Shown here: piece after piece, positions 1 through 64,000 of the stretch
Layout of the letters: each line of letters starts with the position of its first letter
How positions within the stretch are numbered: the first letter of the stretch is position 1
Source of the DNA: Bacteroidota bacterium
Lineage (GTDB): Bacteria > Bacteroidota > Bacteroidia > Bacteroidales > ML635J-15
DNA: 64,000 nt
Reading direction: 5' to 3'
Assembly: GCA_051747965.1 (NCBI GenBank)
Contig: JBNJGS010000003.1
Coordinates: forward strand, 7,125-71,124
Notes under the pieces: generated by a model
What the model was told of the DNA's origin: nothing
What the model saw: only the letters and a program-made list of their open reading frames with translations
Database searches by the model: none
Made by a program: the position numbers and the translations under genes

Positions 1-533
1 CGGTAGAATATCCGGCCAGTCTGATGCTTGTGTCAAGCATGAACCCATGCCCCTGCGGATATTATAATCATCCGACCCGGGATTGTTCCTGTTCACCGGG
101 CAGAATTCAAAACTATCTGTCAAAAATTTCGGGACCACTTCTTGACAGGATTGATATCCACATGGAAGTAGTACCGGTAGAGTTTGATAAATTATCTTCA
201 GATCCGCCCGGGGAAAACAGTTCCGATATACGCAAAAGGGTGATACGTGCCCGTGAAGTACAATCAGAGCGATTTAAACAGAACAAAAACATGTTCAGCA
301 ATGCACAAATGACATCAAAAGTGATGCAAAAGTATTGCGCCGTAGACCAGGCAGCCAATTTACTTTTAAAAACTGCTATGGAGAAGCTGGATTTATCAGC
401 CAGGGCCTATGACAGAATTTTGAAAGTTTCCCGAACGATTGCAGATATGGAAGCATCAGAATCCATCCGCAGCGAACACATATCAGAAGCAATTCAGTAC
501 CGTAGCCTGGACAGAAGTACCTGGGGATCATAG
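1..533 (+). CDS. YifB/ComM family Mg-chelatase-like AAA+ ATPase, C-terminal part (5'-truncated by window edge)
   Basis: Frame is open from the window start; motifs MNPCPCGY, SGPLLDRID, LSARAYDRILKVSRTIAD and EAIQYR are typical of the YifB/ComM C-terminus. Confidence 0.93.
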   Translation, partial: VEYPASLMLVSSMNPCPCGYYNHPTRDCSCSPGRIQNYLSKISGPLLDRIDIHMEVVPVEFDKLSSDPPGENSSDIRKRVIRAREVQSERFKQNKNMFSNAQMTSKVMQKYCAVDQAANLLLKTAMEKLDLSARAYDRILKVSRTIADMEASESIRSEHISEAIQYRSLDRSTWGS

Positions 534-654
534 CACTAACCAGGTCGTGCAAAAAGAGGAGTTTTCTTATATCAGGCTGTTTCCGCCAAGGTAAAGATAT
601 TGATATATAATAAAATACCAAACAACATTGCTGCAATCCTTGTAAAATGTGTTA

Positions 655-671
655 ATTTTATGCCATAAAAT
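655..671. promoter_or_regulatory. Perfect inverted repeat ATTTTATG-C-CATAAAAT, candidate operator
   Basis: 8-bp arms around a 1-nt centre, ending 11 nt upstream of the ATG at 683. Confidence 0.35.
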
Positions 672-682
672 ACGGCTGCACT

Positions 683-3067
683 ATGAATCATCTTGACGAT
701 TATCAATTCAAAGGGAAGAGGGCACTTGTCCGCGTTGATTTCAATGTTCCGCTGAACGATTCCGGAGAAATTACTGATGATACCCGGATTGTAACAGCCA
801 TCCCCACATTGCAGAAAATATTGACCGAGGGAGGTTCTGTCATCATCATGACCCATTTGGGTCGTCCGAAAGGAAAACATGATGATTCCCTGAGTGTCAG
901 AAGGATTTCAGATTATGTTGAGCGCATGCTGGGCAGGGAAATAAAAATAGCTCCTGATTGCACGGGTAAGGAGACAAAGAAAATGGCTGACAAGCTCAGG
1001 CCCGGTGAGGTATTGATGCTTGAGAATCTCCGTTTTCACAAAGAAGAGGTCATTGGAGATGAGGCATTTGCCAGGAAACTGGCTGATCTGGGAGATGTGT
1101 ATGTAAACAATGCTTTTGGTACAGCGCATCGTGCCCATGCCTCTACCTGCACAATTGCCAAATTCTTTCCATATGACAAGCTGTTCGGGTATTTGGTTGA
1201 ATCTGAGATAAAGGAAATTGACAGTTTGCTGAAGGAGGCAAAATCACCATTTACTGCCATCATTGGCGGAGCCAAAATATCTACAAAGATCAACATCATC
1301 GAAGCTTTGCTGGAAAAGGTTGACAATCTGATCATTGGTGGAGGAATTGTATTTACCTTTTTGAAAGCCAAAGGACTGGAAGTCGGGAAATCTCTTGTTG
1401 ACGATGATTATCTGGATGTAGCAGAGCGTATATTGCGGACTGCCGGCAAACGCGGGGTCAGGGTTTATTTACCGGAAGATATTTTAATAGCAGATGAATT
1501 CAGCAATGAAGCCAATATTGAGCATGTACCTGTCAACGAAATAAAGAAAGACTGGATGGGTATGGATATTGGTGTAAAATCTGCGGAAATATTTGAGCAG
1601 GTGATTATGAAATCAGCAAGCATTTTGTGGAATGGCCCCATGGGTGTATTTGAAATGAATCATTTTGCCTATGGCACGCTGAAAACCGGATTATCGGTAT
1701 CCCGGGCTACAGATAAGGGTGCATATTCTGTTGTTGGCGGAGGAGACAGTATAGCAGCATTGAAAAAATATGCACTGGAACACAAAATATCATACGTATC
1801 AACAGCAGGGGGTGCTTTGCTGGAGTACATTGAAGGGAAGAAGTTACCGAGTATCAAAGCCATCCGGGAGGATCATTCCATTGATGATTATGATTTTCGC
1901 GGCAAGCGTGCTTTGGTGAGGGTGGATTTCAATGTTCCCATGGACGAGAATCACAAAATCACTGATGACACACGTATCCGCACAGCCATCCCCACCATCA
2001 GAAAAATCATGTCAGAGGGAGGCAGTGTAATCATACTCACGCACCTTGGAAGGCCCAATGGCAAACGGGATATGGATTATTCGGTAAAACACATCATTCC
2101 CTATGTTTCAGATCTTTTAGGGACAGAGGTAAAATTTGCAGACAAGTGCCGGGGCGATGAGACAGAAAGAATTGTTAAAGAGCTTAATCCCGGCGATGTA
2201 CTTATGCTGGAAAACCTGCGTTTCACGAATGCAGAAACCGAAGGCTCTGAGAAATTCGCCAAAGAACTGGCCAAACTGGGTGATGTATATGTCAACAATG
2301 CCTTTGGTACAGCACATCGCAAACATGCCTCAACCTACACCATAGCCAGATTCTTCCCTGAAGACAAGATGCTGGGGTATCTCATGGAAAATGAAATGCA
2401 AAACATTAACCGCATATTGTACAAAGGAGAGAGACCATTTACAGCAGTTATCGGCGGAGCTAAGATATCCACAAAAATAGACATTGTCCTTGCATTGATT
2501 GAACGGGTGGATAATCTGATTATTGGCGGAGGCCTGGCCTTCAGCTTTATCAAAGCCATGGGTGGCGATGTTGGTGATTCTCTGGTTGACGAGGAGTCAC
2601 TTGATAAAGCCAAAGAGATTCTTAATCTTACCGCCCGCAGCAATGTAAAGCTATATTTACCGACCGATTGCCTTATTGGTGACGGAAAAACCAACAATGT
2701 AAAGATCAGACATTCTCACATCAATCGCATCCCAAAAGGATGGCGTGGTCTGGATATTGGTGTAAAAAGTGCTGAAACCTTCACCAGGGTCATTGAAAAC
2801 TCAAAATCCATTTTATGGAACGGCCCCATGGGTGTATTTGAAATGCCACATTTCAGTAATGGTACAATAAAAATTGCTTTGGCAACAGCCAGGGCAACAG
2901 ATTTTGGTGCGTTTTCACTGGTTGGTGGTGGTGATTCCATTGCAGCTCTGAAGCGTTATGGATTATCGCACAAAATTTCATATATTTCAACAGCCGGAGG
3001 AGCTTTACTGGAATACATTGAAGGAAAAGAATTGCCAAGTATAAAAGCTGTGAGAACCAAAATCTGA
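683..3067 (+). CDS. pgk: Tandem double phosphoglycerate kinase (PGK-PGK fusion, 794 aa)
   Basis: Two complete colinear PGK domains (aa ~1-396 and ~397-794). Each has RVDFNVP, DDTRI, HLGRP, LENLRF, AFGTAHR, GGAKISTKI, WNGPMGVFE, GGGDS and STAGGALLEY; no stop between them. Confidence 0.95.
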   Translation: MNHLDDYQFKGKRALVRVDFNVPLNDSGEITDDTRIVTAIPTLQKILTEGGSVIIMTHLGRPKGKHDDSLSVRRISDYVERMLGREIKIAPDCTGKETKKMADKLRPGEVLMLENLRFHKEEVIGDEAFARKLADLGDVYVNNAFGTAHRAHASTCTIAKFFPYDKLFGYLVESEIKEIDSLLKEAKSPFTAIIGGAKISTKINIIEALLEKVDNLIIGGGIVFTFLKAKGLEVGKSLVDDDYLDVAERILRTAGKRGVRVYLPEDILIADEFSNEANIEHVPVNEIKKDWMGMDIGVKSAEIFEQVIMKSASILWNGPMGVFEMNHFAYGTLKTGLSVSRATDKGAYSVVGGGDSIAALKKYALEHKISYVSTAGGALLEYIEGKKLPSIKAIREDHSIDDYDFRGKRALVRVDFNVPMDENHKITDDTRIRTAIPTIRKIMSEGGSVIILTHLGRPNGKRDMDYSVKHIIPYVSDLLGTEVKFADKCRGDETERIVKELNPGDVLMLENLRFTNAETEGSEKFAKELAKLGDVYVNNAFGTAHRKHASTYTIARFFPEDKMLGYLMENEMQNINRILYKGERPFTAVIGGAKISTKIDIVLALIERVDNLIIGGGLAFSFIKAMGGDVGDSLVDEESLDKAKEILNLTARSNVKLYLPTDCLIGDGKTNNVKIRHSHINRIPKGWRGLDIGVKSAETFTRVIENSKSILWNGPMGVFEMPHFSNGTIKIALATARATDFGAFSLVGGGDSIAALKRYGLSHKISYISTAGGALLEYIEGKELPSIKAVRTKI

Positions 3068-3098
3068 TTAGCTTTGTTAGGTAAGAAAAAGAAATAAT

Positions 3099-4394
3099 AT
3101 GTCATTAGAAGAACTCCCAAAAATTCAGGATGCCGATTTAGAAGGCAAGGTAGTACTGGTAAGATTTGACCATAACGTGGTAAAGGAAGGCATCATACAT
3201 GATCCTTACCGTATTGATATGACAATTGGCACGATGTATCACATCAACGCCAAGGGTGGTAAAATCATCATGATGACCCATGTCGGCAGACCCAGGGACA
3301 AGGAAACCGGTGAAATCACGATTGATGACGACGCATCGGTACAACCCATTGTTGATTACCTGAACAATAAACTGCACATCAACATTAAGGTACCTGAATT
3401 TGTCCCTCATGGCAAGAAAGGTTATCTGGGCATTGAAACCTCGATCAATCATCACATCAGGGATTTACGAAATGGAGATATAGACGGCATTTATCTTCCC
3501 AATACGCGTTGGTTTGCCGGAGAGGAAGCAGGTGGTGAAGATGCAGAACGTTTTGCTCTGCAGCTGGCAGGCCTGGCCGATGTATTTGTGAATGATGCTT
3601 TTGGCTCATGGCAACCCCATGCTTCTACAGTGGGAGTAAACAAGTTTTTACCCAATTATGCCGGCTACCTGATGCAAAAGGAAATTGCAAATCTTAACCG
3701 GATATATAATGCAAAATCGCCTTTTGTTGCTGTGGTGGCAGGAAGCAAGATGGATACAAAAATTGATTCACTGTATGCCCTGCTCGAGATTGCTGACAAG
3801 CTGGTGCTGGGCGGGGTCATATATAATGCATACCTGTGTGCCAAATATGATATCAGCATCAAAGGTGTCAACGAAGAAAATCTGAAACTTGCCAAAGACT
3901 TTGTTAAGCATGCAGAAAAACACAAGGATAAAATTATGGAACTTTCCTGTATTGTTGAGTCAGATACACTTGATGGCAAGAAAGAAGGCAAATACCGAAA
4001 GCACAATGTGAAAGATTTGAAAGCAGGCCAGGAACTCAATTATGTACTGGATGTAGCTCCCAGCTCATTTGAAGACGAAGAAGTGAAAGATGTGTTTCTT
4101 TCAGCGAAGACAATTTTCATCAATGCCGTAATGGGATTTACGCCCCATTTCAATGACGGCACCATGGCTCTTGATCAGCTAACCGACTCCAACCCTGAAG
4201 CTGTCAAACTATATGGTGGTGGAGATACCATGCAGGAACTCAAACGCCTGCTGCCCGGCCTTTATATTGTAGCCCTTGACAATCCCAAATACTACATTTT
4301 CACGGGCGGAGGAGCTGTTTTGAAAGCAATACAGGAGGGCACTTATCAAGGCCTTGAACCTGTTAAAGCACTGATGCAAAAATACAAGAAGTGA
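3099..4394 (+). CDS. Divergent phosphoglycerate kinase-family protein (431 aa)
   Basis: PGK-like motifs RFDHNV, HVGRP, PNTRWF, VNDAFG, GSKMDTKI, GGGDT, FTGGGA; several canonical residues altered. Confidence 0.88.
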   Translation: MSLEELPKIQDADLEGKVVLVRFDHNVVKEGIIHDPYRIDMTIGTMYHINAKGGKIIMMTHVGRPRDKETGEITIDDDASVQPIVDYLNNKLHINIKVPEFVPHGKKGYLGIETSINHHIRDLRNGDIDGIYLPNTRWFAGEEAGGEDAERFALQLAGLADVFVNDAFGSWQPHASTVGVNKFLPNYAGYLMQKEIANLNRIYNAKSPFVAVVAGSKMDTKIDSLYALLEIADKLVLGGVIYNAYLCAKYDISIKGVNEENLKLAKDFVKHAEKHKDKIMELSCIVESDTLDGKKEGKYRKHNVKDLKAGQELNYVLDVAPSSFEDEEVKDVFLSAKTIFINAVMGFTPHFNDGTMALDQLTDSNPEAVKLYGGGDTMQELKRLLPGLYIVALDNPKYYIFTGGGAVLKAIQEGTYQGLEPVKALMQKYKK

Positions 4395-4401
4395 TCAACG
4401 G

Positions 4402-6918
4402 TTAGAATTTTGCTGTAAACTGGTACGACACAGATCTGGGAGGCATCATATTTCCGGGTCTTTGCACCAGCTCTCTGTTGAACAGGTTTCTGATAACTAC
4501 TGAGCTCTTAATGTTTTCATTCATCTGCCAGCCTGCATGCATATCCCATGTAAGCATAGGCCTGTATTTGTTGTATGCATAATAATCTGTATAACCCGGC
4601 AAGACAGCATTGTTAAACATTTGTTCCCCGGGATCAGATGAGACAAAGATATTGTCCACTGCCAGCACAGGGCTGTGATAAATCATTGATATTCCTGCAG
4701 ACAAGACACTATACTCAAGGATGACATTGCCTTTTACACTGTGTTTGTATCTGTATTTCAGATAATCTGTCTCTCTGCTTTTTGTGGCATAAATCTCTTC
4801 CTTGTCAGCTTCATTGTCGTAAAGATTTACCGGGCTGAGATAGGTATATCCGGCAAACAGGGTGGCATCAAGCCCTCTGAAGATTTCTCCGCTTGCAGAA
4901 ACTGAAAAATCCATCCCGATGATTCTAACATCACCAATATTCATTGACTGGAATCCAATATTATCTGCCGTTGGCATCACAGTATCCGGAAGTGGCATAT
5001 ATGTTTCGGTATCAAAATATCCGAAAGAGAACTCCATCATGTTGTTGTATCTGGAATAAAAAGCCGAGATATCTGCAAAGCCTTTCCAGTCTCTACCTAT
5101 GCGAAAACCCTGGCGTCCGCCTACTTCTGCATTCCAACCTGTTTCGCTCTCCAGACGGGGGTTCGGAAAGACATTTAACATACCGGCAAAGGCAGTTGCT
5201 GTGTATTTTTCTGCTATACTGGGAAATCTATATCCCTGCCCAAAGCTTGCCCGCAGGTTTGTGTATTCCGCCAGGCGATAATTCGCTCCTGCCCTGAAAA
5301 CAGGTTTCACAGGTATTTCCATGCTTTTATTACCTATTTTAATATCAACCATGGATTCTGTTTGTGTTGTATCCACCCGATAATATTCACCCCTTACACC
5401 AACTGAGGTTTTCAGGTTTCCAAAATCATTGTCCACCTGCACATAGGCGGCCAGATTATTGCTGAAATGATTGCCATAGAGGTTGGATTCCACCTCTGCG
5501 TAGGAATTTACTCCACCGGTCGCAATTTTTGTGTAATCGCCAAGATCTGTTTGATACCGGTACTCGCCGTAATATATTTCACTATTGTTGTTTTTTGTGC
5601 TATCAGAGGGTATCCGGTTTTGAACTCTGTAATATCTGGTGCGGATACTGTATCTGGAGCCGTTGTCCTTATAATAATAAATAAAGGGGTCAATATTGAA
5701 CCTGATCCCTTCGTTGGGATTTGTTGCCCCTTCCATGCTCTGTAACGGCCGGATGACGATTGAATCATTACCACTTGTATCTGCAAGTGTTTCAGAAGAC
5801 CACAGCAGGAAATCAGATTTTTTACCACCCATTAAGTTTGCATTGACACCATAGGCGAGGCCGTCGATTTTTTTACTCCGGAAACGCATATTTGTGTTTA
5901 AGCGGGTTCTTTTATTGTAATTATCAGTACGATATCCTTCATCAACATAGTGCTTTCCTGCCAGAACAAAATCAAAATTCCCGAACTGCTGCTGATGAGC
6001 AAAACTCAATCCTCCGAACATGGGCTTATTTACCCAGTAGAATACTTCTTCGCGCACAGGAACTGATACCTCGCACTGGTCCTCCTGATAAAAATTTTCA
6101 TTGGTATAGAGTCTTGTATCCCAGGTTTTTCCATTGAGTTGTTTGATTGGATTTCCGGGTTGATTATAAAAGCCTACATTGTAAATAATCTTTGTCTGTG
6201 TTTTTTCTGTAGGATAAGCTGTACGCAGGTTAATGACACCATTCATGGCAGAGGATCCATACAGAACAGAAGATGCACCTTTGATGACTTCAACCTGAGA
6301 TACATTTTCCACAGGCAGGTAATCCCATTTCACATTGCCTGCATCGGCGGCAATGATAGGCAACTCGTCCACAAGCACAAGCACCCGGCTGCCGGCACCG
6401 TATGACCAGCCACTTCCCCCGCGTATGCTGGGTTGCTGATCATTGACATCAACACCGGGTATTTTATTTATGGCATCCTCCATATCATTGGTGTTTGTAT
6501 TTTCAATCATTTTTGGCTTGATAACTTCCATAGAAACTGTCACCTCCGAAAGTTTCTGCTCATATTTGGAAGCACTCACTACAACTTCTTCGATGATTTC
6601 TGCTTTCTCATGAAGGGTGACATTTTCAACAATGGTATCGTTTTCTGCAATTGTCATATTTTTTTCTACGGTATTGTATCCCACGTACTTGTATTTCACA
6701 AGGTAATCACCGGGTTTCAGCTCAAAGCTAAAATCACCGTCAAAGTCTGTGATTCCTCCATCTGTGAAATCCGTATCATCCTGCTCAATCATCACATTGA
6801 CACCATAAAGCGGTTCATTTTCAGGGTCTGTAACAGATCCCCGGAACAAACCCGTTTGTGCCCAGGCATTGGTAATCCCCAGACAAACTGATATTGTCAG
6901 AAAAAGTAGCTTTTGCAT
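4402..6918 (-). CDS. TonB-dependent receptor with N-terminal carboxypeptidase-regulatory-like domain
   Basis: Signal peptide MQKLLFL..AWAQ, N-terminal beta-sandwich, plug motifs (IRGG, VEVIKGASSVLYGSSAMNGVIN), NPRLESE, C-terminal F; start refined to ATG 6918. Confidence 0.92.
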   Translation of the reverse strand: MQKLLFLTISVCLGITNAWAQTGLFRGSVTDPENEPLYGVNVMIEQDDTDFTDGGITDFDGDFSFELKPGDYLVKYKYVGYNTVEKNMTIAENDTIVENVTLHEKAEIIEEVVVSASKYEQKLSEVTVSMEVIKPKMIENTNTNDMEDAINKIPGVDVNDQQPSIRGGSGWSYGAGSRVLVLVDELPIIAADAGNVKWDYLPVENVSQVEVIKGASSVLYGSSAMNGVINLRTAYPTEKTQTKIIYNVGFYNQPGNPIKQLNGKTWDTRLYTNENFYQEDQCEVSVPVREEVFYWVNKPMFGGLSFAHQQQFGNFDFVLAGKHYVDEGYRTDNYNKRTRLNTNMRFRSKKIDGLAYGVNANLMGGKKSDFLLWSSETLADTSGNDSIVIRPLQSMEGATNPNEGIRFNIDPFIYYYKDNGSRYSIRTRYYRVQNRIPSDSTKNNNSEIYYGEYRYQTDLGDYTKIATGGVNSYAEVESNLYGNHFSNNLAAYVQVDNDFGNLKTSVGVRGEYYRVDTTQTESMVDIKIGNKSMEIPVKPVFRAGANYRLAEYTNLRASFGQGYRFPSIAEKYTATAFAGMLNVFPNPRLESETGWNAEVGGRQGFRIGRDWKGFADISAFYSRYNNMMEFSFGYFDTETYMPLPDTVMPTADNIGFQSMNIGDVRIIGMDFSVSASGEIFRGLDATLFAGYTYLSPVNLYDNEADKEEIYATKSRETDYLKYRYKHSVKGNVILEYSVLSAGISMIYHSPVLAVDNIFVSSDPGEQMFNNAVLPGYTDYYAYNKYRPMLTWDMHAGWQMNENIKSSVVIRNLFNRELVQRPGNMMPPRSVSYQFTAKF

Positions 6919-6942
6919 AATCCCCGTCCATTGATTACAAAA

Positions 6943-6950
6943 CAAATGTA
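6943..6950 (-). promoter_or_regulatory. Bacteroidota sigma70 -7 element (TACATTTG)
   Basis: Matches TAnnTTTG, 24 nt upstream of the TonB receptor ATG. Confidence 0.6.
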
Positions 6951-7000
6951 ATAATATTTTTCATCCGTAAAAACCGCGGCAGATAATAGTGATGAAGCAC

Positions 7001-7027
7001 AAAAGACCGGCATCTTACCGGTCTTTT
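7001..7027 (-). terminator. Intrinsic terminator downstream of the T9SS adhesin gene
   Basis: AAAAGACCGG-N7-CCGGTCTTTT hairpin 24 nt after the stop at 7052. Confidence 0.7.
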
Positions 7028-7051
7028 GATCTTCATATATGGATTTGGTTT

Positions 7052-10000
7052 TTAACGCATCAGGGTAACTTTCCCTGTTCGCTCATAGACATTTCCGTAA
7101 TAATCTTCAAATTCCAGCATCCAGGTATAGACACCTTCCGGGCATTCCTGCTTGTTCATTGTACCATCCCATCCATCATCGTGATGATCAGACACAAAAA
7201 CTTTTTCACCCCAGCGGTTATAAACTTCCAGGTGATAGGATTCAAGATCAATTCCTGAAACGACAATGCCAAATTCCTCATTCACATCATCATAGTTGGG
7301 TGAGAATCCGGTAGGTGCAAATACCAACAACTCCCCTGCCACAGTCAGTTCAACCCGGGCAGTATCCTTACAGCCAAAGAGTGATTCAGTGGCAAGTTGC
7401 ACATTATATCTGCCGGGCTGGCTATAAGAATGCTGTGGATTTTCCTGTTCAGATAGGGTTCCGTCGGCAAAGTCCCAGTGATAAAAATAACCTCCGTCAG
7501 TATAATTTGTAAAAGTAACCAGGGGACTGTTGAGCGAAACATTGATCTTTGATGGCTCAAACTCCGCATCTGGTCGTGGATGTACAGTTATGGCCACATC
7601 ATCTCTGTTTCGGCATCCGTCGGTTGAGGTTACCAAAAGGTTGACATGGTATGTGGTGGCATTAAAGAATGTGTGTACCGGTTGTTTGTCAAATGAAAGG
7701 TTTTCCACATCCCCATCATCAAAATTCCAGCGGTATTCCTGACCAATATCCGGGCTACCTTCATTAAAATGTACGGTAAGCGGCTGACAACCTTCGGTTA
7801 CATCAGCATTGATTGCTATCGGTGGCAATTCCCGGGTTTCAACAGGATATTCAATATAAACACTGTCAAAGTGACAAGCATCCCAGGCTGTGAAGGCAAA
7901 TACAGAGTCTGTTTCTGGTGTCACAACAATTTCAGAACCTTCAATCAGGCTGTCATTCATATACACTTCATATGGCCAGCCACCGCCGCCTCTTAAGTTC
8001 ATGCTGAATGTCACCTCATCTCCCGGACAAACAGTATCGCGGTTGGCAATGACATCAAATTCCAGAGAATCCAGCACAGTGACTGTAAAGTAAGATGTAT
8101 CACTGATACAGCCTGTAGCATCCAAAACAAATGCTCCGTATTCTGTTGTTTCCTGCGGATATACTTCAATAGGATCCCCCATCATCCCGTGATGTGTCCA
8201 GAAGACATCATAGGGTGGCACACCACCGGTAATCATATTGAATCCAATGGTATCTGTCTGACCATAACATATGGTTGGGTCGTCAAGTGCCACAGTGGTG
8301 ATGGGTTCCGGTTGCATGACCGTATCAGAAATCACAAAATGACAATAATGATCGTCGGTAAGAGTGACGGTATATACGCCTGCGGGAACATTCTGCAAAT
8401 CTTCTTCCCAGGAGCCGTTTGACCAGCTATAGTGATATGGTGGAGTTCCGCCGGAGGCAGTGATTTCTACAGACCCGTCAGAATATCCACCGCAAGAAGC
8501 GTCGGTGGCCGTGATGGAAGCCGACAAAGGGGCATCCGGCTCTATGATTTCTACTGTATCATAAGCTACGCAATCGTGATTATCTGTAATGCTTACAGCA
8601 TAGGTACCCGGGTCCAGGGTATCAATGCTCTGGCCGATTTCACCATTGGACCAGTGATAATAATATGGTTCTGTTCCTCCGTAGACGTTTACTTCAGCCC
8701 AGCCATTGCCTTCCCCGTAGCATCTGACATCTTCATGTTCAATTTCTGCTGTTAGAGGCAGGTCAGGTTCGTCTATCTGTACATAGGCATAGGTCTGGCA
8801 ATTGTTTTGGTCGGTGATGGTAACAATATATATTCCGGCTTCTACATCTTCAAGGTCTTCAATACCGTCACCATTATTCCATTGATAATCATATGGTGGT
8901 GTTCCCCCGGTCACGCTTAGATCAATACTGCCATTTTCAAATCCGTGACATGATACATCTTCGGCCTGTATATTGGCAACAACAGGTTCGGGTTCAATTA
9001 CCACCATGGTATGTGAGAGGTCACAGCCATTGGCATCTGTAATGGTAATGGTGTAATTTCCGGCCGGAATATTCATCAAATCTTCTGTCAGCATGCCATT
9101 GTCCCATTCGTAGTAATAGGGTGGTGTTCCGCCGGCGGCAGTAACATCCAGGGCGCCATCATAACCACCATGACAGGAAACATTGGTAAATTCATAAGAC
9201 ATGCTAAGTGGCTCATCCGGCTCATCGATAAATACAGAGTCTTCATGCAGGCACCCCACAGAATCTGTGATGGTAAGATAATGCCAACCGGCATACACAT
9301 TCTCCACATTTTGCTGATCAACACCAGGCGGATCCCAGTAATATCCGTGTGGCAGGGCACCGCCACCAGATTCAGCATACAGGTTGCCGGTAGCTTCCCC
9401 ATGACAAAGTACATCATCCCCGTCGGTTTCAGACCAAATCGGTGGATAAAGGTGTGTCACATTCAGTTCCGAGGTGACTTCGCATCCGTACACATCAGAA
9501 ACTGTGACAAAGTAATATCCTGCAGGTACGTAAATGCTGTCGACAGGGTCCATATGTGTATTGACTACTCCGGTAGAATATTCAAAGGTGTAAGGCCCGG
9601 TTGAGTTGAGTGCTGTTACCGTAATAACTCCGGTAGTATCACCGAAGCAGAGAATATCATTACCATCAATTTCCATATCAAGTTCAGGCAGAGGAATGAT
9701 ATTGACTACATCCTGAACGGAGTCATCATCTTCATAAAAACCGGCCATCTCCCAGGTTTCATCAAACCAGTTGATGGGGATATAACCCAGCGGCACCGAT
9801 CCTTCCAGCAAAGGTCCGATTTCAAAGGGTCCGATAGAAATATCTTTTGCACCGTTTTTGGCTGTATCTACATAAACATATTCATCTTTTGCCAGGTAAT
9901 CTGATAAATCAACCTCAGGCACATGATAGCCCGGGGCACTGGCTTCAAGGTATTGTGTTTCTCCTGTTTCCGGGTCTTCGTAGGTAACCGGGAGGTTAAA

Positions 10001-11350
10001 TGCCGGTATTTCATTGGATTTGAATGGTGTTTCCAGCACAATTTCTATGGAGGCCCAGACTACGGAATAAAGGAAGTCGAAAGCCAGGGAGTCCCAGGTA
10101 TGATTGGTAAAACTCGGCGTAATATCATATTCTACACTGATGTCCATAGAGTCCCAGTTGTGGCAGGGATAGGTCACATTCAGGTCATTGTTGACTTCAA
10201 AGGTAATATCGGAAGCATCTCCGGCATCCACAACATTATCCCCATCGTTGGGATCGGTGACTGTATATGGCATACTGACCGGAAATCCGAGTGTTGTCCA
10301 GATGGTTGGGCAGAAATCAAATTCCTGTGTCATCCAGCTGTTCATATCAAAAGAAATCTGAAGAATATAATAATCAATGATTGCTGATACAGGACCTACA
10401 TCATAGTTTATGGTTCCTCCTTCAATGATATCAATCACCTGTGAAATTGCCGGTCCGGTGGGCGGTGGAATCAGATTTGCGATGGCACTTAGGAATGTCA
10501 GTACATTCAGATTGAAGTGTATCCAGTTATCCTGTCCGTAGGCATGCAGACACTGGGTTTGCGGGTCGAGCCAGTCAGTTGTTTCCACATAGGGCAGATC
10601 GATTTCTCCGGTCAAGCCGATGCCAAACCAATCCGGTATGATAACAGGCAGAATGTCATCATCACAAAAAGCAGGCAGGCCGGTAACGGGGTCAAGACAA
10701 GGATACACAACCTCTCCGGTGGCACCGTTAAGATAAAATATAGCAATCGAATCGTGTGGGAGAGGTTCGCCGGGTACTGGTTCAGAGGGTATGTTAAAGG
10801 AAGGGATCAGGGGTATGGTTGTTGTTCCAAAGAGTTCTACCACCAGGTCCATATGCATTCCCAGGCCAAACTCCAGATCCAGGGCAATGACCCCTGCCTC
10901 GGGAAAGTGTGTATCAAGATAATAATCATCCTGCACGTCATACCATGTATTGATGGTAACAGTTTCACCGTGGTCGAAGCTGTAATCATCAGGAAAATCA
11001 AGTGTAATTTCTACCGGATAATTGATATCAATCCATCCCAGTGTAAAGCCATGGATACTAAAAGTTGACCTGAATACACCCCAGAAGCCATAGTCCAGGC
11101 CCATGCCAAATGTCTCGCCGAAAAATTCTGTATAAGCTCCGATATGGTCCGACTCGTTCCATTCAAGATTGAAGATATCATAGTCAAAATCGAGGCTGAA
11201 TGCATCACCGGGCCCCCACATATCCTGGTCTTCTGTTTCGTAATTAATGTTATGTATAAGCACATTATCCGGGTTCTGTGAAAATACAGCAAATGGCAGC
11301 ATCAGCAAAAAGCTGCAGGCAATCAGGCTGACAAATTTTGGTTTTTTCAT
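7052..11350 (-). CDS. Large T9SS cargo: unrecognised N-terminal domain + SprB repeats + 2 PKD domains + type-B (gliding motility-associated) CTD
   Basis: Signal peptide; six C-x-G..DG..GGTPPY.Y.W SprB-like repeats; PKD motifs WNFDDG and WDFADG; CTD APTGFSPN..YNRWGE..GWDG..GVY..G.VTLMR. Confidence 0.9.
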   Translation of the reverse strand: MKKPKFVSLIACSFLLMLPFAVFSQNPDNVLIHNINYETEDQDMWGPGDAFSLDFDYDIFNLEWNESDHIGAYTEFFGETFGMGLDYGFWGVFRSTFSIHGFTLGWIDINYPVEITLDFPDDYSFDHGETVTINTWYDVQDDYYLDTHFPEAGVIALDLEFGLGMHMDLVVELFGTTTIPLIPSFNIPSEPVPGEPLPHDSIAIFYLNGATGEVVYPCLDPVTGLPAFCDDDILPVIIPDWFGIGLTGEIDLPYVETTDWLDPQTQCLHAYGQDNWIHFNLNVLTFLSAIANLIPPPTGPAISQVIDIIEGGTINYDVGPVSAIIDYYILQISFDMNSWMTQEFDFCPTIWTTLGFPVSMPYTVTDPNDGDNVVDAGDASDITFEVNNDLNVTYPCHNWDSMDISVEYDITPSFTNHTWDSLAFDFLYSVVWASIEIVLETPFKSNEIPAFNLPVTYEDPETGETQYLEASAPGYHVPEVDLSDYLAKDEYVYVDTAKNGAKDISIGPFEIGPLLEGSVPLGYIPINWFDETWEMAGFYEDDDSVQDVVNIIPLPELDMEIDGNDILCFGDTTGVITVTALNSTGPYTFEYSTGVVNTHMDPVDSIYVPAGYYFVTVSDVYGCEVTSELNVTHLYPPIWSETDGDDVLCHGEATGNLYAESGGGALPHGYYWDPPGVDQQNVENVYAGWHYLTITDSVGCLHEDSVFIDEPDEPLSMSYEFTNVSCHGGYDGALDVTAAGGTPPYYYEWDNGMLTEDLMNIPAGNYTITITDANGCDLSHTMVVIEPEPVVANIQAEDVSCHGFENGSIDLSVTGGTPPYDYQWNNGDGIEDLEDVEAGIYIVTITDQNNCQTYAYVQIDEPDLPLTAEIEHEDVRCYGEGNGWAEVNVYGGTEPYYYHWSNGEIGQSIDTLDPGTYAVSITDNHDCVAYDTVEIIEPDAPLSASITATDASCGGYSDGSVEITASGGTPPYHYSWSNGSWEEDLQNVPAGVYTVTLTDDHYCHFVISDTVMQPEPITTVALDDPTICYGQTDTIGFNMITGGVPPYDVFWTHHGMMGDPIEVYPQETTEYGAFVLDATGCISDTSYFTVTVLDSLEFDVIANRDTVCPGDEVTFSMNLRGGGGWPYEVYMNDSLIEGSEIVVTPETDSVFAFTAWDACHFDSVYIEYPVETRELPPIAINADVTEGCQPLTVHFNEGSPDIGQEYRWNFDDGDVENLSFDKQPVHTFFNATTYHVNLLVTSTDGCRNRDDVAITVHPRPDAEFEPSKINVSLNSPLVTFTNYTDGGYFYHWDFADGTLSEQENPQHSYSQPGRYNVQLATESLFGCKDTARVELTVAGELLVFAPTGFSPNYDDVNEEFGIVVSGIDLESYHLEVYNRWGEKVFVSDHHDDGWDGTMNKQECPEGVYTWMLEFEDYYGNVYERTGKVTLMR
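8303..9679 (-). repeat. Array of ~6 SprB-type protein repeats (~75 aa each)
   Basis: Units begin ILCFG, VLCHG, VSCHG, VSCHG, VRCYG, ASCGG, each followed by a GG.PPY.Y.W-like segment and Y.VTITD..GC; boundaries approximate. Confidence 0.85.
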
Positions 11351-11355
11351 ATCAA

Positions 11356-11904
11356 TCACCTCTCTATTATATCAGCAGACAACAGGCTGCTCATAATTGG
11401 TTTCAGTACGGTTTTTTTTAAACTTGCCGGATAATTTGCATTCAACCAGATGGTATAATTGTAACTTCCGGCAAACATCATTTTTCTTTCAAACTCTACC
11501 CCCTTTGCTTCAAAGCTGAGGGTATATATGACGCCACTCAACCCGGAACTCAATTCCACTTCTTTTCTGTCAATAAATTTCACCCCCTGGCTTTCAAAAT
11601 GCTCTTTGGTCATCACTTTGTCAATCACCGGCCAGCTTGTTCCATCCACATCTTTCACCTGAATACTTGCGCTGGTACCGGGATGGAGATACCCCGGAAT
11701 ATCCTTTGCAAAGACAAAATGCTCTGGCGGAATGATAGCAATGCGCGTATTATCCACACTATCAAGCAAGCTTTTATCATAGGGTTTTTCCTTTATGTCC
11801 TTCAGGTAGTAATCACCTATATCAGGAGCACTGTCTGTGGTATTCTGACCGAATACCACCACAGATAGAAAGACAAATAATCCGCTGACTACAAGTTTTT
11901 TCAT
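11356..11904 (-). CDS. Secreted hypothetical protein (~182 aa)
   Basis: Signal peptide MKKLVVSGLFVFLSVVVFGQ; stop lies 5 nt from the adhesin ATG, suggesting an operon. Confidence 0.8.
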   Translation of the reverse strand: MKKLVVSGLFVFLSVVVFGQNTTDSAPDIGDYYLKDIKEKPYDKSLLDSVDNTRIAIIPPEHFVFAKDIPGYLHPGTSASIQVKDVDGTSWPVIDKVMTKEHFESQGVKFIDRKEVELSSGLSGVIYTLSFEAKGVEFERKMMFAGSYNYTIWLNANYPASLKKTVLKPIMSSLLSADIIER

Positions 11905-11966
11905 ATGTATTATCCCCAATGCACTAAAGTACAAAAAATATTTTATTCCTGCAATCTTTAATGAAT

Positions 11967-11993
11967 GACGTAAGAAATTGCCTCGGGGTTGTG
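11967..11993 (-). promoter_or_regulatory. Candidate ECF-sigma promoter CACAAC-N17-CGTC
   Basis: Same AAC-N17-CGTC geometry as the motif upstream of the ECF sigma gene. Confidence 0.35.
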
Positions 11994-12038
11994 TGAAAAG
12001 CTAAAAAATTACTTTTTTTTCGGGATGGAGGTAAAAAT

Positions 12039-12671
12039 TCAGTCTTGCTTGTTATTTTCCTCTGTTTCGAAAGCTCTTTTATAAAAGATTATCAGGACAA
12101 AGACACCTGTAGTAATGGCGGAATCGGCCAGATTAAAAACCGGGCGGAAGAAAATAAAATGGTTGCCACCGACTTTTGGCACCCATTCGGGATAATGTCC
12201 GTTGATGATGGGAAAATAAAACATATCCACCACCCTGCCGTGCAGAAAACCGGCATATCCGCCCTCCGGGGGAAACAAAGTTGCCACCTGGTGGGCGCTG
12301 TGATTGAAAATCATGCCATAAAATGCTGAATCGATAAGATTTCCCAGGGCACCTGCCACGATGAGCGACAAGGCAACAAGAAAATATTTATTTGTTCCTT
12401 TTTGAATACTGCGAAAAAGATACCATATCATGAATCCAATAGCAACAAACCGGAATAAACTCAGGATAAGTTTTCCATAATCACCGCCGAATTCCATACC
12501 AAAAGCCATGCCTGGATTTTCTGTAAAGTGGATAATAAACCAGTCAGCAATGCGATACTCCTCGCCAAGCATCATATTGGTTTTTATCCAGATTTTCAAA
12601 ATCTGATCTGCAAGGAGTACAAATAAAACAATGCCTGAGGCAATCCAAAAATATTTCCGCTTAGTATCCAT
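12039..12671 (-). CDS. lspA: Lipoprotein signal peptidase II
   Basis: DQILK, ENPGMAFG, GALGNLID, VVDM, PVFNLADSAI motifs; follows ileS-dksA; start refined to 12671. Confidence 0.96.
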   Translation of the reverse strand: MDTKRKYFWIASGIVLFVLLADQILKIWIKTNMMLGEEYRIADWFIIHFTENPGMAFGMEFGGDYGKLILSLFRFVAIGFMIWYLFRSIQKGTNKYFLVALSLIVAGALGNLIDSAFYGMIFNHSAHQVATLFPPEGGYAGFLHGRVVDMFYFPIINGHYPEWVPKVGGNHFIFFRPVFNLADSAITTGVFVLIIFYKRAFETEENNKQD

Positions 12672-12750
12672 ACATAAAAATAAACAACCTGTTTTCATTC
12701 CAGACCTATTCCGGCTCTGCAATGAAAACAAGTTTTGTCAGTCTTTATTC

Positions 12751-13140
12751 TTACTTTCTACTGTTCTTTGCTTCAACACTAAGGGTAGCATGAGGCACAG
12801 CCTTGAGTCTCTCTTTGGCAATAAGTTTACCGGTTTCACGGCATACACCATAGGTGCCGTTTTCGATGCGGACCAGCGCGGCATTCAGGTGTTGGATGAA
12901 TTTTGCCTGCCGTTGTGCCAGACGACCCGCTTCTTCTTTAGACAAGACAGTAGCACCTTCTTCAAGCACCTTAAATGTCGGTGATGTGTCAGCAATATCG
13001 TTGCTGTCGTTATGGTTGAGTGCTGATTTGTACAACTCATAATCCCGCTTGGCTTTTTCAAGCTTCTTAAGAATTATTTCCTTGAACTCCTGGAGTTCCT
13101 CGCTGTTGTATCTCTTTTTTTCTTTGTTCTCTTCTGCCAT
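12751..13140 (-). CDS. TraR/DksA family transcription factor
   Basis: Coiled coil plus ALVRIENGTYGVCRETGKLIAKERLKAVPHATLS; ileS-dksA-lspA order. Confidence 0.93.
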   Translation of the reverse strand: MAEENKEKKRYNSEELQEFKEIILKKLEKAKRDYELYKSALNHNDSNDIADTSPTFKVLEEGATVLSKEEAGRLAQRQAKFIQHLNAALVRIENGTYGVCRETGKLIAKERLKAVPHATLSVEAKNSRK

Positions 13141-13158
13141 AGTTGTAATTTTTTTGCG

Positions 13159-16100
13159 CTAAACATCTGCCTTGTGAATAAGCAATTCTGCGGTCAGATT
13201 ATCAACGTTTACGTGGGTAGTTAAATTTTGTTCCAAATTAGTTGTAATTTTTATTGATTCTGCAAGAGTCTGTTCGCAGATATAATTTTCATGTTGTTTC
13301 ACTGCTTCCTGAACTTCCTCATCAGCAGCCATTTCTATCCTGATTTTATCCGTCACATCAAAACCACTGTCTTTGCGAAGATTTTGTATGCGGTTGATAA
13401 GTTCTCTGGCCACACCTTCTTTTCTGAGCTCATCAGAAATCTTAATATCAAGTGCTACTGTCAGGCTGCCCTGATTTGTAACCAGCCATCCCGGGATATC
13501 TTCGGAAAGTATTTCCACATCATCCGTGCCAATGGTGATGGATTCTCCGTCGATATTGATACTTGCTTCTCCATTTTTTTCGAGTTCAGCAATCTCTTCC
13601 TGTGACATCTGCATGATACGGGGTGCAATTTGCTTCATCATTTTGCCGTATTTTGGTCCCAATGCTTTGAAATCAGGTTTGATTTTTTTGACAAGCACAT
13701 CTGATGCATCATCAAGATATTCAACATCCTTAATGTTGGTTTCTGTTTTGATGATATCCTCAACTTTTTGAAGCTGCTCATGCATTTTTTTACTCATCAC
13801 AGGAATCATGATTTTCTGAAGCGGTTGTCTGACCTTAATATTGACTTTTCGCCGCAATGCCAGAATCATACTGGATATGCTCTGCGCCATCTGCATACGT
13901 TCTTCGAGATCTGAATCAATATATTTTTCATCATAAGCAGGAAAATCTTCCAGATGCACTGAAGATTTGCCATTACCCATGGTAAGATCGGCATAGATTT
14001 TCTCCGGATAAAACGGTGCAATCGGGCTCATCAATCTGGCTACAGACAGAAGGCATGTTTCGAGTGTCTGGTAGGCGGACAATTTATCATCATCCATTGT
14101 GCCGCCCCAGTAACGTTTTCTTCCCAGCCTAACATACCAGTTGCTGAGATGGTCAATAACAAAACTTTGAATCAACCTGCCGGCACGGGTGGGTTCATAA
14201 TTGTCAAATGCTTTTTCCACATCACGTTTCAGGCTGTTGAGCTGTGAAATTATCCACTGATCAAGCTCCGGACGCTTTTCCACCGGAATATTTTTTTCAC
14301 CAGGTTGGTAGGCATCAACATTGGCATAAAGTGCAAAGAAATTGTATGTATTATATAGTGTACTGAAGAATTTTCTCTGAATCTCCTCTATACCTTTGGG
14401 GTCAAATTTCAAATTATCCCAGGGTTGTGCGTTGGTAACCATATACCATCTGAGTGCATCCGAGCCATATTTATTCATGATTTCAAAGGGGTCCACGGCA
14501 TTGCCAAGTCGTTTTGACATTTTGTTGCCATGTTTATCCAGCACAAGGCCATTGGAAATGATATTTTTAAAGGCCACATCGTCACTGATCATCGCAGCAA
14601 TGGCGTGCAGGGTAAAAAACCATCCTCGTGTTTGATCAACGCCCTCGGCAATAAAATCTGCCGGTATCAATTCGTCAAAGTTTTCGGTATTTTCAAAAGG
14701 ATAATGCCATTGTGCATAAGGCATTGCACCGGAATCAAACCAAACATCTATCAGATCAGGCTCACGGGTCATTTTCTCACCTGAATCACTTACCAGCACA
14801 ATCTTATCCACAAAAGGCCTGTGCAAATCAATTTTCTCATAATTCTCTTTGCTGTAAACACCGGTTTCAAATTCCCTGAAAGGATTTTCCTCCATCATAC
14901 CGGCATCCACTGCTTTGTTAATCTCCTGCATCAATTCAGCCACAGAGCCGATACACTTACGCTCGCCTCCGTCTTCTGTGCTCCATACAGGCAGAGGAGT
15001 TCCCCAATATCTCGACCGGCTGAGGTTCCAATCTACCAGGTTTTCCAGCCATTTACCAAAACGGCCTTCTCCTGTACTTTTTGGTTTCCAGTTGATTTTT
15101 TTGTTCAGCTCAATCATTCTGTCCTTGATGTCGGTAGTTTTGATAAACCATGAATCAAGCGGATAATACAGAATGGGTTTATCAGTACGCCAGCAATGCG
15201 GATAATTATGGACATACTTTTCGACCTGAAATGCTTTGCCGTCCTTTTTCAGACTAACGGCAATATCAACATCCAGACCGGGTTCTTGATCGCTGGTATT
15301 GTCATCATATTCATTCTTCACATATCGACCGGCAAAATCCTGATAAGACTCTGTGTTTACATATTTTTTGACAAAATCAGGATCGATATCTTCAATAGGC
15401 ATCATACGTCCTTTTTTGTCCACCATAGGCACTCTCTGGCCATTTTTGTCAATCAAAATCAGGGGAGGAATATCTGCAAGGCGGGCTACCCGGTCATCAT
15501 CGGCACCAAAGGTTGGTGCAATATGAACCACACCGGTTCCATCCTCTGTGGTGACATAATCACCTTCAATTACCCGGAAAGCATCTTTGGTTGGCTTTAC
15601 CCAGTCTATCAACTGCTCATAAGACATCCCGGCCAGGTCTTTCCCTTTAAACCCGCCGATCATTTGCCAGGGCAGTTTTTTGCTTCCGGCTTGAAACTGG
15701 TCAAAATCTCCATTTTCAAGCTCAGGATTGAAGTAGGTCTGCATACAATCTTTGGCAAGGATGACATGAACCGGTTTCCCGGTGTATGGATTCAGGGTTT
15801 TCACCATGACATAATCAATTTTCGGGCCAACAGCCAGGGCAGTATTTGATGGAAGTGTCCATGGAGTTGTAGTCCAGGCCAGAAAATAGGTTTCAGTATC
15901 CGATTTTCCCAGAACTGACGCGTTTTCTTTCCTTTCAGGAATGCGAAACATGCCTACAGCCGTGGTATCTTTTACATCACGGTAACATCCGGGCTGATTC
16001 AGCTCATGGGTACTCAGACCTGTGCCTGCTGCGGGCGAATAAGGCTGAATTGTATAGCCTTTATACAGCATACCTCTATCAAAGATATTTTTCAGCAAAC

Positions 16101-16587
16101 TCCACAATGTCTCAATATAGCGGTTATCATAAGTAACATAGGGATCATCCATATTTACCCAGTATCCCATTTGCCGTGTCAGGTTTTCCCACATATCGGT
16201 GTACTTCATCACCTCCTCGCGACAGGTATTGTTAAATTCCTCAACACTGATGCTTTTGCCAATATCATCCTTTGTGATGCCGAGTGTTTTTTCAACAGAT
16301 AATTCTACCGGCAAGCCATGGGTATCCCAACCTGCTTTTCGTTTTACCTGAAAGCCCTGCAGACTTTTGTACCGGCAAACCGCATCTTTGATTGTCCGAG
16401 CCATCACATGATGAATCCCGGGCTTGCCGTTGGCTGACGGCGGGCCTTCATGAAAAATAAACCGGGGCTGACCTTCACGTTGTTTAACAGATGCTTCAAA
16501 AGCATTCTCTTTTTCCCACTTCTCCTGTACTTCCCGATTTACTTCTGGTAAATCAAGTTTCTTATATTCCGGAAATTTTGACTGCAT
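13159..16587 (-). CDS. ileS: Isoleucine--tRNA ligase, type 2
   Basis: EGPPSANG, GWDTHGLP, WTTTPWTLPSN, SRSRYWGTP, EGVDQTRGWF, KMSKR; long IleRS2-type C-terminus. Confidence 0.98.
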   Translation of the reverse strand: MQSKFPEYKKLDLPEVNREVQEKWEKENAFEASVKQREGQPRFIFHEGPPSANGKPGIHHVMARTIKDAVCRYKSLQGFQVKRKAGWDTHGLPVELSVEKTLGITKDDIGKSISVEEFNNTCREEVMKYTDMWENLTRQMGYWVNMDDPYVTYDNRYIETLWSLLKNIFDRGMLYKGYTIQPYSPAAGTGLSTHELNQPGCYRDVKDTTAVGMFRIPERKENASVLGKSDTETYFLAWTTTPWTLPSNTALAVGPKIDYVMVKTLNPYTGKPVHVILAKDCMQTYFNPELENGDFDQFQAGSKKLPWQMIGGFKGKDLAGMSYEQLIDWVKPTKDAFRVIEGDYVTTEDGTGVVHIAPTFGADDDRVARLADIPPLILIDKNGQRVPMVDKKGRMMPIEDIDPDFVKKYVNTESYQDFAGRYVKNEYDDNTSDQEPGLDVDIAVSLKKDGKAFQVEKYVHNYPHCWRTDKPILYYPLDSWFIKTTDIKDRMIELNKKINWKPKSTGEGRFGKWLENLVDWNLSRSRYWGTPLPVWSTEDGGERKCIGSVAELMQEINKAVDAGMMEENPFREFETGVYSKENYEKIDLHRPFVDKIVLVSDSGEKMTREPDLIDVWFDSGAMPYAQWHYPFENTENFDELIPADFIAEGVDQTRGWFFTLHAIAAMISDDVAFKNIISNGLVLDKHGNKMSKRLGNAVDPFEIMNKYGSDALRWYMVTNAQPWDNLKFDPKGIEEIQRKFFSTLYNTYNFFALYANVDAYQPGEKNIPVEKRPELDQWIISQLNSLKRDVEKAFDNYEPTRAGRLIQSFVIDHLSNWYVRLGRKRYWGGTMDDDKLSAYQTLETCLLSVARLMSPIAPFYPEKIYADLTMGNGKSSVHLEDFPAYDEKYIDSDLEERMQMAQSISSMILALRRKVNIKVRQPLQKIMIPVMSKKMHEQLQKVEDIIKTETNIKDVEYLDDASDVLVKKIKPDFKALGPKYGKMMKQIAPRIMQMSQEEIAELEKNGEASINIDGESITIGTDDVEILSEDIPGWLVTNQGSLTVALDIKISDELRKEGVARELINRIQNLRKDSGFDVTDKIRIEMAADEEVQEAVKQHENYICEQTLAESIKITTNLEQNLTTHVNVDNLTAELLIHKADV

Positions 16588-16624
16588 TATGCCTTACTTT
16601 TTTTATCTGAATTTTAGCAATCTG

Positions 16625-16632
16625 CAAATATA
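16625..16632 (-). promoter_or_regulatory. Bacteroidota -7 element (TATATTTG) for ileS
   Basis: TAnnTTTG 37 nt upstream of the ATG. Confidence 0.65.
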
Positions 16633-16793
16633 CTGTGCGAAACGGAAGTTTCCAAATGGCTTTTCGGGGTGCAAAACAAGATTTTTGAAAACAAATCCGG
16701 CTAAAAATGCGAATGAAAATCCATACCACAGCAGGCAATTTCACAATCTTATTGAACTGATACAAATCCATTTAAATAAATAAGAAAAAAATT

Positions 16794-16820
16794 TGTAACT
16801 TTTCGGCATGATTAAACGTC
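16794..16820 (+). promoter_or_regulatory. Candidate autoregulatory ECF promoter TGTAAC-N17-CGTC
   Basis: TGTAACTTTT -35 and CGTC -10 resemble typical ECF promoter consensus; 13 nt upstream of the sigma ATG. Confidence 0.6.
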
Positions 16821-16833
16821 ACACCTGTGAATT

Positions 16834-17322
16834 ATGACAACCAAAGAGTACAACAATAGCGTAGAAGAGTTCTCTGACAATGTGTACAGGTTCATCCTGA
16901 GCAATATCAGGGATGGAGAACTCGCCCGTGACATTGTTCAGGATGCATATGAGCGACTCTGGTTGAATCATAAAAAGGTGGACGCAAAAAAAGTACGTTC
17001 ATATTTGTTCACCACAGCACATAACAGGATGATTGATATGATACGCAAGTCCAAACATGAACAGCAAATGGAAGAAACCCCTGAGGTTTCCTCCCCGTAT
17101 CATGACAATCAATACAGCGACCTTGGTGAAGTACTTGAAAACGCCCTGTCAGGTTTGAATGAGATTCAAAGGTCTGTACTGTTACTGAGAGATTATGAAG
17201 GCTACTCATACCGGGAAATTGCAGAGATGACAGAATTGAGTGAATCACAGGTAAAAGTTTACATTTACAGGGCAAGGGTATGTATGAAAGAAAAAATTGG
17301 CAGCATAGAAGCCATTGTATAA
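16834..17322 (+). CDS. ECF-family RNA polymerase sigma factor
   Basis: Region 2 (ARDIVQDAYERLW, SYLFTTAHN) and region 4 (LRDYEGYSYREIAE, VKVYIYRAR); 162 aa. Confidence 0.95.
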   Translation: MTTKEYNNSVEEFSDNVYRFILSNIRDGELARDIVQDAYERLWLNHKKVDAKKVRSYLFTTAHNRMIDMIRKSKHEQQMEETPEVSSPYHDNQYSDLGEVLENALSGLNEIQRSVLLLRDYEGYSYREIAEMTELSESQVKVYIYRARVCMKEKIGSIEAIV

Positions 17323-17323
17323 T

Positions 17324-18343
17324 ATGTCAAAAATAACAAAACATAACTACGAAGCATATCTTCTGGATTTTTCAGAAGGCAAGCTGAGCAAGGCAGATGC
17401 CCAGGCTCTGGAACATTTCCTGAAAGAAAACCCGGAACTGGATGCTGATATTTTTGACACAAGTGCATACAGGCTCACTTCTGACAGTTCTGTATCATTT
17501 GGTGACAAGCTTTCCCTGAAACGGGACGAGAAAATGCCGGAATTTAACAAGCGGGACAGCCTTCTTATCGGACTGCTTGAGGGTGAACTCGACTCAGAAG
17601 ACAAAAAAGCAGCAGAAAAACTGATTTCAGAAGACGATCAGGCTTTGGAAGAATTTGAGTTGTACAGAAAAACAAAACTACAAGCCGACACGGATATTTC
17701 TTTTGATGGCAAAAATAAGCTGAAAAAGAAAACTCCTGTAATTACACTGCGCAGTACTGCCTACGCATCTGTAGCTGCAGCCTTTACAGGTCTGCTTGCT
17801 TTCGGCATTCTACATCTCAATCTTCTAAACAACAATCAGGAAAATATTTCTCCTGCACATCTTGCACAATCATCAGAAGTCATTCATTTTGATGCGGATA
17901 AAACAAACAATACAGAAACCGGTTTTTCAGAAAAAATAAGACTAGAGTCTTCTGCTGACATGCAGCTTGCTTCGAATAATCTTCCGGTGGCAGAAAGAAA
18001 AGCATCGGGCAACTCAGATTCAGGAACAACACAGGTTGAGCGATATGTGGAAGAAAATATTGAAAATCTTCCTCGTCTGAGAGCAACCCCTCTGCGCAGT
18101 ACAGGATTTTCAGCAAAAGATACCCGTATGGAATCACGCAGTGTGGAAAACATTTCGCCAAGCTTCCCGGTGAATGTAACATACGTGAAAAACACATCAC
18201 AAAACAAGATCAAATTCCCGGAACGAGAGGACATTTCCGGAGCCATCGATGAGATTGACGAAAAATACAATCCCATCAGGAAACTAAGGGAAGCCAAGGA
18301 TGATATTCTGGCGAGCAATGCCAAAGATTTATTCAGAAAATAA
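17324..18343 (+). CDS. Putative membrane-anchored anti-sigma factor
   Basis: Directly after the ECF gene; N-terminal NYEAYLLDFSEGKL repeated as LLIGLLEGEL; one TM helix (YASVAAAFTGLLAFGIL); low-complexity C-terminus. Confidence 0.7.
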   Translation: MSKITKHNYEAYLLDFSEGKLSKADAQALEHFLKENPELDADIFDTSAYRLTSDSSVSFGDKLSLKRDEKMPEFNKRDSLLIGLLEGELDSEDKKAAEKLISEDDQALEEFELYRKTKLQADTDISFDGKNKLKKKTPVITLRSTAYASVAAAFTGLLAFGILHLNLLNNNQENISPAHLAQSSEVIHFDADKTNNTETGFSEKIRLESSADMQLASNNLPVAERKASGNSDSGTTQVERYVEENIENLPRLRATPLRSTGFSAKDTRMESRSVENISPSFPVNVTYVKNTSQNKIKFPEREDISGAIDEIDEKYNPIRKLREAKDDILASNAKDLFRK

Positions 18344-18376
18344 AAAACCATCCATGACAGGCAAGGATGGTTTTTT
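18342..18376. terminator. Bidirectional intrinsic terminator
   Basis: AAAAAACCATCC-N11-GGATGGTTTTTT between the convergent anti-sigma and gyrB genes. Confidence 0.8.
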
Positions 18377-18402
18377 GGTTGAGGTATTTACAATTTTCTT
18401 AC

Positions 18403-20385
<1,983 letters not shown>

Positions 20386-20400
20386 TTATTCAATGTCATG

Positions 20401-20408
20401 CAAAGATA
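20401..20408 (-). promoter_or_regulatory. Bacteroidota -7 element (TATCTTTG) for gyrB
   Basis: TAnnTTTG 45 nt upstream of the ATG. Confidence 0.6.
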
Positions 20409-20506
20409 GTTAATTTTGCCGGTTAATAAACTGACAAATGCGGTGATTTTGAGACAAATTATCAACAATATAAACAGGTGCTGACATCCTGATAAACCGA
20501 TTGTTA

Positions 20507-22222
20507 TCAGAATGAATAATTCATTCCAAGCATCACGTGAAAACCATAAACCGGATACTGATTCCACATCTCATAATTTTGTCCTGCCAGGTTGTTAAGT
20601 TGGGCAAATGCGCTAAATTGCCGGCTTATACTATACCTTGCCCCGAGGTTAACATCAATCACCGGGTCAAGTTTTTCACTTACCACGCGTTGTGTATCAT
20701 CCAGCACAGGTGCATATCTGTCAGCCAGCACGAAGGCATCAGCATGAATTTCCAGCTGCGGCAACACCTTAAACCTTGCATACAGGCCTGACTCAACCCT
20801 GGGCACATGCCATGCTTTTTCAATATCTTTGAGCCAGATATACTGTCTGTATTTGCCATACAGCCTAAGGCCAAACTCATCTCCAAAGTTAAAATTCAGC
20901 TCTCCGTATGCTCTGAACATTTCCACATCGGAATAAGCCACTTCAAACCTGTTTCTCAGCAAGGAGCCATAATCATTGACAAAAAAGTGCTGGTTGTCTT
21001 TTTTGACATAATGCCCGTTGATATTGAATTGTACTTCTTCGGAGATTCGTCCTTTAAACCCAAGCACAATATGTTGTTTTTCATTCACTTCTCTAACGCC
21101 CAGGGTGTCCCTGATATAGGGATTTGTCCTACTCAGTGAGTTCATGCTTTGCTCCTGCAGATTTCCCGAAAATGATGCATAAGGCAATATGACATCACCT
21201 ATATTGTGTTCAATATACACATCCGGATAAAAATGATAAGAAGTTGAGTCTCCTTCAAATCTGGCCTTGGAGTGCAGCCCCAGCTTTAGTTTGAAATTAT
21301 CAGCATTGTGGGCCAGATAGGGTGAAAAATTGATGTACATCGGTGTATTTTCGTCAAAGCTGGCAGGTATCAACACGAGTCCGGCATCAGCGCCAATAAT
21401 TTCTTTTTTGATGGTTTTGTTCAGATTGAGGTCAAAATCCATCAGATGTTCCTGATTTTGTTTTGCATCAAACCAGAAATCATAATCGAGTGACACACGA
21501 TAATTCAAGGGTTCATGTTTGTGATAGCGGGATTTTGCTTCAGTACGCACTGACATCACGTTGTACCGCTGCATATGTTCATTGTCAATAAAGTCTGATT
21601 TATTCACCGGCCGGATATAATCTGCCGGCAGTTCAACACCCACGGAATTATAACCATAGAAAAAATGCTGATTGCTTGTGAAGTTCAGACTTCCTTTAAG
21701 TGTGGTTTCTGTAAACATTTTTTTTGCATGTACGCCTGCCAGGTTTTTATTGTACCCGGCAAAGACATTGTCCCTGACAATGTTGTCCAGCTTGCCGTGT
21801 CCGGAATGGTGAAGACCTCTGACACCCCAGTTTAAATCATTATCCCTGGTATTGTTATAATAGAGTTCTGCATTCAGCATCAGTTTACTTCCCAGAGCAA
21901 GACGTGCAAATCCGTTTTCAAGGGACTCTTTTGGTTCATCCTTAAGCTGTGCTGCACTAAGTGGATCGGGATTATAGCTGGTATTGAGTTTTTGACTAAA
22001 GATATCATAGTCGAACTCCGGTTTTACCGTGCTTGTATCGGTTATTTCAGGCAGAGTTTCCATTCTGAAAGCATCAGAAATCACAGGTGTATAATCGGTA
22101 ATCACCGTTACCTGCTGATTACTCAGATCACCGCTTTCTTCATCGTTTTGAGCCTGCAGTACACCGCCGGCCAAAAAAAGAAAAAGAATTATCAGGCTGT
22201 GTTTTTTCATATCTTTACTCAT
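20507..22222 (-). CDS. Outer-membrane beta-barrel protein (TonB-receptor-like)
   Basis: Signal peptide, alternating beta-strand pattern, NLAGQNYEMW..YP and terminal GMNYSF; start overlaps the TPR gene stop. Confidence 0.8.
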   Translation of the reverse strand: MSKDMKKHSLIILFLFLAGGVLQAQNDEESGDLSNQQVTVITDYTPVISDAFRMETLPEITDTSTVKPEFDYDIFSQKLNTSYNPDPLSAAQLKDEPKESLENGFARLALGSKLMLNAELYYNNTRDNDLNWGVRGLHHSGHGKLDNIVRDNVFAGYNKNLAGVHAKKMFTETTLKGSLNFTSNQHFFYGYNSVGVELPADYIRPVNKSDFIDNEHMQRYNVMSVRTEAKSRYHKHEPLNYRVSLDYDFWFDAKQNQEHLMDFDLNLNKTIKKEIIGADAGLVLIPASFDENTPMYINFSPYLAHNADNFKLKLGLHSKARFEGDSTSYHFYPDVYIEHNIGDVILPYASFSGNLQEQSMNSLSRTNPYIRDTLGVREVNEKQHIVLGFKGRISEEVQFNINGHYVKKDNQHFFVNDYGSLLRNRFEVAYSDVEMFRAYGELNFNFGDEFGLRLYGKYRQYIWLKDIEKAWHVPRVESGLYARFKVLPQLEIHADAFVLADRYAPVLDDTQRVVSEKLDPVIDVNLGARYSISRQFSAFAQLNNLAGQNYEMWNQYPVYGFHVMLGMNYSF

Positions 22223-25200
22223 TGTCTTCGGGTGTTTGGGATTCGTCAATCGGGTTATTGTTCTGCGGAACGGAATCATTTTGCACTGAATCCTCAGGCA
22301 TCTGTTCCTTTACTCTCCGGCTTTTATCCTGCATTGCTTCGTTTTCTTCAAGCTTAATCACTTCCTGCAGTTTGTCCTGGGCTTCAAGTTTAATACCATC
22401 GCTTTCACTGTTATAATTATCGATAACAGATTGCAGGATATGCCTTGCCTGGAAGTAAGCCTCCTTATCGGTATAAATATCCGCCAGTAGAAGGAAGCTT
22501 TTTGCCAGCCAGTATCTGTGCGGACTGGATTGTTTTGAAAATTCCGTAATCACATTTTCTGCAATGGTATCATTTCCCTGCTGCAGGTTAATCAGTGCTA
22601 CATGGTATTTGGCTTCACCACCTTCATAGCTGGTAACTTCATTGCTGAGTTTTTTAAATGCACTAAGTGCCAGGTGTAATCTGTCCGTGTAGTAATAGGC
22701 TTTTGCCAGCTTATACTGTGCTTCCCGTTCCTGAGCATCATTCAGCTTTTCTGTTTCAAGCGCTCTCTGAGCGGCGGGTATCATTTTTTCATAATTCTCA
22801 TTCAGATAGGCGGCTCTCATCATACCCAGCCGGGCCATCAGCAAGCGGTCTTTTTGTTCAGTGAGTTCCTCCAGTCCTTCATAATATGTAAAAGCCTTAT
22901 CATACAGCTCTCTGTCAAAAGAAATGCTGGCGGCCTTCATATATGCGTTTTCAGAAAACTCATTATTGGGCCTGCTAATGACATTTTCATATGCTTTTAG
23001 CGCTTTGTCTTCCATGTCCTCGCTATCACAGCTAACTGCCAGATAATAATTGGCTTTGAGAATGTAATGTCCGTTGGGATATTTGTCCAGATATCTTTCA
23101 AAGGCCTCAATGGCAGGCATGATTTCATTATCACGATATAAGTTTTCAGCAGTTCTGTAGGTAAGAGAATCTTTCTCGAAATCTGTGATATCGGTATCAA
23201 TGCCTTCCGCCTCAATATAATTCACATAGTAATCTGGATCATTCATTTCAACAGAAATATTTTTTATCATCTCCAAAGCAGTTACAGCTTCGTTGGTGCC
23301 GGGAAATTTTGCAACAATGGTTTTGTACGCATCCAGAGAATTTTCAAGCTGTTGTTTATTATAGTACAGATTGGCAAGTCCGCTAAGGGCTGACTTCATT
23401 TTGATACCATTGGGATAATTGTCAATGTACTGATTGTAATAATAAATTGCTGAATCCCTGTTCTCGAGGTTGGAGTGATAAGTACGACCAATTTGATAGG
23501 TAGAGCTGCCTTTGTACCGGGATTCAGGAAATTCACGCTGCAGGCTTAGCAGGGATTGTATCATACCCTGATGGTTTTTCAGCCGGCCCTGAGAAAGAGC
23601 TTTTTGATAATAAGCATAATCGGCATCATAACGGCAATTATCAACGGATTTATCGTAATAATCGCGTGCAGCACCGAAAGAAGATTGTACAAAATAGCTA
23701 TCTCCTATTCTGTTCCATGCATCACAAAGCATTTCTGTGGATGTATCTCCTACATGATCTTCGTATTTTCTGAACCAGATTCCGGCTTCTTTATAATTTT
23801 TCTTTTTAAAATACGCATAGCCAATGTTGTAATGTGCTTTACCGTATTCTTTCAGGCTGATGGCTCCGCTTGTCCGTAGAAATTTGTTGAACAGATCAAT
23901 ACTGGCATCGTACTTTTTCTGCCGGTAGAGTGCATCGGCTTTCCAGTAATAGGCGAGTGCTTTGTATCTGGAGCTATATTGCTTATGCTCCAGGGACATA
24001 TCGAGATACTTGTACACATTTTCAAAATCCAGGTCTGCAAAAGACTCCAGGGCACGATAGTAAGCCAGTCGCTGGTATGCACCTTTTATCTCGGGGGTGA
24101 GATTTGGCATATCATCAATCACACTGAGTGCTGCTTCGTAGTTTTGTGTACTGAGCAATGCATCAAGCATGTATTCATAAGCTTCATCAATTCTCACTGA
24201 GTTGGGATACGTTTCAATAAACTGCTTTAAGGAATTGATGGCTTCATTGAAGGGTGAGTAATCCAATTCAAAACATAGTTTGGCGTAATTATAGAGCGCG
24301 TCTTCGCTGATGTTTTTATCGAAATCATTTTGTGCTGCAATGCCAAACGCTGTTTTTGCTTTATTTTTATTTTCCTGATGAATAAAACACATACCGAGGT
24401 GATAGGCAGCATTTTGGGTCAAAGAATCTTCAACACCAATCACCTCCTGAAAATAATCAGCAGCCTGATTATAATTATCCTGCCTGAAATGTGCATATGC
24501 CATTTGATAGTATTCAACATCATTGATTTCCTCAACATTTTCCCGATACATATTAAAATACTTCAGGGCTTTCGTGTAGTTTTCCAGCTCAAAATGGGCC
24601 TCTGCAATGATGCGTGCTATTTCGGCGGTTCTTTCACTTTCGATGCTTGTTAGCAGGGGGGGAGCATAATCGATGATGGCTTCGTATTTTTCCTGCAGGA
24701 GGTAAATTTGTGTAATATAAAAAGGTACGATTTGAGCGAACAGAGCATGATCACTCAGGGATTCAAACCCATTCAGAGCGGTTTGATACTGCTGATTCAG
24801 GTATTTGATATGTGAATAAAAATAGGTAGCAAGCGGTCCGTAGAAATCATCCTTATCTTTGATTTCAAAGAAAGCTTTATCTGCCTGATTGTATTCTTTC
24901 CTGGCATAATGACAAAATCCTTTTTTGAAATAATATTCACTGAGCTGCTCATCGGGCAGGTTGAGCTTATCAACTTTATCGTACCATTTCAGTGCAGACC
25001 GATACTTTTTCTGACGGTAATAATGATTGGCCAGGGTAAAACTTGCCTGATTGATTTTCGGATTTTCAGGATGCTGATGAATAAATTCTTCAATGAGATG
25101 ACTCACATCCAGATTATAAAGTTTCATTGCACACATAGCAGCAAAATATTCCGCATCTTCTTTCAGCAAGGCATCATCCTGACTATGCCTTTGTGCAAAT

Positions 25201-25382
25201 TCGTTGAAGGCTCTTTGGGCAGCGCTGTACTTTTTATGTTTGTACAGGACCATTGCCTTGTCAAATTTTTCTTGTCTGTTGTCATATCGCACACTCTCCT
25301 GGGCAGAAACCAGCATACCCGAGAACAGGAGAATTACAGCCAGTGCTGATATTTTTATTGACTTGCCAGTTATATATTGCAT
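22215..25382 (-). CDS. Large exported tetratricopeptide-repeat protein (1055 aa)
   Basis: Signal peptide followed by many TPR-like helical repeats (YY.G..Y....Y..A...F, YP.S motifs). Confidence 0.92.
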   Translation of the reverse strand: MQYITGKSIKISALAVILLFSGMLVSAQESVRYDNRQEKFDKAMVLYKHKKYSAAQRAFNEFAQRHSQDDALLKEDAEYFAAMCAMKLYNLDVSHLIEEFIHQHPENPKINQASFTLANHYYRQKKYRSALKWYDKVDKLNLPDEQLSEYYFKKGFCHYARKEYNQADKAFFEIKDKDDFYGPLATYFYSHIKYLNQQYQTALNGFESLSDHALFAQIVPFYITQIYLLQEKYEAIIDYAPPLLTSIESERTAEIARIIAEAHFELENYTKALKYFNMYRENVEEINDVEYYQMAYAHFRQDNYNQAADYFQEVIGVEDSLTQNAAYHLGMCFIHQENKNKAKTAFGIAAQNDFDKNISEDALYNYAKLCFELDYSPFNEAINSLKQFIETYPNSVRIDEAYEYMLDALLSTQNYEAALSVIDDMPNLTPEIKGAYQRLAYYRALESFADLDFENVYKYLDMSLEHKQYSSRYKALAYYWKADALYRQKKYDASIDLFNKFLRTSGAISLKEYGKAHYNIGYAYFKKKNYKEAGIWFRKYEDHVGDTSTEMLCDAWNRIGDSYFVQSSFGAARDYYDKSVDNCRYDADYAYYQKALSQGRLKNHQGMIQSLLSLQREFPESRYKGSSTYQIGRTYHSNLENRDSAIYYYNQYIDNYPNGIKMKSALSGLANLYYNKQQLENSLDAYKTIVAKFPGTNEAVTALEMIKNISVEMNDPDYYVNYIEAEGIDTDITDFEKDSLTYRTAENLYRDNEIMPAIEAFERYLDKYPNGHYILKANYYLAVSCDSEDMEDKALKAYENVISRPNNEFSENAYMKAASISFDRELYDKAFTYYEGLEELTEQKDRLLMARLGMMRAAYLNENYEKMIPAAQRALETEKLNDAQEREAQYKLAKAYYYTDRLHLALSAFKKLSNEVTSYEGGEAKYHVALINLQQGNDTIAENVITEFSKQSSPHRYWLAKSFLLLADIYTDKEAYFQARHILQSVIDNYNSESDGIKLEAQDKLQEVIKLEENEAMQDKSRRVKEQMPEDSVQNDSVPQNNNPIDESQTPEDNE

Positions 25383-25535
25383 AAATCTCTGTTTATTAAT
25401 ATTTTACAAGGTACTTATTTTGGATTTAAAGGTAAGGATAATTCATCAGCCTGCGATGGGTGGAAATAGCTTTTAATTAACAATACACTGTTTATTTCTA
25501 ACACATATAGATTCAGTCACTTGCCATTTTATGTT

Positions 25536-25543
25536 TACCTTTG
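25536..25543 (+). promoter_or_regulatory. Bacteroidota -7 element (TACCTTTG)
   Basis: TAnnTTTG upstream of the ftsE-like gene. Confidence 0.6.
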
Positions 25544-25589
25544 TCAGCATAGGTTTTATTATTAACCCAAACAAGAACAGTTTTATTGC

Positions 25590-26345
25590 ATGGAAGCAAA
25601 AAACAAGTCATCAGATATTATAGTCAGGCTGGTGCATGCCGAAATAAACCAGTCAGATAAAAACATTCTCACAGATGTAAATCTTGAGATTAAAACAGGA
25701 GACTTTTATTACATCATCGGAAAGGTTGGATGTGGAAAAACCAGTCTCCTTAAGGCTTTGTATGCTGACATTCCTGTAATAGCTGATGAGGCCAAAGTTG
25801 CAGGTTTTGATCTTACCCGGCTAAAACCCAGCCATATTCCAAAATTGAGACGCAAACTGGGTATTGTGTTTCAGGATTTTCAGTTGCTGAGTGACCGTAC
25901 CGTATACAAAAACCTTCTTTTTGCACTTAAAGCCACGGGCTGGAAGAGCCAAAGAGAGATGGACCGGCAAATTGATGCTGTTCTGGACAAAGTAGATATG
26001 GTATCTGAAAAACACAAAATGCCACATACCCTATCCGGAGGAGAACAACAAAGGGTTGTCATTGCCAGAGCATTGCTTAATGAGCCTGAAATCATTCTGG
26101 CAGATGAACCTACCGGCAACCTTGACCCCAAATCAGGAGGACAGATCATAGAAATTCTACGCAAAATCAGGGATAACGGCAAGGCCGTTTTGATGGTAAC
26201 ACACAATTACAGCCTGATCCGTGATTTTCCTGAACCAAGCCTGGTCATTGAAGATGGCAAAATGTCAGGTGAGGGCACAGAAGTTTCACAGCTTGATTTT
26301 GGAAAATTCTCAGATGGCTCTGAAGACCTCAAGCTGTTTGAGTGA
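25590..26345 (+). CDS. ftsE: FtsE-like ABC ATP-binding protein
   Basis: Walker A GKVGCGKT, LRRKLGIVFQDFQLL, LSGGEQQR, ILADEPTGNLDP. Confidence 0.85.
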   Translation: MEAKNKSSDIIVRLVHAEINQSDKNILTDVNLEIKTGDFYYIIGKVGCGKTSLLKALYADIPVIADEAKVAGFDLTRLKPSHIPKLRRKLGIVFQDFQLLSDRTVYKNLLFALKATGWKSQREMDRQIDAVLDKVDMVSEKHKMPHTLSGGEQQRVVIARALLNEPEIILADEPTGNLDPKSGGQIIEILRKIRDNGKAVLMVTHNYSLIRDFPEPSLVIEDGKMSGEGTEVSQLDFGKFSDGSEDLKLFE

Positions 26346-27407
26346 TTCGGATTCCCAGTTATATTTCTTTAACGTCTCTTTTGCATTTTGCCTGTAGATG
26401 GCCAGTTTTTCCTTGTCTCTGTACATCAAATTAATTTCTGAGGCAAGCTTTTCTGCTTCTGCATCCGGGGTCACCCATCTGCCAATATTGGCTGCTTCAA
26501 CAAATGCTCTCATTTCAGGCAAATCACTCACAAGAACAGGCACACCGGCACGCATATAATCAAACAACTTGTTTGGCAATGCATAACGGTAGTTCAGTCC
26601 CATATCCGCCTCAAGACTCACTCCAATGGAGGCATGTATTGTAATGGCCGCCAGTTTATCAAAATCCAATCTCCCGGGTATAAATATTCTATCTTTGTAA
26701 GGCAAGGCTTCGCATTTTTGCCGTATTCTTTTTTCCAGCGGTCCGGTGCCGGCAATCAGCAAATCCAGATCCGGCAAATATTTCATGGCATTTATGAGCT
26801 TTTCAATGCCCCGGCCGGTATTGAGACTACCCTGATATATAATAAAATCCTGTTCAGGCAATACCGGTGGCTTGACCAGTGTTTTTTGGGACTTATAAGG
26901 GAGATTTCTTATCACAGAAAATTCTACCCCGTGCTTGCTTTTATAATAAGCGGCAATGCTGTCAGAAACCGTATAAGCAGCATCCACTTTGGGTATCAGC
27001 CATGACTCAAGCTTCTGCCAGACTTTTCGTACAAATTTGCGGTTTTGCAGTTCAGGTACCTCTGAAAACAGTTCATGACTATCAAAAACCAGCTTTTTCC
27101 CACGGATTTTTGAAGCGGCCCATCCTGCAGGCAGTGTGTCCATATCACAAGCCAAAACAACATCCCAAGGGCGGAAAAGGAGAAAAAAGAACATCCGGAC
27201 ATTATAACAGGCATAAAACAAAAAGCCCTTTTTACATAAAAAACGCAGGCGTTTTGTGGAATATGGTCGCTGAATTTTGCCCGATTGCGGCATTTTTCTG
27301 CCGGTTAAACAAACCTGAAAGCCATTTTCGCTCAGGTTCAAAGCAGTTTTATGCATGCGTTGATCTGTCGCTAAGTCGTTTGTTACTGTAATGTAAATAC
27401 TTTTCAC
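26310..27407 (-). CDS. Glycosyltransferase family 4
   Basis: NDLATDQR, FDSHELF, YQGSL..GRG, ALPNKLFDYMRAGVPVL..D, YNWE. Confidence 0.92.
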   Translation of the reverse strand: MKSIYITVTNDLATDQRMHKTALNLSENGFQVCLTGRKMPQSGKIQRPYSTKRLRFLCKKGFLFYACYNVRMFFFLLFRPWDVVLACDMDTLPAGWAASKIRGKKLVFDSHELFSEVPELQNRKFVRKVWQKLESWLIPKVDAAYTVSDSIAAYYKSKHGVEFSVIRNLPYKSQKTLVKPPVLPEQDFIIYQGSLNTGRGIEKLINAMKYLPDLDLLIAGTGPLEKRIRQKCEALPYKDRIFIPGRLDFDKLAAITIHASIGVSLEADMGLNYRYALPNKLFDYMRAGVPVLVSDLPEMRAFVEAANIGRWVTPDAEAEKLASEINLMYRDKEKLAIYRQNAKETLKKYNWESESLKQLEVFRAI

Positions 27408-27452
27408 GTCTTGCCGTTTAAAACTCTAAATTAGAAAAAAAACAAGATTCCC

Positions 27453-27470
27453 TACATTTGTTTACATTTG
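27453..27470 (+). promoter_or_regulatory. Tandem -7 elements TACATTTG-TT-TACATTTG upstream of murB
   Basis: Two exact copies 10 bp apart. Confidence 0.55.
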
Positions 27471-27488
27471 TAAAAAAGGAAAACATTT

Positions 27489-28487
27489 ATGGAAACGAAT
27501 TTTCCACTGAAAGATTTCAATACTTTTCATTTTGATGTACAGGCCAGGTGGTTTGATACTGTAGGCAAGCCAGAAGAACTCAAAGAGAAAATACTTCAAT
27601 CTGAATTTTCCACTGAAAAAATCCTCATACTGGGTGGGGGCTCCAACATCGTATTCAGGGAAGATTTTCATGGCCTGGTATTGCATCCAACAGAGCAAAG
27701 CTTTGAGGTTAAGGAAGAAAGCGAAGAGGAAGTTGTGCTAAAAGTCAGTTCCGGCTATGATTGGGATGAATTTGTTTCCAGGACAATAAAACAGGGATAT
27801 TACGGCCTGGAGAACCTTTCACTTATTCCGGGTCAGGTTGGTGCTGCGCCCATACAAAACATCGGGGCATACGGTGTTGAAGTCAGGGACTTCATAGAGA
27901 GTGTTGAGGGATTTTACCTTGATACCGGTGAAGATTTTAAGCTTCCGGCAGAATCATGCCGGTTTGATTACAGAGACTCTGTTTTCAAAGGTGAATTGCG
28001 TGGTAAAGTTTTCATTTCCTATGTCAACTTCAGGCTTAGTAAAAAAGCCAGACCAAATATTGCCTATGGCAGCATCACAGAAATGCTTGCCGGAAAAGAG
28101 CCTGCTCCTCTAGCGGTAAGGGAAGCTGTAATTGCAATACGGGAAGCAAAACTTCCCGATCCTGACAAAATCGGTAATGCAGGAAGTTTCTTTAAAAACC
28201 CGATAATCTCAAAAGCCCAGTTTGAGTTAATAAAATCAGATTATCCGGAAGTCAAATCCTATCCTGTGGGTGATTCTATAAAGGTTCCTGCCGGCTGGCT
28301 GATTGACAGGGCCGGATGGAAAGCACACCGTGTCGGGGATGCAGGTGTACATCCAAACCAGGCACTTGTGCTGGTAAACTATGGCATGGCAGGCCCCGAC
28401 GATATACTCAGACTTGCAGAACAAATTCGTGAAGACATACATTACAAATTTGGTATCGAACTGGAACTGGAAGTCAGGTTAGAATAA
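27489..28487 (+). CDS. murB: UDP-N-acetylenolpyruvoylglucosamine reductase
   Basis: LGGGSN, GLENLSLIPG, APIQNIGAYG, YRDSVFK, GNAGSFFKNP, LELEV. Confidence 0.97.
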   Translation: METNFPLKDFNTFHFDVQARWFDTVGKPEELKEKILQSEFSTEKILILGGGSNIVFREDFHGLVLHPTEQSFEVKEESEEEVVLKVSSGYDWDEFVSRTIKQGYYGLENLSLIPGQVGAAPIQNIGAYGVEVRDFIESVEGFYLDTGEDFKLPAESCRFDYRDSVFKGELRGKVFISYVNFRLSKKARPNIAYGSITEMLAGKEPAPLAVREAVIAIREAKLPDPDKIGNAGSFFKNPIISKAQFELIKSDYPEVKSYPVGDSIKVPAGWLIDRAGWKAHRVGDAGVHPNQALVLVNYGMAGPDDILRLAEQIREDIHYKFGIELELEVRLE

Positions 28488-28509
28488 TCAAACTGAAACA
28501 AAACCTATC

Positions 28510-29979
28510 ATGAGATTAAGAAAAAAAATCCGCCGCTCAGGCATTGTATTTGTTTTCCTGCTTTTTGCTCAGCCTCTGTTCTCACAACAAGGCTTTGATT
28601 GTTATACCATAATTGCCGGAAAAAATGCCACAAAATCCGGAAGCATAATGCTGGCACATAATGAGGATGATTATGGTGAAAATATCCTCAGCATGCATGC
28701 CCTGAAAAACGAAACTCATCCCAAAGGCAAGCTATACAAATTAAAAAACGGTGCAAAACTCAGGGAAGGCACTGAGGCATATGCTGCCCTGTGGATGCAA
28801 ATGCCAGGCCAGGATTTTGCAGATTGCTATGTCAATGAGCATGCTGTATGCATTGTATCAAATGCATGCCCTTCCAGGGAGAATGAGCCTGAAACAGAGA
28901 ATGGCGGTATCGGATACTATCTGCGCAGGATCATGGCACGCAATGCTTCTACGGCACGCGAAGCCGTTGAGCTGGCAGGCAGGCTCATTGAAACATATGG
29001 GTATGATTCACCGGGCCGCAGTTATTCCATCGCTGATAAAAATGAAGCATGGGTGATGGCTGTTGTTCATGGAAAACACTGGGTGGCACAGCGTGTCCCA
29101 GACAATGAGGTCATGTTTATTTCCAATTACTACACCATTCAGGAAGTGGACCTGGATGATAAGGAAAACTACCTGGGATCATCTGATTTAATTAACTACG
29201 CCATTGAAAGAAAATGGTATAATCCGGACAAAGACGACAAATTCAATTTCAGAAAAGCTTACGGCAAGCCTGAAAGCCTGGCACATCCCGGAAATATCAT
29301 GAGAAAATGGCAGGGGCTGTCGCTTGTTACAGAAGCACCTGTTCCCCTGAATAAGCCCATGCCTTTTTCGGTACAAACAGAGAGAAAGCTTGATGCCACA
29401 GATTTTATGCGTATACTTGAAAATCACTACGAAGGCACAGAATTTGATGAAAGTCAGCGCTACCGTTGCGGCAATCCACATGAGGGTGGCATCAATGCCA
29501 TTTGCTCCGACATCAATCAGTATGGCTTTGTTGCTGAGCTGCGGGAAGATATCCCTGAAAAGATGGGGGTTTTACTCTGGCTTGCATTCAGAAGGCCCTG
29601 CATCCAGCCTTTCATACCAGTTTATTCAGGTACAAATGATTTCCCCGGAAGGTATCATCATTCCTCGCCGGAAAAAGCACTGGATAAACACTTTGTTTCT
29701 TTGTCAATTGATGAGTTAGGCAAGCAGCATGCGTTTGTGGATTATATTTCTTTTGCAAAGCTTGTGGATGAGAACTACGCGGAAAGCATTTCTGATTTAA
29801 AAACTCAAAAAAGACAGCTTGAGAAAGAATATACAGAAATGGCGGCAGGTTTTGAAGAGAAATACAAAAAGATTGAAAATCAGGAAAAAGCAGACACTGC
29901 ATTAAATGATTTCACGGAATTGGTACTTAGCATGAATCACGATAAGATACGTCGCTGGCTGACACAGCACAGAGATTAA
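28510..29979 (+). CDS. Peptidase family C69 (dipeptidase/secernin-like)
   Basis: Signal peptide then nucleophile motif CYTIIAGKNAT..AHNED; AREAVELAG..YGY; HWVAQRVPD. Confidence 0.9.
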   Translation: MRLRKKIRRSGIVFVFLLFAQPLFSQQGFDCYTIIAGKNATKSGSIMLAHNEDDYGENILSMHALKNETHPKGKLYKLKNGAKLREGTEAYAALWMQMPGQDFADCYVNEHAVCIVSNACPSRENEPETENGGIGYYLRRIMARNASTAREAVELAGRLIETYGYDSPGRSYSIADKNEAWVMAVVHGKHWVAQRVPDNEVMFISNYYTIQEVDLDDKENYLGSSDLINYAIERKWYNPDKDDKFNFRKAYGKPESLAHPGNIMRKWQGLSLVTEAPVPLNKPMPFSVQTERKLDATDFMRILENHYEGTEFDESQRYRCGNPHEGGINAICSDINQYGFVAELREDIPEKMGVLLWLAFRRPCIQPFIPVYSGTNDFPGRYHHSSPEKALDKHFVSLSIDELGKQHAFVDYISFAKLVDENYAESISDLKTQKRQLEKEYTEMAAGFEEKYKKIENQEKADTALNDFTELVLSMNHDKIRRWLTQHRD

Positions 29980-30788
29980 TCATCGGGGACAAGATAATCC
30001 AGTGCTTCACCGAGTTTTACGGGTGATAATGTATTCCGGTGATTCATAATTCCCGGGCTAAGCAAGACTACTGAAGAGCCGAGGTAGAAAACAGCAATCT
30101 GCTCTCCTTGTCTGAAGCTGGTTTTTCCGGAAAAATCTGAAAAAACCTTTATTTCTTTTCCTGAAGGAGCCCTTCCTCTGAGCGGTTCCAACGAAATATT
30201 ACCAACATTTAAGGCAGCAATTAAAACCAAAGAAATCTCACCCCAGGCTGTTTGTGCACGCATCACGACCCTTTCATTTTTCAGATAAACCGGCTTTTTT
30301 CGTGCAGTTGCAGGGGCAACTGTATAATAATATCCCGGGATATATTTGATACTGATGACCTCCATATCACATGGTGCATGAACATGATGATAATCTGATG
30401 GACTCAAATAAAGATTGATATATCCCTTGTATTTTACATTTTCAGATTTGATCAATTCGTTAACAGATATTTCCTGCTTTTTTATCTGCAACATTTTTCC
30501 ATCAGTAATTTCTCCGGCTGCATAGATTTGTCCTTCTGCCGGTGCGGAGAGCACGCCGGAGAACTTCCGCATCCCGGGTTTGAAGCTTCTGGTAAAAAAC
30601 TGATTAAAGGAAGCAGATTGATTCAGGTCAAAATCATACCATTCCAGTGGAATTGAAAAAATTTTAGCATAGATTCTGACTACAGGTTTCAGCAGGAAAG
30701 GTGGCAGCTTTATTCCTGACAAAAAAGCAACAATTCTGCATAAAAGTCTTTGAAAAAAAAGTTTCACCGGTATATCTTTTCCAGCCAA
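29976..30788 (-). CDS. psd: Phosphatidylserine decarboxylase proenzyme
   Basis: SFNQFFTR, YLSPSDYHHVHAP, NERV, and self-cleavage site F.LGSSVV. Confidence 0.88.
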   Translation of the reverse strand: MAGKDIPVKLFFQRLLCRIVAFLSGIKLPPFLLKPVVRIYAKIFSIPLEWYDFDLNQSASFNQFFTRSFKPGMRKFSGVLSAPAEGQIYAAGEITDGKMLQIKKQEISVNELIKSENVKYKGYINLYLSPSDYHHVHAPCDMEVISIKYIPGYYYTVAPATARKKPVYLKNERVVMRAQTAWGEISLVLIAALNVGNISLEPLRGRAPSGKEIKVFSDFSGKTSFRQGEQIAVFYLGSSVVLLSPGIMNHRNTLSPVKLGEALDYLVPDD

Positions 30789-30813
30789 GTTATAAAAAAG
30801 GAAGCAAACCGGC

Positions 30814-31377
30814 TTAGTTTTTATTATAAAAATTCATTGTACGCTCAACCCCCAACACTGTAAAAGCCTTTATTGCATCAATATAGGTATCCATATTTTG
30901 GTTCAGGATTGCTTTTTCTTTTTCGGTCATATTTCCCAGCACATAGTCAACCTGTCTTCCGCGCGGAAAATCATTGCCTACGCCAAGCCGCATGCGTGGA
31001 AAGTGGTTTGTACCCAGGGTATCAATAATGTTGCTAAGTCCGTTGTGACCGGCATCCCCACCTTTGGTCCTGATTCTGAGTCTGCCAAAATCCAGAGCAA
31101 TATCATCAAGTACAACCAACAAGCGGTCTGTATCAAGTTTTTCTTTGTTGAGCCAGTATCTTACAGCATTACCGCTGAGATTCATAAAGGTTGCAGGCTT
31201 AATAAGCACAAGCGTCCGGCCTTTGTGTTTTACTTCTGTTCTGAATCCGTAACGTTTGTCCACAAAAACAGCATTGGATGCCTTTGCAAGGGCATCCAAT
31301 ACCATAAAACCAATATTATGTCTTGTGTTTTCATAATCCGGACCGGGGTTTCCGAGTCCAACGATAAGATATTTCAC
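30814..31377 (-). CDS. pth: Peptidyl-tRNA hydrolase
   Basis: KYLIVGLGNPG, TRHNIGF, KPATFMNLSG, GHNGL; likely GTG start at 31377. Confidence 0.97.
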   Translation of the reverse strand: MKYLIVGLGNPGPDYENTRHNIGFMVLDALAKASNAVFVDKRYGFRTEVKHKGRTLVLIKPATFMNLSGNAVRYWLNKEKLDTDRLLVVLDDIALDFGRLRIRTKGGDAGHNGLSNIIDTLGTNHFPRMRLGVGNDFPRGRQVDYVLGNMTEKEKAILNQNMDTYIDAIKAFTVLGVERTMNFYNKN

Positions 31378-31393
31378 GACATAAGATTTTTTA

Positions 31394-32068
31394 TTATTCT
31401 GATTTCTCTTCAGCAGCTTCATTTTCAGCTCCTTCTTCACCTTCAGCAGCTTCGCCTTCAACTCCTTCTTCTTCCTCTTCTTCACCTTCGGCAGCTTCAG
31501 CAGCTTCAGCTTCAAGTTCAGCGATACCACGAACAGCTACGATACCTACAACAGATACAGAATCTTTTTCCAGGATTTCAGCATTTTTAAATTCAAGGTC
31601 GGCCACTTTCACACTGTCACCAATATCAAGCGGAGTTACATCAATCAAAATTTCCTCGGGCATATCCTTTGGCAGGGCACGCAATTTGAGGTAACGGTAG
31701 TCCTGCTTTCTCACACCACCTTTTTTCACACCTTCTGAGAGACCTTCAATATGAACGGGAATCAACATATCAAGCAATTCACCTTCTTTGATTTCATAGA
31801 AATCAATGTGCATGACAACATCAGTCACCGGATGGAACTGATAATCCTGCATGATGGCCTGATAGGTTTTGTCACCAACTTCGAGGTTTACATAATACAC
31901 ATTGGGTGTATAGAGTAAGTGCCTGAAAGAATTGACCGGAGCATGGAAATGTACAATTTCTTCGCCTCCGTAGAGCACACAGGGTACTTCACCATCTTTT
32001 CTCAATTTTCTGGTTGCAGATTTGCCCAGTGCTTTTCTTTCTTGTGTTTTGATTGTAATTGTTTTCAT
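31394..32068 (-). CDS. rplY: 50S ribosomal protein bL25 / Ctc, long form with acidic tail
   Basis: GKSATRKLR, VPCVLYG, QFHPV..HIDF, GVKKGG; prs-rplY-pth synteny. Confidence 0.96.
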   Translation of the reverse strand: MKTITIKTQERKALGKSATRKLRKDGEVPCVLYGGEEIVHFHAPVNSFRHLLYTPNVYYVNLEVGDKTYQAIMQDYQFHPVTDVVMHIDFYEIKEGELLDMLIPVHIEGLSEGVKKGGVRKQDYRYLKLRALPKDMPEEILIDVTPLDIGDSVKVADLEFKNAEILEKDSVSVVGIVAVRGIAELEAEAAEAAEGEEEEEEGVEGEAAEGEEGAENEAAEEKSE

Positions 32069-32082
32069 AATTCGTTGTTTGA

Positions 32083-32114
32083 GTGCTACTTGGATTATCT
32101 CATCCCCATCACAC
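32083..32114 (-). ncRNA. Candidate bL25 leader hairpin mimicking 5S rRNA loop E
   Basis: mRNA sense GUGU-GAUGG-GGAU-gagaua-AUCC-AAGUA-GCAC, lying between the promoter and the rplY ATG. Confidence 0.5.
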
Positions 32115-32136
32115 GGTTAACAAAATTTTCGGGCTG

Positions 32137-32144
32137 CAAATATA
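32137..32144 (-). promoter_or_regulatory. Bacteroidota -7 element (TATATTTG) for rplY
   Basis: TAnnTTTG defining a ~60-nt 5' UTR. Confidence 0.65.
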
Positions 32145-32180
32145 GGAAACTTCCCTGAAAATAAAAGCTTAGTGCAGCAA

Positions 32181-33128
32181 TTATTTTGTCTTTTTCATAA
32201 ATACAGAGCTGATAGACTGATGTGTATATACTTTGCGGATAACATCAGCAAACAAATTGGCAATTGGCAAGACAGTAATTTTGTCTGATTGTTGTTTCAG
32301 CGGGATTGAATCGGTAACCACCACCTCGCGGAGTTCCGAATTTTCAATTCTGTCATAAGCCGGTCCGGACAATACAGCATGAGTGGCGATGGCCCGTACG
32401 GATCTGGCACCTTTGTCCAGCATCATGCTGGCTGCCTGAGTCACTGTTCCGGCAGTATCAATCATATCATCAACAATAATGACATTTTTATCTTTCACTT
32501 CACCAATGATGCGCAGCTCAGAAACCTGATTGGCTTTTTCTCTTGCTTTGTGACAAATCACCATGGGGCAGTCCAGGAATTTTGAATAGGCATTGGCACG
32601 TTTGGTACCACCCATATCCGGTGATGCAATAACAATATCATCAAGCTTCATTTCTTCAATAAAATCCACAAATAATGCAGAGGCATAAACGTGATCAACG
32701 GGAACATTAAAGAATCCCTGAATCTGGTCAGCATGCAGGTCCATGGTCAGCACCCTGTCAATGCCGGAAGCTGCAAGCAGGTCTGCCACAAGCTTTGCGC
32801 CGATTGACACCCTTGGTTTATCCTTTCTGTCCTGGCGTGCAAAGCCAAAGTAAGGAATGACGACATTCACCTTGTAAGCAGAAGCTCTACGGGCAGCGTC
32901 GACCATTAGAAGCAATTCAAACAAATTTGATACCGGCGGAAAGGTTGACTGAATGATAAACACCTGATGGCCTCTGACTGTTTCATCAAGGCTGGGCAGG
33001 AATTCGCCATCACTGAAAGTAAGCAGAGTGGACTTACCGAGTTCAGCACCGTAAGCTGAAACAATTTCTTCAGCAATTCCGCGCGAAGCCTGACCGGAAA
33101 AGAATTTAATAGGAGAGTCTATAGACAT
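32181..33128 (-). CDS. prs: Ribose-phosphate pyrophosphokinase
   Basis: FSDGE, PYFGFARQDR, DLHADQIQGFF, SPDMGG, VDDMIDTAGT. Confidence 0.98.
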   Translation of the reverse strand: MSIDSPIKFFSGQASRGIAEEIVSAYGAELGKSTLLTFSDGEFLPSLDETVRGHQVFIIQSTFPPVSNLFELLLMVDAARRASAYKVNVVIPYFGFARQDRKDKPRVSIGAKLVADLLAASGIDRVLTMDLHADQIQGFFNVPVDHVYASALFVDFIEEMKLDDIVIASPDMGGTKRANAYSKFLDCPMVICHKAREKANQVSELRIIGEVKDKNVIIVDDMIDTAGTVTQAASMMLDKGARSVRAIATHAVLSGPAYDRIENSELREVVVTDSIPLKQQSDKITVLPIANLFADVIRKVYTHQSISSVFMKKTK

Positions 33129-33153
33129 GACGATTGTTTTGTTTTGTTCGTTG

Positions 33154-33161
33154 CAAAATTA
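33154..33161 (-). promoter_or_regulatory. Bacteroidota -7 element (TAATTTTG) for prs
   Basis: TAnnTTTG 25 nt upstream of the ATG. Confidence 0.6.
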
Positions 33162-33190
33162 GAATTTCATTTCGCATGACAGAAATATAT

Positions 33191-33814
33191 TTATAAAAAC
33201 TTGTTGACAGGTATTTCATTGTTCAGCCGATGAATTTCGCTCAGTACCTGCCGGCACCCTGCTTTCGTCTTAGCAGAGGTGACAAAATGGGCAGGCAATG
33301 CTTCCCAACTGTCTTTCAACACATCAAACATATTGTCCTTCAACTTGCCTTGTTGGGTTGATGACAACTTATCTGTCTTTGTAAATACCAAATAAAACGG
33401 CACCTGCATCTCCCCAAGCCGGTTAATGAACTCAATATCCGCTTTTTGGGGCGGGATGCGGGAATCTATCAAAACAAACATAGCCACCAGGTTGGGCCGC
33501 TCTGACAGATAATCTGATATTATTTTGTCAAACAATTTTCTTTCTGATTTGGAGCGTTTGGCATAACCATAACCAGGCAAATCCACCAAATACCATGCAT
33601 TGTTCACAACAAAATGATTAATCAGCCGGGTTTTTCCGGGTGTGGAGGAGATTTTTGCGATATTCCTGCGATTTGACAAAGCATTGATTAAAGATGATTT
33701 TCCCACATTAGACCTCCCGATAAAGGCATATTCATGCCGGTCAGGTGCAGGACACTGCTCAATTTTCTCACTGCTTTTGACAAATTCAATTTGCTTTATT
33801 TTATCCTTACTCAT
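33191..33814 (-). CDS. yihA: Ribosome biogenesis GTPase YihA/YsxC (EngB)
   Basis: GRSNVGKSS, TPGKT, DLPGYGYA, TKTDK; start refined to 33814. Confidence 0.96.
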   Translation of the reverse strand: MSKDKIKQIEFVKSSEKIEQCPAPDRHEYAFIGRSNVGKSSLINALSNRRNIAKISSTPGKTRLINHFVVNNAWYLVDLPGYGYAKRSKSERKLFDKIISDYLSERPNLVAMFVLIDSRIPPQKADIEFINRLGEMQVPFYLVFTKTDKLSSTQQGKLKDNMFDVLKDSWEALPAHFVTSAKTKAGCRQVLSEIHRLNNEIPVNKFL

Positions 33815-34580
33815 TGATATAGACTGTATTAAAAGATAGTTTTCCGTCCTGATAGTGATAAATTCTGTATGAGGCCTGTCTCCCCCAAAATCCTGCCACA
33901 GAGGAAGCAACATACACCGGCACAGAGTCCAGCCAGTGAAACTCGTTGCGGTGAAAATGGCCGCATATCACAGCCTCAACACCATATTGATTCAGAATAT
34001 CCGACCACCACACGCGTTCGGATTCCGGCCAGCTTTCATGCGTGGCATTGTTGTAAAAATCAATCACTGATGGCTGATGATGACAAACAATCACCGGTCT
34101 GTGGCTGTACATTTCCATGCTGTATTCAAACCATGTTTTCTGCTGCTGGTAATCAGGCAGGCTTGTATCTGCATGCGGGATTGAATAATACATAAGAAAA
34201 ACAACAGAATCCACGGAAAACACATGATTCAGCCCGCCAACATAATCCTGATAAAAAGCCTGGTGCTCATCATATCGTTCAGGCAACAAATCGTGATTTC
34301 CGGGCAGAAATTTTACCGGATCATGAAACGCATCTCTGAATTCCCGGAAACTTTGACGGGCCTGCGGTTCATGGATGTTGTCCTGAAAAACATCGCCCGT
34401 TACAATGACAGCACGCAAGTCAAAAGGCAGGTTATTTACGGATTCTGCCACTTTCATACTGATCTCATCATGGTTTTTGTAACCCAGATGGGTATCGCTG
34501 ATTTGCACAAAGTAAAAATCCTGTGTCCGGGCTCCAAAGGCCAGAATCATCAATATGCCAGCCAAAAATAATGTTTTCAT
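33807..34580 (-). CDS. Exported calcineurin-like metallophosphoesterase (CpdA/Icc-like)
   Basis: Signal peptide; SDTH, TGD, GNHD, HHQP and GHFH metal-binding motifs. Confidence 0.9.
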   Translation of the reverse strand: MKTLFLAGILMILAFGARTQDFYFVQISDTHLGYKNHDEISMKVAESVNNLPFDLRAVIVTGDVFQDNIHEPQARQSFREFRDAFHDPVKFLPGNHDLLPERYDEHQAFYQDYVGGLNHVFSVDSVVFLMYYSIPHADTSLPDYQQQKTWFEYSMEMYSHRPVIVCHHQPSVIDFYNNATHESWPESERVWWSDILNQYGVEAVICGHFHRNEFHWLDSVPVYVASSVAGFWGRQASYRIYHYQDGKLSFNTVYINE

Positions 34581-35920
34581 TGGATATCATTTATCATGTA
34601 AACAAGTTGATTCATGTTGAGGGGTTTGCCTATGATGGTTTTATCTTCATCAATCAGGAGCATGGTTGGTGTTGCATAAAGATGGAAAGTTTCAGCAAGC
34701 TCACTGTCCCATCCCTGAAAATCAGACCAGACAGGCCAGGGCAAACCGGCATTTTTCAGATAGGACTTAAGTGCTGATGCATTTGTATCAAGAGAGAAAC
34801 TTATCACATCAATATTTTTTTCACTGAGCCGTGGATAAATCTCTTTTAATGCCTGATTCATTTGTTTACAATGCCCACACCATGTTGCCCAGAAGACCAG
34901 AAGGGTTTTATCATGCACATGTTCGTAAAACTGCACCGGCTCTCCGTCAGTATCTGTAGTAATAAAATCAGGAACCTCTGCCCCGTTGTGATATTCTGAA
35001 TAAAAAGACAATCTGTTTTCAAGTTTTCCCTGCGTTTTATTACAGTTATCTGCATAATTATTGACAAGATACATGATCAGATTTTCCATTTCATACTGTT
35101 CGAACCCCTCCATCAGGTATATCATGGCATAATCATACACGGGATTTTTGGCCGGGATGAAGGCAAAAATACTATCTATAGCCTGTTTCAGAGCCTGGCT
35201 TTGTCTCACTTTTCCGGCATCAGGCTTACTGTACAATGACAGGTAGTCGATAAGTTTTCTTGCGTAAGCATCAGAATTGAGCAAGAGACTGTCTTCCCAG
35301 TTTTTTTCAGCCACGGTTTTTATGTTAATTTCCCTGGAATCATTCAGATAAGCCTCCCTGGGATTTTCATAAAGAAACCTCAGATACCTGGTTACAAAAG
35401 CCTCCGGCATCTTTTCTTCCAGCTCATCTATCAAGCCCTGTTCCTCTTTATAGATATCAATAAGGGCTTTTTCACTCAGGGAAATAAGCCGGTCGGTTTC
35501 CGGATAGTCTCTGACAAAATCCTGCAGTGCAATTTTTTTGCTTTGATTCTCATCCAGCATTTGATAAAACCTGTACAGTTTTTTATTTTGACCGGATTCC
35601 AGGATTTCAAGTGTTTCAACGGGTGCATCGGCTATGGTTCTGAATTTCACATTTTCGCAGCCAAGAATAAACTCAAGCCATTCATTATCATTCAGGTACA
35701 GGCGATAAAGTCCTTTTGGCTTTGCCGTATCCATATGATACAGGAAACGGTTATCCTCATCGGCATAAATAGTATCCACCACCCTGACATTGTCACCAAA
35801 ATGCTCACACAATAAAAACTGCTGCGTTCCGGCATGAATGATTTCTCCTTCAAATTTTGTCTGGGCTGAGGCCGTGAACAAAACCAGACCCAACACAAAT
35901 GTCAATACAAATTTCATCAT
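34577..35920 (-). CDS. TlpA/redoxin family thiol-disulfide oxidoreductase with N-terminal extension
   Basis: Signal peptide; PDF..TD.DG, FWATWCGHC, SLD, YATPTMLLID; start likely 35920. Confidence 0.9.
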   Translation of the reverse strand: MMKFVLTFVLGLVLFTASAQTKFEGEIIHAGTQQFLLCEHFGDNVRVVDTIYADEDNRFLYHMDTAKPKGLYRLYLNDNEWLEFILGCENVKFRTIADAPVETLEILESGQNKKLYRFYQMLDENQSKKIALQDFVRDYPETDRLISLSEKALIDIYKEEQGLIDELEEKMPEAFVTRYLRFLYENPREAYLNDSREINIKTVAEKNWEDSLLLNSDAYARKLIDYLSLYSKPDAGKVRQSQALKQAIDSIFAFIPAKNPVYDYAMIYLMEGFEQYEMENLIMYLVNNYADNCNKTQGKLENRLSFYSEYHNGAEVPDFITTDTDGEPVQFYEHVHDKTLLVFWATWCGHCKQMNQALKEIYPRLSEKNIDVISFSLDTNASALKSYLKNAGLPWPVWSDFQGWDSELAETFHLYATPTMLLIDEDKTIIGKPLNMNQLVYMINDIQ

Positions 35921-35988
35921 ATCATTATAAACATTTGGTCTTTTCGCCTGTGGCATGGCGTTTACCTCTGATTGTTCTTTTTTTGTCA

Positions 35989-38430
35989 TCAATTTCGTTT
36001 ACATGCTCCGCAGTATATTTCCTTCACCTTATCATTCACAAACACCTGCGTAGGAAATGAATTTTCGCCTTTAAACATTGAACAGAATCGTTCAGGGTCC
36101 ATATCTCTTGCCCTTGCCAGTGCCATTACAAAACGATGTGAATGCAGTTTGTGCTCCACTTTTGAGCACAGGCTAATGTATGTAAAGAGCAACTCCGGAA
36201 ACACTTTTTCGTGATCCACATAGGGGTCAAGCAAATCATACGCATAATGATAATCACCATGATTGAGGTAAACGGATGCCAGCTTGAGAGAATTTTGCCA
36301 GTTCACCTCATCAAAATTAATGATATCCTTAATGGTTTCAAGACTTTTTTCCACCACGGGATGATCTCCTCCAAGCGAATCCTGAAAAACATCCATCAGT
36401 TTGTACTGTAATTCAATATTCAATAAATCAACTTGTTTTTTGGGCAATTCATAATTATAGAGGTAATCAATTTCGTCCTGCAGTTCATCCCTGACATACT
36501 GGTCGGTAACATCATTGAGAAGCACTCCTGTGTAAAGCCTGTTGTAATACGTATACGGATTGTCTTCATCAAGTTCCCAGAGTTGATTGATCTCGGCCTG
36601 ATATGCAGAATCAATCATATCGTCATAGACCATCTTTTCCATACAAATTTTGTTCATATTCAGGCCGATATAGTCCTCTCCTTCAGGGATTTTCATTTTC
36701 TCAACCGCCTTTTTGCCATAATTCCCGTCGGCTACCTCTTCATACATGTATTTTTGGATGGACAATGCTTTGGCAGGATTGTCGGCCTCAATGGCTTTGT
36801 TAAACTGGTCAACCACATAGTTTTCTTCTTTATCGCCGGATATATCATAAGTTATCCAGACAGTAACATCAGCATACCGGTGATTTTCAAGAATTGGCTC
36901 CAGCTTTTTGGCAAGTCCTTCGGACCGTATGTATTGTATGGCTTCAGACATGGACATACCGGCCATTTTTTCCCACTCTGTATCTTTAACATCCCTTTTA
37001 AAGTCTTCCCAGTTGGGTGCGGTTGTCACTGAATCGATGATGCTTGCATTCTGATTTTCACGCAAGGCGGATACAATGCTTTCAGCCCTTCTTTCCTGCA
37101 GTGTCTGATTGGCTTCAACACTACCTTCAAGGGATGAAAATGCAGCTACATGGACTTTATTGATGATGAAATCAGGCTCGTTCAATGTATTGATGACTGG
37201 TTGAATGTCCTCAATTTTGTAGGTATATTTATTTCTCTCAAAAGGAATTCTGAATTCCAGTTTATTTGTTGTTGCAGCAGGTTCATATGCCGGCACATCT
37301 TTTGGAACAATGGTGTCCGGCAGGAGACTGATTTTCTGACTGTATTCATAGCCGGCATCATATGCAAAAGAGGGGGGCAGGTTATAACACACATGTTTAT
37401 CCTGGAGTATCATCAGATTGAGTTCTACGTCTTCCGGATTGAGAGATTCCGGGAATTCTCCCAAAACAACTTCCAGTTTTGTGACTCGTTTGCGTTTACC
37501 TTCAGCGGGAGCCTGATTTTTTTTGTACATTTTTTTGCTGTACACGGGTTTGAGCATAATACCCCGGTTAACCAGGCTGTAATCCACAATGTTGGATTTT
37601 TCACAATCGTTGAACTGGGATTTTCTGACGATATCAACGGCAAGCCCGTCTTTTTTACCCCTGATGAGACGTTTAAATCTTCTGAGGTCATTGAATTTGA
37701 AAACAATTTGTCCATTTTCGTTGATGCTAAGCCCTTTTTGCAAATCAATGATATCGGGGAAATATCTGGTACAATTCCGGCAGGTTCTGTATTTGTAGCC
37801 TTCTATGCCCCATCTCCAAAAAGGGAACAACCCTCCGGTTGATATTTCAGGATCCATTTCGTCAATGCGGTATGCTCCTGCATTGCGTGTCATGTAGTTA
37901 CCCAGCATAAATGACACATAGACTTTCTTTCCTCTTTCTCCCATAGAGCTGCCAACCCCGGCAAGAAAATATTGCTGTCTTCTTAACAGGCGCATGGTTC
38001 TGGTGCTTGACGACCAATTCATTACAATGCCACGGGCTATTTCCCTGTAGGTGTAGAATGAGTCAGTAGTTCTGATATTGTATCGCATAACAATCTCATC
38101 TCCAATACCCGAGCCGCCATGGAATTTCAATCTTGACTCCACATCTTCACTTTCACCAATGTTGGTATTGGCACGACCTTCTTCGCCCATTTCAGCAGCA
38201 TGATGTCGGGCAATTTTGGTCAAAAACGGACTGGTTTCAAAGCCTTCCAGGTCGATGGAATCCATCAGCATATTCATTTCCTGAAAAACAACTTCAGAAA
38301 GCAAGGCAAAATCAAATTGATCCGGGTTTACTTTTTCATCGGAATTTTGGAATTCACCGATTATTTTTTCCTGAGCAATGCCTGTGAAAGCAAACATTAC
38401 AGCAAAGATTAAAACATACAATCTCCTCAT
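35989..38430 (-). CDS. Exported multidomain protein: CAP/SCP-like + OmpA-like + helical C-terminus
   Basis: CAP-like ARHHAAEM..IARGIVMNWSSS..AGVG; OmpA-like IPFERN..AFSSLEGSVEANQTLQERRAESI; CxxC motifs CRNC and CGAC. Confidence 0.65.
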   Translation of the reverse strand: MRRLYVLIFAVMFAFTGIAQEKIIGEFQNSDEKVNPDQFDFALLSEVVFQEMNMLMDSIDLEGFETSPFLTKIARHHAAEMGEEGRANTNIGESEDVESRLKFHGGSGIGDEIVMRYNIRTTDSFYTYREIARGIVMNWSSSTRTMRLLRRQQYFLAGVGSSMGERGKKVYVSFMLGNYMTRNAGAYRIDEMDPEISTGGLFPFWRWGIEGYKYRTCRNCTRYFPDIIDLQKGLSINENGQIVFKFNDLRRFKRLIRGKKDGLAVDIVRKSQFNDCEKSNIVDYSLVNRGIMLKPVYSKKMYKKNQAPAEGKRKRVTKLEVVLGEFPESLNPEDVELNLMILQDKHVCYNLPPSFAYDAGYEYSQKISLLPDTIVPKDVPAYEPAATTNKLEFRIPFERNKYTYKIEDIQPVINTLNEPDFIINKVHVAAFSSLEGSVEANQTLQERRAESIVSALRENQNASIIDSVTTAPNWEDFKRDVKDTEWEKMAGMSMSEAIQYIRSEGLAKKLEPILENHRYADVTVWITYDISGDKEENYVVDQFNKAIEADNPAKALSIQKYMYEEVADGNYGKKAVEKMKIPEGEDYIGLNMNKICMEKMVYDDMIDSAYQAEINQLWELDEDNPYTYYNRLYTGVLLNDVTDQYVRDELQDEIDYLYNYELPKKQVDLLNIELQYKLMDVFQDSLGGDHPVVEKSLETIKDIINFDEVNWQNSLKLASVYLNHGDYHYAYDLLDPYVDHEKVFPELLFTYISLCSKVEHKLHSHRFVMALARARDMDPERFCSMFKGENSFPTQVFVNDKVKEIYCGACKRN

Positions 38431-38504
38431 GGTCCAATAGCTTAAGATGGTTAAAAAAAGAACCCTCTAATGTAATAATTTTTTTCAGTTACTAAAACCC
38501 TTTG

Positions 38505-38512
38505 TACCTTTG
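38505..38512 (+). promoter_or_regulatory. Bacteroidota -7 element (TACCTTTG)
   Basis: TAnnTTTG 24 nt upstream of ATG 38537. Confidence 0.6.
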
Positions 38513-38536
38513 ATTTCAGAAAACACGATTCTTTCT

Positions 38537-38914
38537 ATGGAAAAGGCAGTCAGAATAGATAAGTTTTTATGGTCTGTACGCTTGTTTAAAACACGCAGCA
38601 AAGCCACCGAGGCATGCAAAAAGAAGCAGGTATTGCTGAATGATGAGCCTGTAAAGCCATCTGTCAAAATTACCGCCGGCAACAATATTGAAATCAAAAG
38701 ACCGCCAATCATCCGTAGTTATTTTATTAAACATATTCTTGATTCACGTGTTTCAGCAAAGCTTGTTCCTGACTATCTGGAAGAAACCACACCCGAATCT
38801 GAGTTTGACAAGCTCCGAAAAGCCAGGGAAACCGGAATAGTGCGTGCTCAGGGAAAAGGGCGACCGACAAAAAAAGAAAGAAGACAATTAGATAATCTCA
38901 ATCCATACAAATGA
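38537..38914 (+). CDS. hslR: Ribosome-associated heat shock protein Hsp15 (S4 domain)
   Basis: RIDKFLWSVRLFKTRSKA and GRPTKKERR motifs. Confidence 0.92.
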   Translation: MEKAVRIDKFLWSVRLFKTRSKATEACKKKQVLLNDEPVKPSVKITAGNNIEIKRPPIIRSYFIKHILDSRVSAKLVPDYLEETTPESEFDKLRKARETGIVRAQGKGRPTKKERRQLDNLNPYK

Positions 38915-39459
38915 TAATAGCGAAACAAAAAAAACAGGAGAATATTGCCGAATATGTCCTTTATATGTGGCAGATAGAAGATTTGCTCAGGGCACTGAAG
39001 TTTGACGAGAAGCTGATTGAGGAGCAACTTGTTGAACAGTATAATGTTCCGGAAAACGAAAAAACGGAGATCAGAAACTGGTATAAGGGTCTTGTCTGGC
39101 AGATGACCGATGAGGATATCCGGGATAAAGGCCATTTACAGTTTGTCAACAACCAGGTAAATGATTTGAATGAGCATCATCTATACCTGATGCAGGCAGA
39201 GGATGAAGAAACATATCATCAGGTATTTGAAATGGCCCGGCCAAACCTGGTAGCATTCAGGGAAAAAGCCAAAGACACGGAATCAAATGACGTTCAACTT
39301 GCTTTTAATGCCTTGTATTCTCTGTTGGTTCTCCGGCTGCAGGCTAAAAAAATCAACAAAGAAACCGAGCAGGCCATGACGAGCTTTAGCAATTTCCTGG
39401 GTCTGCTGTCACAGAAATACAAAGATTTTCACAGCGGGGAGGAAGGTCTCAAAGCGTGA
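38911..39459 (+). CDS. DUF4924-like Bacteroidota protein
   Basis: N-terminal ENIAEYVLYMWQIEDLLRA and GHLQ motifs recalled from this family. Confidence 0.8.
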   Translation: MIIAKQKKQENIAEYVLYMWQIEDLLRALKFDEKLIEEQLVEQYNVPENEKTEIRNWYKGLVWQMTDEDIRDKGHLQFVNNQVNDLNEHHLYLMQAEDEETYHQVFEMARPNLVAFREKAKDTESNDVQLAFNALYSLLVLRLQAKKINKETEQAMTSFSNFLGLLSQKYKDFHSGEEGLKA

Positions 39460-39466
39460 AAAACCA

Positions 39467-40501
39467 TCAGATTTTTGGCTGATACCGGGAACGATTAAGA
39501 ATTTTCTGATAATCCGTTTCCTGCATTAATTCGGGCAAACTTACATCTTCAGATTTCATATAAGCTCTGACAATTTGCCATCCAATCCACACCCCGGTCC
39601 TGCCCGGTGAGTCATTGCCGAAGGCTGCAGTAAAAGGAGCCTCACCGGTATATTTCCTTTGTTTCAGGTAATCTGTGGAATACAATAGCTCTTCGCTCAC
39701 CATGTGTTGCCACATACTCTGTTCGAATTGCCGGCAATAGCTGATATCACGGGCTGAATAACCGATTTTCAGGCTATCCGGCATTGCAGGAAACATGGCA
39801 TCCAGAAAATACATCAGTTTACCCTGATAAATCATTTCAAAAACAAGGTAATCTGAGGAATCCTGATTAGGATATTCCATTTGGGCAAGTGCTTTCATAC
39901 AATCCACAGGAATCATTTCCCTCTGCATATTCCGGACAGCATATTCCGGTATTTTCATCTTGGCATACAGTTCAGAATCAGCCCCAAGGTATTTATCCAA
40001 ACCGATACCAATCAAGTTTTCATCCGTAACAACCGAATGATTGAAGCCTGCAACAAATGTCACAATTTCAGGAACTTCCTTCTCCGGAAAATAATACTTG
40101 TAATGCCTGAATCCTTCTTTCATGCTTGATTTCAAATCGCTGATATCAGAAAACTCCTTATCTGTGGCGGTTTTTGCCTGTTCAACAGTGTAATCTTCCA
40201 GAAAAGCCTCTAAATATTCGTAGAAATTTTTGTCCCCGGTATTGCCTATCCGGATGATCTGCTCCGTAAATAAAAAGAAAAAACGCGGATATTTGTCCTC
40301 AAGTTCAGCCACATGAGATTCAAGGGGAGCATCATAATCAAAAAGGTCCTGATCAAACCTTTTTATTTCCATATCTACCTCAATGTCAGAAAGATTAACA
40401 TCCAGCCTGCCGTTTTTATCAAAGAATACAAGGTACACAATCAACAAGCCAACCGTACCGGCCAACAGGACTAATAAAATATTTCGATGCCTTCGCTTCA
40501 T
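39467..40501 (-). CDS. gldB: GldB-like protein
   Basis: IKRFDQDLF, GIGLDKYLG, MIYQGK..Y, PFT...SPGRTGVWIGWQIV.AYM, SRYQP. Confidence 0.85.
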   Translation of the reverse strand: MKRRHRNILLVLLAGTVGLLIVYLVFFDKNGRLDVNLSDIEVDMEIKRFDQDLFDYDAPLESHVAELEDKYPRFFFLFTEQIIRIGNTGDKNFYEYLEAFLEDYTVEQAKTATDKEFSDISDLKSSMKEGFRHYKYYFPEKEVPEIVTFVAGFNHSVVTDENLIGIGLDKYLGADSELYAKMKIPEYAVRNMQREMIPVDCMKALAQMEYPNQDSSDYLVFEMIYQGKLMYFLDAMFPAMPDSLKIGYSARDISYCRQFEQSMWQHMVSEELLYSTDYLKQRKYTGEAPFTAAFGNDSPGRTGVWIGWQIVRAYMKSEDVSLPELMQETDYQKILNRSRYQPKI

Positions 40502-40519
40502 GAAGCATTATTTTTTAGT

Positions 40520-40527
40520 TATATTTG
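40520..40527 (+). promoter_or_regulatory. Bacteroidota -7 element (TATATTTG)
   Basis: TAnnTTTG upstream of the porin-like gene. Confidence 0.55.
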
Positions 40528-40570
40528 CAATAAGCAAAAGTAATGTAACTAACGCAAAAAACTAAACGAT

Positions 40571-41413
40571 ATGAAAAAGATTCTCATTGCCTTAATCCTT
40601 ACAATTTTCAGTTTTACCGGTTTTTCACAGATTTCCGGAGGCCTGTTTGTGGGTCCAAATCTCTCGTGGTTTGGTGTGGACAGCAAAGTTCAATCCAGTG
40701 AAGGAGTCCGGCTTGGCTATACTTTTGGAGCAACAGCAGACTTTCCTTTCTCAGACAATTTCCTTTTCACGGCTGCCATAAAATACAATGATCTGGGGGG
40801 CACCATGAAATACAAAAACGGCGCATTGGTACATCTGTATGATGAGGCCGTTCCAACACTTGAACTGATAGGCAACAATCAAAACATAGAATACAATCTG
40901 CAATACCTGGAATTACCCATAGGCTTCAAAGGCAAAACAAATGAAATAGGGTTTTTATCATATTTTATGAAAGCCGGTGTTACCCCCATGATAACACTCA
41001 AAGGGAAAGCTGATATCACGGCAGGTTCAAATGATTTGTTTACGAAAAACATGAGTTTCTTTAATTTTAACTGGTTTATGGGAGGCGGCTTTGAATGGTC
41101 ACTAACCGGTAATACAAGATTTTTTGCTGAAATTGTTTACACCGGCGGCATCGCAGACTTCATCAAAGATGAATTCAGAAGCAATGACTCTGATTTACAA
41201 ACAACTGTTTCCCCGATAGATGATTTTGAACATTCAGACAGATATGAAAGTTTCGATGAATTTGAAGATACTTTTGATGATGTCAAAGACGATTATGAAG
41301 ACAATCCTGATAACAATTCTTTCGAGGGTTTTATTGATGACAACAGCAAAATTATCCGAACACACCGGGGAAAAACCAATGCCATAGAATTAAAAATCGG
41401 CATTTTATTCTGA
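40571..41413 (+). CDS. PorT-like small outer-membrane beta-barrel (porin family)
   Basis: Signal peptide, G...GPN.S, YLELPIG.K motif, terminal IGILF. Confidence 0.8.
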   Translation: MKKILIALILTIFSFTGFSQISGGLFVGPNLSWFGVDSKVQSSEGVRLGYTFGATADFPFSDNFLFTAAIKYNDLGGTMKYKNGALVHLYDEAVPTLELIGNNQNIEYNLQYLELPIGFKGKTNEIGFLSYFMKAGVTPMITLKGKADITAGSNDLFTKNMSFFNFNWFMGGGFEWSLTGNTRFFAEIVYTGGIADFIKDEFRSNDSDLQTTVSPIDDFEHSDRYESFDEFEDTFDDVKDDYEDNPDNNSFEGFIDDNSKIIRTHRGKTNAIELKIGILF

Positions 41414-41431
41414 TACTATTTTTAAGCAAAC

Positions 41432-41466
41432 AAATCCCGATTCTCAGGAATTGGGATTTTTCTTTT
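41432..41466 (+). terminator. Intrinsic terminator
   Basis: AAATCCCGATTC-TCAG-GAATTGGGATTT followed by a T-rich tract. Confidence 0.65.
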
Positions 41467-41516
41467 ATGGCAAAATCAGATACCATCTAATCACAAAAAC
41501 AATAAATTACCCGACA

Positions 41517-43169
41517 ATGAAAATATCACTTGCCCAGCTGAATTACAAAATCGGTGATTTCGAGTTGAATGTTTCCAAAATAACATCGGCAATAAATAAA
41601 GCAAGAGCTCAAAAAAGTGATCTTATTGTATTCTCAGAGTTGGCTGTGTGCGGTTATATTCCACACGACTTGCTGGAGCAAAAAGATTTTATCAGCAGGG
41701 CAGAAAACAGCCTCAAACAAATTGCACAACATGCAAAGGGAATTGCTGTACTAATTGGTACACCCCGAATCAACAACAGCGAAACAGGGAAAAAACTTTA
41801 CAATGCAGCTGTATTCATTGAAAACGGAGAAATAAAACAGGAATTCCGAAAAACCCTTTTGCCAACCTATGACATTTTTGATGATTACAGATATTTCGAA
41901 CCAAACAGAGAATTTGACCTGCTTGAATTTAAAGGAAATAAAATTGCAGTAACCATCTGTGAAGACTTGTGGGATAAGCAGGAGGCTATGTATTCATTTG
42001 CAAAAGAACGCCAATACGGTGTATCCCCACTGTCAGAACTCAGCAAAAAGAATCCTGATTTTGTTATCAATATCGCAGGTTCGCCCTTTTCCTATAATCA
42101 GGAAAACTTACGCCGCAACATTTTAATCAACAATGCCCGGGACTATAATCTTCCTCTTGTTTATGTCAATCAGGTAGGAGGAAACACAGAGTTGATTTAT
42201 GATGGCGGATCCAGGGTGTTGAACAGTAAAGGAGAGATCATTAAACAGTTGCCGCATTTTGAAGAAGCGGTAGACAGCATTGAGATTAAAGATTTCAACA
42301 AACGAAACGTTACCGTTTTATCTGAAACATCCAGAATTGAAAAAATGTACGATGCCCTCGTGCTTGGAGTCAGGGATTATTTTTCAAAATCCGGATTCAG
42401 ATCAGCAGTACTAGGCCTTTCAGGAGGCATAGACTCTGCTCTGACCGCAGCCATAGTAGCTGATGCAATTGGCGGTGAAAACACCTACGGAATACTCATG
42501 CCTTCACAGTACAGCAGCTCACATTCTGTTGAAGACGCCGAAAAACTGGCGCATAACCTCAACATGCCCAATCATACAGTTCCCATCAAATCAGGGTTTG
42601 AAACAATCAAATCCAGCCTTGCAGATATGTTTGCCGGTAAAACAGAGGATGTAACCGAAGAAAACATACAAGCCCGGCTCCGGGGAGTGATACTGATGGC
42701 CGCTTCAAACAAATTCGGACACATGCTGATGAACACATCCAACAAAAGTGAGGCTGCAGTAGGTTACACCACATTATACGGAGACATGAACGGAGGATTG
42801 TCGGTACTCGGGGATGTATATAAATCCGATGTTTTTGAAATGGCAAAATTTGTAAACAGAAAAAAAATACTCATCCCAGAAAACAGCATCAACAAACCAC
42901 CATCTGCTGAACTAAGGCCCGGGCAGAAAGACGAGGACAGCCTGCCCCCTTATGATATTCTCGACGGAATTCTATTTGCCTATATTGAAAAGAAAAAATC
43001 ACCTTCAGAAATTATCGACGCCGGATTTTCTGCGGATACAGTGAAAAAAGTTCTGTCAATGGTAAATATGAATGAGTATAAACGGTTTCAGGCTCCTCCT
43101 GTCCTTCGGGTTTCTTCCAAAGCTTTTGGATTTGGACGCAGAATGCCACTTGTTGCACGTTATTGGTAG
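41517..43169 (+). CDS. nadE: Glutamine-dependent NAD+ synthetase
   Basis: Nitrilase domain (FSEL, RK..LP.Y, ICEDLW) plus GLSGGIDS, ENIQAR, NKSE, PPSAEL, EYKR. Confidence 0.97.
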   Translation: MKISLAQLNYKIGDFELNVSKITSAINKARAQKSDLIVFSELAVCGYIPHDLLEQKDFISRAENSLKQIAQHAKGIAVLIGTPRINNSETGKKLYNAAVFIENGEIKQEFRKTLLPTYDIFDDYRYFEPNREFDLLEFKGNKIAVTICEDLWDKQEAMYSFAKERQYGVSPLSELSKKNPDFVINIAGSPFSYNQENLRRNILINNARDYNLPLVYVNQVGGNTELIYDGGSRVLNSKGEIIKQLPHFEEAVDSIEIKDFNKRNVTVLSETSRIEKMYDALVLGVRDYFSKSGFRSAVLGLSGGIDSALTAAIVADAIGGENTYGILMPSQYSSSHSVEDAEKLAHNLNMPNHTVPIKSGFETIKSSLADMFAGKTEDVTEENIQARLRGVILMAASNKFGHMLMNTSNKSEAAVGYTTLYGDMNGGLSVLGDVYKSDVFEMAKFVNRKKILIPENSINKPPSAELRPGQKDEDSLPPYDILDGILFAYIEKKKSPSEIIDAGFSADTVKKVLSMVNMNEYKRFQAPPVLRVSSKAFGFGRRMPLVARYW

Positions 43170-43228
43170 AAACAATCACGATGCAGCAATAATAATCATA
43201 GGATTTTGAGATTTCTTTTTAAAATGTT

Positions 43229-43236
43229 TATATTTG
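43229..43236 (+). promoter_or_regulatory. Bacteroidota -7 element (TATATTTG)
   Basis: TAnnTTTG upstream of the lipoprotein gene. Confidence 0.6.
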
Positions 43237-43277
43237 TCACAATAGGTAATCAATATTTAATAACTAAAACTAATATC

Positions 43278-43670
43278 ATGAAAAAAATTGCTGTTTTATT
43301 AAGCCTCGTCGCTTTTGTTTTTGCTTTCACTGCTTGTGGCGGACCAAAAGATGACGCAAAGAAAATGATGGACAAACAAGAAGACCTCATCAAAATGCAA
43401 CAAAAAGCTGCCAAAGATGGCAAGCTTGATGAAAAAGAAATTGACAATATTGTCAACGAATTTAAAGCTTTCATGGATTATTCCGCTGAACTCGAAGAAA
43501 AATACAAAGAAGACTCAGCTGGTAATGAAGAACTCACTGCTGAACTCGAGAAGCTTCAGAAAGAAATGGAAGGCAAATACGATGACCTGGACATGTCCGA
43601 CGTTGAAGGTTATGACAAACTCAACGAAAAAATGTTTGAAGTCATGTTCGCTGAAGAAGAAGAAGAATAA
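43278..43670 (+). CDS. Small acidic helical lipoprotein of unknown function
   Basis: MKKIAVLLSLVAFVFAFTA-C lipobox; K/D/E-rich mature part. Confidence 0.85.
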   Translation: MKKIAVLLSLVAFVFAFTACGGPKDDAKKMMDKQEDLIKMQQKAAKDGKLDEKEIDNIVNEFKAFMDYSAELEEKYKEDSAGNEELTAELEKLQKEMEGKYDDLDMSDVEGYDKLNEKMFEVMFAEEEEE

Positions 43671-43690
43671 GACATCCTTTTATGTCAAAG

Positions 43691-43723
43691 AAAGCTATCT
43701 GCATGTCAGGTAGCTTTTTTTTT
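43691..43723 (+). terminator. Intrinsic terminator
   Basis: AAAGCTATCTG-N5-CAGGTAGCTTT plus T tract. Confidence 0.75.
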
Positions 43724-43793
43724 GCCGTTAAAATCCGGTTAATGTCAAAAATATATTCTCCGGTTAACAAATAATCAGTACTTTTATTTTATT

Positions 43794-45038
43794 ATGTTGA
43801 TCATCCGACTGCTAAAAGAGAGCATCAGTTTTGCCTGGCAATCACTGAAATCAAACAAGCTACGAACAATATTATCATTGTCCGGCATTACCATTGGCAT
43901 TTTTGCCATGATTTCAGTCTTTACGGTAATTGATTCCCTTGAGCGTGAGATCCGGAACTCTGTTTCGGAGCTGGGTGATGATGTAATATATGTACAGAAA
44001 TGGCCATGGGAGTTTTCACAGGATTATCCATGGTGGAAATACCTGAAACGTCCGGTGCCTGACATTGAGGAATATCAGGCCATAAAAGAGCGTGCAAAGC
44101 ACATCAGGTCATGCACCTTTATGGCCAGCACGAGCCAGACCATTAGCAGAAAAGACCTTTCAACAAGCAATACCGGTGTACTGATAGCCACACATGACTA
44201 TAAAGACAACAGGGCTTTTGATATTGAGCGGGGAAGATATTTTACTGCTTCGGAGGCTTTCAGGGGACAAAATCTGGCCATCATCGGCTCCGGTATTTCC
44301 AGTGACCTATTTCCCAATACCGACCCCCTGGGCAAGGAGATCAAAATCAACGGCAACAAAGTCAGGATTATCGGTGTATTTAAACAAGAAGGTAAAAACA
44401 TGATGTCCAGCAGCCATGATGAGCTTGTCCTGCTCATGGCAAATTATGGAAAACGCATCTATGATATTGACAGCGAAAGCCTGAACCCAATGATTATGGT
44501 AAGTGCCGCGGAAGGTAGCAGTATAGAACAGATCAATGATGAACTTGAAATTATCATGCGCTCGGAACGCAGGCTTAGCCCGATGGAAGAGGCTGATTTC
44601 GCATTAAATCGCGCAAGCATGATTTCTCAGGGAATTGATAAAATATTTTCAACCATTGACATTGCCGGCATCATCATCGGAGGATTTGCCATATTGGTGG
44701 GAGGCTTTGGCATTGCAAACATTATGTTTGTTTCAGTAAAAGAACGTACCCGCATCATTGGCATACAAAAAGCCATAGGTGCGAGAAACGGTTTTATTCT
44801 GACACAGTTTTTATTTGAAGCCATTGTTTTGTCCCTTATGGGTGGAATATTCGGTCTTATTATGATCTGGATTGGCACCATAATCGGCAGTGAAGTCAGC
44901 GGGTTTACACTGGCACTCAGCTTTAAGAACATTGTGACCGGCTTGTTGATAAGCGGTGGCATAGGTATAATATCGGGCTACTGGCCGGCCAGACAAGCCG
45001 CACGCCTTGATCCGGTCATTGCCATCGGCAAATCCTAA
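43794..45038 (+). CDS. MacB/FtsX-family ABC transporter permease
   Basis: KLRTILSLSGITIGI, periplasmic domain, VGGFGIANIMFVSVKERTRIIGIQKAIGA, PARQAARLDP. Confidence 0.93.
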   Translation: MLIIRLLKESISFAWQSLKSNKLRTILSLSGITIGIFAMISVFTVIDSLEREIRNSVSELGDDVIYVQKWPWEFSQDYPWWKYLKRPVPDIEEYQAIKERAKHIRSCTFMASTSQTISRKDLSTSNTGVLIATHDYKDNRAFDIERGRYFTASEAFRGQNLAIIGSGISSDLFPNTDPLGKEIKINGNKVRIIGVFKQEGKNMMSSSHDELVLLMANYGKRIYDIDSESLNPMIMVSAAEGSSIEQINDELEIIMRSERRLSPMEEADFALNRASMISQGIDKIFSTIDIAGIIIGGFAILVGGFGIANIMFVSVKERTRIIGIQKAIGARNGFILTQFLFEAIVLSLMGGIFGLIMIWIGTIIGSEVSGFTLALSFKNIVTGLLISGGIGIISGYWPARQAARLDPVIAIGKS

Positions 45039-46393
45039 ACCATATTAAAAATAAATCTGGCGAGCATCAGGTAAATACCCAGACCCATGATATCGTTGAA
45101 GGTAGTGATAAAAGGACCGGTTGCCAGTGCCGGATCTATCTTAAAACGTTCCAGCATCAGGGGCACAATCGCTCCAAACATGGTAGCAAAGATGATCACA
45201 ATCAGCAGAGCGATACTTACCGATAATGTCAGGGCAAAAGATTCCGAAAATATCAGGTTGTAAGAGAAAATCAATGAAGCACAGATAAGGCCATTGAGCA
45301 TTCCCACTGACATTTCTTTCAGAATTCTTCGTGAGGTCCGGCGCATATCGAGCGTGCCACCGGCCAGGCCCTGTACAATGATGGCCGAACTTTGCACACC
45401 TGCATTACCACCCATGGCAGCAATCAGGGGCAGAAACAAAGCAATGCCGGCAAATTTGGCAAGGTCTCCTTCATAATGTCCAATCACCAGCGCACCGAGA
45501 ATACCACCGAAAAGGCCAATCAGCAGCCAGGGGATTCTGGATTTTACCTGTGTCCAGGTATTGTCTGTGGGTTCCACATCATGAGTAATACCGGAAATCA
45601 ACTGATAATCCCGCTCTGCCTCTTCACGGATTACATCCACAACATCATCAATGGTAATACGACCGACCAACCTGCCGATACTGTCAACCACAGGCAAGGC
45701 CACCAGGTCATATTTCTCCATCATCAGTGCCACTTCTTCAGAATTGGTATCGGTATTCACTGTCATGATATCCGGTTCAACCAAATCTTTTACTTTACTG
45801 GTGGTTGGTTTAAATAAGAGGTTTTTGAGAGAAACAACGCCAAGCAATTTTGAGTTATCATCCACAACATAGAGGTAGTAGATCTCATCCATTTCCTGCG
45901 CCTGATCTCTGAGTTCTCCCAGGGCTTCCTTAACCGAAAGATTTTCATTGATGGCAATCAATTCCTTTGCCATCAGACCACCGGCAGTATTGCCTTCAAA
46001 ATTCAGCAAATCAACAATATCACCTGCCTGCTCATTGTCTTTGACATAATAAAGCACTTCCTCACGCTTATCATCAGTCATCTCCTGAATGATATCTGCT
46101 GCATCATCAGAATCCATATTTTCAATAAACTGATGAGCAATCAGTTCACTGGGAATAACTTTCAGGAAACGTGTACGTTGTTCTTCTTCAAGCTCAACAA
46201 GAACATCGGAAGCAATTTTGGGATCAAGCAAAAGGTAAGTGAACCTTGCCTCCTCCACGGTCAGGTCATCATAAATTGCTGCAATATCCGCAGGATGCAA
46301 TGAATCCAGAAGCTCCAGTACTTTTTCTTCGTTCTGGTTTGCAATATGAGCCTTCAGCTCATCTATAAATTCCTGTGTAATTTCAAATTGCAT
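45035..46393 (-). CDS. mgtE: Magnesium transporter MgtE
   Basis: LHPADIA, TAGGLM, CBS pair, RIPWL, GGNAGVQS, DPALATGPFITT..D. Confidence 0.96.
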   Translation of the reverse strand: MQFEITQEFIDELKAHIANQNEEKVLELLDSLHPADIAAIYDDLTVEEARFTYLLLDPKIASDVLVELEEEQRTRFLKVIPSELIAHQFIENMDSDDAADIIQEMTDDKREEVLYYVKDNEQAGDIVDLLNFEGNTAGGLMAKELIAINENLSVKEALGELRDQAQEMDEIYYLYVVDDNSKLLGVVSLKNLLFKPTTSKVKDLVEPDIMTVNTDTNSEEVALMMEKYDLVALPVVDSIGRLVGRITIDDVVDVIREEAERDYQLISGITHDVEPTDNTWTQVKSRIPWLLIGLFGGILGALVIGHYEGDLAKFAGIALFLPLIAAMGGNAGVQSSAIIVQGLAGGTLDMRRTSRRILKEMSVGMLNGLICASLIFSYNLIFSESFALTLSVSIALLIVIIFATMFGAIVPLMLERFKIDPALATGPFITTFNDIMGLGIYLMLARFIFNMV

Positions 46394-47175
46394 CAGCTAT
46401 GCATCTTTTTGCCTATGGCATTACTAATCTCAATAAAATCGTCAACACTGCACTGTTCCGGTCGCAGTTTCAACCACGGTTCAGAACCTTCGGCACCTTC
46501 AGACAAAGGTAATAAAATACTTTTTAGTGAATTACGCAAAGTTTTTCTTCTTTGATTAAAGGCAGCTTTCACAACACGACGAAACAAAACGGGATCCTCA
46601 GGGGATTTCTTGTGAGGATTCCGCACCAGCCTGATAACACCGGATTGCACTTTTGGCGGTGGAAAAAACGACCCTTCCCCGACCTTGAATAAATACCGCA
46701 CATCAAAATATGCCTGCATCAAAACGCTAAGTATGCCATATTCTTTGCTACCATGCCCTGATGCTATTCGGCGGGCAACCTCTTTTTGCAGCATAAACAC
46801 AGCCTCACTGATTTTATCCCGTCTGTCAAGAACAGCAAACATTACCGGACTGGAAATATTGTAAGGCAGATTACTAATCAGGCAAATCTGATCTCCCGGG
46901 ATGTCATCAAGATTCAGTTGTAAAAAATCTTTATATATCAAGTTTTTTTCCAGCGCAGGGAACTTCTCTGTAAGATAATCACAGGCTTCCTGATCTGTTT
47001 CCACGGCATAAAAATCATCGAATCGCTCTATCAGAATCGAAGTCAGGATACCTTTTCCCGGCCCGATTTCAAGAACAGGCAGCGATTTTGGATTATCCAG
47101 GGCATCACATATCCTTTTTGCAATTCCCGGATCGGTCAGAAAGTGCTGACCCAGTTGTTTTTTGGGTTTAACCAT
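46393..47175 (-). CDS. rsmA: 16S rRNA dimethyladenosine transferase
   Basis: KKQLGQHFL, EIGPGKG, NLPYNISS, PPPKVQS, FNQRRKTLRN. Confidence 0.97.
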   Translation of the reverse strand: MVKPKKQLGQHFLTDPGIAKRICDALDNPKSLPVLEIGPGKGILTSILIERFDDFYAVETDQEACDYLTEKFPALEKNLIYKDFLQLNLDDIPGDQICLISNLPYNISSPVMFAVLDRRDKISEAVFMLQKEVARRIASGHGSKEYGILSVLMQAYFDVRYLFKVGEGSFFPPPKVQSGVIRLVRNPHKKSPEDPVLFRRVVKAAFNQRRKTLRNSLKSILLPLSEGAEGSEPWLKLRPEQCSVDDFIEISNAIGKKMHS

Positions 47176-47226
47176 AACAGACAGTTATTATGGCCGAAAT
47201 GTACAAAATAGATCTGAAATATTATC

Positions 47227-47234
47227 TATATTTG
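47227..47234 (+). promoter_or_regulatory. Bacteroidota -7 element (TATATTTG)
   Basis: TAnnTTTG; supports the GTG start at 47253. Confidence 0.6.
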
Positions 47235-47252
47235 CCGCAAAGCAATTCTGAA

Positions 47253-48251
47253 GTGAGTAAGAGAATACAAAATATACTTAAGTTCTTTGTCTTCCTTGGC
47301 ATTGGTGCTGTACTTTTATGGCTGGTATACAAAGATCAGGACATTGGCGACCTGTTTGCCAGGATGCGAAATATACACTGGATATGGTTTGTTCCTGCTT
47401 TGGCAATAGCTCTGTTAAGCCATGTCAGCCGGGCGATGCGCTGGAACCTTTTGCTCGAGTCTATGGGGAATTACAAGCCCCGCTTAAGCAATACATTTTT
47501 TGCTGTAATGACCATGTATTTTGTCAACCTTGCCATCCCTCGTCTGGGCGAAGTTACCCGAAGTGGCATTGTTTCCCGCTATGATAAGTTGCCATTCTCC
47601 AAAGTACTGGGCACCATGGTTACGGAAAGAGCTACAGATATTATCATGCTGTTGCTGATCACCATTGTTGTAATGATTACCAAAGGCAGCGAAGTCACAA
47701 ACTTCATCATGAACAATCCGGGGTTTAAGGAAAATCTGCATTTTCTTTTTTCACCGATTTTCTGGATAATTTTTGTCCTTGTCTCTTTGGCTGTTTTGTT
47801 TCTTTTATACTCCGTTGCCAAAGGCAAACTGGATAATTATAAGGTATTTAAGAAGACCGGTGATTTCCTGAGAAACTTTTTTTCAGGCATAAAAGCTGTA
47901 TTGCGTCTTCGTAATCCCTGGAAATATATTGGTCACTCTTTATTTATTTTTCTCGCTTATTTTTTAATGCTTTATTTCTGCTTCCCGGCTTTTGATGGCA
48001 TGGAGAATATTGACATTTTTGCTGCCCTGACGATTTTTGCTGCAGGCAGTTTTGGTATGGTGGCACCAGCTCCCAACGGCATGGGTGCCTGGCACTTCAT
48101 GACCATCCAAACCCTCTTGATTTTCGGTGTGCTTGAAGCAGATGCAAAACTCTTTGCCCTGGTTGTCCACGGCCTGCAAACCATTATGCTCGTGGTAGTT
48201 GGGCTGATTTCGGTCATCGGGCTTCCTCTGATCAACCGCAACCGCCTGTAA
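47253..48251 (+). CDS. Lysylphosphatidylglycerol-synthase-TM (UPF0104) flippase-like membrane protein
   Basis: SRAMRW, NLAIPRLGEVTR, GT...ER..D, P.GMGAWH; multiple TM helices. Confidence 0.88.
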   Translation: MSKRIQNILKFFVFLGIGAVLLWLVYKDQDIGDLFARMRNIHWIWFVPALAIALLSHVSRAMRWNLLLESMGNYKPRLSNTFFAVMTMYFVNLAIPRLGEVTRSGIVSRYDKLPFSKVLGTMVTERATDIIMLLLITIVVMITKGSEVTNFIMNNPGFKENLHFLFSPIFWIIFVLVSLAVLFLLYSVAKGKLDNYKVFKKTGDFLRNFFSGIKAVLRLRNPWKYIGHSLFIFLAYFLMLYFCFPAFDGMENIDIFAALTIFAAGSFGMVAPAPNGMGAWHFMTIQTLLIFGVLEADAKLFALVVHGLQTIMLVVVGLISVIGLPLINRNRL

Positions 48252-48254
48252 TGC

Positions 48255-49235
48255 ATGTGGAACAAAAAAACCAAAGACCGGCTTCTTAAACTCCTGATTC
48301 TGGCAGGAGCCTGGGCGCTGGTTTGGTACCAGTTTTCACGCTCACAGGATAAAAATGATGTTCTGGAGATGCTCATCAGTATCCCCCGGGAAAAACTGAT
48401 TTATTTGTTTTCGATTCTGCTGCTAATGCTGCTGAACTGGACAATCGAAGCCGTAAAATGGAAATATCTGGCCGGAAAACTTCAGCCCTTTGGTTTTTGG
48501 AAAGCCCTCCGGTCTGTTATTAGCGGTGTCAGTATCGGCATGTTTACACCCAATCGAACAGGGGAGTTTGCGGGCAGGATCGTGTACCTCAGGCATGAAA
48601 ACAGGGCAGAAGGTGCTGTACTAAGTATGATTGGCAGCTTTTCTCAGTTTTTCACAACCATTTTTGTGGGAATTCCTGCCCTGATTCTTTATTTGCTTGT
48701 GTTTTCACACGAGGGTGTCATTTCCGGCCGGCTAAGCATTTCTGTCATGCTTTCTGTTGCAACATCCCTTGTTTTGATGATATTGTATTTCCGTCTTGAT
48801 CTGGTGTACAAATTTCTACGCAGATTTTCCAGGATAGAAAAGCAGAAAGAAAAAATCAGGCATTTGAAAACCACCAGCCGCAGGGATTTGCTCCTTTTGC
48901 TGGGACTTAGCATACTCAGATATTCTGTATTTATTCTGCAATTTTATCTTATTTGTATTATGTTTGGATTAAATATCGCATTCTGGCAAGTGTTCCTGGG
49001 AGCAGCCAATTTGTATTTTCTGATGAGTTTGCTGCCGGTATTTACCCTTGGAGAGCCAGGCCTCAGGGGCAGCCTTACAGGGATTTTTTTCCAGGCATTT
49101 ACAATGCAGATTGCAGGTATTATTTCGGCCTCTGTTTTGCTGTGGATTATCAATGTATTATTGGTAGCACTTGCAGGTGCCATATTTTTACTAACACAAA
49201 AAATTTTGAACTATGAGAGTAAGACCAGCAGTTAG
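48255..49235 (+). CDS. Second UPF0104-like flippase-domain membrane protein
   Basis: NWTIEAVKW, FTPNRTGEFAGR, SILRY.VF..QF, GEPGLRG. Confidence 0.85.
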   Translation: MWNKKTKDRLLKLLILAGAWALVWYQFSRSQDKNDVLEMLISIPREKLIYLFSILLLMLLNWTIEAVKWKYLAGKLQPFGFWKALRSVISGVSIGMFTPNRTGEFAGRIVYLRHENRAEGAVLSMIGSFSQFFTTIFVGIPALILYLLVFSHEGVISGRLSISVMLSVATSLVLMILYFRLDLVYKFLRRFSRIEKQKEKIRHLKTTSRRDLLLLLGLSILRYSVFILQFYLICIMFGLNIAFWQVFLGAANLYFLMSLLPVFTLGEPGLRGSLTGIFFQAFTMQIAGIISASVLLWIINVLLVALAGAIFLLTQKILNYESKTSS

Positions 49236-49665
49236 TGCAGACATCAACAGCCTGATAGAATTTCAAATGGCCATGGCCCAGGAAACCGAGGGCATTTCGC
49301 TTGATAAAAAGGTTTTAAAAAACGGCATCACATCCGTACTCAACGATATTCAGAAAGCCCGCTATTTTGTTGCAGAAATGGACAAGGAAATCATTGGCTG
49401 CTTTATGGTTACGCCCGAATGGAGCGACTGGCGTGCCGGCTACTTTATCTGGCTGCAATCTGTCTATGTCAAGCCTGCCCATCGTGGCAAAGGCGTTTTT
49501 ATTAAAATGTATGATTATCTGAAAGATGTGGTGAAAAACAACAGCGATTACCGTGGCATACGTTTGTACGTTGATAAGAACAATGAAACGGCACTGGCTG
49601 TGTACAAAAAATCAGGAATGAACCCCACCAATTACGAATTGCTGGAGTGGTCGAAAACTGACTGA
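49213..49665 (+). CDS. GNAT family N-acetyltransferase
   Basis: EWSDWR, SVYVKPAHRGKG, RLYVDKNN..A..Y. Confidence 0.93.
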   Translation: MRVRPAVSADINSLIEFQMAMAQETEGISLDKKVLKNGITSVLNDIQKARYFVAEMDKEIIGCFMVTPEWSDWRAGYFIWLQSVYVKPAHRGKGVFIKMYDYLKDVVKNNSDYRGIRLYVDKNNETALAVYKKSGMNPTNYELLEWSKTD

Positions 49666-49669
49666 TGCC

Positions 49670-50782
49670 ATGCAGATATTTGTTCTGATGCTGGCCTGCG
49701 GATATGCCGCTTTTGTTTTGCTGATACTCACCGGCATTCTGATCCTGTTGAAACAAAACAAACCCGCCAATTACGGAAAACTACCATACATCACCGTGCT
49801 GGTGGCTTTCAGAAATGAAGCAAGCCATCTCCCACGCCTTCTTGAGGATTTGTCAAATCAGCGATACCCGTACAACCGGCTAGAGGTCCTTCTGATTAAT
49901 GACCATTCAAATGATGCATGGGAGTCAATTGTTACTGATTTTACAAGACATAAATTCCTTAATTTCAGGCTAATCAATCTTCCTGACGGGTTCTTCGGCA
50001 AAAAACAAGCCCTGCAGCTTGGCATTAAACATGCCGTTGGGGAATTCATTCTGAGCCTTGATGCAGATTGCCGCCTTTCAGAAAACTGGGCGGTATCAAT
50101 GATCAGCACGCTTATTAACAACAATGCGGACATGGTTCCCGGACCCGTTGTGTTAAGCGGTAAAGGCATACCTGCCTCTTTACAGGCAGCGGAATCACTC
50201 AGCTTGCTGGCAATAACAATGGGCAGTGCCGGACTGGGAATTCCGGTACTAAGCAACGGAGCCAACATGCTGACAAAAAAATCCGAACTCATGAAATTGC
50301 AGGACCCCTACATACTCTCCGTCAGCTCAGGAGATGATATTTTACTGATGGAACAGTTTAAGCGCCTGAAGAAGAAAATCATTTTCAATCTATCTCCTAC
50401 TGCTCTGGTAAAATCATATGCCTGCAGCTCCTGGCAAAAGTTGATTCATCAACGGGCAAGATGGATGCGAAAAACGAAGCATTATCCGTTTGGCAGCAGC
50501 AAATTTACTGCAGGATTGTTTGGCCTGCTGCAATTGACATATCTGATTTCTGTCCCACTCCTGATTCTTGCAGACAAAATATTTCTGCTTTTGCTTTTAT
50601 GGGGGTTTAAGCTTATATATGATATAATTGCCATGTGGATAGCAGCAAGATTGGTAAAATCCAGCTTTCATTTTTTTCCAGCCATGGGAATGAGTCTGCT
50701 TTATCCTTTATGGACCATTGTCAGTACAATTCTATCCTGTTTTATTAAGCCATACTGGAAAGATCGTCCGGCAATTGATTAA
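49670..50782 (+). CDS. Membrane glycosyltransferase family 2
   Basis: FRNE, NDHSND, GKKQAL, DADC, SGDD, QRARW (QxxRW). Confidence 0.92.
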   Translation: MQIFVLMLACGYAAFVLLILTGILILLKQNKPANYGKLPYITVLVAFRNEASHLPRLLEDLSNQRYPYNRLEVLLINDHSNDAWESIVTDFTRHKFLNFRLINLPDGFFGKKQALQLGIKHAVGEFILSLDADCRLSENWAVSMISTLINNNADMVPGPVVLSGKGIPASLQAAESLSLLAITMGSAGLGIPVLSNGANMLTKKSELMKLQDPYILSVSSGDDILLMEQFKRLKKKIIFNLSPTALVKSYACSSWQKLIHQRARWMRKTKHYPFGSSKFTAGLFGLLQLTYLISVPLLILADKIFLLLLLWGFKLIYDIIAMWIAARLVKSSFHFFPAMGMSLLYPLWTIVSTILSCFIKPYWKDRPAID

Positions 50783-50814
50783 CGGCAGTTAAAAATATTT
50801 TCCCGAAAGATGAT

Positions 50815-53001
50815 TTAATTTGCTTCAGCAGAAATGAATTTGATTCTCACGAGTCGGATTTCTTCTTCAGAATAATCCTCATCTTCAAATTCTTCCAATG
50901 CCTCTTCCAATGTTCCGGTTTCTGATTCTTCCAGGAAATAATCGTAAATTTCATCAATCTTGTCTTCGTCCATTACTTCATTGAGGTAATAATCGATATT
51001 GATTTTGGTTCCGGAATTAATGATGGCATCAATTTCCTCAAGCAGGTCCAGCATTGACAGGCCACGGGCATCAGCAATATCATTGAGAGGCATTTTTTTA
51101 TCAATGCTTTTGATGATATATACTTTATTTCCGGATTTTTTTACCACGGATTTAACCACCATATCCTGTGGTCTGTCAATCTCATTTTCATCAACATGTT
51201 TTTTGATAACATCAAGGAACTGCTGACCGTATTTTTTTGCTTTACCCGCCCCAACGCCGGAAATCCTGGTAAGCTCTTCCATGGTAATGGGGTATTGTAT
51301 TGCCATTTCCTGCAGAGAGGGGTCACTAAAAATCACATAAGGAGGAAGATCCAAACGTTTTGACATGGATTTCCTCGAATCCTTCAGCATGGCAAACAAT
51401 TCAGCATCTGCAGCACTGGCACCACCCTGCATATCTGCCCCAGGCTCCTGATCCGGCTGATCGTAATCATGATTTTTCACCAAAGGAAAGCTGTGAGGGT
51501 TTTTCAGAAATTCGTGGCCTTTGGGAGTCATTTTGAGCAGGCCATAGTTTTCTATATCCTTATGGATCATTTTGGCAATCAGGGCCTGCCTGAAAACCGA
51601 ATTCCAGAATTTCGGATCATGGTCTTTACCGATACCGAAAATATCCAGTTTATCATGCTTATAAGAATTAACAGCAGCATTGGCTTTTCCTGCAAGCACG
51701 TTGGACAGATGCTCCGCTTTGAATCGTTCTTTAACTGTGAGGATGGAATTCAGTGCAGTCACCACATAATCTTTTCCCTCAAACTCTTGCTTGGGGTTCA
51801 GGCAGTTGTCACAATTGCCACATGGTTCTTTCATTTCCTCACCAAAATAATTAAGAAGTTGTCTTACTCTGCATACGCTGGATTCTGCGTAGGCTACGGT
51901 TTCCAACAGCAATTGCTTTCCGATTTCCTGTTCAGCCACAGGTTTTCCCTGCATGAATTTCTCAAGTTTCTGGATATCGTGGTAGCTGTAGAAGCATATA
52001 CATTTGCCTTCCCCGCCATCTCTTCCGGCACGGCCGGTTTCCTGATAATATGATTCCAGGCTTTTGGGGATATCATAATGAATGACAAAACGAACATCGG
52101 GTTTATCTATCCCCATACCAAAAGCAATGGTAGCAACAATGACATCAATTTCTTCCATCAGGAATTTATCCTGTGTACCCGAGCGTGTAGGCGAATCCAT
52201 ACCGGCATGATATGCCAGGGCTTTAATCCCGTTCACCTGTAAAGTTTCGGCAAGTTCTTCCACTTTTTTCCTGCTCAGGCAATAGATAATGCCGGATTTA
52301 TTATGATTGTTTTTGATGAATTTGATAATTTCACGGGAAGCATTGTGCTTGGATCTGACTTCATAGTACAGGTTTTCCCTGCGAAAGGATGATTTAAACA
52401 CTTCAGCATCCAGCATTTCCAGGTTTTTCTGGATATCATGCTGCACTTTGGGTGTTGCAGTTGCTGTAAGCGCAATGATCGGCGAATTCCCCAAAGCATT
52501 GACAATGGGGCGGATACGGCGGTACTCCGGCCGAAAATCATGTCCCCACTCTGAAATACAATGGGCCTCATCAATGGCATAGAAAGAAATTTCCACCTGT
52601 TTTAGAAACTCAACATTTTCCTCTTTTGTTAATGACTCAGGAGCCACATAAAGCATTTTTGTTTTTTTACTGAGTACATCATCCTTCACCTGCTGAATTT
52701 CTGTCTTTGTCAGGGATGAATTCAGAAAATGTGCTATACCTGACTCTGTACTGAACCCGCGCATGGCATCAACCTGATTTTTCATCAGGGCAATAAGGGG
52801 AGAAATCACAATGGCTGTTCCCGGAGACATTAATGCAGGAAGCTGGTAGCACAATGATTTTCCTCCGCCTGTAGGCATAAGAACAAAACAATCATTTCCC
52901 TCCAACAGTGATTTTATCACTTCCTTTTGCAGCCCTTTAAAGCGGTCAAAACCAAAGTATTTCTTCAACACATCATATATGGCGGCATCGTCAACTTTCA
53001 T
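50815..53001 (-). CDS. recQ: ATP-dependent DNA helicase RecQ
   Basis: MPTGGGKS, DEAHCISEWGHDFRP, QETGRAGRDG, Zn/RQC and HRDC regions. Confidence 0.98.
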   Translation of the reverse strand: MKVDDAAIYDVLKKYFGFDRFKGLQKEVIKSLLEGNDCFVLMPTGGGKSLCYQLPALMSPGTAIVISPLIALMKNQVDAMRGFSTESGIAHFLNSSLTKTEIQQVKDDVLSKKTKMLYVAPESLTKEENVEFLKQVEISFYAIDEAHCISEWGHDFRPEYRRIRPIVNALGNSPIIALTATATPKVQHDIQKNLEMLDAEVFKSSFRRENLYYEVRSKHNASREIIKFIKNNHNKSGIIYCLSRKKVEELAETLQVNGIKALAYHAGMDSPTRSGTQDKFLMEEIDVIVATIAFGMGIDKPDVRFVIHYDIPKSLESYYQETGRAGRDGGEGKCICFYSYHDIQKLEKFMQGKPVAEQEIGKQLLLETVAYAESSVCRVRQLLNYFGEEMKEPCGNCDNCLNPKQEFEGKDYVVTALNSILTVKERFKAEHLSNVLAGKANAAVNSYKHDKLDIFGIGKDHDPKFWNSVFRQALIAKMIHKDIENYGLLKMTPKGHEFLKNPHSFPLVKNHDYDQPDQEPGADMQGGASAADAELFAMLKDSRKSMSKRLDLPPYVIFSDPSLQEMAIQYPITMEELTRISGVGAGKAKKYGQQFLDVIKKHVDENEIDRPQDMVVKSVVKKSGNKVYIIKSIDKKMPLNDIADARGLSMLDLLEEIDAIINSGTKINIDYYLNEVMDEDKIDEIYDYFLEESETGTLEEALEEFEDEDYSEEEIRLVRIKFISAEAN

Positions 53002-53047
53002 TCAAATAGTATTTTAATAATCATTATGTTCAATTTCGTAACGTAAT

Positions 53048-53055
53048 CAAATATA
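53048..53055 (-). promoter_or_regulatory. Bacteroidota -7 element (TATATTTG) for recQ
   Basis: TAnnTTTG 46 nt upstream of the ATG. Confidence 0.55.
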
Positions 53056-53316
53056 CTAAAAAAAACTCGCATAAAAACTGAGCTTTAATACCTATTCTCA
53101 TCTTCAGCCTTAAGATTAGACAAATGATGGCTTTCGTTGGTTCTAAGGCACTTGTTTCAACAAGCTACAGCATGAAATTTTTATTTTTTCCGGATCGGAT
53201 TTTATGCTGTCCCATAAAGGGAAACGGGCAAATTTCAATTCATCATGTTCTTTTTGAGAATTTTTCTCTCATTCTGATTGAATTATCGTATTTTTATCGT
53301 ATCAAAACACAATTTT

Positions 53317-54282
53317 ATGAAAAACACAATTTTACAGACAGCCCGTGAAACGCTGATGAGAGAATCCGAAGCCATCAGCAAACTGATTGATTATCTTGAT
53401 GAAGATTTTGAAAAGGTTGTTCAACTGATAAAAGAATCCAGTGGCAGGGTGATAGTCACCGGGATTGGTAAGAGTGCCAATATAGCCAACAAAATGGTTG
53501 CCACTTTCAATTCAACAGGCACACCCAGCATTTTCATGCATGCTGCTGATGCCATACATGGAGACCTTGGCATCATTCAGAAGGAGGATATTGTTTTGGT
53601 GCTGTCAAAAAGCGGAAACACACCTGAAATAAAAGTCCTTTTGCCCCTGATCAGATCATTTCGCAATACAGTAATTGCCATAGTTTCAAATCAAAAATCT
53701 TTCCTTGCAAAAAATGCCGATTATGTACTAAAAGCCACTGTAAGCAAAGAAGCATGCCCCAACAATCTTGCCCCCACCTCAAGTACAACAGCCCAACTTG
53801 CACTTGGTGACGCTTTGGCTGTCTGCCTGCTTGAGCAGCGCGGATTTTCCGCTAAGGATTTCGCTAAGGTGCATCCGGGTGGCTCCCTGGGTAAAAAACT
53901 CTATCTGCGCATAAAAGATATGTATGTACTGAATGAGAAGCCCATGGTTTACTCCAGTGACACTGTTGGTAAAGTTATTACAGAAATAAGCAGTAAACGA
54001 CTTGGTGCAACAGCAGTACTGGACGAGCAGGACAAACTGATTGGTATAATTACCGACGGAGATATCCGCCGGATGCTTCAGTATAAACCCCAACAGATTC
54101 TTGATCTTACTGCTGCTGATATGATGTCAGCCAACCCGAAAACTGTAAATCCTGACAACCTTGCAGTAAATGCATTTGCACTCATGGAAAAAAACAACAT
54201 CACCCAATTGATTGTAGTAAAGCAAGGGAAATATCTGGGGATGGTGCATATTCATGATTTCATCAAAGAAGGCATTGTCTGA
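53317..54282 (+). CDS. kdsD: KpsF/GutQ family arabinose-5-phosphate isomerase
   Basis: GIGKS, AIHGDLG, SKSG, EACPNNLAPTSST, HPGGSLG plus CBS pair. Confidence 0.95.
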   Translation: MKNTILQTARETLMRESEAISKLIDYLDEDFEKVVQLIKESSGRVIVTGIGKSANIANKMVATFNSTGTPSIFMHAADAIHGDLGIIQKEDIVLVLSKSGNTPEIKVLLPLIRSFRNTVIAIVSNQKSFLAKNADYVLKATVSKEACPNNLAPTSSTTAQLALGDALAVCLLEQRGFSAKDFAKVHPGGSLGKKLYLRIKDMYVLNEKPMVYSSDTVGKVITEISSKRLGATAVLDEQDKLIGIITDGDIRRMLQYKPQQILDLTAADMMSANPKTVNPDNLAVNAFALMEKNNITQLIVVKQGKYLGMVHIHDFIKEGIV

Positions 54283-54286
54283 TCTT

Positions 54287-56791
54287 ATGAAAATCAGGAT
54301 TTCCATAATCATTGTAATTTATGTTTTGCTGTCTGCCGCTCACCTGACAGCACAAACAACCACGATTAGCGGACAAATCCGTGATGCCGATACCGGAGAA
54401 GCCTTGCCTTTTGTCAACATCAGTCTCAAAGGCACAAATCAAGGCACCATCAGTGATATGGAAGGCAAATTCAGCTTCAGCACAACACAAAAAGCTGACA
54501 GCCTGACAATCAGCTATCTTGGTTACAAAAAACAAATCCTTCCTGTAAGACAAGGCGAGCACAATAAGTTTGACATTAAGATGCAAATGACCGGGATACA
54601 ACTCGGGGAAGTGACTGTTATGCCGGGAAAAGTCCCCGAAGACATACTTTTACAACTCATCAAGGAAAGGAGAAAAATCAACAAACCAAAAGAACTTGAT
54701 CATTACTCTTATGATATCTACAATAAACTTGAATTTGATTTAAATAATATCAGTGGAGACTTTGGGTCCAATCGCCTGACAAAATCTTTTGAGTTTCTGG
54801 AAGATTATGTTGACACAGCACTTGTGAGCGGAAAAAAATATTTGCCCTTTTTTATTTCCGAAACATTTTCAAAAATTTATTATCAAAAAAAACCTGAAAA
54901 GGAACTTGAATTTATTGAAGCCAATAAAATTTCAGGCATTGATAATGAAAGCCTGAAACGATATACCGGTGATATGTATCAGGATGTTGATATTTATGAT
55001 CATGTGGTCAATATTCTGGGCAGAGGTTTCATATCTCCTCTTGGCCGCATGGGAAAAGCCTATTATGAATACCGGCTAAGCGATACAGCCTGGCAGGATG
55101 ACAGATGGTGTTACCGTCTGGAGTTTTCCCCAAAAAGACAACATGAGCCAACCATGGAGGGCTTTGTGTGGATCAATGATACAACCTTTGCTGTCAAATC
55201 ATTTGAAATCAGCCTGAGTGAAACTGCCAACATCAACTTTGTGGATTCTCTGGTAGCAGAAAAACATTTCACCCAGATTAATGACAGCATCTGGCTCATA
55301 AAAAAAGACAGGATTTTTATTGATTTCAATCTGCTTGATAGCAGGGAGGGATTTTTTGGCAGAAAAACCAGCCATTATTCAAATCATAAAATCAATCAGG
55401 AGGTTGACAGCAGCATTTTTGAAAAATCCTATCCAAGTAACCTGATATATCTTGATTCTATTGGCAAAACCGATTCGGTTTTCTGGGACGCTAAACGTCC
55501 TGAAAAACTCAGCAAACAGGAACAGGAAATCTATCAGATGGTAGATACAATTAAAAATGTCAAGGCTTTCAGGCAATGGGAAACTATACTCACCACCATC
55601 GTAACCGGATACTATACTGCAGGGCCCGTTGAATTGGGGCCAATATATTCCTGGGTTTCTGCCAATCCGGTAGAAGGAACACGCCTCAGGTTTGGGATGA
55701 GAACAAGCAATGATTTTTCGAAAAAACTGATGCTAAGAGGCTATGGAGCATGGGGCTTTGGCGATGAAATCTGGAAATACGGTGGGGGCTTTACCTATAT
55801 GTTTGATGTTCTCCCCCGAAAAGCCCTCTATTTTGATGCATCACGGGATTATCTGCAATCAGGAGACAAACTCAATGCACTCCGAACGGATAATGTACTG
55901 AGCACCCTGTTGCGCCGGCCAGGAGATTTACATATGTTCCTTGCAGAAAAATGGGGGATCAGCTATGAACATGAATTTATTGAAGGTATAAGTGCTATCG
56001 CCGGAATGCGAACACAAAAAATCTTCGCCCCTCCGAACAAGAGTTTCAGGCTGCAAAATTCCGATGACCCCGCAGCACAGCAACAATATCAGGAAGTCAG
56101 CCAGCTGGAAAGCTCCGAATTTACTTTTGGCCTGCACCTGGCTCCTGGTGAAAAATTCATGCGTGGCAAATTTGAACGCATATCATTGGGTACCAAAAAA
56201 CCAGTCATCAATATCAACCTTAGCTGGGCACCGGGACAATTGTTCACTAATACTGACAATTACTGGAAAACAAGCATCAATTATAAACACAAGCTTCGGC
56301 TTTATCCACTGGGGGTTTTACATTATGCCATGGAAGCCGGCAAGCTTTTTGGCAATACCGCCTATCCTTTCCTGTTTGTGCACAAAGGAAATCAATCATT
56401 TGCTTATTATGATTACGCTTTCAACCTCATGAATTTTTATGAGTTTGTCTCCGATGAATACATTTCCGTCTATGCCGAACATAAATTTCAGGGATTCTTT
56501 CTCAGCCACATTCCATTGTTACGAAAACTTGAGTGGCGCGAACACATCGGCTTTAAAGGCACTTACGGCCGCATCAGTAATAAAAATCAGGAATACAATA
56601 TGCTTCCGGACTATATTCACAATTTCACAACACTTGACGGCACCAGGGAACTTCCTTATATGGAAGTGAATGCCGGAATTAGCAATATTTTTAAAATCCT
56701 GCGGATTGATGCCGTATGGAGACTATCACATCTGAAAAATGATAACATATACCGGTTTGCGGTCATGGCTAAGCTGGAGATTAATTTCTGA
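54287..56791 (+). CDS. Carboxypeptidase-regulatory-like domain + DUF5686-like outer-membrane protein
   Basis: G.I.DA.TGE.LPFVNI, YNKLEFD, FISPL, YN/NPVEG.R, PYME..AGI.NIFK.LRID, terminal F. Confidence 0.85.
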   Translation: MKIRISIIIVIYVLLSAAHLTAQTTTISGQIRDADTGEALPFVNISLKGTNQGTISDMEGKFSFSTTQKADSLTISYLGYKKQILPVRQGEHNKFDIKMQMTGIQLGEVTVMPGKVPEDILLQLIKERRKINKPKELDHYSYDIYNKLEFDLNNISGDFGSNRLTKSFEFLEDYVDTALVSGKKYLPFFISETFSKIYYQKKPEKELEFIEANKISGIDNESLKRYTGDMYQDVDIYDHVVNILGRGFISPLGRMGKAYYEYRLSDTAWQDDRWCYRLEFSPKRQHEPTMEGFVWINDTTFAVKSFEISLSETANINFVDSLVAEKHFTQINDSIWLIKKDRIFIDFNLLDSREGFFGRKTSHYSNHKINQEVDSSIFEKSYPSNLIYLDSIGKTDSVFWDAKRPEKLSKQEQEIYQMVDTIKNVKAFRQWETILTTIVTGYYTAGPVELGPIYSWVSANPVEGTRLRFGMRTSNDFSKKLMLRGYGAWGFGDEIWKYGGGFTYMFDVLPRKALYFDASRDYLQSGDKLNALRTDNVLSTLLRRPGDLHMFLAEKWGISYEHEFIEGISAIAGMRTQKIFAPPNKSFRLQNSDDPAAQQQYQEVSQLESSEFTFGLHLAPGEKFMRGKFERISLGTKKPVININLSWAPGQLFTNTDNYWKTSINYKHKLRLYPLGVLHYAMEAGKLFGNTAYPFLFVHKGNQSFAYYDYAFNLMNFYEFVSDEYISVYAEHKFQGFFLSHIPLLRKLEWREHIGFKGTYGRISNKNQEYNMLPDYIHNFTTLDGTRELPYMEVNAGISNIFKILRIDAVWRLSHLKNDNIYRFAVMAKLEINF

Positions 56792-57025
56792 TACACAGTC
56801 CTCCCGCGCATAGCTATCATAAATGCCTCTTATCAACTTATCTGAGAGCAGTCTGAAAAGCCCGGCCAAAGGAAAGGGCAAACCTGCTTTCCGGCAATGT
56901 CCATACCTGCAGGTGAATTGGTTTAATATATTATAAAACAGAAGAAAACTATTCAAGCAAAACTTCAACAAAATACCTTTTCATGTGTTTTACATGGTAT
57001 AGAAACGTTTTAAAAACAGGATATT

Positions 57026-57787
57026 ATGAAAAACAAAAGAATAATTATTACTGGCGGTGCAGGCGGAATTGGAGCTGCACTGGCAAGAATCTTACTTGAT
57101 AAGGGCGCCAAAGTTTTACTTGTCGACCTGAAAAAAGAAGACTTACAAAAAACAGCAGATGAACTGAAATCTGACAATGTTTACATTTTTGAAGCTGATG
57201 TTTCAGACGAAAAGGCTGTCAAAGCTTATGTTGATTATGCTGTAAAAGAAATGGGAGGCATTGATGTCTTCTACAACAACGCAGGTATTGAAGGCAAAGT
57301 AGTTCCTTTGGAAGAATATCCCATAGATGTTTATCATAAATTGATTGACATCAATGTTAATGGAGTCTATTATGGTTTGCGATATGTCTTTCCCGTTATG
57401 AAAAAGAACGAGAATGGCGGCAGCATTATCATAACATCTTCAGTAGCCGGTATGGTGGGCACACCAAATGTTTTGCCCTATGTTACCAGCAAGCATGCTG
57501 TTGTCGGTATGATGAAATCAGCGGCCATGGAAGGCGCAGAACACAAAATACGTGTCAACACAGTAAATCCTTCACCTGTTGATAACCGTATGATGCGTTC
57601 ACTTGAAGAAGGTTTCGCACCGGGTCAGGCAGAAGGAGCCAAGCAGGGATTTGAACAGGCCATCCCAATGAAACGCTACGCAACCAATGATGAAGTTGCC
57701 AATGTGATGTATTTCCTTGGCAGCGACGAAAGCAGTTTTGTAACCGGAACAATCAATGCTGTTGATGGCGGCATGACTGCCGGCTAA
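57026..57787 (+). CDS. Classical SDR oxidoreductase, probably NAD(H)-dependent
   Basis: TGGAGGIG, acidic residue after beta-2 (VDL), NNAGI, S..YVTSK, VDGG. Confidence 0.94.
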   Translation: MKNKRIIITGGAGGIGAALARILLDKGAKVLLVDLKKEDLQKTADELKSDNVYIFEADVSDEKAVKAYVDYAVKEMGGIDVFYNNAGIEGKVVPLEEYPIDVYHKLIDINVNGVYYGLRYVFPVMKKNENGGSIIITSSVAGMVGTPNVLPYVTSKHAVVGMMKSAAMEGAEHKIRVNTVNPSPVDNRMMRSLEEGFAPGQAEGAKQGFEQAIPMKRYATNDEVANVMYFLGSDESSFVTGTINAVDGGMTAG

Positions 57788-57810
57788 ACAATACAGACAA
57801 AAGCATACAT

Positions 57811-57849
57811 AAAAGCCGTTTCTTTCTTTATAAATGAAACGGCTTTTTT
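57811..57849. terminator. Bidirectional intrinsic terminator
   Basis: AAAAGCCGTTTC-N13-GAAACGGCTTTT between convergent genes. Confidence 0.8.
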
Positions 57850-57868
57850 AATGATCTCCATTTGAAAA

Positions 57869-58684
57869 CTATTTTTTTTCGTAGTAGTCTGTACTCTCAA
57901 ATATTTTATCTGCCGATTGAGCAATAAATCCGGAAAACAAATTCCCTTCAGAATCAGGATAACGCCTTGTGAATTCATAATAAGTCACCGGTACTTCAAA
58001 TGTACCTTCCTTGAAATCTATTCTTTGCAGACTGGCTCTGATACTTGACTGCTCCAGAAGCTTTACAGGATTGCCTTTGATTTCGCCACCGGAATCATTG
58101 ATTACATAGCCCTTGTTTTTAAGAAATTCATTGATTTTTTCAAGCGTATCAAAGTTTTTAAGTCTGTTTACACTGATGGCAAAATGATTTACAGTAAAAC
58201 CAAAAAGATACATCCATGCAGCGTATTCCGATTCTTTGCGCAGGCGGCTGTAAACGCTGTAAGACGGCAAATCATCCCACAAATTACCGGCTGTCAGAAG
58301 CTGCTCACCATGCAAAATATCAACAGGTACTTTAGCAAGCATCTCATCCACCATAGACTGGACATACTGGCTGAATTCTGCAGTTTTTAATTCGGAAATA
58401 AAAATCCTTGGTGCATCTTTCAGGCTCTTGTGCTCATAATGCCGCGCATACAAATGTTTTTGCTCAAATTCATAATCTCCCCTGAGCTGATAACCACGGT
58501 CGATAAACCACTGAGCCAGCACATCAATGCCGGCTTTGGGGTGATCGAAGGTTCTGAATGCAATATGATCATGCACAATGTCTTCTTCCTCCTGTAAAAA
58601 TAAGTCATGTACTTTCTTCACCTCAGGGTTTCTTGTAATATAATCTTCCCAGAGATGATCAAACAAATCAGAAATTTTCTCCAT
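57869..58684 (-). CDS. DUF1338 family protein (2-oxoadipate dioxygenase/decarboxylase HglS-like)
   Basis: DHIAFRT, PRIFISEL, ESEYAAW, NHF, LEQSS, YYEF, ADKIFEST; His-His-Glu metal triad apparent. Confidence 0.85.
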   Translation of the reverse strand: MEKISDLFDHLWEDYITRNPEVKKVHDLFLQEEEDIVHDHIAFRTFDHPKAGIDVLAQWFIDRGYQLRGDYEFEQKHLYARHYEHKSLKDAPRIFISELKTAEFSQYVQSMVDEMLAKVPVDILHGEQLLTAGNLWDDLPSYSVYSRLRKESEYAAWMYLFGFTVNHFAISVNRLKNFDTLEKINEFLKNKGYVINDSGGEIKGNPVKLLEQSSIRASLQRIDFKEGTFEVPVTYYEFTRRYPDSEGNLFSGFIAQSADKIFESTDYYEKK

Positions 58685-58838
58685 GCTTTTTACGTTTTGT
58701 TTATTTATTCAACAATCACAAGGCGGTACTGTTCAATATTTGAAAATATGGCCATTTCGGAAAAAACGTAACAATCCAGGCTGAACTACAACTAATCCGA
58801 TGAAGAAATTGTATCTTCACATTTTAAAATAACAGGAC

Positions 58839-60131
58839 ATGAAACGAGAAAAGCTGGCGAAAAAGTGGCGTAGAAATTTCAATAAAACACTGGTCTTAGG
58901 CGCATGCCTTATACTGCTGACCGTTGGGCAAAGTGTAGCTCAAAGCACAAAAGACAGTATTGATTTACTGGAAAGCAGCATCCGGAAACTGGAGAACCGA
59001 CGTGATTCAATGTATTCAATACTTGAAGATCTGAGAATCGAGGACATCATGGAGGACATCAAAGCAGCAGGTTATCCGCAAGGAGCAGAAACCGAAGAAA
59101 TCACAAGTCATCCAGGCATTGTTATTTCATACAATGAAAACCACGAACTTGCCAATTGGGTTGCCCACATGATTATCCCCCAGGTAAAAACCGGCAATTT
59201 ATCACGCACCAATGATTTTCGCCCGGATACCACCATTTCCACAGGTACTGCCGTGGAGGAAGATTACTTTAAAAAATATCTGCAGGAAGACAGCACCTAT
59301 GAATATGACGGATACGGCTATGACAGGGGTCACCTTGCAGCCTCCGCAGATTACCGGTGGTCAAAACAGGCCATGTCAGCAACTTACTATTACTCAAACA
59401 TGACGCCACAACGCCCGGAATTTAACCGTGCAGGATGGGCAAAGCTGGAAAACTTTCTGCGTACCTATGTCATTGAGAACGAAACGCCAATTCTTGTTTA
59501 TACCGGACCTGTACTAAGTGATGATTTACCGGTAGTTGAACGCAGCGTCAACAAGATCAGCCTGCCGGAGTTTCATTATAAAATTGCCTGGGACAAGGAA
59601 AACAACAGATGCATTGCTTTTGTCATGCCAAATATAGAAATCGACAAGCCCCTGGGAAGCTATGCCGTAAGTGTTGACAGTGTTGAATCACTGACAGGAA
59701 TAGATTTCCTGCCGGCTTTGTCAGAAGATAAGCAGGAAAAGCTTGAAAGCAAGAACAATCCTGAAGCCTGGTTTTCCGGTGAACACAAAGGCGATAAAGT
59801 ACCACTCAGCAAAGCTGATATGCCTGAAGGAGCCTTCAACACAATCAATGCCCGTGCATTCATGGGCAGCAAGAAAAAAGTCACTGTCTGTGGCACTGTG
59901 GTTTCTACCCACAAATCCGGCAAAGGCAACACATTCATCAATCTCGACAAGACATTTCCAAATCAAATTTTCACTGTTACAATCTGGAAAGACCATCAGG
60001 CCAACTTTCCATACGAAGCCCATAAGGTGCTGATGAATGAGAAAATATGCGTGAGCGGCAGGGTTGAAGAATTTGGTGATAAGCCAGCCATTTTTCTTAA
60101 AAATGAAAACAACATACAAATCATAGACTAA
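58839..60131 (+). CDS. Exported DNA/RNA non-specific endonuclease with C-terminal OB-fold-like domain
   Basis: GYDRGHL, SNMTPQ, FNRAGWAKLE, TGPV; C-terminal VCGTVV..FINL..FTVTIW..VSGRV. Confidence 0.9.
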   Translation: MKREKLAKKWRRNFNKTLVLGACLILLTVGQSVAQSTKDSIDLLESSIRKLENRRDSMYSILEDLRIEDIMEDIKAAGYPQGAETEEITSHPGIVISYNENHELANWVAHMIIPQVKTGNLSRTNDFRPDTTISTGTAVEEDYFKKYLQEDSTYEYDGYGYDRGHLAASADYRWSKQAMSATYYYSNMTPQRPEFNRAGWAKLENFLRTYVIENETPILVYTGPVLSDDLPVVERSVNKISLPEFHYKIAWDKENNRCIAFVMPNIEIDKPLGSYAVSVDSVESLTGIDFLPALSEDKQEKLESKNNPEAWFSGEHKGDKVPLSKADMPEGAFNTINARAFMGSKKKVTVCGTVVSTHKSGKGNTFINLDKTFPNQIFTVTIWKDHQANFPYEAHKVLMNEKICVSGRVEEFGDKPAIFLKNENNIQIID

Positions 60132-60238
60132 GTCAACAGTCACTGACAGGATAATATTGCTGATTCTGTGGTACAGGGATGCATCTGCCATTCTGTCAAA
60201 ACACCTGCCAAATTGTTGAAAGAACAGGAAATTTTCAT

Positions 60239-60246
60239 TACCTTTG
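60239..60246 (+). promoter_or_regulatory. Bacteroidota -7 element (TACCTTTG)
   Basis: TAnnTTTG 14 nt upstream of ATG 60261. Confidence 0.6.
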
Positions 60247-60260
60247 TTAAAAATTATTCC

Positions 60261-61505
60261 ATGAATATACAGACGATAAAACAACGTTTTGGTATCATCG
60301 GAAACTCTCCGGAGCTAAATCGTGCCATCGATTTAGCCTACCAGGTTGCATCCACGGATTTGTCGGTGATGGTAACCGGAGAAAGCGGAGTTGGCAAAGA
60401 AAACATTCCCCGGATAATTCATCAGTACAGTAGCCGTAAACACGGAGAATTTGTTGCTGTTAACTGTGGTGCCATACCTGAAGGGACAATAGACAGCGAG
60501 TTATTTGGCCATGAAAAAGGCTCATTTACAGGAGCAACTGACAGTCGCAAAGGTTATTTTGAAGAAGCAAACAAGGGCACCATTTTTCTTGATGAAGTAG
60601 CAGAGCTCCCCCTATCCACACAGGTACGCCTGCTTCGTGTGCTGGAATCAGGAGAATACATCAGGGTTGGTTCATCAAAGGTGCAAAAAACGGATGTGAG
60701 GGTAGTTGCCGCCACCAACGTGGACATTATCAAGGCCATCCGCAACAACAAATTCCGCGAAGATTTGTATTACAGGCTCAATACGGTCCCCATCAGCATC
60801 CCACCACTTCGCAACCGAAAAGAAGATATCTATTTATTATTCAGAAAATTTGCAGTTGATTTTGCTGAAAAATACAACATGCCTGCTCTGAAACTTGACA
60901 ACAATGCACGGGAGCTCCTGTTAAATTACCGTTGGCCGGGTAATGTAAGACAACTCAGAAACATTACCGAACAGATGTCAATCATTGAGAAAGAAAGGTT
61001 CATCAATGCCAACACACTGAAATCATACATTCCCGAAGTTGAAAATTCAAGTCTGCCGGCTGTTGTTGAAAAAGGGAAAGACAAAGACTTTAATTCAGAG
61101 CGGGAAATTCTTTATCAGATTTTGTTTGACATGAAAAGCGACATGAATGATTTAAAAAAGATTGTTCACGAGCTGATGCGCGATAACCCTGACACAATCC
61201 GCAGAACAGAAGCAGAGAACAGCGGAATATTGAGCAAATTATACAACGAAGAAGAAGTATACCATATCAACAAACCGGAACCACCAAAAGAAACAGAGAA
61301 AGGTTTCAAAGAAGACGAAGAAAATATTGAAGACACAGAAGAATTTGTGGAGGAAAATTTAAGTCTGGCCGATATGGAAAAACAAATGATTGAAAAAGCG
61401 CTTGAAAAACACCGGGGCAAACGCAAAATTGCAGCCGAAGAACTCGGAATCAGCGAACGTACTCTGTACAGAAAAATCAAAGAATACAATATTGATTCCC
61501 GATGA
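60261..61505 (+). CDS. Sigma54-interaction-domain Fis-family regulator lacking an N-terminal sensor domain
   Basis: [57 protein letters not shown]. Confidence 0.93.
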
Positions 61506-62014
61506 AACTTTTCAGATTACATACCGTATATTTGTTTTTGCTGATTTTTGTAACATCATCATGCATTTCAGGAGGATATTCCTTTACCGGAGCAAGCATA
61601 GGTGAAGCAGAAACCATACGTGTTCACTATTTTCCCAACCGTGCAGATGTTGTTAACCCGGGATTAAGCAATATATTTACGGAGGCACTGAAGGACAAAT
61701 TTGTTCAGCAAACTGATCTGAACCTGACAAACACCAATGCCGACATGGAATTTGAAGGGGAGATTACAAGTTACAGAATCTCACCAAGGGCAATACAGGG
61801 CAATGAGACAGCCGCTTTAAGCCGGCTGACTGTCACAGTAAAGGTGAAATTTATCAACAGGACAGATGAGTCTCTCAATTTTGAATCAACATTTTCGGCA
61901 TATTCTGATTATCAAAGCTCAAAAAGCCTGAATAGTGTTGAAGCAGAACTGACTGATGAGATTGTGGAAAAACTGACCGAGGACATTTTCAATAAAGCAG
62001 TGGTAAACTGGTAA
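61502..62014 (+). CDS. lptE: LPS assembly lipoprotein LptE-like
   Basis: Lipobox [28 protein letters not shown]; regulator-lptE-TPR-secG synteny typical of Bacteroidota. Confidence 0.8.
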
Positions 62015-62021
62015 TTAAACT

Positions 62022-63023
62022 ATGGAAAAGCAGTTACTCAAAACATACCTGAAAGATCAGAGCAGACTGGACAAATCCAGCCTGAAAGAACTTGAGGAGC
62101 TGACAAAAGAGTTTCCCTATTTTCAGACGGCCTGGCTCCTGCTTGCCAAAAATCTGAAAAACCTGGATGATCACCGCTTCGAAAATATGCTCGTTCTTGC
62201 TGCCAGTTATGCTCCCAGCCGAAGTCGTCTGTTCCAGCTTGTAATGAAGGAGGAATCCCCGGTAGCAAAAAAACAATCCGACACAGAAAAGCCCGCTGTA
62301 CCGGAAGAAAAAGGTTCCCCGCCAAAACCAGTAGCAAAAACAGATAAACCTGCAGATCAGACCAAAGCGAAAACACCTCCCAAACCGGAAATAAAAAAGG
62401 AAGCTAAAACAGAAACAAGATATGAAGAGCCAAAAACTGCGGCAAAGGAAAAAACAAAGAAGCAACAAACTCAGGATACACAAGAGGCAAGCCCAAATGA
62501 TTTAAATGACATTCTTCAGCAACGCCTCGAAGAACTAAAAAAAAAAATAAGCCATAAGGGGGAAAAAGCATCGGCAGAAACAGTTGAGCTCAAAGCAGAC
62601 CACTTCTTCTCCCGTCCTCTGGACACACAGGATCACCGGGACAACAAAAAATACGCGCTTAATAAGCTTGAGCATAACAGGGAGAAAAATCGCAAAGACC
62701 CTGATGTTCCTTCAGAAAAAGGAATGCCGAAGACAAAAAAACAAAAGTTGCTGGATAAATTTATAGCCTCCGAAAATGAAATCAGCAACCAAAGGTTAAA
62801 ACCATCTGAAAATGCAGCAGAACAGCCCAGAGTAAACAAGCCATATGATGACTCTACAGAGCTTGTGAGCGAAACCCTCGCCAAAATTTACATCAAACAG
62901 GGACATTATGAAAAAGCTCTGAGCGCTTACAAGAAATTAAGTTTGAAATATCCGCAAAAAAATATTTACTTTGCAACTCAAATTGAAAAGATTAAACAAA
63001 TAATACAATCTAAAGACAACTAG
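62022..63023 (+). CDS. Conserved TPR-containing hypothetical protein with disordered middle
   Basis: FPYFQ N-terminus; C-terminal [28 protein letters not shown]. Confidence 0.85.
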
Positions 63024-63025
63024 CA

Positions 63026-63373
63026 ATGTACGTATTCTTGACAATTTTACTAATGATAGTGTGTGTCCTTCTGATTCTGATCGTATTGGTTCAGAATCCT
63101 AAAGGCGGAGGCTTATCTTCAGCTTTCGGGCAGGGTAACCAGGTAATGGGTGTAAGAAAAACCACCGACTTTCTTGAAAAAGCTACCTGGACACTCGCCA
63201 TAGCAGTGATGGTTTTGAGTTTATTTGCCAGTTTCTCCATTCCGAGACCTGAAAATGAAGATGATCAAGATCAAACACAAACCGAGCAGACTCAACCTGC
63301 ACAGGAGCAGCCTGCACAGGAGCAGCCTGCACAGGAACTGCCTGAAGAAAACACACCTCAACCAGCAAACTAA
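63026..63373 (+). CDS. secG: Preprotein translocase subunit SecG
   Basis: VLVQNPKGGGLSS.FG, TTDFLEKATW, two TM helices. Confidence 0.95.
   Translation: MYVFLTILLMIVCVLLILIVLVQNPKGGGLSSAFGQGNQVMGVRKTTDFLEKATWTLAIAVMVLSLFASFSIPRPENEDDQDQTQTEQTQPAQEQPAQEQPAQELPEENTPQPAN
63293..63337 (+). repeat. 15-bp tandem repeat x3 (QPAQE) in the secG tail
   Basis: CAACCTGCACAGGAG CAGCCTGCACAGGAG CAGCCTGCACAGGAA. Confidence 0.9.
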
Positions 63374-63392
63374 GGCATTCATACAGGTGAAG

Positions 63393-63423
63393 AAAGCCTT
63401 TCCCTCACCGGAAAGGTTTTTTT
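63393..63423 (+). terminator. Intrinsic terminator after secG
   Basis: AAAGCCTTTCC-N6-GGAAAGGTTT plus T tract. Confidence 0.75.
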
Positions 63424-63492
63424 ATACCTGCGTATCAATGAGGCCTGTGCCAGTGAAAAACAAATTCATTAGTTTTGCTTTTTTGAAAAATT

Positions 63493-64000
63493 ATGTCGAA
63501 AACTGTAGTTATAACAGGTGCATCAGGGGGAATTGGACATGCCCTCTCACTTGAGTACGCCCGTCCCGGCACAAAGCTGATTCTATGTGATCTCAATGCT
63601 GAGCAACTAAATAATACAGCAAGTATGTGCAAAAAAACAGCAGACCAGGTAGACACTTTCAGTTTTGATTTAAGCAAAGCTGAAGCAGTCAGTATAGCTG
63701 CAGAAAAAATTCTGTCTGCCTGTGACATCATTGACAGACTAATCCTGGTGGGCGGTGTTTCACAACGGGGTTCTGCCCTGAAAACCAGTCTGGAAACTGA
63801 TCGTAAGATAATGGAAATCAATTATTTCGGCCACATTAATCTGACAAAAACACTATTGCCTGCCATGTTGAAATCAGAGGATCCTCATATTGGAGTAACA
63901 TCCAGCATTTCCGGCCGTTTTGGATTCCATTTGCGATCTGCCTACGCTGCTTCCAAATTTGCATTGCACGGTTTCTTTGAGTCACTCAGACTGGAACATC
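63493..64000 (+). CDS. SDR oxidoreductase (DHRS7-like), 3'-truncated by window edge; absent from the ORF track
   Basis: Manual translation MSKTVVITGASGGIG...SQRG...MEINYFG...SSISG...RSAYAASKFALHGFFESLRLE; TAGTTTTG -7 box at 63470-63477. Confidence 0.92.
   Translation, partial: MSKTVVITGASGGIGHALSLEYARPGTKLILCDLNAEQLNNTASMCKKTADQVDTFSFDLSKAEAVSIAAEKILSACDIIDRLILVGGVSQRGSALKTSLETDRKIMEINYFGHINLTKTLLPAMLKSEDPHIGVTSSISGRFGFHLRSAYAASKFALHGFFESLRLEH

Follow-up and report, generated by a model that had tools for sequence, protein, structure and literature searches.

A divergent phosphoglycerate kinase with a rebuilt cofactor pocket neighbors a tandem phosphoglycerate kinase in an uncultured anaerobic bacterium

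Phosphoglycerate kinase (PGK) is regarded as an ATP- or GTP-dependent enzyme consisting of a single unit. The canonical enzyme (EC 2.7.2.3, PF00162; PDB 1PHP and 1VPE) combines a set of phosphoryl-transfer residues with an ADP pocket, and Gly394 is a named hinge of the protein (PMC3900376). Outside this family, several kinases depend on pyrophosphate (PPi), such as PPi-PFK, PPDK, the Entamoeba PPi-acetate kinase and Thermotoga TM0415, and the accessible parts of the literature list no member with a PGK fold among them. For one PPi-dependent enzyme of the ribokinase family, the available portion of the report states that it arose when bulky residues came to occupy the pocket for ATP (PMC5931981). 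A further activity, EC 2.7.4.17 (1,3-diphosphoglycerate:polyphosphate phosphotransferase), came originally from Neurospora (PMC13604480, in the part available) and is reported as never purified (PMC5932413, likewise in part), and no sequence exists for comparison. Finally, PGK4A genes occur in prasinophytes, Klebsormidium and bryophytes/Selaginella, and in the accessible part of the source all 13 leaves of the published PGK4A block are from eukaryotes (PMC7826186). A literature search, with most subscription papers outside its reach, found no paper on a PPi-dependent PGK; nothing relevant on tandem or double PGKs stood among the matches listed, and a search by bryophyte PGK4A gene ids (one of the six guessed) found no paper.

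Here, we describe an uncultured anaerobic bacterium in which all PGK is encoded by two neighboring genes, ORF A and ORF B. Within the window, that is, the whole stretch of 64,000 nucleotides analyzed, ORF A (683 to 3067, forward strand) encodes a tandem PGK-PGK fusion of 794 amino acids and is followed, after a spacer of 31 nt (3068 to 3098, forward strand), by ORF B (3099 to 4394, forward strand), which encodes a divergent, PGK4A-type PGK of 431 amino acids. PF00162 matches two stretches of ORF A (973.7 bits) and one stretch of ORF B (276.1 bits), confirming a preliminary description of this DNA as two co-oriented genes with three PGK domains. That description had also seen no obvious terminator between the genes, and indeed the spacer holds no terminator-like site, the sole one in 400 to 4700 falling within ORF B (3.8 expected by chance). 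Of the unit that it placed at 600 to 4394, the end stands, as ORF B ends at 4394, but the start does not, as ORF A begins at 683. The flanks were likewise as described, with the 3' end of yifB upstream (3 to 533, forward strand; TIGR00368), a boundary outside the A/B unit, and a convergent gene for a TonB-dependent receptor downstream (4402 to 6945, reverse strand). In several relatives from the genus, yifB and ORF A are separated by other genes. A scan of 47 ORFs in the window revealed no further glycolytic gene, again as claimed; gap and tpi lie on contigs C24 and C5 of the same genome, and we share the earlier view that their absence here is weak evidence, as it is uninformative. The three PGK domains of A and B are the only ones in the genome, so that they form the housekeeping set and not extras.

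The two modules of ORF A, D1 (residues 1 to 396; 683 to 1870, forward strand) and D2 (residues 397 to 794; 1871 to 3067, forward strand), share 63.8% protein identity and about 66% DNA identity, while ORF B is 33 to 34% identical to either half. The divergence between the halves argues against an assembly duplication, and the same tandem architecture recurs in at least 120 homologue clusters of 783 to 868 amino acids, which together rule out an assembly artefact. With residue numbering checked against pig PGK (1KF0), both modules carry D23, N25, R38, H62, R65, R122, H169, R170, K215, K219, N336, and D374, and both retain the adenosine pocket formed by G238, L256, G312, P338, V341, and E343, the exception being the F291 column, which is a lysine in D2 only. 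With substrate and ADP residues retained as in canonical PGK, ORF A is predicted to be an ATP-dependent kinase. Where the canonical enzyme is one 45-kDa unit hinged at Gly394, however, ORF A joins two whole kinases in one chain of 794 amino acids, both with D163N and the hinge change G394A, the latter found in 151/154 D1 and 154/154 D2 domains. An AF2 model (pLDDT 89.4, pTM 0.58) depicts ORF A as two well-folded modules without fixed mutual packing. ORF A also exceeds the cut-off of the PGK-TPI fusion model NF010569 (977.7 versus 883), so annotation pipelines may misname it; this assignment was rejected, as the score stems from the two PGK modules, no TIM domain is present, and tpi is on another contig.

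The main novelty of the locus is the rebuilt cofactor pocket of ORF B, which was absent from the preliminary description. ORF B resembles canonical PGK in its fold, with an AF2 model (pLDDT 93.7) whose best Foldseek matches are all PGKs and which aligns to 1PHP with a TM of 0.79; in the ESM Atlas, its matches were confined to generic PGK clusters. It also resembles canonical PGK in its phosphoryl-transfer residues: D23, N25, R38, H62, R65, R122, K215, K219, N336, D374, G395, and G396 are kept in 167/167 sequences of the B family. In contrast, H169/R170 are replaced by W/Q in all 167, with Arg170 of the basic patch gone, and the base cleft is rebuilt. G238 becomes V (161/167), L256 becomes G (167/167), G312 becomes V or I (167/167), and G337-P338 becomes A-V (167/167), while the loop V341-E343 is shortened by two residues and lacks an acidic residue in all 166 sequences parsed. 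ORF B thereby lacks an adenosine pocket with P338 and E343, both of which are retained in 91/91 ordinary PGKs examined. According to the available part of a study of human PGK, the altered positions correspond to the adenine cleft and sugar contacts of that enzyme, and the single substitution E343A reduces its kcat/Km from 9.0e6 to 3.3e4 (PMC2441801). Bulk is gained at G238, G312, G337, and M311 and lost at L256, and because L256G opens space, the pocket may be reshaped rather than closed. Two lysines, at 382 and 409, are conserved specifically in B. No clear group of newly gained basic residues that would bind PPi emerged, and the added basic PPi ligands of TM0415, as far as the accessible source describes them, have no identified counterpart in ORF B.

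Given that B lacks the usual nucleoside grips and is yet the sole PGK in some relatives, it likely performs the same step with a different phosphate carrier. Our leading explanation, which we put forward tentatively as a whole, is that A and B divide the 1,3-BPG/3-PG step as separate enzymes, with B using a non-nucleotide carrier. Its parts differ in strength: that A and B act separately rather than as a heteromer is very likely, that B acts on 1,3-BPG/3-PG is likely, and, provided that B is an active PGK, an inorganic carrier is slightly favored. Here, A would be the ATP-dependent kinase, whereas B would have retained phosphoryl transfer with phosphate/pyrophosphate or polyphosphate as carrier. 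This possibly follows the same route as the known PPi-dependent kinases, which, in the accessible descriptions, keep catalytic residues and alter the nucleoside pocket.

A changed nucleotide preference ranks close behind. B could be a nucleotide-dependent PGK with a remodelled pocket, accepting GTP or a pyrimidine nucleotide, AMP/ADP in place of ADP/ATP, or ATP more weakly, and A and B would then be split by cofactor pool or regulation, a possibility that we consider real but rather doubtful. G238V could be compensated by L256G, and F347/Y315, conserved in B, could provide stacking for a base. E343 is moreover dispensable in human PGK (PMC2441801, in the part available). The occurrence of B as sole PGK, including in 6 of the 30 B-bearing Thermodesulfobacteriota, would fit a reversible enzyme, as would the lack of association with PPi or polyphosphate genes reported below fit a nucleotide cofactor. 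On the other hand, the base cleft and both sugar contacts are changed together and near-invariantly across the 167 sequences, which is more than a base switch needs, and ordinary PGKs uniformly keep P338 and E343.

About 15% of the genomes sampled from two anaerobic groups carry B, namely, 59/401 of the order and 30/201 Thermodesulfobacteriota. It is the sole PGK in 11/401 order genomes, 11/23 of family f70, and 3/57 of the family hosting the locus, and a GAPDH with catalytic motif was present in 5/5 B-only genomes tested. In the 401-genome order sample, B occurs alone or with specialised PGK clades only, never with an ordinary PGK; in 26 order genomes, its partner is a different single-domain PGK clade. 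Conversely, a specialised single PGK stands alone in four genomes and a single-domain A-type PGK in one, so that the partners do not strictly depend on B. The strong conservation of both families, together with the exclusion of ordinary PGKs, supports the earlier suggestion of more than simple gene dosage. Alternatively, B might be an ancient second PGK with ordinary chemistry, the duplication in A a matter of dosage, and their co-occurrence shared inheritance. All A-type modules do form one clade (support 99), the two modules group by family in f76, f98, f32, and part of f23, as gene conversion of near-equivalent copies would give, and the exclusion between B and ordinary PGK, at 5 independent pairs to 0, is not significant (p 0.06). 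Nevertheless, we consider this history unlikely, since no genome of the order sample pairs B with an ordinary PGK, lineages with and without B are interspersed on an rpoB tree (14 changes), and the hinge and pocket changes, being fixed, point to differing functional constraints.

The preliminary description had further suggested that the genes, in one transcript, encode a heteromeric complex or a module dedicated to 1,3-BPG/3-PG switching, shunting or sensing; we rate a heteromer or a channelling or sensing module as somewhat less likely still. In its favor, A and B are adjacent with short spacers in 13/13 genomes of the genus, and 17/17 double-PGK genomes outside the family carry B; moreover, in 14 family genomes all that persists of the first module is a degenerate C-terminal domain, a retention that would suit a role in binding or regulation. 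The suggested recurrence of the linkage thus held within the genus and in 2/17 double-PGK genomes outside the family (2 of 4 in family f98), but not in the other 36 family genomes with both genes (0/36), six of which have B on the opposite strand via a local inversion. B also occurs alone in many genomes or beside the different single-domain clade, and an obligatory operon or heteromer is therefore unsupported. While the A family and the B family are each conserved, the operon arrangement is not general and would be a convenience of this lineage. The gene for the TonB-dependent receptor lies on the segment that, by inverting, brings A and B together or apart within the family.

Transcript data speak weakly in the same direction. 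RNA contigs from three runs, covering two studies, begin at 3088, 3096, and 3098, just 5' of ORF B, a weak hint of a separate transcription start for B. No contig bridges 3067 to 3099 among the pieces listed, and DNA in the RNA libraries is possible; the region 2700 to 3087 is without RNA cover at 95% likeness in four runs, an absence that proves nothing. The spacer contains TAGCTTTG at 3069 to 3076, a match to TAnnTTTG, which we take to be the Bacteroidota -7 promoter consensus (about 0.02 expected per 31 nt). A conserved internal promoter for B was nevertheless rejected, as the motif is missing from 9/9 other genus-level upstream regions. A complex prediction for module 2 of A (397 to 794) with B scored 0.00 in two runs and carries no weight for or against binding.

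In a division of labor with an inorganic carrier, the uphill direction is harder with PPi than with ATP. On these energetics, a PPi-forming B would serve chiefly in glycolysis, and gluconeogenesis would rely on A driven by ATP, with the hinge change G394A perhaps biasing or regulating A. In favor of our leading explanation, the genome holds other direction-specific pairs (ATP-type PFK with class I FBPase, and PK with PPDK), and family I soluble pyrophosphatase (PPase) is found in 1/8 B-only genomes versus 17/32 that also keep a canonical-type PGK. Counting against it, the genome encodes a soluble PPase but lacks a PPi-type PFK, so that PPi from B could be wasted, and where B is the sole PGK and sugars must be made, B would have to work in the harder, uphill direction. 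In three B-only f70 genomes, no class I or III FBPase was found and PPi-type PFK is present. Comparison of 40 B-bearing with 40 B-free genomes gave null results for soluble PPase (18 versus 16), PPK1 (27 versus 24), pyruvate kinase (31 versus 33), and PPDK (38 versus 39). An obligate link of B to PPK1 or to a missing soluble PPase was thus not found, and the idea that B is coupled to PPDK instead of pyruvate kinase was rejected, as the predicted lack of pyruvate kinase in B-bearing genomes failed.

In its boldest form, which we regard as speculative, B might be the first PPi- or polyphosphate-forming PGK, possibly the gene for EC 2.7.4.17, whose reaction a polyphosphate-using B would catalyze. 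Together with A, it could create a cycle through 1,3-BPG (ATP + Pi -> ADP + PPi) common to anaerobic Bacteroidales, Thermodesulfobacteriota, prasinophyte algae, and bryophytes. If B does use Pi/PPi or polyphosphate, it would extend the few listed PPi-dependent kinases by a new fold, offer a candidate for an activity reported in 1971 and described, in the sources as available, as never purified, and suggest a PPi source for anaerobes; a function for the PGK4A genes of algae and mosses would follow as well. Since the B branch with its rebuilt pocket is sometimes the sole PGK, metabolic models that score this step as ATP yielding may be wrong.

The resemblance to PGK4A also raises the question of whether B has a different substrate or helps to protect against arsenate, as with the green-algal PGK-like genes beside ArsJ/GAPDH3. 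PGK4A sequences share RVDHNV, YRID, TH.GRP, SIN.LI.DL, and IYLPNTRWF with ORF B, in a comparison covering the first 400 characters, that is, the N-terminal part, of each supplement alignment row; angiosperm PGK4B-TrmB rows are without these signatures, and prasinophyte PGK4A genes adjoin ArsJ/GAPDH3 (PMC7826186, in the part available). The invariant loss of R170, a ligand of the 3-phosphate, would also fit another substrate. In contrast to the prasinophyte neighborhood, ArsJ is absent from 5/5 genomes tested, including that of the locus, and no arsenic gene occurs among 37 and 71 neighbor proteins scanned. The published arsenate-sensitive mutant is PGK3, a different subfamily (PMC7826186, same portion), and B-only genomes would be left with GAPDH but no PGK, making this the least likely of the explanations considered. 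In the tree, the bacterial B clade has as its sister a long-branched homologue of 542 amino acids that carries THVNRP, the variant present in the prasinophyte rows. As to neighbors, the 71 proteins scanned around B in Thermodesulfobacteriota include none conserved except uvrA, in three loci; elsewhere, and in favor of our leading explanation, B follows pgi in 8 genomes and precedes a phosphohexomutase in 4.

Two co-oriented genes in the window carry three PGK domains: ORF A (683-3067, + strand; 794 aa), a tandem gene with two full PF00162 domains (modules D1 and D2), and ORF B (3099-4394, + strand; 431 aa), a divergent single PGK separated from it by a 31-nt spacer. ORF and domain calls bear out this layout as given in the preliminary description, together with its borders, the end of yifB on one side and a convergent TonB-dependent receptor on the other. 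The two modules of A are 63.8% identical in protein (~66% in DNA), B shares 33-34% identity with each of them, and the GC content of the pair is in line with that of the genome. No further PGK domain occurs in the whole genome (a 96%-complete assembly), gap and tpi lie on contigs other than that of the pair, and RNA libraries from salt lakes contain near-identical contigs. The names of homologues assign the organism to Bacteroidales. A and B are a real, conserved feature. ORF A also clears the threshold of NF010569, a model for PGK-TPI fusions, although it lacks a TIM domain, which makes misannotation likely. Elsewhere in the window, 57869-58684 (- strand) encodes a protein of 271 aa that matches the 2-oxoadipate dioxygenase/decarboxylase family (PF07063, 96.5 bits), and 7052-11359 (- strand) encodes a SprB/PKD-repeat protein of 1435 aa that carries a type IX secretion signal and whose orthologue sits directly ahead of B in other genera of the organism's family (f1).

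The preliminary description asked whether linkage of the two genes recurs across Bacteroidales genomes. It does so in the window organism's genus, where 13/13 genomes have A next to B in the same orientation, and in 2 of the 17 double-PGK genomes outside f1, but not in the rest of f1 (44 genomes: both genes in 36, adjacent in 0/36; B only in 3, A only in 2, no match in 3). The other genomes outside f1 have one or two genes between A and B (2 genomes), a distance of 79 kb (1) or the two genes on different contigs (12). In six f1 genomes B lies ~4 kb from A on the opposite strand, and the three of these loci inspected show the order A, TonB receptor, reversed B, which is the window order with one segment inverted. 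Judging from the spacing, cotranscription of A and B is plausible. The spacer contains a match to the Bacteroidota -7 promoter consensus, a motif absent from 9/9 other genus-level upstream regions. Three RNA runs, which come from two studies, gave contigs beginning at 3088, 3096, and 3098 without any loose end; a contig start cannot show a transcription start.

The tandem PGK forms a family of at least 120 clusters (783-868 aa, 59-97% identity), and among 401 genomes sampled evenly across the order it occurs outside f1 in 17 genomes from six other families. All D1 and D2 modules fell into one clade (SH-aLRT 99) in a 106-row tree thinned by omitting 34 module rows from f1 loci; in f76, f98, f32, and part of f23 the two modules cluster by family, a pattern suggestive of gene conversion or of repeated duplication. 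Both modules retain the 3-PG and ADP residues (mammalian numbering, taken from alignment to pig PGK 1KF0), and the clade is marked by D163N (83/154 D1, 145/154 D2) and G394A (151/154 D1, 154/154 D2). Gly394 is treated in PMC3900376 as a hinge point of PGK, at which, its authors hypothesize, a side chain would change allostery. The predicted structure (AF2) of ORF A has both modules well folded (pLDDT 89.4), and its pTM of 0.58 means that no fixed packing between them is predicted. D1 has decayed in some lineages (N336D in 40/154), and in 14 f1 genomes (loci L133-L135 of G028, G030, and G009, plus 11 more) all that remains of it is a degenerate C-terminal domain (the nucleotide side) joined to a complete D2 (640-650 aa), possibly a regulatory relic. 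One genome (L359, G342:C21, 94% complete) has a PGK of one domain that carries the A-type STAGG hinge, either a pre-duplication state or a reduction, and in another (L335, G019:C122) an in-frame TAA leaves the double PGK as two open stretches (570 and 240 aa); B was found in neither.

ORF B is a member of a tight, widespread branch: homologues in the 120 top-ranking clusters share 71-98% identity, and B occurs in 59/401 genomes of the order and in 30/201 genomes sampled from Thermodesulfobacteriota, the phylum of a Syntrophaceae record. Its AF2 model (pLDDT 93.7) has only PGKs as top structure matches. Across 167 Bacteroidales-centered sequences, D23, N25, R38, H62, R65, R122, K215, K219, N336, D374, G395, and G396 are invariant (167/167), and H169-R170 is replaced by W-Q. 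According to PMC2441801, human PGK contacts adenine through A214, G238, L256, F291, G312, L313, and V341 and the sugar through P338 and E343. At these sites B carries G238V (161/167), L256G, V or I for G312, and A-V for G337-P338, and its loop corresponding to that bearing E343 is two residues shorter, with no acidic residue at all in 166/166 sequences parsed. The kept catalytic residues and changed nucleoside contacts thus indicate, at the sequence level, a phosphate-handling part that is intact and a nucleoside-holding part that is rebuilt.

B is the only PGK in 11/401 genomes of the order sample, in 11/23 genomes of family f70, in 3/57 of f1, and in 6/30 B-bearing Thermodesulfobacteriota. 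These assemblies are incomplete, and the pattern nonetheless recurs within a genus, a small-genome one of f70 (6/7; the seventh genome, 63% complete, gave no match). GAPDH with its catalytic motif is present in 5/5 B-only genomes examined, pgi lies ahead of B at 9 loci in 8 genomes, and a phosphohexomutase follows B in 4 genomes. From this recurrence, the GAPDH, and the glycolytic neighbors, we infer that B processes 1,3-BPG/3-PG, its predicted substrates.

The preliminary description envisaged a heteromeric complex or a switching/sensing module. The pair is conserved, but a heteromeric system was not borne out, and we tentatively read A and B as separate enzymes dividing labor, in which A would act as an ATP-using PGK and B would use an inorganic phosphate carrier instead of a nucleotide. 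A precedent is a PPi-dependent enzyme of the ribokinase family with large residues in its ATP pocket, before which, according to the same article, the PPi-dependent kinases comprised only PFK, PPDK, and acetate kinase (PMC5931981). According to PMC5932413, a polyP-forming activity on 1,3-BPG (EC 2.7.4.17) has never been purified, and PMC13604480 regards direct transfer from 1,3-BPG to free phosphate as undemonstrated. Two other steps in the window genome have paired enzymes (ATP-type PFK and FBPase I; PK and PPDK), and a direction-specific pairing at PGK would be in keeping with them. A changed nucleotide preference of B, somewhat doubtful in itself, nevertheless stays close behind the inorganic carrier, given several observations. 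Gene content showed no association with B (B-bearing versus B-free genomes: soluble PPase, 18/40 versus 16/40; PPK1, 27/40 versus 24/40; PK, 31/40 versus 33/40; PPDK, 38/40 versus 39/40), and the window genome has soluble and membrane PPases and lacks a PPi-type PFK. Glycine in place of L256 may open the pocket again, and new basic ligands could not be pinned down in B. Sugar-making B-only genomes would require B in the uphill direction, which energetically favors polyP or a nucleotide over PPi. Finally, E343 is dispensable in human PGK (PMC2441801).

The single canonical-type PGK that co-occurs with B in the order forms a second distinct clade (support 100). In B-bearing Bacteroidales (loci L156-L175) these single PGKs have a conserved NHNRQ loop after DFNVPL and a variable TAHR motif, possibly an allosteric site. 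Among 31 genomes with a second-clade PGK, B accompanies it in 26 and an ordinary PGK in 1, and it is alone in 4. In G392 (L195:4049-6770) a specialized-clade PGK has an ordinary PGK as its direct neighbor and no B was found, which gives the impression that the ordinary PGK has taken the place of B. B together with an ordinary PGK was not seen in the 401-genome sample, in which scoring of at most 4 candidates per genome makes misses possible; in Thermodesulfobacteriota, B does co-occur with normal-looking PGKs. B-bearers are scattered among B-free families in an rpoB tree of 77 genomes picked by PGK class (14 changes), and of the independent pairs 5 favored exclusion, none opposed it, and 4 were tied (p 0.06), a result that is suggestive but short of significance. 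One 883-aa protein (P0284) fuses a PGK to a cofactor-independent phosphoglycerate mutase.

The PGK fold and the PGK step are already known; the tandem PGK, a bacterial PGK4A branch, and the A-B pairing were not found in print, including the accessible text of PMC7729029, in a search largely outside the subscription literature. By sequence signatures, PGK4A is the named eukaryotic counterpart of B. Within the first 400 characters of each alignment row in the supplement of PMC7826186, the N-terminal signatures of B appear in Selaginella, Physcomitrella (four), Marchantia, Klebsormidium (two), Micromonas, and Ostreococcus, whereas the angiosperm PGK4B rows lack them. The text of that paper identifies the signature-bearing rows as PGK4A, assigns PGK4A no function, places the prasinophyte genes next to ArsJ/GAPDH3, and has a PGK4A block of 13 leaves, eukaryotic throughout (PMC7826186). 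ArsJ was not found in 5/5 genomes in which it was sought. The retention of several copies, four PGK4A genes in Physcomitrella and two in Klebsormidium (PMC7826186 supplement), suggests that PGK4A has been kept for a function in early land plants.

Follow-up and report, generated by a model that had tools for sequence, protein, structure and literature searches.

The window, the 64,000-nucleotide stretch of Bacteroidales DNA analyzed here, carries near its start one open reading frame that encodes two phosphoglycerate kinase (PGK) modules in tandem, followed by a divergent PGK-like gene, referred to here as gene C. The relevant features and their positions in the window are as follows.

683..3067, + strand: tandem PGK-PGK gene (product P0001), 794 aa, no internal stop
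683..1870, + strand: half A, a full PGK module, aa 1-396
1517..1789, + strand: C-domain stretch of half A (aa 279-369) with fusion-specific residues, a putative contact face
1846..1900, + strand: linker-less junction region; the halves meet at 1870/1871
1871..3067, + strand: half B, a full PGK module, aa 397-794, with the checked residues of half A at +396
2705..2977, + strand: the same C-domain stretch in half B (aa 675-765)
3099-4394, + strand: divergent PGK-like gene C, 431 aa, 31 nt downstream of the fusion and 33% identical to its halves

The initial annotation, made by eye, had described one reading frame with two complete PGK domains and essentially no linker at ~1870, and both points are borne out: P0001 matched Pfam PF00162 in two stretches (973.7 bits) and, as had been anticipated, both matches span the whole 379-position model in a profile search of the genome, with the junction sequence as it had been quoted. 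Each half corresponds to the two-domain fold of PF00162 over about 390 aa. The halves, which had been judged to be about 60% identical, align without gaps and share 250 of 392 residues (64%) and 62.9% of their DNA (68, 78, and 42% at the three codon positions); the identity of 42% at third positions indicates that the duplication is old, and synonymous sites between the halves are near saturation. Their longest common exact DNA stretch is 24 nt, a tract that sits in a conserved motif and was not counted as gene conversion. Matches to Pfam rRNA_methylase and NCBIfam MnmM at aa 23-69 were treated as noise, as neither has a stretch that passes and both fall within a PGK domain, and a promoter and terminator scan returned sites no more frequently than in shuffled sequences.

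PGK is known from textbooks as a monomeric enzyme that works by hinge bending, and P0001, with 794 aa and two modules, departs from its single-module architecture of about 45 kDa per chain. Both termini of PGK lie near each other on the N-domain, and it is this proximity that makes a join of zero length possible; PDB entry 1fw8 is a circularly permuted yeast PGK. The spacing between the motifs flanking the junction is 30 residues in all 111 pattern-matching rows out of the 120 examined. P0001 is the sole canonical-type PGK of the genome from which the window derives (G000; 2.85 Mb, 96% complete), the only other member of the PGK family being gene C, and this genome also encodes GAPDH.

Such a frame could in principle arise as an artefact of assembly or sequencing, or through recent, neutral read-through between two adjacent pgk genes; we regard either as vanishingly improbable, since both are refuted by conservation. 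Contigs from three of four sequencing runs span the junction with 0 differences (X4, 1628-1945; X5, 1336-2317; X8, 1811-2009), and X9 is without coverage there. X4 and X5 come from studies that include a possible source run and X8 from another study, in which its presence in an RNA library is no proof of transcription. Bins of the RNA runs that lacked coverage, and runs with a small share, were left out of this evidence. The best 120 of 4843 database matches are 783-868 aa long, are 59-97% identical to P0001 and cover 98-100% of it, and the full fusion also occurs in a genome that consists of a single contig (G002). Together with the near-saturated synonymous sites, these findings uphold the argument that the fusion is no assembly duplication, which had been made from the divergence of the halves and for which coverage across the junction had been proposed as a check. 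The one locus that points the other way is L114, in which a single in-frame TGA takes the place of a codon for Gly toward the end of half A (about 5132-5134); it may represent a sequencing error, a pseudogene or read-through. We considered L114 as an unfused ancestor and rejected it, as it is a fusion with a single TGA inside half A.

The fusion is the norm of the window's family and no one-off. Among 36 relatives from this family, the full fusion was present as a single ORF in 21, was cut by contig ends in one, and was replaced by a truncated form, described below, in 11; a canonical-type PGK was not found in three. Of the genomes searched alongside these relatives, 24 belong to other families, and none of them has the fusion. 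A sample of 400 genomes from the order contained the full fusion in 17 genomes of six further families, and none was found in a sample of 400 genomes from the phylum. The screen at E <= 1e-175 misses truncated forms (three of four known ones), so these absence counts are valid for full fusions only. The fusion has replaced the single pgk gene in several related families.

Active-site residues were mapped through alignments to 1PHP and 1VPE onto the human-numbered sites named in PMC7729029. Conservation was counted over 148 A and 151 B distinct halves, with six partial units excluded. Half A contains the residues of the 3-phosphoglycerate (3-PG) site (D19, N21, R35, H58, R61, R117, and R150) and of the nucleotide/Mg site (K198, K202, N317, E324, G352-354, D355, and G376-377), and half B has the equivalents of all of them at +396. 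By human numbering, both halves keep D23, N25, R38, H62, R65, R122, R170, K215, and K219, along with N336, E343, GGG-D374, and G395-G396. R38 belongs to the 3-PG basic patch, and K215 and G395-G396 to the nucleotide/Mg site. The basic patch further comprises D23, N25, H62, R65, R122, and R170 (PMC7729029, section 3.1), and the nucleotide/Mg site includes K219, N336, the ribose-binding E343, and GGG-D374 (PMC7729029; PMC4106842). Most of these residues are invariant across the 148 A and 151 B halves. Based on these residues, both halves of P0001 are likely to be active in the ordinary nucleotide-dependent transfer between 1,3-bisphosphoglycerate and 3-phosphoglycerate.

In human PGK, D218 forms salt bridges to R65 and R170 on closure. 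Both fusion halves have Thr at this position; D218 is also missing from 20 of the 34 rows labeled as single PGKs, and as it varies there too it is not a defining PGK residue. A second departure, D163N, is found in 80/148 A and 140/151 B halves. G394A, present in 145/148 A and 151/151 B halves, is a fusion-specific departure near the closure site, Gly being retained in 33 of the 34 single rows (the exception is a broken fusion half).

The initial annotation had also suggested specialized halves, and for this genome the suggestion is not supported: the halves of P0001 do not differ at any of the 24 tabulated active-site positions, and they evolve at equal rates. Specialization appears in sister lineages instead. 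A lineage of 34 members has changes of the A214D, N336D, F342Y, and T393S type around the nucleotide site that are confined to half A, K215Q marks half B of another (6/151 B halves), and in one genus (g3, below) half A is reduced to its C-domain. This recurrent asymmetry, as well as the separate supported clades that A and B halves form in the window's family, would favor a division of labor in the window's protein itself, by analogy with hexokinase I, with one half as the catalyst and the other as an allosteric sensor of a nucleotide or metabolite, or with the halves divided by direction or nucleotide. Such a division is improbable here: the tabulated active-site positions are identical between the halves and so is dN/dS, and across 114 proteins the half-specific positions are limited to 1 and 44.

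Measured against L071, dN/dS is 0.053 for half A and 0.045 for half B, and three further close pairs gave 0.04-0.12. Both halves are under purifying selection, and the earlier expectation that the fusion is kept by selection is supported by these values of about 0.05. In the tree that had been proposed alongside the dN/dS analysis, all 41 sampled halves formed one clade with support of 100/99 (IQ-TREE, 54 rows), which we interpret as a single origin of the fusion inside the Bacteroidales PGKs. In the window's family, the A and B halves bear no trace of recent conversion. A and B halves of the same genomes group together in several lineages, and local gene conversion is apparent from the sequences of two loci: L087 has an exact tract of 133 nt between its halves, with a fourfold-site identity of 0.66 versus 0.45-0.47 to the ortholog, and L095 has a conversion tract of 50 nt. 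The tree needs six changes of the A label, four of which are forced by starred branches. We dropped concerted evolution across the whole family as an explanation because the AU test does not reject a tree in which the A halves make up a single clade (p 0.315). We also do not claim that the fusion clade is sister to the single PGKs of genomes with gene C, a relation that has support of 1.0 in FastTree (with three of 24 new rows empty) and that IQ-TREE does not resolve.

The records that hold these loci mostly bear titles of uncultured Bacteroidales or Bacteroidota bins. Two fusion loci, L111 and L113, occur in records titled Aminicenantes and nest inside the fusion clade, which suggests transfer or mis-binning; the GC content of L113 is 52-59% throughout. 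Of two genomes with such records, G066 has gene C 5 kb from the fusion on the same contig and G067 has a single PGK 1 kb downstream of the fusion.

Certain C-domain residues that single PGKs do not have are conserved in both halves. In the half A stretch these are I279, H281, K299, R341, D344, and Y363, to which the family consensus adds E309. For H281, R341, D344, and others, conservation reaches 80% or more in each half and does not exceed 25% in 32 single PGKs, and a total of 14 residues combine conservation in the fusion A halves with rarity in single PGKs. The AlphaFold2 model that had been proposed for the full-length protein (pLDDT 86.8, pTM 0.53) gave each half a PGK fold and did not fix their relative orientation: its pTM is no better than the 0.52-0.56 expected for two unplaced halves, and the model contains no confident inter-half geometry.

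Additional evidence on the role of these residues comes from relatives in which the fusion has been reduced. The family includes a series, all of it represented within one genus, from the full fusion, through a drifting half A and a half A that consists of its C-domain only, to none. The window's own lineage (15 proteins) has two intact halves. In 11 of 19 genomes of genus g3 the product is about 640 aa and consists of the half A C-domain followed by a full PGK; no canonical-type PGK was found in three of the 19, which are 95-98% complete. One of the 11 truncated loci is located as follows.

L031, 3962-5878, - strand: truncated form, 638 aa, half A C-domain plus full PGK

The extra domain of the truncated form is 48% identical to A halves, 44% to B halves and 39% to singles, and on this basis we assign its origin to half A. 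It is without the 3-PG domain and the STGG loop, carries K219Q and a broken GGG motif, and keeps E343 and D374; it is likely to be non-catalytic and unable to bind 3-PG, as judged from these residues. Its dN/dS is 0.039-0.087 (six pairs). Six of the 14 fusion-specific residues are kept (I279, H281, K299, E309, R341, and Y363), and eight of the 14 are lost, as are 35 of 80 generally conserved residues. The six kept residues fall on a hairpin and on helices 298-309, 330-344, and 354-362 of the full-length AlphaFold2 model and, going by Rossmann topology, the fusion-specific residues should share one face. The truncated form was modeled with a pLDDT of 90 and a pTM of 0.84, with a disordered linker at 209-218, whereas a pTM of 0.64-0.66 would be expected for an unplaced extra domain (an arithmetic estimate with assumed errors). 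Residues 219-636 of this model match a whole PGK on superposition (Z 35.2, rmsd 2.3, 391 aligned), so that the extra domain must sit elsewhere on that PGK. The extra domain is thus predicted to dock on half B, a signal that may stem from covariation between paralogous columns. The full module of the truncated form is likely to be recombinant, its C-domain remaining fusion-like; about residues 60-135 are 72% identical to single Bacteroidales PGKs with a charged insertion versus 56-58% to fusion halves.

We consider a covalent pseudo-dimer, mediated by the C-domains and with two working sites, to be the likeliest reading of the fusion, since both halves conserve C-domain residues absent from single PGKs, and we give it about an even chance. 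The gene is a conserved duplication of pgk, in tandem and in frame, that places two modules in one chain, each of which would catalyze the ordinary PGK transfer, as expected from its residues. A conserved face of the C-terminal, nucleotide-binding domains would then hold the halves together, and it would be this contact and not a second catalytic center that keeps the second module, because relatives lose the catalytic features of either half and keep the C-domain. The pseudo-dimer put forward in the initial annotation is indirectly supported by the fixed junction length, the fusion-specific C-domain residues, and the retention and predicted docking of the truncated domain; it is not supported by the full-length model. 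Also at odds with it are the eight fusion-specific residues lost from the truncated domain, the fixed departures near the closure site in both halves (G394A, D163N, and Thr at D218), and the three g3 genomes without a canonical-type PGK.

The pTM of 0.53 would equally be expected if the halves were two independent PGKs without contact, left by an old duplication that lost a stop codon and retained for dosage or simply never undone. The equality of the P0001 halves in residues and rate fits this account, as does the absence of a canonical-type PGK from three of the 36 family genomes, and gene conversion of the kind seen in the 133-nt tract of L087 can maintain similarity between halves with no need for selection on symmetry. 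We find it unlikely, however, because it leaves unexplained a lone C-domain under purifying selection in 11 genomes, along with the predicted docking, the invariant junction length and the fusion-specific residues.

Gene C, which went unmentioned in the initial annotation, has W and Q in place of H169 and R170 and lacks the GxFE ribose-binding motif; it keeps D23, N25, R38, H62, R65, R122, K215, K219, GGGD, and TGGG, and its dN/dS against L071 is 0.054. It was detected in 58 of the 400 genomes of the order sample, including all those with the fusion (17 full and four truncated), in 33/33 fusion-bearing family relatives, and in 14 of 15 further fusion genomes, the exception being G067, a bin of 2.0 Mb that has a single PGK next to its fusion. 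The 342 genomes of the order sample without gene C yielded no full fusion. The two genes are neighbors throughout genus g1 and family f101 as sampled, as well as in G066, G071, and G075. Among the 35 C-positive genomes that lack the fusion, a single PGK is present in 24 and gene C alone in 11, and it is the sole PGK-family match in 4/4 genomes of family f73 and also in G027 and G028. Gene C is strongly conserved: at E <= 1e-120 it had 3481 matches, the best 120 of which are 71-98% identical. Proteins named from Desulfobacterales and Desulfobulbaceae are included among these 120. Because gene C occurs without the fusion, it probably functions as an independent enzyme, and an obligate complex with the fusion is unlikely. 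The nesting of the fusion within C-bearing genomes may reflect shared ancestry, or gene C may relax the load on the canonical enzyme.

The single PGKs of C-bearing genomes (L139-L162) form a separate clade, with support of 100/100 for six rows (IQ-TREE). At the positions of the fusion-specific residues they conserve a helix motif of their own, they often have Ala at G166, and they are possibly an oligomerizing or regulated PGK subfamily based on these sequences. One family member that is 95% complete (G030) has GAPDH genes and no PGK-family match, which may be an assembly gap.

This different motif on the same helix, the presence of gene C in 33/33, 17/17, and 14/15 fusion genomes, the neighboring positions of the two genes in several groups, and the lack of full fusions in the order-sample genomes without gene C are all features expected if the C-domain face bound another chain, either a second copy of the fusion in an oligomer or filament, or gene C in a multi-subunit PGK complex. 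We nevertheless rate this as quite unlikely, since gene C is not tied to the fusion, kin are not independent observations and the nesting may come from shared ancestry, and the model of the truncated form places the extra domain on its own chain. A more elaborate scheme, which we put forward tentatively as doubtful but conceivable, is that of a two-enzyme PGK step. Gene C, without its ribose motif, would possibly use another phosphoryl carrier, e.g., PPi or polyphosphate, beside an allosteric, hexokinase-I-like tandem PGK whose halves are coupled through a new C-domain interface, with the second nucleotide-binding domain as a regulatory module, caught at all stages between a symmetric dimer and a lone pseudo-domain. 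No description of a PPi-dependent PGK was found in the literature searched, which was mostly without subscription papers.

Animal hexokinases of 100 kDa are tandem duplication-fusions of a two-domain, hinge-closing glycolytic kinase that are regulated, and their lineages keep two intact halves or let one decay. The PGK fusion resembles them in its duplication-fusion and decay; the fold is unrelated, and regulation of the PGK can only be conjectured. The truncated half A of genus g3 is comparable to PGKL of T. brucei, a degenerate, "dead" PGK-like protein that keeps the PGK fold without catalysis (PMC4106842). The window's halves do not belong to this type, in which residues are lost and poorly conserved, as their residues are present and their dN/dS is about 0.05.

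The fold of each half is that of canonical bacterial PGK (EC 2.7.2.3) from G. stearothermophilus (1PHP), T. maritima (1VPE), and C. jejuni (3Q3V), with TM values to target of 0.87-0.94 for the P0001 model against 1php, 1vpe, and 3q3v (Foldseek). The fusion halves share the substrate, nucleotide and Mg residues of these enzymes, and the fusion differs from them in its two modules, fixed G394A and fusion-specific C-domain residues. The 46 matching PDB sequences are at most 511 aa long, and each matches one half only. PGK homodimers are described from Corynebacterium glutamicum, Pyrococcus woesei, and Methanothermus fervidus, and a tetramer from Sulfolobus solfataricus, such oligomers being linked to stability (PMC7729029). 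Like the fusion, they have more than one PGK module per particle; their subunits are non-covalent and identical, whereas the halves of the fusion are covalent and 64% identical.

Besides monomers, PGK is described in larger forms that are either oligomers or fused to TIM, PAS, CNB, or another domain (PMC7729029), PAS-, CNB-, or TrmB-fused PGKs are known (PMC7729029; PMC7826186), and the four passages of PMC7729029 that mention "two PGK" concern isoenzymes or genes. Thermotoga PGK-TIM (NF010569) and the PAS-, CNB-, and TrmB-PGKs resemble the fusion in that PGK is part of a longer chain, but the partner in the fusion is a second PGK. P0001 passes the NF010569 cut-off (977.7 vs. 883 bits). No Pfam match to a TIM domain was found in P0001, and both NF010569 stretches correspond to the PGK part of the model; as the score sums two PGK stretches with no TIM, the PGK/TIM name would be a mis-annotation, a trap that the fusion exposes. 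The initial annotation knew of no PGK-PGK tandem and left it to a search whether such proteins are common and already characterized. They are widespread in the family, and no description of one was found in the literature searched (without supplements and mostly without subscription papers). PGK-PGK adds a new architecture to a known enzyme; its decay series is informative, and no new chemistry is shown. As a natural, linker-less double PGK, it provides a ready test of hinge-closure coupling between modules, and the series from two intact halves through a drifting half and a lone C-domain to loss is a compact case of a duplicated enzyme becoming a pseudo-enzyme module. Gene C adds a PGK-like paralog that is the sole PGK-family gene in some genomes.

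Clustering of neighboring ORFs, with families judged by eye, revealed no conserved metabolic neighbors besides gene C. Directly upstream of the fusion, at 24-533 of the window, is the C-terminal part of a gene for a ChlI/ComM-type ATPase of the Mg-chelatase family, and the same neighbor is present in nine loci. Downstream, an ORF of 847 aa at 4402-6945 resembles a TonB-dependent receptor by eye; it is listed on the + strand, where its translation has stops, and its strand and frame are provisional. It is followed at 7052-11359 on the - strand by a gene for a repeat-rich, secreted-looking protein of 1435 aa, also named by eye. A family from this 4402-11359 neighborhood recurs beside gene C or the fusion in 29 loci.
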